A DNA stretch of 24,000 nucleotides from Paenibacillus aurantius (GCF_032268605.1 NZ_CP130318.1:3825913-3849912), one strand, 5' to 3'; positions 1-24,000 are shown, counted from the stretch's first letter. The notes: a model not told the origin generated them from the letters alone. Made by a program: numbers and translations.

Positions 1-623
1 ACCGTGACTTCCACCCCGAAGTCATTCAGCATCGACGCCCATTCCACTCCGATTACCCCGCCCCCGACGATGAGCATGGATTCCGGAAGCTCGGCCATCA
101 GAAGAGCTTCGTCGCTCGTCAGGATGAGCTCTCCGTCCGGCTCAAGTCCGGGCAGGATGCGCGGCCGGGAGCCGGTAGCGAGAATAAGATGGCCGGGAAC
201 AAGCGTTTCCGTCTCCCCATCGGCCAGCTCGACGGCAATGGTTCCGCTTCGGGGAGCGAAGATGGAAGGGGCGATCATCCTCCCGCTTCCGGCGTATACA
301 TCGATTTTGTTCTTCTTCATCAGGAGCTGAAGCCCTTTGTACAGCTGGTCCACAATCCCGGCTTTTCTTTGCTGGACCCGGTCAAAATCAAGGGTAACCG
401 AAGAAGCGGTGACGCCATAGGCTTCCCCGTTCTTGGCTTCGGCATATACTTCCGCACTGCGTAGAAGCGCCTTGCTGGGGATGCAACCGCGGTGAAGACA
501 GGTGCCGCCAAGCTTGTCCCGCTCTACAAGAGCAACGGACATGCCGAGCTGGGCTGCTCGAATCGCGGCACTGTAGCCTCCTGTGCCTCCGCCCAGAACG
601 ACAATATCATAAGTATGGCTCAT
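1..623 (-). CDS. lpd: dihydrolipoyl dehydrogenase (E3 component), N-terminal ~207 codons; the 3' end lies beyond the window start
   Basis: My translation from the ATG at 623..621 reads MSHTYDIVVLGGGTGGYSAAIRAAQLGMSVALVERDKLGGTCLHRGCIPSKALL... This shows the FAD-binding GxGxxG motif and the redox-active CxxxxC motif of E3 enzymes. A GGAGGG SD lies at 634-639. The ORF is missing from the supplied track because it runs off the window edge. Confidence 0.9.
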   Translation of the reverse strand, partial: MSHTYDIVVLGGGTGGYSAAIRAAQLGMSVALVERDKLGGTCLHRGCIPSKALLRSAEVYAEAKNGEAYGVTASSVTLDFDRVQQRKAGIVDQLYKGLQLLMKKNKIDVYAGSGRMIAPSIFAPRSGTIAVELADGETETLVPGHLILATGSRPRILPGLEPDGELILTSDEALLMAELPESMLIVGGGVIGVEWASMLNDFGVEVT

Positions 624-745
624 GCTTAATCGATCCCTCCGATAGTATTGGCTTCGATGAATCCCCTCCCCCTTTGGACTTAAGTGGGGGGAATATAGTA
701 TAACTAATGGTAGCGTATAAACATCTCTTGAAAGAGGACAACGGT

Positions 746-1018
746 ATGAAATCCACAATTTCCCGCTTTGCCGCCGCCCTGATTCTCGTTATCCCCGGGA
801 TTGCCGCGACTTACGGCTTTCTCGCCATGAAGGATTCGCTGTTCGCGCTGTTTGACGAAGCCTCCGCGGGGTTTACCTGGGGCAAATTCCTTATCGGCTT
901 TGTGCTGTTTGCCGCCGGCGTCGCCTTCATCGGAGGCTGGACCTTCTATAGGGACCGCAAGCGCAATTATGTAGCTCCCCGCTTCAAAGAAAAGAAACGC
1001 CGTCCCGGCAGAGAATGA
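746..1018 (+). CDS. small two-TM membrane protein with a basic C-terminal tail, DUF2627/YqzF-like (family assignment from memory)
   Basis: Track ORF 707..1018. The internal ATG at 746 is preceded by AAAGAGGA with ~8-nt spacing, so 746 is the likelier start. Two hydrophobic segments are followed by RDRKRNYVAPRFKEKKRRPGRE. A convergent terminator lies downstream. Confidence 0.6.
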   Translation: MKSTISRFAAALILVIPGIAATYGFLAMKDSLFALFDEASAGFTWGKFLIGFVLFAAGVAFIGGWTFYRDRKRNYVAPRFKEKKRRPGRE

Positions 1019-1111
1019 GGCTTCAGCGTTTACTTACGATTTTACACTTCCGCACCTGCCGGCGCAATGAAAACCGCCCGACACCATCCGACGGCAATCC
1101 CGTTCGCCCGC

Positions 1112-1146
1112 AAAAAAAGACGCTCCCGCGAGGGAAGCGTCTTTTG
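1112..1146. terminator. bidirectional rho-independent terminator between convergent genes
   Basis: AAAAAAGACGCTCCC-GCGA-GGGAAGCGTCTTTTG forms a ~11-bp GC-rich stem with one bulge. It is flanked by an A-run on the 5' side and a T-run on the 3' side, so it can terminate transcription on either strand. Confidence 0.75.
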
Positions 1147-1160
1147 CTATGAGCTGATGG

Positions 1161-1976
1161 TTAAATGCGTTTAGCCGCCTTGTACCGGGCTCCCCAGTAA
1201 CCGGAATACAGGTTATCGATATGCACCCCGTAAGAAGTTGTCGCCGAAATAAACTGGCTGTTCCCCAAATAAATGCCCACATGGGTGATCGGGGAAGAGG
1301 AGGTTTCCGAGAAGAAGACAAGATCGCCCGGCTGTACTTCGGAAACAAATTGCCCGGCGCCTGCATACATTTGGCTTGCCGTGCGAGGCAGTGTGGTTCC
1401 CTGCTGCTTGAAGAGGTATTGAACGTACCCGGAGCAGTCAAATCCGCTTGGGGTCGTTCCTCCAAAAGCATAAGGGACACCTAAGTATTTTTTGGCATTG
1501 TTGATGATGGTAAACGGCAGAGGCTGAGGTTTGTACCACGCCGGAGCGTGGTATTTGCCGTCGGCCGCCACGATCGCGATATAATTGTTCTGGTCCCATT
1601 GGACCATCGTTCCCAAAGCTTCCGAGATGAAGCGGACCGGCACATACGTGCGTCCTCCCGTAAAAAGGGCGTTCGTATCAATGCTTATCGGCTGCCCGTT
1701 GACAAGGGCTCTCTTCTCTCCCGTCTTCAGTTCGACGGATTTGGTGCTGCTGCTGATTTTGACTTTCACCTGCTGGTCAGTCGTCATGCTATAGTTGACC
1801 TGATACCCCATTTTCTCCGTTACCATGCGAATCGGCACCTGGGTGCGGCTGCTGCCATCCATAAAAGGCTGGGCATCGGGAAAATGAACCAGGTCATCAT
1901 TGACTTGAACCTTAACGGGATCGGCATAAGCCTGCGTACTGAGAGCAAGACCGAGCCCCAAACATACGGACGACAA
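1161..1976 (-). CDS. secreted cell-wall hydrolase: copper-amine-oxidase-N-like (stalk) domain plus C-terminal NlpC/P60 endopeptidase domain
   Basis: The C-terminus GVPYAFGGTTPSGFDCSGYVQY...ITHVGIYLG carries the NlpC/P60 catalytic Cys and His context. The middle region VNGQPISIDTNALFTGGRTYVPVRFISEALGTMVQWD is a typical Cu_amine_oxidN1 repeat. The signal peptide ends ...STQAYA|DP. The true start may be the CTG at 2003 (see findings). Confidence 0.85.
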   Translation of the reverse strand: MSSVCLGLGLALSTQAYADPVKVQVNDDLVHFPDAQPFMDGSSRTQVPIRMVTEKMGYQVNYSMTTDQQVKVKISSSTKSVELKTGEKRALVNGQPISIDTNALFTGGRTYVPVRFISEALGTMVQWDQNNYIAIVAADGKYHAPAWYKPQPLPFTIINNAKKYLGVPYAFGGTTPSGFDCSGYVQYLFKQQGTTLPRTASQMYAGAGQFVSEVQPGDLVFFSETSSSPITHVGIYLGNSQFISATTSYGVHIDNLYSGYWGARYKAAKRI

Positions 1977-2020
1977 AAAAGACGTGCGAATCCACCTATT
2001 CAGTTCTGTTTCCTCCTATG

Positions 2021-2150
2021 TGCCTCCGAGGTTAGTTGACGGATTCGGGAAAGGCAGGCTCCCTAGTTCACTCGCGCGCGTGAACATTCACCCCATAAAT
2101 AAGTCCCCCGTACCGGGCATGTTGTGCGCCCGGATTCGGCTTAACGTAGT
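2021..2150 (-). promoter_or_regulatory. cyclic-di-AMP riboswitch (ydaO-yuaA class) in the 5' leader of the NlpC/P60 gene
   Basis: The minus strand reads CGTTAAGCCGAATCCGGGCGCACAACATGCCCGGTACGGGGGACTTATTTATGGGGTGAATGTTCACGCGCGCGAGTGAACTAGGGAGCCTGCCTTTCCCGAATCCGTCAACTAACCTCGGAGGCA. It contains the class signatures ACGGGGGA, GGGGUGAAU and CCCGAAUCCGUCA(A/G)CUAACCUCG. Boundaries are good to about +/-10 nt. Confidence 0.8.
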
Positions 2151-2156
2151 ATGACG

Positions 2157-2191
2157 AGTATAAAAATACCATGGAAATGTTTTCACGGCAA
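2157..2191 (-). promoter_or_regulatory. candidate sigma-A promoter for the riboswitch and NlpC/P60 transcript
   Basis: On the minus strand, TTGCCG (2191-2186) is followed by a 17-nt spacer and TGgTATTTT (extended -10, 2168-2163). An alternative -10, TATACT, lies at 2162-2157. Both sit just upstream of the aptamer 5' end. Confidence 0.35.
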
Positions 2192-2285
2192 TCCCCCTAT
2201 TGTAGGTAATTAGTGGGATAGGAAAGGACTCCTATGGAATATGTCCATTATGTGAACGAATAGGAATAGGAGTTGACAAAGGAAC

Positions 2286-2319
2286 ACAAAAAAGAGCCTG
2301 CCGGATAACCCGACAGGCC
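2286..2319 (-). terminator. rho-independent terminator
   Basis: The minus-strand RNA GCCUGUCGG-GUUAU-CCGGCAGGC forms a 9-bp stem including one G-U pair. It is followed by UCUUUUUUGUG. Confidence 0.8.
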
Positions 2320-2376
2320 AAATTAAGGAGAAAGAAAAAAAGGTTATGAAGATAGCCGCAGGCCAATGCGGCTATA
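2286..2376 (-). ncRNA. candidate ~90-nt small RNA, or alternatively a structured 3' UTR of the 84-aa gene
   Basis: An extended -10 (TGtTATACT, 2390-2382) is followed by a perfect 8-bp hairpin, UAGCCGCA-UUGGCC-UGCGGCUA (2374-2353). Next comes a ~30-nt U/C-rich linker containing the anti-SD-like UCUCCUU, then the terminator at 2319-2286. Confidence 0.25.
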
Positions 2377-2416
2377 CGTTTAGTATAACACACCATATAT
2401 ACGCCTATCTATAACC

Positions 2417-2671
2417 TCATTTAGGTTCTTCTCCCTGATTTTGGTCGATTTTGTATTTGTCATAGCGGCCATCCACTTCCTTGGCCATTTGACGATACAG
2501 GCGGGTTTCTTCCACGACAGGGTCCAGCTTGGCTTGGATCCGGATTTCATACCGGGGCGAAAGCCTCCGCCTAGCGGCTGCATCCAGCTCCTCCTTCTCC
2601 ATGTCCCCTTCCTCCAGCGAATGCGCCATCTCCTGCTCCAGCTTGTCTCGGTCATCGTGTTCGTGATTCAT
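2417..2671 (-). CDS. hypothetical small, highly charged protein (84 aa)
   Basis: Track ORF 2417..2752. The internal ATG at 2671 has a GGGAGGG SD with 6-nt spacing. The product MNHEHDDRDKLEQEMAHSLEEGDMEKEELD... is acidic and predicted helical. I recognise no family. Confidence 0.55.
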   Translation of the reverse strand: MNHEHDDRDKLEQEMAHSLEEGDMEKEELDAAARRRLSPRYEIRIQAKLDPVVEETRLYRQMAKEVDGRYDKYKIDQNQGEEPK

Positions 2672-2716
2672 TCCAATCCCTCCCAAATATGACGTAACAT
2701 GCGGGCCAAAGCGGAA

Positions 2717-2742
2717 AGAAAAAAGCACAGCCAGGCTGCACT
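2717..2742 (-). terminator. rho-independent terminator after the 89-aa gene
   Basis: The minus-strand RNA GUGCAG-CCUGG-CUGUGC forms a 6-bp stem with two G-U pairs, followed by UUUUUUCUUUCC. Confidence 0.55.
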
Positions 2743-2778
2743 CCGTCCCCATTGCTTATATAACGCTGTCTGTGTCGG

Positions 2779-3048
2779 TTACCCCAAATCCACGAACTTG
2801 GAAACCTGCTCCCCGATCTCGGGCAGATAAGGATCCATGCAGTTGCACAAGTAATCCTTCTTGCATACCGGGCAAGGCTCTTTATGCAGGCGGCTGATAT
2901 CGGTCGGAACCTTCTCTCCGCTCGGCAAGGTTTCATAAGTGACCCGGCAGTGGTTGCGGTCTTCGAGAACCACAACGACTTCCATCAGTCCGTTCTTTTC
3001 GTTATGGCTTACGATTTTGGCTTCCGCCACTTTCGGTTGATAAGGCAT
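2779..3048 (-). CDS. hypothetical small protein (89 aa) with a C-terminal CPVC...CNC cysteine cluster
   Basis: Track ORF 2779..3054. The AGGAGG at 3062-3057 is 8 nt from the second ATG (3048) but only 2 nt from the first, so 3048 is preferred. The gene has its own promoter and terminator, so it is probably monocistronic. Confidence 0.6.
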   Translation of the reverse strand: MPYQPKVAEAKIVSHNEKNGLMEVVVVLEDRNHCRVTYETLPSGEKVPTDISRLHKEPCPVCKKDYLCNCMDPYLPEIGEQVSKFVDLG

Positions 3049-3079
3049 GGTCATGACCTCCTATATTGGTTGCCCATCC

Positions 3080-3109
3080 ATTATATATAAAACCACGGAG
3101 GCAGAGCAA
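3080..3109 (-). promoter_or_regulatory. sigma-A type promoter for the 89-aa gene
   Basis: On the minus strand, TTGCTC (3109-3104) is followed by an 18-nt spacer and TATAAT (3085-3080). Confidence 0.5.
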
Positions 3110-3147
3110 GCACGTCGTAAGGAACCACCTTACCGACTGGCGAAATC

Positions 3148-3161
3148 GAAGCGGCGGCTTC
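3148..3161 (-). terminator. weak hairpin, possibly the ancestral spo0A terminator, now located after the inserted cassette
   Basis: The minus-strand RNA GAAGC-CGCC-GCUUC is followed by GAUUUCGCC. The stem is short and the U-tract is poor. Confidence 0.25.
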
Positions 3162-3199
3162 TACACCTTATTCTTTCACGAAACCTTAGGCTCGATGCT
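3156..3199. repeat. direct repeat copy A: a degenerate duplicate of the spo0A 3' end with its stop codon and first downstream bases
   Basis: The 27-nt core 3173-3199 (CTTTCACGAAACCTTAGGCTCGATGCT) matches 3924-3950 with 2 mismatches. The upstream GGCTTCTA (3156-3163) matches 3913-3920 across a 6-nt indel. Read in the spo0A frame, copy A gives ..SIEPKVS-stop, versus ..RIEHKVS-stop in the live gene. Confidence 0.8.
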
Positions 3200-3211
3200 C
3201 CCAAAAAGGAT

Positions 3212-3697
3212 TTATTGTTTTAGTTTCTCCTTTAGTAGTTCTAAATTTTTAACATCCTCGGATAATTTTAATTGTTCTAATAGTTCTAATGCTTTTTCCT
3301 TTTCTATATTGCCGAAATAATCAAATGCACTATGCAACAAGCTTCGGTAAATGTAATAATGCCACTTTAAGTCTTTGATGAGTCGACTATATAATGGATT
3401 CTTCAACGTGTAAGGTACGGGGCCTGAGGCAATAAGTATTCTCTGAATTAAACGATCCTTTCTTGGCTGATTAAAGATCCTTTCCCATGAATCTTCTACC
3501 AGCTCCTGATCTTCAAAAAAATGACACCAAAGCGAATATTCTACGGGCTTAGATAAAGAGTTGTCTTCAGAAGATAAATAAGACAAGTACTTTTCCCACA
3601 TATAATCTTTTTCTTCCCCATTAAAATCATGGAAGGATAGGCCTATATGATGAAGGATCGAGTATGTGGGCATCCCATCATATAATTCAAATGACAA
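3212..3697 (-). CDS. hypothetical 161-aa protein encoded in the low-GC cassette; predicted all-helical and cytoplasmic
   Basis: The ORF is uninterrupted and has AT-rich codon usage unlike its neighbours. The start is a TTG at 3697 or the in-frame ATG 8 codons downstream, and the SD is weak. I recognise no family. The product ends ...EKEKALELLEQLKLSEDVKNLELLKEKLKQ. Confidence 0.6.
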   Translation of the reverse strand: MSFELYDGMPTYSILHHIGLSFHDFNGEEKDYMWEKYLSYLSSEDNSLSKPVEYSLWCHFFEDQELVEDSWERIFNQPRKDRLIQRILIASGPVPYTLKNPLYSRLIKDLKWHYYIYRSLLHSAFDYFGNIEKEKALELLEQLKLSEDVKNLELLKEKLKQ

Positions 3698-3703
3698 CTT
3701 AAG

Positions 3704-3912
3704 TTATCCACTAAAGAGAGCAGCACTTCTTGCAGCCTTGCAAATATCAAGAAATTGATCCTCTGCCATGACATGACCCAGTATTTCTTTTAACCGCAAA
3801 TGGTTCACCCCCCTATAGGTTATCTTTGATTGGTCATAAAAAATACCACTCCTTAATCGGGTATCTGAACCCAATAAAAGAAGCAGTATTTGTTGGCTTG
3901 TCTCCGCTAAAA
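3704..3912 (-). pseudogene. start-less open frame in the cassette, a possible 3' remnant of a truncated gene
   Basis: This frame reads ...GSDTRLRSGIFYDQSKITYRGVNHLRLKEILGHVMAEDQFLDICKAARSAALFSG-stop and ends 6 nt before the 161-aa ORF. It has no SD-linked start inside the cassette. Upstream, the same frame runs out of frame into spo0A. Confidence 0.2.
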
Positions 3913-3950
3913 GGCTTCTAACCCTTTCACGAAACCTTATGCTCGATTCT
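3913..3950. repeat. direct repeat copy B, which is the functional spo0A 3' end
   Basis: See copy A. This copy encodes the last residues (..RIEHKVS) and the TGA stop of spo0A. Confidence 0.8.
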
Positions 3951-4733
3951 AAGCTTATCCGCCACCATGGCGATAAATTCGCTGTTGGTCGGCTTCGACT
4001 TCGAAATATTGATCGTGTAGCCGAAAATAAAGCTGATGCTGTCGATATTGCCGCGGGTCCATGCCACTTCAATTGCATGACGGATCGCGCGTTCGACGCG
4101 GCTCGGCGTGGTCTTGTATCGTTCGGCAATAGCCGGGTAAAGCGTTTTGGTGATGGCCCCGAGAATTTCGATATTGTTATAAACCATGGTAATCGCATCG
4201 CGCAAATATTGATACCCCTTGATATGGGCGGGCACGCCGATCTCATGGATAATGCTCGTAATGTTGGCGTCCAGGTTTTTGCCTTTGGACATGGGTACGA
4301 CATTGGTTTTGGCCGAGGAGGAGCTGCTGCTGGTATAAGACGACTGGTTGGACACGAGCTGGCGGATCCGATTGGTCAGCACTTCCATATCGAATGGCTT
4401 CAATATGTAGTAAGAAGCACCCAATTGAACGGCTTTCTGCGTAATGTTCTCTTGTCCGAAGGCGGTCAGCATAATGATTTTCGGCATCGGCGACAGATTC
4501 ATTTCGCGGATTTGCTCCAGCACGCCGAGTCCATCCAGATGAGGCATGATGATATCAAGAATGAGGACATCCGGAGCTTTCTTCTGCTGCTCGAGAAACC
4601 TCAGCACTTCATTACCGTTATAGGCCACCCCGACAACATTCATATCATCTTGATCATCCATATATTCCGATAACAAGTTAGTAAATTCCCGGTTGTCGTC
4701 CGCCAAAAGAACATCAATCGTTTGCAATTCCAT
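3927..4733 (-). CDS. spo0A: sporulation master response regulator Spo0A
   Basis: The receiver domain ([11 protein letters not shown]...[15 protein letters not shown]...MLTA) is followed by the Spo0A-specific C-terminal DNA-binding domain ([24 protein letters not shown]...[15 protein letters not shown]...[11 protein letters not shown]). The track's TTG at 4775 lies inside the sigma-H promoter. I prefer the ATG at 4733 or the TTG at 4727, which has 8-nt spacing from AGGAGG at 4741-4736. That gives ~267 aa, the same as the B. subtilis protein. Confidence 0.95.
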
Positions 4734-4774
4734 TTCCTCCTTCGAATCGGCTATTAAAGGTTTGCCTATAACCA

Positions 4775-4801
4775 ATTCGACAACCCTGGTGAAAATCCTT
4801 C
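4775..4801 (-). promoter_or_regulatory. sigma-H type sporulation promoter of spo0A (Ps-like)
   Basis: The minus strand reads GAAGGATTT-N11-GTCGAATTG. This fits the sigma-H consensus RnAGGAwWW-N11-12-RnnGAATww at every specified position. Confidence 0.6.
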
Positions 4802-4872
4802 TGTCGAAAAATATTTTCCTTTCTTTTTTTGACCTTTTCTTTTATAATTAAAATTTTTGATTTATTCCGACA
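4776..4872. promoter_or_regulatory. cluster of Spo0A-binding 0A boxes (autoregulation)
   Basis: TGTCGAA occurs on the minus strand at 4782-4776, overlapping the sigma-H -10. TGTCGAA occurs on the plus strand at 4802-4808. A near-consensus TGTCGGA occurs on the minus strand at 4872-4866. Confidence 0.55.
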
Positions 4873-4940
4873 CTCGTTTACAGGATTCGCCAATCCCTGC
4901 AAACAAAAGGTTAGCCCCATGCATCCATGAGGCCGTTAGC

Positions 4941-6272
4941 TCAGCTCGCCTGCTTCTCCGCCGCTTCCGGAAGAATACCGGCATCCTTCAGCATCCACTC
5001 AATGAAGCAGCCGTAGCCCGAGGTCGGGTCGTTCACAAAAACATGCGTAACGGCTCCAATCAGCTTGCCGTCTTGGATGATGGGGCTTCCGCTCATCCCT
5101 TGAACGATTCCCCCTGTTTTCTCGAGCAGACGAGGATCGGTGATTTTGATCACCATGCCTTTGGTCGCCGGCAACTCCTGCTTGGAAACATGGGTGATTT
5201 CAATATCGAAAGGCTCCACCTTCTGGCCGCTGACAACCGTGTAGATTTGAGCCGGTCCTTCCTTGACCTCCGACGCGAAGGCAACGGGAAGGGCTTTGTC
5301 CACCAGACTATGGTCCGGACGGCCCGTCATCCGGCCAAAGATCCCGAACGGCGTATTCTTCTCGATGTTGCCGAGCACCCGGCTTTCCTGAAAGAAATGA
5401 GCGTGCTTCTCTCCCGGATTCCCGTTTTGCCCCTTGGCTATGGACGTTACATTGGAATGAACGATCTGCCCGCCTCCGACCACAATCGGGGTCTGGGTAT
5501 CGATATCCGTAATGATGTGCCCCAGCGCTCCGTAGCTGCCTTGATCCGGTGCGTAAAAGGTCAGCGTCCCTACCCCTGCCGCCGAATCCCGGATATAGAG
5601 CCCAAGCCGGTAGGCTTTATCGAGAATATCGTAGGCCGGCTGCAGCTGGATGCGGAGCTCCTGGTCCCGGCGTTTGACCACCAAGTCCAAAGGCTGTTTC
5701 TTCTCACCGGCTTCCTTCACCTTCTCGGCTACTTCCGACACGTCCCTGGAAGGTGCGCCGTTAATGGACGTAATCAAGTCGCCGATCTCTACCTTCGCCT
5801 GCTCTCCGGGGGAAATTTTCTGGTTTTTCTGAATGGTCACCAGATGATGGCCAACTACAAGGATACCGGCCGATTTGACCTTAACCCCGATGGTCTGTCC
5901 GCCTGGGATCACTTTAAGATCGGGGATGACCTTGACTTTTACGGTTTTGAAGGGTATGGCTCCGAACAGCTTAAGCTTCATCTCCGTCTCACCGGAGCGG
6001 TCCGACTGCAGGGTAATGGGATCCTTCAGGTTCACTTCGGCGGAAGAGACGGCTTCCCCCTTCAAGTGAGCCACCAGCGGGTCCGATACCGTTACACGGG
6101 CGGTAACCGGCATGGAAAGCTTAAGGTTCGCCGCTTGTCCGGAGAACAGGCGAAGCTCCTTAGGAAAACGCGCGAAGCTTTGGAACGGGGCGGTGAAGCT
6201 GGCCAGGCTGATTAGAATGACAAGAATAAGACCTATCCCTCTTCTGCGGTTGCCGGGGTTCAAGCAGATCAC
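4941..6272 (-). CDS. spoIVB: SpoIVB signalling serine peptidase (S55 family, with PDZ domain)
   Basis: The product has an N-terminal TM segment, a PDZ-like region (GDLITSINGAP) and a peptidase S55 core (GTLTFYAP...GALGH...GGIVQGMSGSPIIQDGKLIGAVTHVF). The maximal ORF extends to 6371. The likelier starts are the GTG at 6272 or the TTG at 6263, both just after the AAGGAG at 6279-6274. Confidence 0.9.
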   Translation of the reverse strand: MICLNPGNRRRGIGLILVILISLASFTAPFQSFARFPKELRLFSGQAANLKLSMPVTARVTVSDPLVAHLKGEAVSSAEVNLKDPITLQSDRSGETEMKLKLFGAIPFKTVKVKVIPDLKVIPGGQTIGVKVKSAGILVVGHHLVTIQKNQKISPGEQAKVEIGDLITSINGAPSRDVSEVAEKVKEAGEKKQPLDLVVKRRDQELRIQLQPAYDILDKAYRLGLYIRDSAAGVGTLTFYAPDQGSYGALGHIITDIDTQTPIVVGGGQIVHSNVTSIAKGQNGNPGEKHAHFFQESRVLGNIEKNTPFGIFGRMTGRPDHSLVDKALPVAFASEVKEGPAQIYTVVSGQKVEPFDIEITHVSKQELPATKGMVIKITDPRLLEKTGGIVQGMSGSPIIQDGKLIGAVTHVFVNDPTSGYGCFIEWMLKDAGILPEAAEKQAS

Positions 6273-6392
6273 GCTCCTTATGCTTTTCCTGCCTGACGAA
6301 AAGCTCTCGTCAAAAGCGTACCTATAAGTTAACCCCGGCCCCATTCTTTTATAACTGTTAATGATGCTCAAACCCGCGCCGTTATTGCTTTT

Positions 6393-8123
6393 TTACCCTG
6401 CCGCGGCAGTTTTTTTAACCTCTGCCAGCTGGATCATTTCCCGGGCGTGCTGAAGCGTTTTGTCCGTCACCTCCACCCCTCCCAGCATCCGGGCCAGCTC
6501 CTCCACCCGTCCCTCTTCGTTCAGGCGGACCACCTTGGTGAACGTACGTTCCCCTTCGACCGATTTGCGGATCAGGTAATGAGCATCCGCCATGCATGCC
6601 ACTTGGGGAAGATGGGTAATGGAGAACACCTGGCAGCTTTGGGACAACCGCGACAGCTTCTCCGCTATCGCCTGGGCCGCCCGGCCGCTGACGCCCGTAT
6701 CGACCTCATCAAAGACAAGAACGGAAATCCGGTCCACTTTGGCAAAGATGGCCTTCATGGCCAGCATGATCCGGGACAGCTCTCCTCCCGAGGCGATTTT
6801 GCTCAGTCCCCTTAAGGGCTCGCCCGGGTTCGCGGAGATGAGAAACTCGACCTGGTCGATTCCGTTCCGGGTCAAACGCACGGTTCTTCCGTCCATCTCC
6901 GTCCCCTTCGGATCCTCCAGAGGCTTAAGACTCACGGCAAATCGGGTCCTTTCCATATGGAGGTCCTTCAGCTCGCCTTCTATCTCCTGGGAAAGCGACT
7001 CCGCCGCCTTGGCCCGAAGCTTGGACAGCTTGCGGGCATGGCCGCCCAGCTTACCCAGCTCCGCATCGGCGGCCGCCTGCAGCTTCTGGATATGCTCATC
7101 TTTATTCTCGATGAGGGAGAGCTCCTCCTCGATTTTGGTTAAGTAAGCCAAAATCTCTTGCACATTTTCCCCGTATTTACGGCGGAAAGAAGACAACAGG
7201 TCAAGCCGCTGCTCAATTTCATCGATCCGTTCCGGATTGAATTCAATCTGCTCCTGATAATCCCGCAGCTGAAAAGCCGCATCCTCCAGCTGGTAATACG
7301 CAGACTGCACCTGCTCCAGTAAGGGCTGAAGGCCGGCCGGATCAAGCGACGCGATCTCCTGCAGCCTCTGCATGCTTTTGCCTACGGCCTGCAGGCCTTT
7401 GTTGTTGTATAGAGTGTCATACGATTCGTTCACGTTCTGATACAGCTTCTCGGCATTTGATAGCTTGCGCCGTTCTTCCTGCAATAATTCATCTTCGCCG
7501 ATTTTTAACTGGGCTGCCGCTATTTCCTCCACCTGAAACCGGTACAGGTCCTGCATTTGAAGGGCCTGCTTGCCGCTTTCCTGGAGCTCCTGCAGCTGTC
7601 TCCGGAGGGCGGTATACTTGTCATAAGAGCTTTGGTAAGCGGTTAAGGCATCCGCCAGGGCCGGTCCTCCGAACAAGTCCAGCCAGTGAATATGCTCATC
7701 CACCTTCATCAGGGATTGATGCTCATGCTGGCCATGGATGTTGACCAGCCACTCACCTACCTCCCGGAGCATCGAAAGGTTGACCAGCTGGCCGTTGATC
7801 CGGCTTGTGCTTTTGCCGTTGGTTGTAATTTCCCTCCTTATGATCAAATGCTCCTCAGCGGAGGCGTTAATCCCGAGCTTACTCAGCGACTCCCAGACGG
7901 GATGGTCGGAAGGCATATCGAAGAGCGCTTCAATCTCGGCTTTGTCGCTGCCGTAGCGGACCAGATCGGTTGCCCCTCTTCCTCCAGCCACTAGCCCAAG
8001 GGCGTCGATAATAATGGATTTACCGGCACCCGTCTCCCCCGTCAGCACCTGAAATCCGTTGCGGAAATCAAGATGAACCGACTCAATCACCGCCAGATTG
8101 CGGATCGATAATTCGTTCAGCAT
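6393..8123 (-). CDS. recN: DNA repair protein RecN
   Basis: The 576-aa product has a Walker A motif (GETGAGKS), long coiled-coil middle region, and C-terminal signature and Walker B motifs (SGGELSRIMLA...VLVFDEVD). Synteny supports the call. Confidence 0.95.
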   Translation of the reverse strand: MLNELSIRNLAVIESVHLDFRNGFQVLTGETGAGKSIIIDALGLVAGGRGATDLVRYGSDKAEIEALFDMPSDHPVWESLSKLGINASAEEHLIIRREITTNGKSTSRINGQLVNLSMLREVGEWLVNIHGQHEHQSLMKVDEHIHWLDLFGGPALADALTAYQSSYDKYTALRRQLQELQESGKQALQMQDLYRFQVEEIAAAQLKIGEDELLQEERRKLSNAEKLYQNVNESYDTLYNNKGLQAVGKSMQRLQEIASLDPAGLQPLLEQVQSAYYQLEDAAFQLRDYQEQIEFNPERIDEIEQRLDLLSSFRRKYGENVQEILAYLTKIEEELSLIENKDEHIQKLQAAADAELGKLGGHARKLSKLRAKAAESLSQEIEGELKDLHMERTRFAVSLKPLEDPKGTEMDGRTVRLTRNGIDQVEFLISANPGEPLRGLSKIASGGELSRIMLAMKAIFAKVDRISVLVFDEVDTGVSGRAAQAIAEKLSRLSQSCQVFSITHLPQVACMADAHYLIRKSVEGERTFTKVVRLNEEGRVEELARMLGGVEVTDKTLQHAREMIQLAEVKKTAAAG

Positions 8124-8129
8124 AGTTCC

Positions 8130-8579
8130 TCACCCCAGCATAGCCATAATTTCATTGACAAAATGCAAGCTCTGGTCCTTGCCGCGGCAGATCACCAGAA
8201 TGGTATCGTCTCCGCAAATGGTTCCCATGACGGCGTTCCACTCGAGGTTGTCAATCAGAGCGCCGATAGCATTGGCGGTTCCGGGCATGCATTTCATGAC
8301 CACCAGATTGTCCGTATGGTCGATATGCACAAAATGATCCGACAGCGATCTTTTTAGCCTTTGCAGAGGATTGAAGCGCTGCTCCGCGGGAATGGCATAC
8401 TTGTACCTCCCGTCCTTAAGCGGAGTTTTGATCAGATGAAGCTCCTTGATATCTCTCGAAACGGTCGCCTGGGTAACATGGAAACCGGCGTTCCGAAGAG
8501 CGTCCACCAGATCGTCCTGGGTTTCGATTTCCCGGGTCGACAGAATTTCGCGTATCTTCACGTGCCGTTGGCCCTTCAT
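8130..8579 (-). CDS. argR: arginine repressor ArgR/AhrC
   Basis: From the ATG at 8579 (AAAGGAG SD, 5-nt spacing) the product reads [25 protein letters not shown]...[11 protein letters not shown]...[14 protein letters not shown]. It is 149 aa and collinear with B. subtilis AhrC. The track's TTG at 8594 is rejected. Confidence 0.93.
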
Positions 8580-8590
8580 AGGTACTCCTT

Positions 8591-9043
8591 TCAAGCCGTG
8601 ACTTCGAATTGGATTTTGTGGATGGTTCTTTGGCGGGGATCTACGTATAGAATACCGGCCGCCTCTTCATACAGAAGATGGTAGACCAGAAGCTGGTTGC
8701 GGATTCCGCTGCCGGTCATCTCCATCGGCTGTCTCTCTCTTGCCAGCTTAACGATATATATGTTGTCCCCATCGTTGGCGAAATGATCGACGAACAGCCG
8801 GCTTTCGAGCTCCTGGTCGCCATTAAGCCGAATGCGGATCGGAACTTTGCGCTTCGTGGTCATGACTTCGTAGCCCGATTCCTCCAGGAGGGCAACGGCG
8901 TCCGTCACCGGAATTTCCTCGTCCGGCTCCACAACCCGTATCGTTTTGGGCGGGGCGGTCAGCCATTTCCGGAACAGACCGGCCAGCCAAACAAGGAGAA
9001 TAGCCACGAGAAGAAGGAATACCAGGACGTCGGCATTTTGCAT
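8591..9043 (-). CDS. hypothetical N-terminally membrane-anchored protein (150 aa), an extra gene relative to the B. subtilis order
   Basis: One N-terminal TM helix ([19 protein letters not shown]) is followed by a soluble alpha/beta-looking domain ([10 protein letters not shown]...[20 protein letters not shown]). The GGGGTGA SD lies 4 nt before the ATG. The gene ends 11 nt before argR, so co-transcription is likely. Confidence 0.6.
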
Positions 9044-9075
9044 ATCATCACCCCATTGGGACTCCCCCTGCTTCT

Positions 9076-9108
9076 AAAAAGACCCATCCGGCAAGGACAA
9101 GTCTTTTA
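9076..9108 (-). terminator. rho-independent terminator after tlyA (A/T-flanked, so potentially bidirectional)
   Basis: The minus-strand RNA AGACUUGUCC-UUGCC-GGAUGGGUCU forms a 10-bp stem including 3 G-U pairs, followed by UUUUAG. Confidence 0.55.
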
Positions 9109-9153
9109 GTTCCTCTAAAAGATCGTTCTGGGGATGAGTCTGATGTTGTCCGC

Positions 9154-9981
9154 TTATGAAAATTTGGAAGAAGCCGCCTGGACGGTGTCCGCAATACGCC
9201 TCGAAAGCTTGTCCCTGTCCAAGGAGACGGGGGCATCCTTCAGACGCCAGCAGGCCAGAAATTCAATATTTCCTTCGCCGCCCGTGATGGGAGAGTAAGT
9301 CAAGCCCTCGAGCTCGAAGCCCGCTTCGGCAGCAAATGGCAGGATCTTCTCCAGCACTTCCCGATGAACGGCGGAATCCCGGATGACGCCGGATTTGCCG
9401 ACCTTCTCCCTGCCCGCCTCAAACTGGGGTTTGATAAGGGCTACCACGGTCCCGCCGGGAACAAGCAGGGCCGCAAGAGGCGGAAGAATAAGCTTCAAGG
9501 AGATAAAGGAAACGTCGATGGTGGCGAAGTCCGGAAGCGGTCCGGTCAGGTCCTCTTTCGTCATGTGGCGGAAATTGGTCCGTTCCATGACCGTGACGCG
9601 TTTGTCGTTGCGGAGGGACCAGTCCAGCTGGTTGTACCCGACATCGACCGCATAGACATGAGAGGCGCCGTTCTGCAAGGCGCAATCGGTGAAGCCTCCT
9701 GTGGAGGCACCGATGTCCAGCATATGAACCCCGTGAAGATCAAGCTCAAATTCACGAAGAGCCTTCTCCAGCTTCAACCCCCCGCGGCTGACATAGGGAT
9801 GAACCGCGCCCTTTACCGTAAGCTTCGCAAACCTCGGAACCTTCGTCCCGGCCTTCTCAATTCTTTCCTCTTCCGCAAAAACAAGGCCTGCCATAATGGC
9901 GGCCTTTGCTTTCTCCCTGCTGTCATAATAGCCCTGCTCCACGAGCAGGATATCGATTCGTTCTTTATCGGCTGTTGGCAT
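9154..9981 (-). CDS. tlyA: TlyA-family rRNA 2'-O-methyltransferase (YqxC-like: S4 domain plus FtsJ-like methyltransferase)
   Basis: From the ATG at 9981 (AAGGAG SD, 5-nt spacing) the product reads MPTADKERIDILLVEQGYYDSREKAKAAIMAGLV... and contains the SAM motif MLDIGASTGGFTDC. The track's extension to 10056 would overlap dxs and is rejected. Confidence 0.9.
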   Translation of the reverse strand: MPTADKERIDILLVEQGYYDSREKAKAAIMAGLVFAEEERIEKAGTKVPRFAKLTVKGAVHPYVSRGGLKLEKALREFELDLHGVHMLDIGASTGGFTDCALQNGASHVYAVDVGYNQLDWSLRNDKRVTVMERTNFRHMTKEDLTGPLPDFATIDVSFISLKLILPPLAALLVPGGTVVALIKPQFEAGREKVGKSGVIRDSAVHREVLEKILPFAAEAGFELEGLTYSPITGGEGNIEFLACWRLKDAPVSLDRDKLSRRIADTVQAASSKFS

Positions 9982-9997
9982 GTTGACTCCTTGCTGG

Positions 9998-11881
9998 TTA
10001 AGCTCTCTGGCGGGTCCGGGCCGTGAAGGACTGGATCTGCATAACCAGATTCTCAACCGTTAATCCGACTTCCTGGCGCTGCTCTTTGATGCTTCCGTGC
10101 TCTACAAAATAATCGGGAACCGCCATATTCTTAATCTGCAGCCCGTAAATTTGCTGGGAAGCATAGAATTCCAGAACCGCACTGCCGAATCCTCCGGCAA
10201 GCGATCCCTCCTCGAGCGTAACCAGGTTGTACCCTTCCTTGGCCAATTGAAGCAGCATGGCCTCGTCAAGAGGCTTGATGAAGCGGGCGTTGATCACTTT
10301 GATCGAAATGCCCTGCGGACGCAGCAGATCGGCGGCTTCCTCGGCGAGCTGAACCATCGGTCCGACCGCGAGTACGGCTGTTTTGTTTCCTTCCCGCACC
10401 ACTTCCCAGGAACCGATCGGCAAACTTCTCAGCTCGTCCTCCAGCTTGACTCCCGTTCCGTTAATCCGGGGATAACGAACGGCAATGGGGCCGTCGTTAT
10501 AATCGATCCCCGTCTTGATCATATGCCGCAGCTCGTTCTCGTCCTTGGGCATCATGATGACCATATTGGGAACATGCCTCAGAAAAGCAATATCATACAC
10601 GCCCTGGTGCGTCTCCCCATCCGGTCCGACAAAGCCGGCCCGGTCGATGGCGAACAGCACGTTCAGGTCCTGGCGGCAAATATCGTGCACCACCTGGTCG
10701 TAAGCCCGCTGAAGGAAGGTCGAGTAGACCGCATAAACCGGCTTCATTCCTTCACCGGCCATGGCCGCGCACATCGTGGCGGCGTGCTGCTCGGCGATCC
10801 CTACATCGATCATGCGTCCGGGGAATTTCTTCGCGAACTTGAGAAGCCCCGAGCCCGCCGGCATGGCCGGGGTGACCGCTACGATGCGCTCATCTTTCTC
10901 CGCCAGCTCCATGAGGGTACTGCCGAAAACATCGGTGTACATGGGAGGACCGACGGCTTTGATCATCTGGCCGGATTCGATCTTATAAGGGGAGGCCCCG
11001 TGCCAGGCGAGCGAATCCGCTTCCGCCGGGTTGTAGCCCTTCCCCTTGGTGGTGATAACATGAATCAGCACCGGGCCGTCCACGTTCTCCGCCTGCTTGA
11101 ACATTTCAAGGAGCTGTGGAATGTTATGGCCGTCGACCGGACCGAAATACTTGAACCCGAACTCTTCGAAAAGCATCCCGGATACAAGGAAATACTTCAT
11201 GCTGTCCTTAAGCCTCTCCGCTGTCTTGGCAAGCGTTCCCCCGATGGCCGGGATCTTCTTCAGCAGGTGCTCGACTTCTTCCTTGGCCTTCTTGTATGTT
11301 TTGTCCGAGCGGATCTTGCCTAAGTAATTGTGCATGGCCCCGACATTCGGAGCGATCGACATCTCGTTGTCATTCAGAATAACGGTTAGCTTCTTCTTCT
11401 CATGCCCGATGTGGTTCATGGCTTCGAAGGCCATTCCTCCGGTTAGGGCTCCGTCGCCGATAACGGCCACGACTTTGTTCGTTTCACCCTTCAGATCGCG
11501 GGCGAGCGCCATTCCCATCGCCGCAGAAAGAGACGTGCTGCTGTGCCCGGCCTCCCAGACGTCATGCTCGCTCTCGGCCTTCTTGATGAAGCCGCACAGC
11601 CCTTTGTACTGGCGCAGCGTGTCGAACCGGTCCATCCGGCCGGTCAGCATTTTGTGCACGTACGATTGATGGCCCACGTCATAAATGAATTTATCGACAG
11701 GGCTGTTAAAGTAATAATGCATCGCCAAGGTAAGCTCAACCACGCCCAGATTGGGTGCGAGGTGGCCTCCGGTCGCGGACAGCCTCTGGATCAGAAAGGT
11801 GCGGATCTCCTCCGCAAGCCCATCCAATTGTTCCACAGAAAGCTTCTTAAGATCCTCAGGCCGATTGATTTGTTCGAGCAC
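9998..11881 (-). CDS. dxs: 1-deoxy-D-xylulose-5-phosphate synthase
   Basis: The 627-aa product contains ...[45 protein letters not shown]...[18 protein letters not shown]..., the transketolase-like ThDP motifs. The GTG start at 11881 has a GGGGGA SD with 6-nt spacing. Confidence 0.95.
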
Positions 11882-12485
11882 GTTTGTTCCCCCGCTTCCC
11901 GTTCTGTGATTTCTGTTTGCGTTTAGGAGTGAAGATTCTCAGCTTGAAACGGTTCTCCAGCAAATAAAACAGCTTGCCGACCCATAAGACGATATCCGTG
12001 GCATAATGGATGGCAAATGATTTGCCCATGGCTTTGCCGCCAACGGTCAAGGCCGATACACAAGCGGTAAAGATGACGCTTACGACGGTGTTTAACAGCG
12101 CATTGTCGGAATGGATCATCAGCTTGAGAACGACCGCTGCACTGGCTGCGCCGCTTATGACACTGGAGACGTCTCCGACCACGTCGTTGCAGAAGTTCGA
12201 GAAACGGTCAGCGTTGCGAACGATATAAATCGCCTGCCGCGAGCCCTTCACCCGCTCCGAAGCCATGCCGTGAAACGGAATTTCACTGGCCGCCGCCGCG
12301 GATAAGCCTAAGATGTCAAAAAAGATTCCGGTAAGTACCAGAGAAAATACAATCAGCATGCCGATTCCCCAGGAAACCCCTTCGAGCATCGTGGTGGAAG
12401 CGACGGTAAAAATACAGGCTAATATGAAAGTGATTACCGATATAAAAATACTCCAATTAATGGAGTGTTTCAATGAAAATTTCAT
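11856..12485 (-). CDS. oapA: OLE-associated membrane protein OapA-like (209 aa, ~4 TM helices, DxxxD motif, basic C-terminal tail)
   Basis: The ATG at 12485 has a GGGGAG SD with ~7-nt spacing. The track's extension to 12632 lacks an SD and reads through structured RNA. The hydrophobic helices carry the conserved-looking [15 protein letters not shown]. The tail reads [22 protein letters not shown]. Its position directly between a long ncRNA and dxs is the documented oapA context. Confidence 0.75.
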
Positions 12486-12499
12486 TCTATTCTCCCCGA

Positions 12500-13165
12500 T
12501 AAGGTTAAAGAGTGGCAGCTTTCTGAGTAAACGCTGTGGCTTAGGTCCAGTAGGTTTTCCCAGACAGGTCACCCCAGCGTTGCCGGAGGGGCGGTTTCCC
12601 TTTACGCCCGCCTTGATGCCGTTACCGGTCATCAGACTGGATTACCACTTAGTCCACACTATAATCCCCAAAAAGCCTTACATCGAGTAAACAGTCTAGG
12701 AGTTTTCCTCTACAGCCCTGAAACCATTCCTTAGCCTCTTTTGCAAATTCGATTTCATGCAGCATCCGGCGAAAGCCTCTTTGGCCGAAGAGACTGACTC
12801 CTACCATCTGCAATCCCCTCAGAACTCACTCAAGGCAGGCTACGCTGCACACAAGTCGTTTTAGCCTCCGGCGATAAAGCATGCCGGCTTCAAGTGAGAC
12901 TCGCACTTGCAGGTTCATACCCCAAGCCGTAGCCGGGTGCACGGTGGCACAAAAGCCACGCACTTGGGCCTCCGCGGAGGCAGGGTCAACGCCCACATGC
13001 CATTGTGGATCGCCCTACTACCTTAACTCCCAGCATCAGCCCCCAACTGGGCGTTAGAAGCCAACACCAGGAACTTCATCGATGTGCCCTTTGGCGAATT
13101 TTTAGGCCCGCCTTCAGAAATGGTGGACTGACTAGAATACTGCGCCACTCACGAATAAATCGCAA
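12500..13165 (-). ncRNA. ole: OLE (ornate, large, extremophilic) RNA candidate; boundaries approximate
   Basis: About 780 nt separate ispA from oapA with no credible CDS. The region has its own strong promoter and many hand-paired helices. These include the long-range pair 13055-13048 with 12995-12988 (AACGCCCA/UGGGCGUU), and hairpins at 12937-12963, 12891-12909, 12868-12887, 12967-12982 and 12588-12612. The flanking order xseA-xseB-ispA-[RNA]-oapA-dxs is the OLE synteny. I could not run a covariance model here. Confidence 0.7.
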
Positions 13166-13170
13166 TTCTC

Positions 13171-13200
13171 ATTATACCATACGATTGGGCTCGTGCTCAA
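13171..13200 (-). promoter_or_regulatory. strong sigma-A promoter internal to the operon, driving the ncRNA and oapA
   Basis: On the minus strand, TTGAGC (13200-13195) is followed by an 18-nt spacer and TGgTATAAT, an extended consensus -10 (TATAAT at 13176-13171). Confidence 0.65.
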
Positions 13201-13205
13201 TGGAA

Positions 13206-13234
13206 CCGGCCGCCAGCGGAATCCGGGCGGCCGG
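13206..13234 (-). terminator. GC-rich hairpin just after ispA: a leaky terminator or processing/stability element
   Basis: CCGGCCGCC-(11-nt loop)-GGCGGCCGG forms a perfect 9-bp stem. On the minus strand it is followed only by the weak U-tract UUCCAUU. Confidence 0.45.
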
Positions 13235-13262
13235 CGGGAAGCGGTTGGCTCCCTAAGGTTGT

Positions 13263-14177
13263 TTAATGATCCCTTTCCATCAAATAATCCGCCAGCTGAA
13301 GAAGCCTCTCAGGACGTGCGAATCCGGCCTGTAAGACGGCGGCTTTGCCCTCATCCGTCAGCTGAGTGACTTTCGCCTGCGAGGCTTCCAGTCCCACCAG
13401 GTAAGGATAGGTCACCTTCTGCTGCTTCTCATCGCTCTTGACCGGCTTGCCGAGCTTCTGTTCATCGCCCGTCAAATCCAAGATGTCATCCTGAATTTGG
13501 AAAGCAAGTCCGATATTATACCCGAACTTCTCCAGCGCCTTAAGCTGCTGTTCCCCGGCACCCGCCGAACGGGCTCCCGCCTTCAGGGAAAAGACAATCA
13601 TATCTCCCGTTTTGTGAGTGTGGATGTACTCCAGCTGGCTCAAGTCCGTGATCCCCTGCTCGCCGATCATATCGGCGGCCTGTCCGCCCACCATTCCTTT
13701 CGGTCCGGCCAGGACGGAGAGGTCCTCGACCATGGCAAGGGCCTGCTCGGCCGGCACTCCGAACCGCCGGAAGGCTTGTACGAGCACATAGAAGGCATGG
13801 GTCAATAGACCGTCTCCCGCCAGAATGGCCATGGCTTCGCCGAAAACCTTATGATTGGTGGGCTTGCCGCGGCGGTAATCGTCATCATCCATGGCAGGCA
13901 AATCATCGTGAATGAGCGAGTAGGTGTGGACCATCTCCACCGCGCAGGCTACCGGCATGGCCGCTTCGGTTTTACCGCCAAGGGCTTCGGCTGCGGCAAG
14001 GACCAGAATCGGGCGTAGTCTTTTGCCCCCGGCGAGCAAAGAGTACTTCATGGCTTCTCTTAAGGGAGAAGGAATGCTCCACGTTTCCGGAATCATCGCG
14101 AGCATTTCCTTTTCGACCGTCAAGGCGGTGGTCTTGATGTATTGTTGTATAGTATCCGTCGTATTCAAGTCATTCAT
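13263..14177 (-). CDS. ispA: farnesyl/geranyl diphosphate synthase (polyprenyl synthetase)
   Basis: The first Asp-rich motif (LIHDDLPAMDDDDYRRG) and the second (FQIQDDILD) are both present. The ATG at 14177 overlaps the xseB TGA in an ATGA junction. The track's extension to 14279 is rejected. Confidence 0.93.
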   Translation of the reverse strand: MNDLNTTDTIQQYIKTTALTVEKEMLAMIPETWSIPSPLREAMKYSLLAGGKRLRPILVLAAAEALGGKTEAAMPVACAVEMVHTYSLIHDDLPAMDDDDYRRGKPTNHKVFGEAMAILAGDGLLTHAFYVLVQAFRRFGVPAEQALAMVEDLSVLAGPKGMVGGQAADMIGEQGITDLSQLEYIHTHKTGDMIVFSLKAGARSAGAGEQQLKALEKFGYNIGLAFQIQDDILDLTGDEQKLGKPVKSDEKQQKVTYPYLVGLEASQAKVTQLTDEGKAAVLQAGFARPERLLQLADYLMERDH

Positions 14178-14419
14178 CCTTCGTCCGTTCCGGCTTGGAA
14201 CGGTTTTTTGGTTAGGCTTCCGTTCTCTTCGACGAGCATCTCGATCTTCCGCTCCACCAGCTCCAGCTTCTGCCCGCATAGATGAGACAGCTTCATGCCC
14301 TCCTGAAACAGCTCGATCGCCTTCTCCAGCTCGACATCACCGCTTTCGAGAAGCGAGACGATCTCCTCCAGCTTTTCCATGGCCGCTTCGAAACTGATGG
14401 TTTCTTTATCGGTTGTCAT
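14174..14419 (-). CDS. xseB: exodeoxyribonuclease VII small subunit
   Basis: The product reads MTTDKETISFEAAMEKLEEIVSLLESGDVELEKAIELFQEGMKLSHLCGQKLE... The ATG at 14419 has a GGAGGA SD with 8-nt spacing. At 81 aa it matches XseB in length. Confidence 0.9.
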   Translation of the reverse strand: MTTDKETISFEAAMEKLEEIVSLLESGDVELEKAIELFQEGMKLSHLCGQKLELVERKIEMLVEENGSLTKKPFQAGTDEG

Positions 14420-15770
14420 TGTTATCATCCTCCATCGACCAGACATGGCACGTTAACCGTCCGTCCGTCATTCGCACCCGGATCAGATCGCCCGGCTGAA
14501 CCTTGCTCACCGAATTGATCAGCGACTTCTCTTTCTCGTCATAGACGAGACTGTAGCCTCTCTGCATGACCTTAAGGGGGCTGAGAGCATCCAATTGCCG
14601 GAGCTGCGAAGACAGACGGGCCTTGCTTGCCCGAACCGCCACCTGAATGGCCTGCAGCATCTGCCGTTCCGCCGTGTTCACCCGCCGGCGCGCGTAAAGT
14701 ATTTGGTCCTTCGGATTAAAAGCGGACAGCTTCTGGTTAAGCTTGGCCGTCTTCTGGGTGGAAGCATTAAGCCGGTGCCTCATCCGGTAGAGCAGCTGCT
14801 CCGTCATGCGGTCGAGCCGCTGCGCCGGTTGTTGAAGCTGTCTTTTCGGATTCTGGAGAACGGGCGACCGGTTCAGCCGGTTCAACCTTTCCCTCTTCTG
14901 CTCCAGCTTCTTAAGCAGCCCCCGCTGCAGCCGCTGGGAATGGTAATAAAGCTGCTGCTGCAATTCCATGATATGCGGCACGGCCAGTTCGGCCGCCGCC
15001 GTCGGCGTAGCCGCCCGGACATCCGCTACAAAGTCGGCAATCGTAAAATCCGTTTCATGGCCGACGGCCGACAAAATCGGGATTCGGGAGGCGAAGATGC
15101 TTCTCGCCACAATCTCCTCATTGAAAGCCCAGAGCTCCTCCAGCGAACCGCCGCCTCGCCCGACGATCAGCACATCCGCCTCGCCGTGCCGATTCATCGC
15201 TTCTATGGCTTTGGCAATGGAAGAGGCGGCTCCCTTTCCCTGTACCAGAACGGGGTGAATGATGATATTGACCATTGGATAACGGCGGCGGAGGGTGATG
15301 AGAATATCCCGTACCGCCGCTCCGCTGGGGGAGGTGACGACACCGATCGCTTTGGGAAACTTGGGGATCGGCTTCTTGCGCTCGGGAGAGAACAAGCCTT
15401 CCTCCTCAAGCTTCTTCTTGAGCTGCTCGAAGGCGAGGTAGAGGCTGCCGATGCCGTCCGGCTGCATCTGATTGACATAGAATTGATACTGCCCGTCCCG
15501 TTCGTAAACCGAAATGCTGCCGCGTGCGAGAACCCTGGTCCCTTCCTTGGGAAGGAAAGGAAGCCGCTGGTTATAGGAAGCGAACATGATGCTCTTCAAC
15601 CGGCTCTCGGCATCCTTCAGGGTAAAGTACATATGCCCGCTGGAATGGTGGGTGAAATTGGAGATTTCCCCGCGCACCCAAACGTCCTGCAGGGTATAGT
15701 CCCCTTCCAGCTTGCGCTTGATCAGCCGGTTAAGCTCTTTGATCGAAAGGACCTGCTCCCGATTCATCAT
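14406..15770 (-). CDS. xseA: exodeoxyribonuclease VII large subunit
   Basis: The 454-aa product has an OB-fold N-terminus (LQDVWVRGEISNFTHHSSGHMYFTLKD), a catalytic core and a C-terminal coiled region. Synteny with xseB supports the call. Confidence 0.95.
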   Translation of the reverse strand: MMNREQVLSIKELNRLIKRKLEGDYTLQDVWVRGEISNFTHHSSGHMYFTLKDAESRLKSIMFASYNQRLPFLPKEGTRVLARGSISVYERDGQYQFYVNQMQPDGIGSLYLAFEQLKKKLEEEGLFSPERKKPIPKFPKAIGVVTSPSGAAVRDILITLRRRYPMVNIIIHPVLVQGKGAASSIAKAIEAMNRHGEADVLIVGRGGGSLEELWAFNEEIVARSIFASRIPILSAVGHETDFTIADFVADVRAATPTAAAELAVPHIMELQQQLYYHSQRLQRGLLKKLEQKRERLNRLNRSPVLQNPKRQLQQPAQRLDRMTEQLLYRMRHRLNASTQKTAKLNQKLSAFNPKDQILYARRRVNTAERQMLQAIQVAVRASKARLSSQLRQLDALSPLKVMQRGYSLVYDEKEKSLINSVSKVQPGDLIRVRMTDGRLTCHVWSMEDDNNDNR

Positions 15771-15774
15771 CGGC

Positions 15775-16641
15775 TTACACTCTTACGGACGACTTGCCCG
15801 TTTTCCGGGCGGCCTCCAAGGTGTTTTGGAGCAGCATGGTAATGGTCATCGGACCGACGCAGCCCGGAACAGGCGTGATCAAACCGGCGGTTTCTTTGAC
15901 CGCCTCGAAATCCACGTCTCCGCACAGCTTGCCGTTCTCGTCCCGGTTCATGCCCACATCAATGACAACCGCTCCCGGCTTCACATGTTCCTTGCCTACG
16001 AGCTTGGCCCGTCCCACCGCCACGACCAAAATGTCGGCCTGGCTCGTAATCTCGGCCATATTCGAGGTGCGCGAATGACAGACGGTGACCGTCGCATCCT
16101 CACGAAGAAGCAGCATGGCCATCGGCTTGCCCACGATGTGGCTCCGTCCGATTACGACGGCGTGCTTGCCTTTGATCTCTACGCCCTTGCGCTTCAAAAT
16201 TTCAATGACCCCGGCAGGTGTACATGGCAGGAAGCCTTCTTTGCCCAGCACGAGATTGCCTACATTAACCGGATGGAAGCAGTCCACATCCTTGGAAGGA
16301 TCAATGGCGTCAATTACTTTTTGTTCGTCGATATGCTTAGGAGGCGGCGATTGCACAAGAATGCCGTGAATCCGTTCGTCCGCATTCAGCTTAGCTATCA
16401 GCGAAAGGACCTCTTCCTCCGACGTTTCCGCCGGCAAGCGGTGCACTTCGGAATACATCCCCGCCTCTTCACACGCTTTGGCCTTATTGCGCACATATAC
16501 AGCCGAAGCCGGGTCGTCTCCCACCAGCACAACCGCCAATCCGGGCTGAGTCCCCTGCTGCACCAGTTGATGAACTTCGTTCTTGATCTCCTCGCGGATT
16601 TCTCCTACCAGTTCCTTGCCGTTGATTACTTCTGCCGTCAT
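15775..16641 (-). CDS. folD: bifunctional methylenetetrahydrofolate dehydrogenase / methenyl-THF cyclohydrolase
   Basis: The 288-aa product contains [21 protein letters not shown]...[13 protein letters not shown]...[17 protein letters not shown]...[14 protein letters not shown], which are typical FolD motifs. Confidence 0.95.
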
Positions 16642-16759
16642 CCGGTTCCCCTCCTGATAATACGGTTTTGTTCTTACCCAAGTCTTGAGTGTCCTATGCC
16701 CCTAGTTTACGTTTTGGTTGTCGCGGTGTAAAGACGTAAGTTTTAACGGTACACATCCA

Positions 16760-17227
16760 TTATTGTTCGGTTTTGGGTAAATACTTCTCCTTGATGGACT
16801 CCAATTCCCCGATCATTTTACCCAGAACCCCGTTTACGAACTTGCCCGACTCCTCGGAGCCGAAATGCTTGGCCAGCTCAATCGCTTCGTTCACGACTAC
16901 CTTAGGGGGTACATCATCCCGGTAAATCATCTCGTAGGCCGCAAGCCGCAGCACCTCGCGGTCGATTTTGGAGAGTCGGTCGATTTTCCATCCCTTCAAA
17001 TAAACCGACAGAATTTCGTCGATGACGGTCAGATGCTTCTCGGTCCCCTCCACCAGCTCCTGGACATAATCAGGCGAGATGCTCTCCCCTTTTACGGAAA
17101 GATCCGCTTCATTGTCATGAAGGGCTTCGGTGATGGCGGTCGTGATCGCTTCGTGCGAGCTTACCTCGTTCATTTGCATCTGGTACATGCTTTGAAGCGC
17201 TATTTCCCTGGCCAATCTGCGTTTCAT
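16760..17227 (-). CDS. nusB: transcription antitermination factor NusB
   Basis: The 155-aa product contains MKRRLAREIALQSMYQM...DRLSKIDREVLRLAAYEM...PPKVVVNEAIELAKHFG. Confidence 0.93.
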   Translation of the reverse strand: MKRRLAREIALQSMYQMQMNEVSSHEAITTAITEALHDNEADLSVKGESISPDYVQELVEGTEKHLTVIDEILSVYLKGWKIDRLSKIDREVLRLAAYEMIYRDDVPPKVVVNEAIELAKHFGSEESGKFVNGVLGKMIGELESIKEKYLPKTEQ

Positions 17228-17312
17228 GTATACTCCTCCCGGAACGTTACCTTCTAGATTTAGCTTCTTACGGTGAGCTCTGTCTTATCCAACAGCCTTG
17301 CCTTCCTTACTC

Positions 17313-17363
17313 ACAAAAAAACCCATGAAAAGACAGCCCGAAAGAAGAGCGGTCCCTCACAGG
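17313..17363 (-). terminator. probable intrinsic terminator after the DUF2273 gene
   Basis: A long imperfect hairpin, CCUGUGAGGGACCGC...GCUGUCUUUUCAUGGG, has several G-U pairs and one bulge. It is followed by seven U residues (A-run 17315-17321 on the plus strand). Confidence 0.45.
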
Positions 17364-17364
17364 A

Positions 17365-17592
17365 TTATCTGAACATTCTCCATCTTTCCATCAGCCGCTG
17401 CCATAGCTCGTCAGCTCCGAACAAAGGCTCGCGGCTATCCAGCTTTTTCCCCACATAATAACCGATATAGGTGATAAAAGCAAAAATGAGCATATCCCAA
17501 AAGCCCCAGATCAGATAAACAAAGCCCAGGAAAACGCCGCAGGCCGCGCCGATGCACTTGCCGGTATGCTTTTCCCAAAGTTCACGCCACAT
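17365..17592 (-). CDS. small integral membrane protein, DUF2273 family
   Basis: The 75-aa product has two TM helices (GKCIGAACGVFLGFVYLIWGFWDMLIFAFITYIGYYVG). It occupies the usual position downstream of asp23 and amaP. Confidence 0.75.
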   Translation of the reverse strand: MWRELWEKHTGKCIGAACGVFLGFVYLIWGFWDMLIFAFITYIGYYVGKKLDSREPLFGADELWQRLMERWRMFR

Positions 17593-17607
17593 ACAGGAAA
17601 ACCACCC

Positions 17608-18168
17608 CTATTCCACTCTGCTTTTGAACGTGTGGGCATTCTGGACGACGTTCGCGACATAAACCGAAACGTTCGCCACCGGTATTCCCGTAATCTCTTC
17701 GATATGCTCCTTAACCGCAGCCTGAATCTCCTCGGTCATAACCGGTATGGAGGTTTCCCCGTCCACGATGGTGCGGATCTCAATATCGAGTCCCGCCTGG
17801 ATGACCTTGACCCGTGATTTCAAATCCTTCACGCCGCGCGTACGTCCGGCCGATTTCAGGGCCAGGTTCTCCACCGTTTCCATGGAAATGCGGATATCTC
17901 CAAATTCCGTGCGCTGGTCAATCGATGGAGCATGACCGCCTCCCGTACGGACCGCAAGGATGAGCATCCGGACGGCGATGAGCAGCAGGATCACCGAGCA
18001 GGTAATGAAAGCGACCGCAGTGGCTTCATCCCGGTATACGTTGATCAGGAAGGCGTTGGCGGTATCATAGGGAATGAGGCCAAAGGCCGACAATAACAAA
18101 CTGACCAGGGCAATGATGCTGGCAAGACTGAATAACAATAACAGGAACCTGTCGAAGAATTTGGCCAC
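17608..18168 (-). CDS. amaP: alkaline shock response membrane anchor protein AmaP
   Basis: The 186-aa product has two N-terminal TM helices followed by an Asp23-like soluble domain. It lies immediately downstream of an Asp23-family gene. Confidence 0.7.
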   Translation of the reverse strand: MAKFFDRFLLLLFSLASIIALVSLLLSAFGLIPYDTANAFLINVYRDEATAVAFITCSVILLLIAVRMLILAVRTGGGHAPSIDQRTEFGDIRISMETVENLALKSAGRTRGVKDLKSRVKVIQAGLDIEIRTIVDGETSIPVMTEEIQAAVKEHIEEITGIPVANVSVYVANVVQNAHTFKSRVE

Positions 18169-18197
18169 GACTGCTTGTCTCCTTCCCGGATTAGAGG

Positions 18198-18222
18198 AAA
18201 CCCCCTATGGGGTAGGGGGTTT
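18198..18222 (-). other. perfect 10-bp intercistronic hairpin between asp23 and amaP
   Basis: AAACCCCCTA-TGGGG-TAGGGGGTTT. On the minus strand it is followed by UUUCCUCU, so it could be an attenuator or an mRNA stability element. Confidence 0.5.
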
Positions 18223-18283
18223 GCCGTCTTGCTATAGGCCTGTCAGTCCAAGCCGGGCGCCCCCCGGACGGACGAAAGGCTGC

Positions 18284-18694
18284 TTATTTCACTCGGATGG
18301 CCGTAGGGTCTTCTTCGATCGGCTTCTCCATTCCTTTGAAGTGGACGTCATGGATATGGACGTTCACTTCCACCACGTCAAGCCCGGTCATGGATTCGAT
18401 GGCGCGCTTCACATTGTCTTGGATTTCCCCTGCCACCTCGGGAATTTTGTATCCATATTCAATAATAATATTCACATCAACCGCAGCTTCCCGCTGGCCT
18501 ACTTCCACCTTGACGCCTTTGGAGAGGTTCTTGCGACCCAGCAGCTCGGCAATTCCTCCCGCGAAGCCGCCGCTCATTCCGGCAACCCCTCTTACTTCAA
18601 CGGCAGCCAGTCCGGCAATGACCTCGATAACCTCGGGGGCGATTTGAATATGGCCCATTTCCGTTTTCTCGTAATCCGGGATAATCGTACTCAT
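18284..18694 (-). CDS. yqhY: Asp23/Gls24-family envelope stress protein (YqhY-like)
   Basis: The 136-aa product contains IAPEVIEVIAGLAAVEVRGVAGMSGG...GVKVEVGQREAAVDVNIIIEYGYKIPEVAGEIQDNVKRAIESMTGL, the DUF322/Asp23 pattern. It also matches YqhY in position, between accC and nusB. Confidence 0.88.
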   Translation of the reverse strand: MSTIIPDYEKTEMGHIQIAPEVIEVIAGLAAVEVRGVAGMSGGFAGGIAELLGRKNLSKGVKVEVGQREAAVDVNIIIEYGYKIPEVAGEIQDNVKRAIESMTGLDVVEVNVHIHDVHFKGMEKPIEEDPTAIRVK

Positions 18695-18806
18695 CGTGAT
18701 ACCTCCTGAAGGGTTGCAAACCGCCCGCTCGCGGGAAGTTTGTCTTATTATCCATACTATATCATTTGGCTAAATTTATGACAAACGACGCTCTCCTGCT
18801 CCAGCC

Positions 18807-20165
18807 TCAAGAATGCGGATCATTGACATCGTGCTCCTCGAGGAACTTGATGTCGAAATCCCCTTTCAGAAAGAGCTGGTGCTCCAGAAGCTTAAGGTGG
18901 AACGGAATGGTGGTCTGAATTCCTTCGATGGCGAATTCGGACAAAGCCCGTTTCATCCGGTCCACGGCTTCCTCCCGCGTCTTTCCCCACACGATCAGCT
19001 TGGCGATCATCGAATCATAATGAGGCGAGATCGTATAGCCGGGATAGGCGGCGCTGTCTACCCTCACCCCTAGCCCGCCCGGCGGAAGGTAGAACTGGAT
19101 ATGCCCGGCGGATGGCATGAAATTCCGGCTCGGGTCCTCCGCATTGATGCGGCATTCGATGGACCAGCCGTTGATCTGGACGTCTTCCTGACGGAAGGAC
19201 AGAGGCTCTCCTTCCGCCACCCGGATCATTTCCTTGATAAGATCCACGTTCGTAATCATCTCGGTTACGGGGTGCTCCACCTGAATTCTCGTGTTCATTT
19301 CCATGAAATAGAAGTTTCCGTCCGGGCCGAGCAGGAATTCCAGGGTACCGGCACCGGAGTAGTTCACGGCTTTGGCTGCGCGGACGGCCGCCTCCCCCAT
19401 ACGGGCACGGATTTCCGGAGTCAGAACCGGGCATGGCGCTTCTTCCACAAGCTTCTGTCTTCTGCGCTGAACGGAGCAATCGCGTTCCCCCAGATGGACC
19501 ACATGGCCGTGCTTGTCCGCGATGATCTGAATCTCGACGTGCTTCATTCCCGTCAAGTATTTCTCCAGATAAACCCCCGCGTTGCCGAAGGCCTTCTCGG
19601 CTTCCTGCTGGGCTTGGGTGATTTGCTGGATCAGCGCTTCTTCATTCTCGGCGATCCGGATCCCCTTGCCTCCCCCTCCGGCTGTAGCCTTGATGATGAC
19701 GGGATAGCCGATCTCGCGTCCGATGCGGACAGCATCGTCCAAGTCCTCGACCAGACCTTCGGAGCCGGGGATAACCGGCACCTGGGCATCCTTCATCGTC
19801 TGCTTGGCGACGGACTTGTCCCCCATACGGTTAATGGCATCAGGCGAAGGCCCGATAAAGGTGATGTTGCAGCGTTCGCAAATCTCGGCAAAGTCGGCGT
19901 TCTCGGCGAGGAAGCCGTAACCGGGATGAATCGCATCCGTTTCGGTAAGCGTGGCGACGCTCATGATATTGGTCAGGTTAAGATAGCTGTCCTTCGACAA
20001 GGTAGGACCGATGCAGTAAGCTTCGTCCGCCAGACGGACGTGAAGGGAATCCCGGTCTGCTTCCGAGTAGACGGCAACCGTGAAGATTCCCATCTCCCGG
20101 CAGGCGCGAATAATCCGCACGGCGATCTCCCCGCGGTTTGCGATAAGTATTTTATGAAAGGCCAT
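18807..20165 (-). CDS. accC: acetyl-CoA carboxylase biotin carboxylase subunit
   Basis: The 452-aa product contains [27 protein letters not shown]...[10 protein letters not shown]...[14 protein letters not shown], the ATP-grasp motifs. Confidence 0.96.
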
Positions 20166-20176
20166 GTCGTCTCCTC

Positions 20177-20674
20177 CTATTCCGGCTTCACCAAGAACAG
20201 AGGCTGGCCGTATTCGACCAGCTGGCCGTTGTCAACCAGAATCTCGACGATTTCCCCTTTGATTTCGGCTTCGATCTCGTTCATCAGCTTCATTGCTTCC
20301 ACGATGCAGACGACCGTCTTCTCCCTTACCTTGCTGCCTTTGTTAACATAAACCGCGGCATCAGGAGACGGGGCGGAATAGAAGGTCCCGACCATAGGAG
20401 AAACGATCTTATGTAGGTTGGAGGTGTCGGCGGCTGGTGCGGCCGCAGGTGCGCTCTCCGGCTGTACGGACGGGCTTGGCTGAGGAGCGGGTGCCGCCGC
20501 AGGATGAGCCTGGTATACGGGTTGAGGGGGTACGGAAGAAACAAAAACCGATTCGGTTGTATTGGGTTTACGAATGAACAGCCTCGAGCCTTCATTCTGA
20601 ATTTCCAGCTCCTGAAGAGAGGATTGATCAACCAGCTTGATCAATTCCTTGATTTCACTAAGTTTAAACATCAA
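20177..20674 (-). CDS. accB: acetyl-CoA carboxylase biotin carboxyl carrier protein
   Basis: A Pro/Ala-rich linker is followed by the biotinyl domain, with [11 protein letters not shown] as the biotinylation site. The start is the TTG at 20674 (9 nt from GGAG) or the ATG at 20671. Confidence 0.93.
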
Positions 20675-20746
20675 CGATTTTCACTCCTTTAGAGGTTGAG
20701 TGCCCCCGGCTTAGGCCGCCCGGCGGGACATCAATGCGACGTTAGT

Positions 20747-20755
20747 ATTATAACA
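20747..20755 (-). promoter_or_regulatory. extended -10 element of a candidate accBC promoter
   Basis: The minus strand reads TGtTATAAT (TATAAT at 20752-20747). The -35 is poor (CTTTCC/TTTCCA). Confidence 0.45.
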
Positions 20756-20761
20756 CATAGA

Positions 20762-20796
20762 ATAGAAATGGAAAGAGCCCGGCTTTTGGCGGACTC
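20762..20796 (-). terminator. rho-independent terminator of the spoIIIA operon
   Basis: The minus-strand RNA GAGUCCGCC-AAAA-GCCGGGCUC forms 8 of 9 pairs including one G-U. It is followed by UUUCCAUUUCUAUU. Confidence 0.6.
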
Positions 20797-20821
20797 TTTT
20801 CGTAAAACATCTCTATGGGAA

Positions 20822-21637
20822 CTACTGCATGGCCTGAACGGAGACCTTCTCCGGTCCTACATTCAGTTCGCTCATGACGAGATCGATAATGCTGAGCGCT
20901 TGGCTTCTTTCAAGCTTGTTCGTTTGAACGATGACCTTCCACTTGCTCTCTTCCTTGGTCAGAAGCGCTTGAGCGTAATCCTTCGAGAGTACCTCTTCGA
21001 TATGGGACTGCTTGGCTTCCTGCTGCTCCAGCTTGCTCATGTCGTCATAGGCCTTGGCAATGGTATCGCTGCTGTTCTTGGTGTCGTTAATGATGGCGAG
21101 AAGCTTCCCGGTCTGCTCGGCAAGATCATCCGACCGTTTGAGCTGCTGCTGGATGATGTAATCCGCACCGGACTTGGCGGAGGCTTGGGACTCGAGCTGC
21201 GAGATCACCTGAGCGTCGGTCGCTTTGGCATCGGTCGATTTGTTGTCTTTGGGAGCGGCGCTTGCTTGAGGCTGGGTCTTTCCGCTATCCGTGGGCTTCG
21301 GAGAAGCTTTGCCGCTGTCCGTTGGCTGAGGGGAGGCTTTGCCGCCTTCCGTAGGCTGTGGGGAAACCGGCTTGGGTTCGGACCGGGGATCGGCTGGCTT
21401 TGCATCCGTTTTGGAGGAATCCGTCTTGACCGCTCCAGCCGCTTCCGTTCCGCCGACCGCCTTGTCCTTGCCTCCGGCAGGATCTTCTTGGGTTGTTACT
21501 TTAACATCCTCTTGGTGGGTGGCATCCGACGCGACATCCAGCTTGTTGACATCTTCGGTAAACAGGTAGTACGCCGACAGGACCACCATTAAGCTGAGCA
21601 TGGAGACCAGCCAGATCGTTTGTCTTTTCGTGTTCAT
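20822..21637 (-). CDS. spoIIIAH: stage III sporulation protein AH, with an expanded low-complexity linker
   Basis: From the ATG at 21637 (AGGAGG SD, 8-nt spacing) the product reads MNTKRQTIWLVSMLSLMVVLSAYYLF, a TM anchor. A long Pro/Thr/Lys/Asp-rich linker follows. The C-terminal domain (...KNSSDTIAKAYDDMSKLEQQEAKQSHIEEVL...KVIVQTNKLERSQALSIIDLVMSEL) fits SpoIIIAH, as does its position as the last gene of the operon. Confidence 0.85.
   Translation of the reverse strand: MNTKRQTIWLVSMLSLMVVLSAYYLFTEDVNKLDVASDATHQEDVKVTTQEDPAGGKDKAVGGTEAAGAVKTDSSKTDAKPADPRSEPKPVSPQPTEGGKASPQPTDSGKASPKPTDSGKTQPQASAAPKDNKSTDAKATDAQVISQLESQASAKSGADYIIQQQLKRSDDLAEQTGKLLAIINDTKNSSDTIAKAYDDMSKLEQQEAKQSHIEEVLSKDYAQALLTKEESKWKVIVQTNKLERSQALSIIDLVMSELNVGPEKVSVQAMQ
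21275..21364. repeat. three tandem 30-bp (10-codon) repeats inside spoIIIAH
   Basis: The units encode SPQPTEGGKA (21364-21335), SPQPTDSGKA (21334-21305) and SPKPTDSGKT (21304-21275). I verified each by hand translation. Confidence 0.9.
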
Positions 21638-21671
21638 TTCCTTTTCCTCCTTAAGGGTAATGGAATGGGTT

Positions 21672-22307
21672 CTACTGCTTGCGGGGAGCCACCGAGATTC
21701 GGTTGGAGGGGACATCCAGCCCCCGTTCCACGGCTTCCACGAGTAGCTTTTTGACCGTTAAATTTTCGGCCCCTCGCGCCACAATCAGCACCCCTCTAAT
21801 CTTGGGCTTGATGGACTTCACGATAACGGGAGTCTGGCTGCCGGAGACTTCGTACAGGACCACCTCCCCGCTTCGGGTCACATCGGTCACGCGGCGGTTC
21901 GCCCCTTCTTTATCCTGCTCGTTGGTGGACTGCTGGGTTTCCTTGGTGTTCTTCTCCACCACGGTTTCCTCCGTCGAATCAATCTGAACCATCACTTCCA
22001 CTTCTCCTACGCCGACGATTTTCTGAAGAATATCCCGAAGCTGGGTTTCGTAAGCCTGCTCATATTCCCGGAAAGGCGACTTGTCCTTGGAGGCCGAGCC
22101 CAGAGTCTGCTTGGCGTCCGAGGGATCGGGAGAGGCACGGCTCGTGCTGATCGGATCGATCTTCTTTACCTCGATAAAGGAATTCATGATCATCAGGCCG
22201 GCGCCGATAAGACCGATAAGGAGCAGCCAGCGGAAGGTTTGGATCCGCTTCGCGCCTCCCGGGCCGCCGCCCAGCCACTGTTCCATTTTTTTGAAGAAGC
22301 TGCCCAA
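21672..22307 (-). CDS. spoIIIAG: stage III sporulation protein AG
   Basis: A TM segment (WLLLIGLIGAGLMIM) is followed by the conserved C-terminal region (YETQLRDILQKIVGVGEVEVMVQIDSTEE...ANRRVTDV...PKIRGVLIVARGAENLTVKKLLVEAVERGLDVPSNRISVAPRK). The TTG at 22307 lies 9 nt after an AAGGAGG that overlaps the spoIIIAF stop. Confidence 0.88.
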   Translation of the reverse strand: MGSFFKKMEQWLGGGPGGAKRIQTFRWLLLIGLIGAGLMIMNSFIEVKKIDPISTSRASPDPSDAKQTLGSASKDKSPFREYEQAYETQLRDILQKIVGVGEVEVMVQIDSTEETVVEKNTKETQQSTNEQDKEGANRRVTDVTRSGEVVLYEVSGSQTPVIVKSIKPKIRGVLIVARGAENLTVKKLLVEAVERGLDVPSNRISVAPRKQ

Positions 22308-22321
22308 TCGGACTTCCCTCC

Positions 22322-23026
22322 TTATTCGGACGGCCGGCTGCCGACCTGAATCCGATTTGCGGGAATTTGCCACTCCCGTTCTATGAAAGCTTTGATTTTG
22401 GCGACATCCGCCGGATCGGTCTTCTCCCCGCTCGGGGATGTTGAGGATGGCGGAGGCGTCCGGCCCGGACGGATCTCGATGATGACCGGCTGAACCGGTT
22501 CAACCGGTTTCATGGTCCTGCCCGCTTCGGGGCTTTTCTCCCCTCCTTGAGCTCCCCCCGGCTTAAGCCACACTTGAACCGACTTGATTTCCATCCGGTT
22601 GGCGTCATTCAGCTCCGCCGCAGAGGTCACCTCCGCTACACGGAGGTTCAAGCTCCGCTCGATCCCCGCCTGAATCGAACCGGAGAGTTGGGTCTCCACC
22701 AGCCGCTTCGCTTGAGCGGCGTTCGTTTCCTTCAGCTTGTCCGCCTGCTCCAGAATGGCGGATAACTCCTGCATCCCTCCGTCGGTTACCCGGCCGCCAA
22801 CCGTCAAGGCCTTCTGGGACGATTCCGCGGTCGGGATCAGCTTGTCGGGATCCCAGCCCGTTTGGAAAAGCTTGAATACGGGAGACAGCAGCACGAGGAG
22901 AATAAACAAGCTGATTACCGTCTTGACGTAACGCTCCATGGAGCGGCTCGGCAGGAGTAAATCCACGAAGGAAGCAAGCATGATGATGACGATCAGTTCC
23001 TTTAGCCATCCGCTTAACCAGCTCAT
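22322..23026 (-). CDS. spoIIIAF: stage III sporulation protein AF
   Basis: The N-terminus MSWLSGWLKELIVIIMLASFVDLLLPSRSMERYVKTVISLFILLVLLSPVFKLF is collinear with B. subtilis SpoIIIAF. Confidence 0.88.
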   Translation of the reverse strand: MSWLSGWLKELIVIIMLASFVDLLLPSRSMERYVKTVISLFILLVLLSPVFKLFQTGWDPDKLIPTAESSQKALTVGGRVTDGGMQELSAILEQADKLKETNAAQAKRLVETQLSGSIQAGIERSLNLRVAEVTSAAELNDANRMEIKSVQVWLKPGGAQGGEKSPEAGRTMKPVEPVQPVIIEIRPGRTPPPSSTSPSGEKTDPADVAKIKAFIEREWQIPANRIQVGSRPSE

Positions 23027-23036
23027 GAACCCCTCC

Positions 23037-24000
23037 TCAGCGCATCATCACCGACACGTTGCCGGCCGCGATCATGATCGTTATGGCAAGAAAGAACATC
23101 AGCCCGACGGCGGCCAAGGCGGCGAAGACGTAGATCATGCTTTTGCCTATCGTCTGCAGACAGGTAACGATCGGGCTGTCCCCAAGCGGCTGCATCACGG
23201 CGGCGGACAAGTTATAGATGAGCGCCAGAGTCAGAATTTTGATCGCCGGGAAGGCGCACAGAAGGATAAGTATGACGACCCCGGCCAAGCCGACCGCATT
23301 TTTGACGAGCAGGGAAGCTCCGATGACCGTGTCCGATGCGTCGGAGAACATTCGCCCGACCACCGGGATGAACGTTCCCGAGACGTATTTGGCGGTTCGG
23401 ATCGTGACTCCGTCCGTTACCGCCCCGGTGGCTCCCTGAACCGAGATCACCCCGAGAAACACGGTGACGAACAACCCCAGCAGCCCTACGCTTACCGATC
23501 GGAGCATATTGGCGAGCTGCGTCACCTTGAAGCGCTGGGAGAGGGAGCTGACGATGTGAAGGATCGCCGAGAAGAACAGAAGCGGGAACACGACCATATA
23601 AATCGCGGTGCTGACCGTATGGATCATGAAGATGATGAGCGGATGCAGCACCGATACGGAAACCAGGTTGCCCATGGAAGCGAGCAGGGTCAAGAGCAGC
23701 GGAATAACGGCGATCATGAATTGGATCATGCCTTCGATCGCTGATTTGGCGTAACCGATTCCGACGTGGAAGCTGTTGACCGCAAGAACGATCAGAACCA
23801 TGTAGCAGATGCCGAACGCCACCTTGCTGACGGTATTCTTCTCGAACGCCGCCTGCAGCGTCTCCAGAATCATGCTGAATACCGACAGGATGACAATGGT
23901 GGCTACCAGCTTGCCGTTGACGAGCACCTCATGGAAGAAGAACCGGAGAAGCCCTTTGGCCATGGAGGAGAAGCTGAAAGCTTTGGATCCGGGAACGAGC
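23037..24000 (-). CDS. spoIIIAE: stage III sporulation protein AE (polytopic membrane protein); the 5' end lies beyond the window end
   Basis: ...FFFHEVLVNGKLVATIVILSVF...QRFKVTQLANMLRSVSVGLLGLFVTVFLGVISVQGATGAVTDGVTIRTAKYVSGTFIPVVGRMFSDA... aligns with B. subtilis SpoIIIAE from about residue 100 onward. The frame stays open upstream of the track's ATG (23963) to position 24000. Confidence 0.9.
   Translation of the reverse strand, partial: LVPGSKAFSFSSMAKGLLRFFFHEVLVNGKLVATIVILSVFSMILETLQAAFEKNTVSKVAFGICYMVLIVLAVNSFHVGIGYAKSAIEGMIQFMIAVIPLLLTLLASMGNLVSVSVLHPLIIFMIHTVSTAIYMVVFPLLFFSAILHIVSSLSQRFKVTQLANMLRSVSVGLLGLFVTVFLGVISVQGATGAVTDGVTIRTAKYVSGTFIPVVGRMFSDASDTVIGASLLVKNAVGLAGVVILILLCAFPAIKILTLALIYNLSAAVMQPLGDSPIVTCLQTIGKSMIYVFAALAAVGLMFFLAITIMIAAGNVSVMMR

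Follow-up and report, generated by a model that had tools for sequence, protein, structure and literature searches.

An OLE RNA gene and its oapA partner between ispA and dxs in Paenibacillus aurantius

The analysed window (the whole 24-kb stretch of Paenibacillus aurantius DNA, to which all coordinates refer) carries the gene order nusB-folD-xseA-xseB-ispA-OLE-oapA-dxs-tlyA-(150-aa gene)-argR-recN, as put forward in the original prediction apart from one extra gene (encoding 150 aa) between tlyA and argR. The minus strand has 777 nt (previously estimated at ~780) between the ispA stop codon (13263-13265) and the ATG of oapA (12485), and in this gap an Rfam search of the window recovered a match to the OLE covariance model RF01071 (13164-12496, 508.7 bits, E 1e-146; gathering threshold 50 bits) that spans model positions 1-616 of 616 and is not truncated. 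The accession given originally was correct, and the cmsearch-type check proposed for the minus strand matched the full model; the other checks suggested beforehand, as far as they were run, were likewise positive. OLE RNAs (ornate, large, extremophilic), reportedly first described in 2006 by the Breaker laboratory, are ~600 nt in length, with some 25 base-paired substructures and ~25% of their nucleotides nearly invariant. Their hosts are Bacillota, typically extremophiles and/or anaerobes (a distribution trait that is not strictly defining). P. aurantius belongs to the Bacillota, and since the window also contains spoIIIA, spoIVB and spo0A, the label of 'spore-former' earlier given to the host is reasonable. 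The covariance match, the gene neighbourhood and the hallmarks of the downstream protein bear out the identification of an OLE/OapA locus, and we conclude that the matched region is almost certainly the ole gene of P. aurantius, encoding a full-length OLE RNA (~650-670 nt) accompanied by its oapA partner (Table 1).

Table 1. Coordinates of genes, promoter elements and RNA substructures at the ole-oapA locus
Feature	Position	Strand	Remarks
dxs (1-deoxy-D-xylulose-5-phosphate synthase)	9998..11881	-	TIGR00204, 918 bits; GTG start
oapA	11856..12485	-	209-aa membrane protein; ATG at 12485
DxxxD (DVVGD) codons of oapA	12185-12171	-	residues 101-105
oapA Shine-Dalgarno GGGGAGA	12497-12491	-	
ole (OLE RNA gene), full-length type	12496..13164	-	669 nt; RF01071 match, covariation
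ole promoter, sigma-A-type	13171..13200	-	TTGAGC-18-TGgTATAAT, 10/12 matches + TG
ole -35 TTGAGC	13200-13195	-	18-nt spacer follows
ole extended -10	13179-13171	-	TG 13179-13178; hexamer 13176-13171
P1 5' strand GAGUGGC	13150-13144	-	long-range helix, partner 12516-12510; 98.3% paired, 3 covarying pairs
P2 5' strand GCAGU..CUAG	13143-13132	-	long-range helix, partner 12699-12691; 100% paired; CUAG palindrome inside
P4a hairpin GGCGGG-CCUAAAAA-UUCGCC	13112-13093	-	identical to Rfam consensus
J4a/5 AAAGGGCACAUCGAUGAAG	13092-13074	-	putative k-turn 5' strand (OapC site); identical to Rfam consensus
Domain-1 helices P5-P9	12734..13073	-	consensus pairs, compensatory changes in helices 5-17
P5, loop GCCCA	13073-13027	-	
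P6	13022-12976	-	
P7	12968-12921	-	
P8	12912-12845	-	
P8-tip insertion, 40 nt	12858..12897	-	40 inserted nt vs 2 Rfam consensus positions
P9	12836-12734	-	
L9.3 loop CGGCCA, GGCC palindrome	12782..12787	-	self-complementary, putative kissing-loop sequence
Closed 3' domain (domain 2, P11/P12 to P15)	12517..12677	-	helices 20-26: 88-100% paired, many double changes
P13 UGAUG-A-CCG GUAA CGG CAUCA	12634-12614	-	GNRA tetraloop + 1-nt bulge
P14.1 GCAA loop	12583-12580	-	
ispA (farnesyl diphosphate synthase)	13263..14180	-	NF045485 FPPsyn, 401.6 bits; upstream neighbour of ole

The near-consensus extended -10 promoter (TTGAGC-18-TGgTATAAT, 10 of 12 matches plus TG) that had been proposed to open the region was recovered, in a region holding 4 promoter-like sites (1.1 expected from shuffles). 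A TGn-extended -10 lies upstream of ole in all 76 homologous loci, with a perfect TATAAT in 70 and a -35 of at least 4/6 matches in 54, and in most of them the -10 element is placed 12-18 nt 5' of a conserved GAGUGG. Judged from the sequence, ole transcription is predicted to start near 13164, and the proximal promoter of OLE in B. halodurans is active in experiment (PMC3413148). Scanning for terminator-like sites yielded no intrinsic terminator between ole and oapA, and the mature 3' end would thus need processing or the stability of the structured core. The 3' end of ole is separated from the oapA start by an 11-nt gap (the oapA Shine-Dalgarno takes in 2 nt at the 3' end of the Rfam match), and the dxs GTG start (the Pfam DXP_synthase_N match begins at Dxs residue 2) lies ahead of the oapA stop, with 26 nt common to the two genes. 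This overlap points to translational coupling and co-transcription, so that one transcript probably covers ole, oapA and dxs. Together with the promoter directly upstream, this arrangement would also suit a structured region that serves the oapA-dxs mRNA solely as a cis-acting 5' leader (a riboswitch-like or stabilising UTR). We consider such a leader unlikely, since OLE of B. halodurans, which has its own promoter and is induced by ethanol, accumulates as one stable RNA of ~600 nt (half-life ~3 h, PMC3413148), binds proteins, localises to membranes and confers phenotypes of its own when deleted (PMC3413148, PMC12265935). Furthermore, related loci place the oapA start anywhere between 5 and 185 nt from the OLE 3' end, a spread that speaks against a fixed expression platform, and a role in trans is compatible with co-transcription.

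The RNA gene is further characterized by its fold (helix names P1-P15 follow our own mapping onto the published OLE nomenclature). In P. aurantius ole 146 of the 159 RF01071 consensus pairs (92%) are canonical, and the 13 non-canonical ones fall mostly in P6, the P7 tip, P9.3 and P14.1. Over the 76 homologous loci the consensus structure (26 helices) is 90.6% paired (cells), both-side (compensatory) changes are found in 115 of 175 pairs, and the covariation score amounts to 0.359, as compared to 0.172 in shuffles (0/500 reach 0.359) and 0.08-0.10 in slid controls. The folding energy has an MFE z-score of -2.35, with 0/20 shuffles folding equally well. Among the 76 homologs 198 of the 669 ole positions (30%) are invariant and 245 are at least 97% conserved, both figures being upper estimates since this sample is narrower than the whole OLE family.

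The helices paired by hand in the original prediction were rejected as a set (75.9% paired, covariation 0.113 vs 0.103 in shuffles). The long-range 8-bp pair AACGCCCA/UGGGCGUU does possess full Watson-Crick complementarity (8/8), but no covariation was seen for it, and it intrudes on the 3' strand of a covarying consensus helix (columns 161:172, AU 44/GC 25). The hairpin suggested at 12937-12963 is displaced by the consensus P7 pairing, the one at 12967-12982 occupies a strand of consensus P6 together with the conserved J6/7, and the one at 12868-12887 falls within the clade-specific 40-nt P8 insertion. The closed 3' domain is real, with its bounds shifted to 12677-12517 (from 12655-12505). 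The P8-tip insertion contains a local hairpin (CCGGC...GCCGG), and most Paenibacillaceae homologs have insertions, variable in length and sequence, at the same point of P8; the J6/7-P8 region is named in a figure legend of a review (PMC12265935, Fig. 1) as a known place of phylogenetic variation in OLE. In P. suaedae (L027) we observed an ole gene without P5-P9 (domain 1), in which the promoter, domain 2 and oapA are kept.

Considering the 13 non-canonical pairs, a host not known as an extremophile and the large internal deletion in the relative P. suaedae, one could argue that P. aurantius ole is a decaying, non-functional relic in a mesophilic aerobe without need for OLE. We hold this to be highly improbable: the covariance match covers the entire model at 508.7 bits with 92% canonical pairs, the family-invariant nucleotides are all kept, the promoter and oapA are intact, close relatives show compensatory changes, and the whole ole-oapA unit is kept by dozens of Paenibacillaceae species.

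Sequence elements for partner binding and dimerisation were also sought in the RNA. The J4a/5 k-turn, which is bound by OapC, has been described before (PMC9723947, PMC12286853); in the 76-sequence alignment positions 75-91 are invariant or nearly so and J4a/5 is conserved throughout, J6/7 reads CCGCGGAG in P. aurantius (consensus CCGUGGAG), and at the sequence level the two strands appear suited to form the OapC k-turn. For OapB to bind, P13 must have a GNRA loop and a bulge of one nucleotide (PMC7936274), both of which are found in P. aurantius P13, the predicted OapB site. As L9.3 palindromes (GGCC, GAUC or AGCU) support the intermolecular kissing loop that constitutes dimer bridge B3 (PMC12286853), the self-complementary GGCC of P. 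aurantius L9.3 may mediate the same interaction. OapA-binding palindromes have been placed in or near P2 and P4a (PMC12265935), and the cryo-EM-resolved part of the OLE homodimer corresponds to the P5-P9 region (PMC12286853). Neither oapB nor oapC was found within the 24-kb window; OapB (YbzG-like) is present in ~60% and OapC (YbxF) in ~45% of OLE hosts, and they are not obligatory.

In comparison to the OLE/OapA system of Halalkalibacterium (Bacillus) halodurans C-125, the P. aurantius locus has the same full-length architecture, proximal promoter, oapA as the next gene downstream (with DxxxD in its product), J4a/5 k-turn strand, P13 with GNRA loop and 1-nt bulge, P14.1 GNRA loop and neighbourhood of isoprenoid, DNA-repair and translation genes. 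It differs in the P13 loop and bulge (GUAA and A vs GUGA and U), in the P14.1 loop (GCAA vs GCGA), in the 40-nt P8 insertion and in a host that is not a documented extremophile. Relative to the C. acetobutylicum OLE (577 nt, cryo-EM homodimer, PMC12286853), the P. aurantius RNA is ~90 nt longer, mainly through P7 and P8 expansions, and has the elements used for the putative dimer bridges (A-rich P4a loop, L5 GCCCA and L6 loops, and L9.3 with GGCC). Conserved core nucleotides and the linkage to oapA are common to OLE variants 1 (TANB77) and 2 (RF39) (PMC11332333); with its full-length P7-P9, the P. aurantius RNA falls in the predominant full-length type, outside both variants.

The protein encoded next to ole (12485-11856) had been anticipated as a 209-aa product with ~4 TM helices, a DVVGD motif and a basic tail, a description that agrees with our analysis: it has four hydrophobic segments (about 13-31, 41-59, 102-124 and 130-148), the DxxxD motif at residues 101-105 (D101, G104 and D105 do not vary in any of 81 homologs) and 11 K/R with 0 D/E among its last 30 residues. 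Published OapA traits comprise ~200 aa, four TM segments, DxxxD and sub-threshold CNNM/DUF21 similarity, DxxxD setting OapA apart from CNNM domains, which lack it (PMC11332333). OapA proteins are further characterised by binding OLE RNA (2:1) and bringing it to the membrane. The P. aurantius protein carries these hallmarks, and its identity as OapA is supported; OLE lies directly upstream of an OapA homolog in 79 of 80 related loci. The product is 100% identical to P. aurantius MJA45_17325 and has 1455 homologs, the nearest alkaliphilic relatives among those retrieved being Alkalihalobacterium (L046) and Alteribacter (L043), with OapA identities of 51-57%. Membership in the CNNM family as defined by Pfam (PF01595) was rejected, since this sole sequence-family match scores 19.7 bits (cut-off 28.4) and no further domains are present; no OapA model was found in NCBIfam. 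As a PDB sequence search returned just chance coiled-coil matches to coronavirus spike (E >= 0.04) and a 64-sequence OapA profile had no matches in PDB, the link to CNNM proteins had to rest on fold comparison. The AF2 model is all-helical (pLDDT 73), and its five best PDB fold matches (7M1T_B, 7M1T_A, 7CFG, 7M1U and 7CFF) are all CorB/CorC proteins, although the matches are weak (Foldseek E-values 6e-3 to 0.27, TM-scores 0.41-0.53). OapA is a membrane protein of four helices whose predicted fold is CNNM-like, and for this fold the model points to MtCorB (7M1T, 7M1U) and the CorC TM domain (7CFG, 7CFF) as best counterparts. Unlike MpfA, CorB and CorC, it scores below the Pfam threshold, possesses DxxxD and a basic tail, and is devoid of the CBS-pair and CorC/HlyC domains, for which 209 aa leave no room.

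The open reading frames of the gap need to be weighed against the RNA gene. An 83-aa antisense ORF had been taken as the only one; it exists (13005-13256, plus strand), but is joined by a 125-aa plus-strand ORF (12313-12690) and by a 258-aa ORF that arises since the oapA frame stays open upstream to an ATG at 12632. A protein-coding reading of the region (through the oapA extension or the plus-strand ORFs) draws on the mechanical existence of these frames and on some metagenome callers that give OapA homologs of 261-266 aa (P0008, P0018, P0026, P0032, P0035 and P0037), and yet we grant it next to no credence: in 80 loci the open frame reaches back from the oapA start by a median of 12.5 codons (range 0-70), and the extension is not conserved, on which grounds the extended and antisense ORFs were rejected. 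Moreover, the ATG at 12485 has a strong Shine-Dalgarno in front of it, the NCBI annotation and the majority of other calls put the product at ~209 aa, and the substitutions represent base-pair covariation and are not codon-like.

Taken as an OLE RNA gene, ole has its own conserved extended -10 promoter, conforms to the covariation-supported consensus architecture of the family and retains the elements for dimerisation and partner binding (GGCC in L9.3, the P4a loop rich in A, both k-turn strands and, in P13, the GNRA loop with bulge). By analogy to Halalkalibacterium halodurans and Clostridium acetobutylicum, the RNA may accumulate as a stable discrete species and dimerise, and OapA may hold it at the cell membrane, with OapB, OapC and bS21 as possible further partners. 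By the same analogy, this ribonucleoprotein would help cells to withstand short-chain alcohols, cold, excess Mg2+ and poor carbon sources. As to its mechanism, the likeliest proposal, which is the leading hypothesis of the field and not an established fact, is that OLE RNA acts as a regulatory/sensor module of a CNNM-like divalent-cation transporter, replacing the CBS and CorC domains of MpfA/CorB (the OapA/MpfA relationship is treated in PMC11332333; PMC12265935 is a review).

A conserved, uncharacterised gene for a 150-aa membrane-anchored protein was observed between tlyA and argR (8591-9043) and in 49 of 80 loci, and its product might be an extra partner of the OLE particle. The expanded P8, this cluster protein and the domain-1-deleted ole of P. 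suaedae form the basis for suggesting that Paenibacillaceae carry a lineage-specific form of the particle, which we deem very unlikely. If the P. suaedae deletion is true, OLE could perform at least some of its function without the dimerisation domain resolved by cryo-EM.

P. aurantius ole is a typical member of a well-described family, being a routine instance that database searches detect. The locus itself adds little, since OLE was described in 2006, has an Rfam entry and was the subject of a GTDB-wide survey (2,846 assemblies, PMC11332333), and it is no more testable for OLE function than the existing model organisms. A literature search and the supplement of PMC11332333 yielded no Paenibacillus-specific discussion of OLE RNA. 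On the other hand, naming ole and oapA at this locus corrects the labels under which the protein is deposited ('hypothetical protein' in NCBI, 'CNNM transmembrane domain-containing protein' in UniRef) as well as the ORF calls that extend into the RNA, and the comparative set shows that the extended -10 promoter of ole is universally conserved. Furthermore, as Paenibacillaceae are largely aerobic, mesophilic soil bacteria, the locus provides one further data point that OLE is common in a family that does not consist of classic extremophiles.

Searching the whole window with Rfam 15 revealed that the OLE model (RF01071; gathering score 50) matches 13164-12496 (-) full-length and untruncated (508.7 bits, E 1e-146), so that the OLE identity put forward in the original prediction was borne out and the Rfam check it had proposed came out positive. 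We consider the identification of the locus as an OLE RNA gene accompanied by an OapA gene to be close to certain. The sole notable departure from the Rfam consensus is 40 inserted nt at the tip of P8 (12897-12858), and since the insertion falls in a region of known variability (PMC12265935) the RNA is of the full-length type and differs from OLE variant 1 and variant 2 (PMC11332333); the P8 tip is likewise expanded in most Paenibacillaceae copies within an alignment of 76 full-length OLE copies. OLE is already known (described in 2006, curated in Rfam and catalogued across GTDB in 2,846 assemblies; PMC11332333), and the present locus, routine and within reach of automatic searches, belongs to its predominant full-length type. 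Among the papers searched, none named Paenibacillus in an OLE context.

The gap between the ispA stop (13263-13265) and the next Shine-Dalgarno-supported ATG (oapA, 12485, preceded by GGGGAGA at 12497-12491) measures 777 nt (-), matching the ~780 nt first estimated. The antisense 83-aa ORF, taken to be the only one there, exists (plus strand, 13005-13256), but two more mechanical ORFs touch the region, namely a plus-strand 125-aa ORF (12313-12690) and the oapA frame itself, which is open in-frame up to an ATG at 12632 (258 aa). The extended oapA was rejected, because the median length over which the frame stays open upstream of the oapA start is just 12.5 codons across 80 related loci. That the region codes for protein, the explanation on which such ORFs bear, is excluded, its likelihood being negligible. 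Six JGI metagenome calls (P0008, P0018, P0026, P0032, P0035 and P0037) are OapA homologs of 261-266 aa (versus ~210 aa), and represent N-terminal over-extensions into the OLE 3' domain, an artefact shared by the 258-aa ORF (11856-12632).

When the Rfam consensus structure was projected onto the window sequence, 146 of 159 consensus pairs proved canonical, with the 13 non-canonical ones clustering in P6, the P7 tip, P9.3 and P14.1 (we matched the Rfam helices to the published helix names ourselves). Folded as a single sequence, the RNA has a minimum free energy (MFE) of -257.6 kcal/mol (z-score -2.35; 0 of 20 dinucleotide shuffles folded as well). The 80 related loci, retrieved from species-representative genomes through the downstream protein, span Paenibacillaceae, Bacillaceae, Thermoactinomycetaceae and unclassified Bacillota; nhmmer (window RNA as query) placed OLE immediately upstream of the OapA-homolog gene in 79 of them, the single exception (L078) having merely 352 nt of upstream sequence. 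Within the 76-copy alignment, 198 of the 669 window positions (30%) are invariant, and the Rfam structure supplemented with the long-range helices P1 and P2 is 90.6% paired, with both-side changes in 115 of 175 pairs. Its covariation score is 0.359; shuffling the columns gives 0.172, with none of 500 shuffles reaching 0.359, and sliding the partners by 1-3 columns gives 0.08-0.10. The view of ole as a decaying relic conflicts with a full-length, high-scoring and covarying sequence, as well as with an intact promoter and partner gene, and we regard it as very improbable.

Testing the hand-drawn helices of the original prediction against covariation showed that its overall picture of a densely structured RNA was right but that several specific pairings were wrong (as a set: 75.9% paired, covariation 0.113 versus 0.103 in shuffles). 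The proposed 8-bp long-range pair (13055-13048/12995-12988) is perfectly complementary in the window, but its core, being invariant, carries no information, and it was rejected since variation in its 3' strand tracks the consensus P6 partner (columns 161:172; AU 44, GC 25, GU 7) and not the L5 loop, with which 25 sequences fail to pair (columns 119:172). The hairpin at 12937-12963 (GUGGC/GCCAC) is present in the single-sequence MFE, but the comparative data favour consensus P7, which pairs its strand with 12933-12927 (for example, CG 32/UA 22 at columns 216:303, as against CG 28/UG 25 at columns 216:272), and it was likewise rejected. The closed 3' domain is real, with an extent of 12677-12517 instead of ~12505-12655.

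Structural elements of the OLE RNA and order of the surrounding genes (window numbering)
Feature	Position	Strand	Remarks
P1	13150-13144 with 12516-12510	-	long-range helix
P2	13143-13132 with 12699-12691	-	long-range helix
J4a/5	13092-13074	-	AAAGGGCACAUCGAUGAAG; identical to consensus, invariant in the 76-copy alignment
L9.3 loop	12787-12782	-	CGGCCA, contains GGCC palindrome
P13	12634-12614	-	UGAUG-A-CCG GUAA CGG CAUCA: GNRA tetraloop and one-nucleotide bulge
spoIIIAE-AF-(AG)-AH, accB, accC, two Asp23-family genes (yqhY-like)		-	first block of order
nusB, folD, xseA, xseB, ispA, ole, oapA, dxs, tlyA		-	second block
150-aa gene of no assigned family, argR, recN, spoIVB, spo0A		-	third block
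c-di-AMP riboswitch ahead of NlpC/P60 hydrolase gene		-	further along

As judged from its sequence, the window RNA carries the partner-binding elements of the family. OapB binding needs the P13 GNRA tetraloop with its one-nucleotide bulge (PMC7936274), the J4a/5 and J6/7 strands (the latter CCGCGGAG here) form the k-turn bound by OapC (PMC9723947, PMC12286853), and the L9.3 palindrome forms the dimer kissing loop (PMC12286853). Furthermore, P14.1 ends in a GCAA loop, and in the alignment neither the P2 palindrome CUAG nor the A-rich loop of P4a varies. As a separate observation, the OLE gene of Paenibacillus suaedae chi10 (NZ_JAVYAA010000001.1; L027:3585-3955) measures just 371 nt and scores 238 bits with Rfam: J4a/5 'AAAGGGCAC' abuts 'GGCCAAAG' of the L9.3 loop, so that the gene lacks P5-P9, which is most of 'domain 1' in the cryo-EM structure (model positions ~83-370), while the TGATATAAT promoter, P1, P2, P4a, domain 2 and an intact oapA are retained in a sequence containing no Ns. 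Three origins are conceivable for this single instance: a naturally occurring mini-OLE, a deletion that recently inactivated the gene, or a fault in the assembly.

The near-consensus extended -10 promoter predicted at the start of the region was found at 13200-13171 (TTGAGC-18 nt-TGgTATAAT; 10/12 consensus positions plus the extended -10 TG), within a 1.7-kb region holding 4 promoter-like sites versus 1.1 expected from shuffles. A TGn-extended -10 lies upstream of OLE in 76/76 loci from three families (exact TATAAT hexamer in 70), usually ending 12-18 nt ahead of GAGUGG, the conserved P1 sequence; in 54/76 it is accompanied, at 17-18 nt spacing, by a -35 matching 4/6 positions or more, most commonly TTGAGC, the form seen in the window. 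Such conservation is unusually strict for a promoter, is consistent with very high constitutive OLE expression, and agrees with the proximal promoter that drives B. halodurans OLE and raises its expression >100-fold (PMC3413148).

A terminator scan between ole and oapA called no terminator-like site, loci differ in how far the oapA start lies from the P1 3' strand (5 to 185 nt), and the oapA stop region overlaps the dxs GTG start by 26 nt (11856-11881, -). On these grounds, transcription from the ole promoter likely runs on into oapA-dxs, and processing likely sets a stable OLE core free or lets it persist. As exclusive explanation, an oapA-dxs leader acting purely in cis would be compatible with the missing terminator, but it conflicts with the variable spacing and with OLE behaviour in B. 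halodurans, and we deem it improbable. The overlap also suggests that the OLE partner protein may be translationally coupled to the first MEP isoprenoid enzyme. The stretch from the ispA stop to the ole -35 contains a GC-rich inverted repeat (CCGGCCGCC-11 nt-GGCGGCCGG, 13206-13234, -); it has no U-tract after it, was not called by the terminator scan, and might serve to insulate the end of the ispA transcript or to make it more stable.

The oapA product (209 aa) matches 'hypothetical protein MJA45_17325' of Paenibacillus aurantius (Paenibacillaceae, Bacillota) with 100% identity, and is named CNNM transmembrane domain-containing protein in UniRef. Its predicted features (~4 transmembrane helices, DVVGD, basic tail) were all recovered, as four hydrophobic segments, the motif at residues 101-105 and 11 K/R with no acidic residue among the last 30 residues; D101, G104 and D105 are invariant in 81/81 homologs (block NFCNDV[VI]GD). 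Its sole Pfam match (CNNM/DUF21) is sub-threshold (19.7 bits versus 28.4), an NCBIfam search gave no match, and PDB sequence and profile searches returned nothing meaningful. The five best PDB matches (Foldseek) of its all-helical AlphaFold2 model (64 homologs, mean pLDDT 73) are to MtCorB, a CNNM transporter from an archaeon (7M1T chains B and A, 7M1U), and to the transmembrane domain of bacterial CorC (7CFG, 7CFF); probabilities are 0.98-1.00, TM-scores 0.41-0.53 and E-values 6e-3 to 0.27. The protein thereby reproduces what is reported for H. halodurans OapA: weak CNNM homology, CorB (7M1U) as top structural match, and a DxxxD motif absent from CNNM domains (PMC11332333).

The gene order originally predicted is correct, except for an extra 150-aa gene between tlyA and argR. 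This ORF (8591-9043, -) begins with an N-terminal hydrophobic helix, has no match in Pfam and NCBIfam searches, and occupies the same place downstream of tlyA in 49/80 OLE loci (tblastn), including those of Thermoactinomycetaceae; it is a conserved uncharacterised gene inside the OLE-associated cluster. The two adjacent Asp23-family genes (17608-18694, -) lie upstream of nusB, and yqhY is among the genes most frequent near ole according to the literature. The c-di-AMP riboswitch (RF00379, 2006-2151, -; 75 bits versus 38) immediately precedes the gene (1976-1161) for a 271-aa protein in which a Cu_amine_oxidN1 domain is combined with an NlpC/P60 domain of cell-wall hydrolases.

The identity of the RNA, its conserved fold, promoter, partner-binding elements and strict oapA linkage are demonstrated. 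The fascination attaches to the OLE family, there being nothing special in the P. aurantius copy. By analogy with the model organisms, the RNA would dimerise, OapA dimers would bind near P2 and P4a and keep it at the membrane, and the small proteins OapB (at P13/P12.2), OapC and bS21 (both at the k-turn region) would shape it, in a particle that may help cells through exposure to alcohols, cold or too much Mg2+ and through growth on poor carbon sources (PMC12265935). OapA is a bare CNNM-like transmembrane module, whereas MpfA/CorB possess CBS and CorC domains, and the occurrence of OLE is anticorrelated with that of MpfA. On this basis the best current hypothesis, much less certain than the identification, is that OLE RNA would supply the regulatory functions of these domains and so modulate divalent-cation flux.
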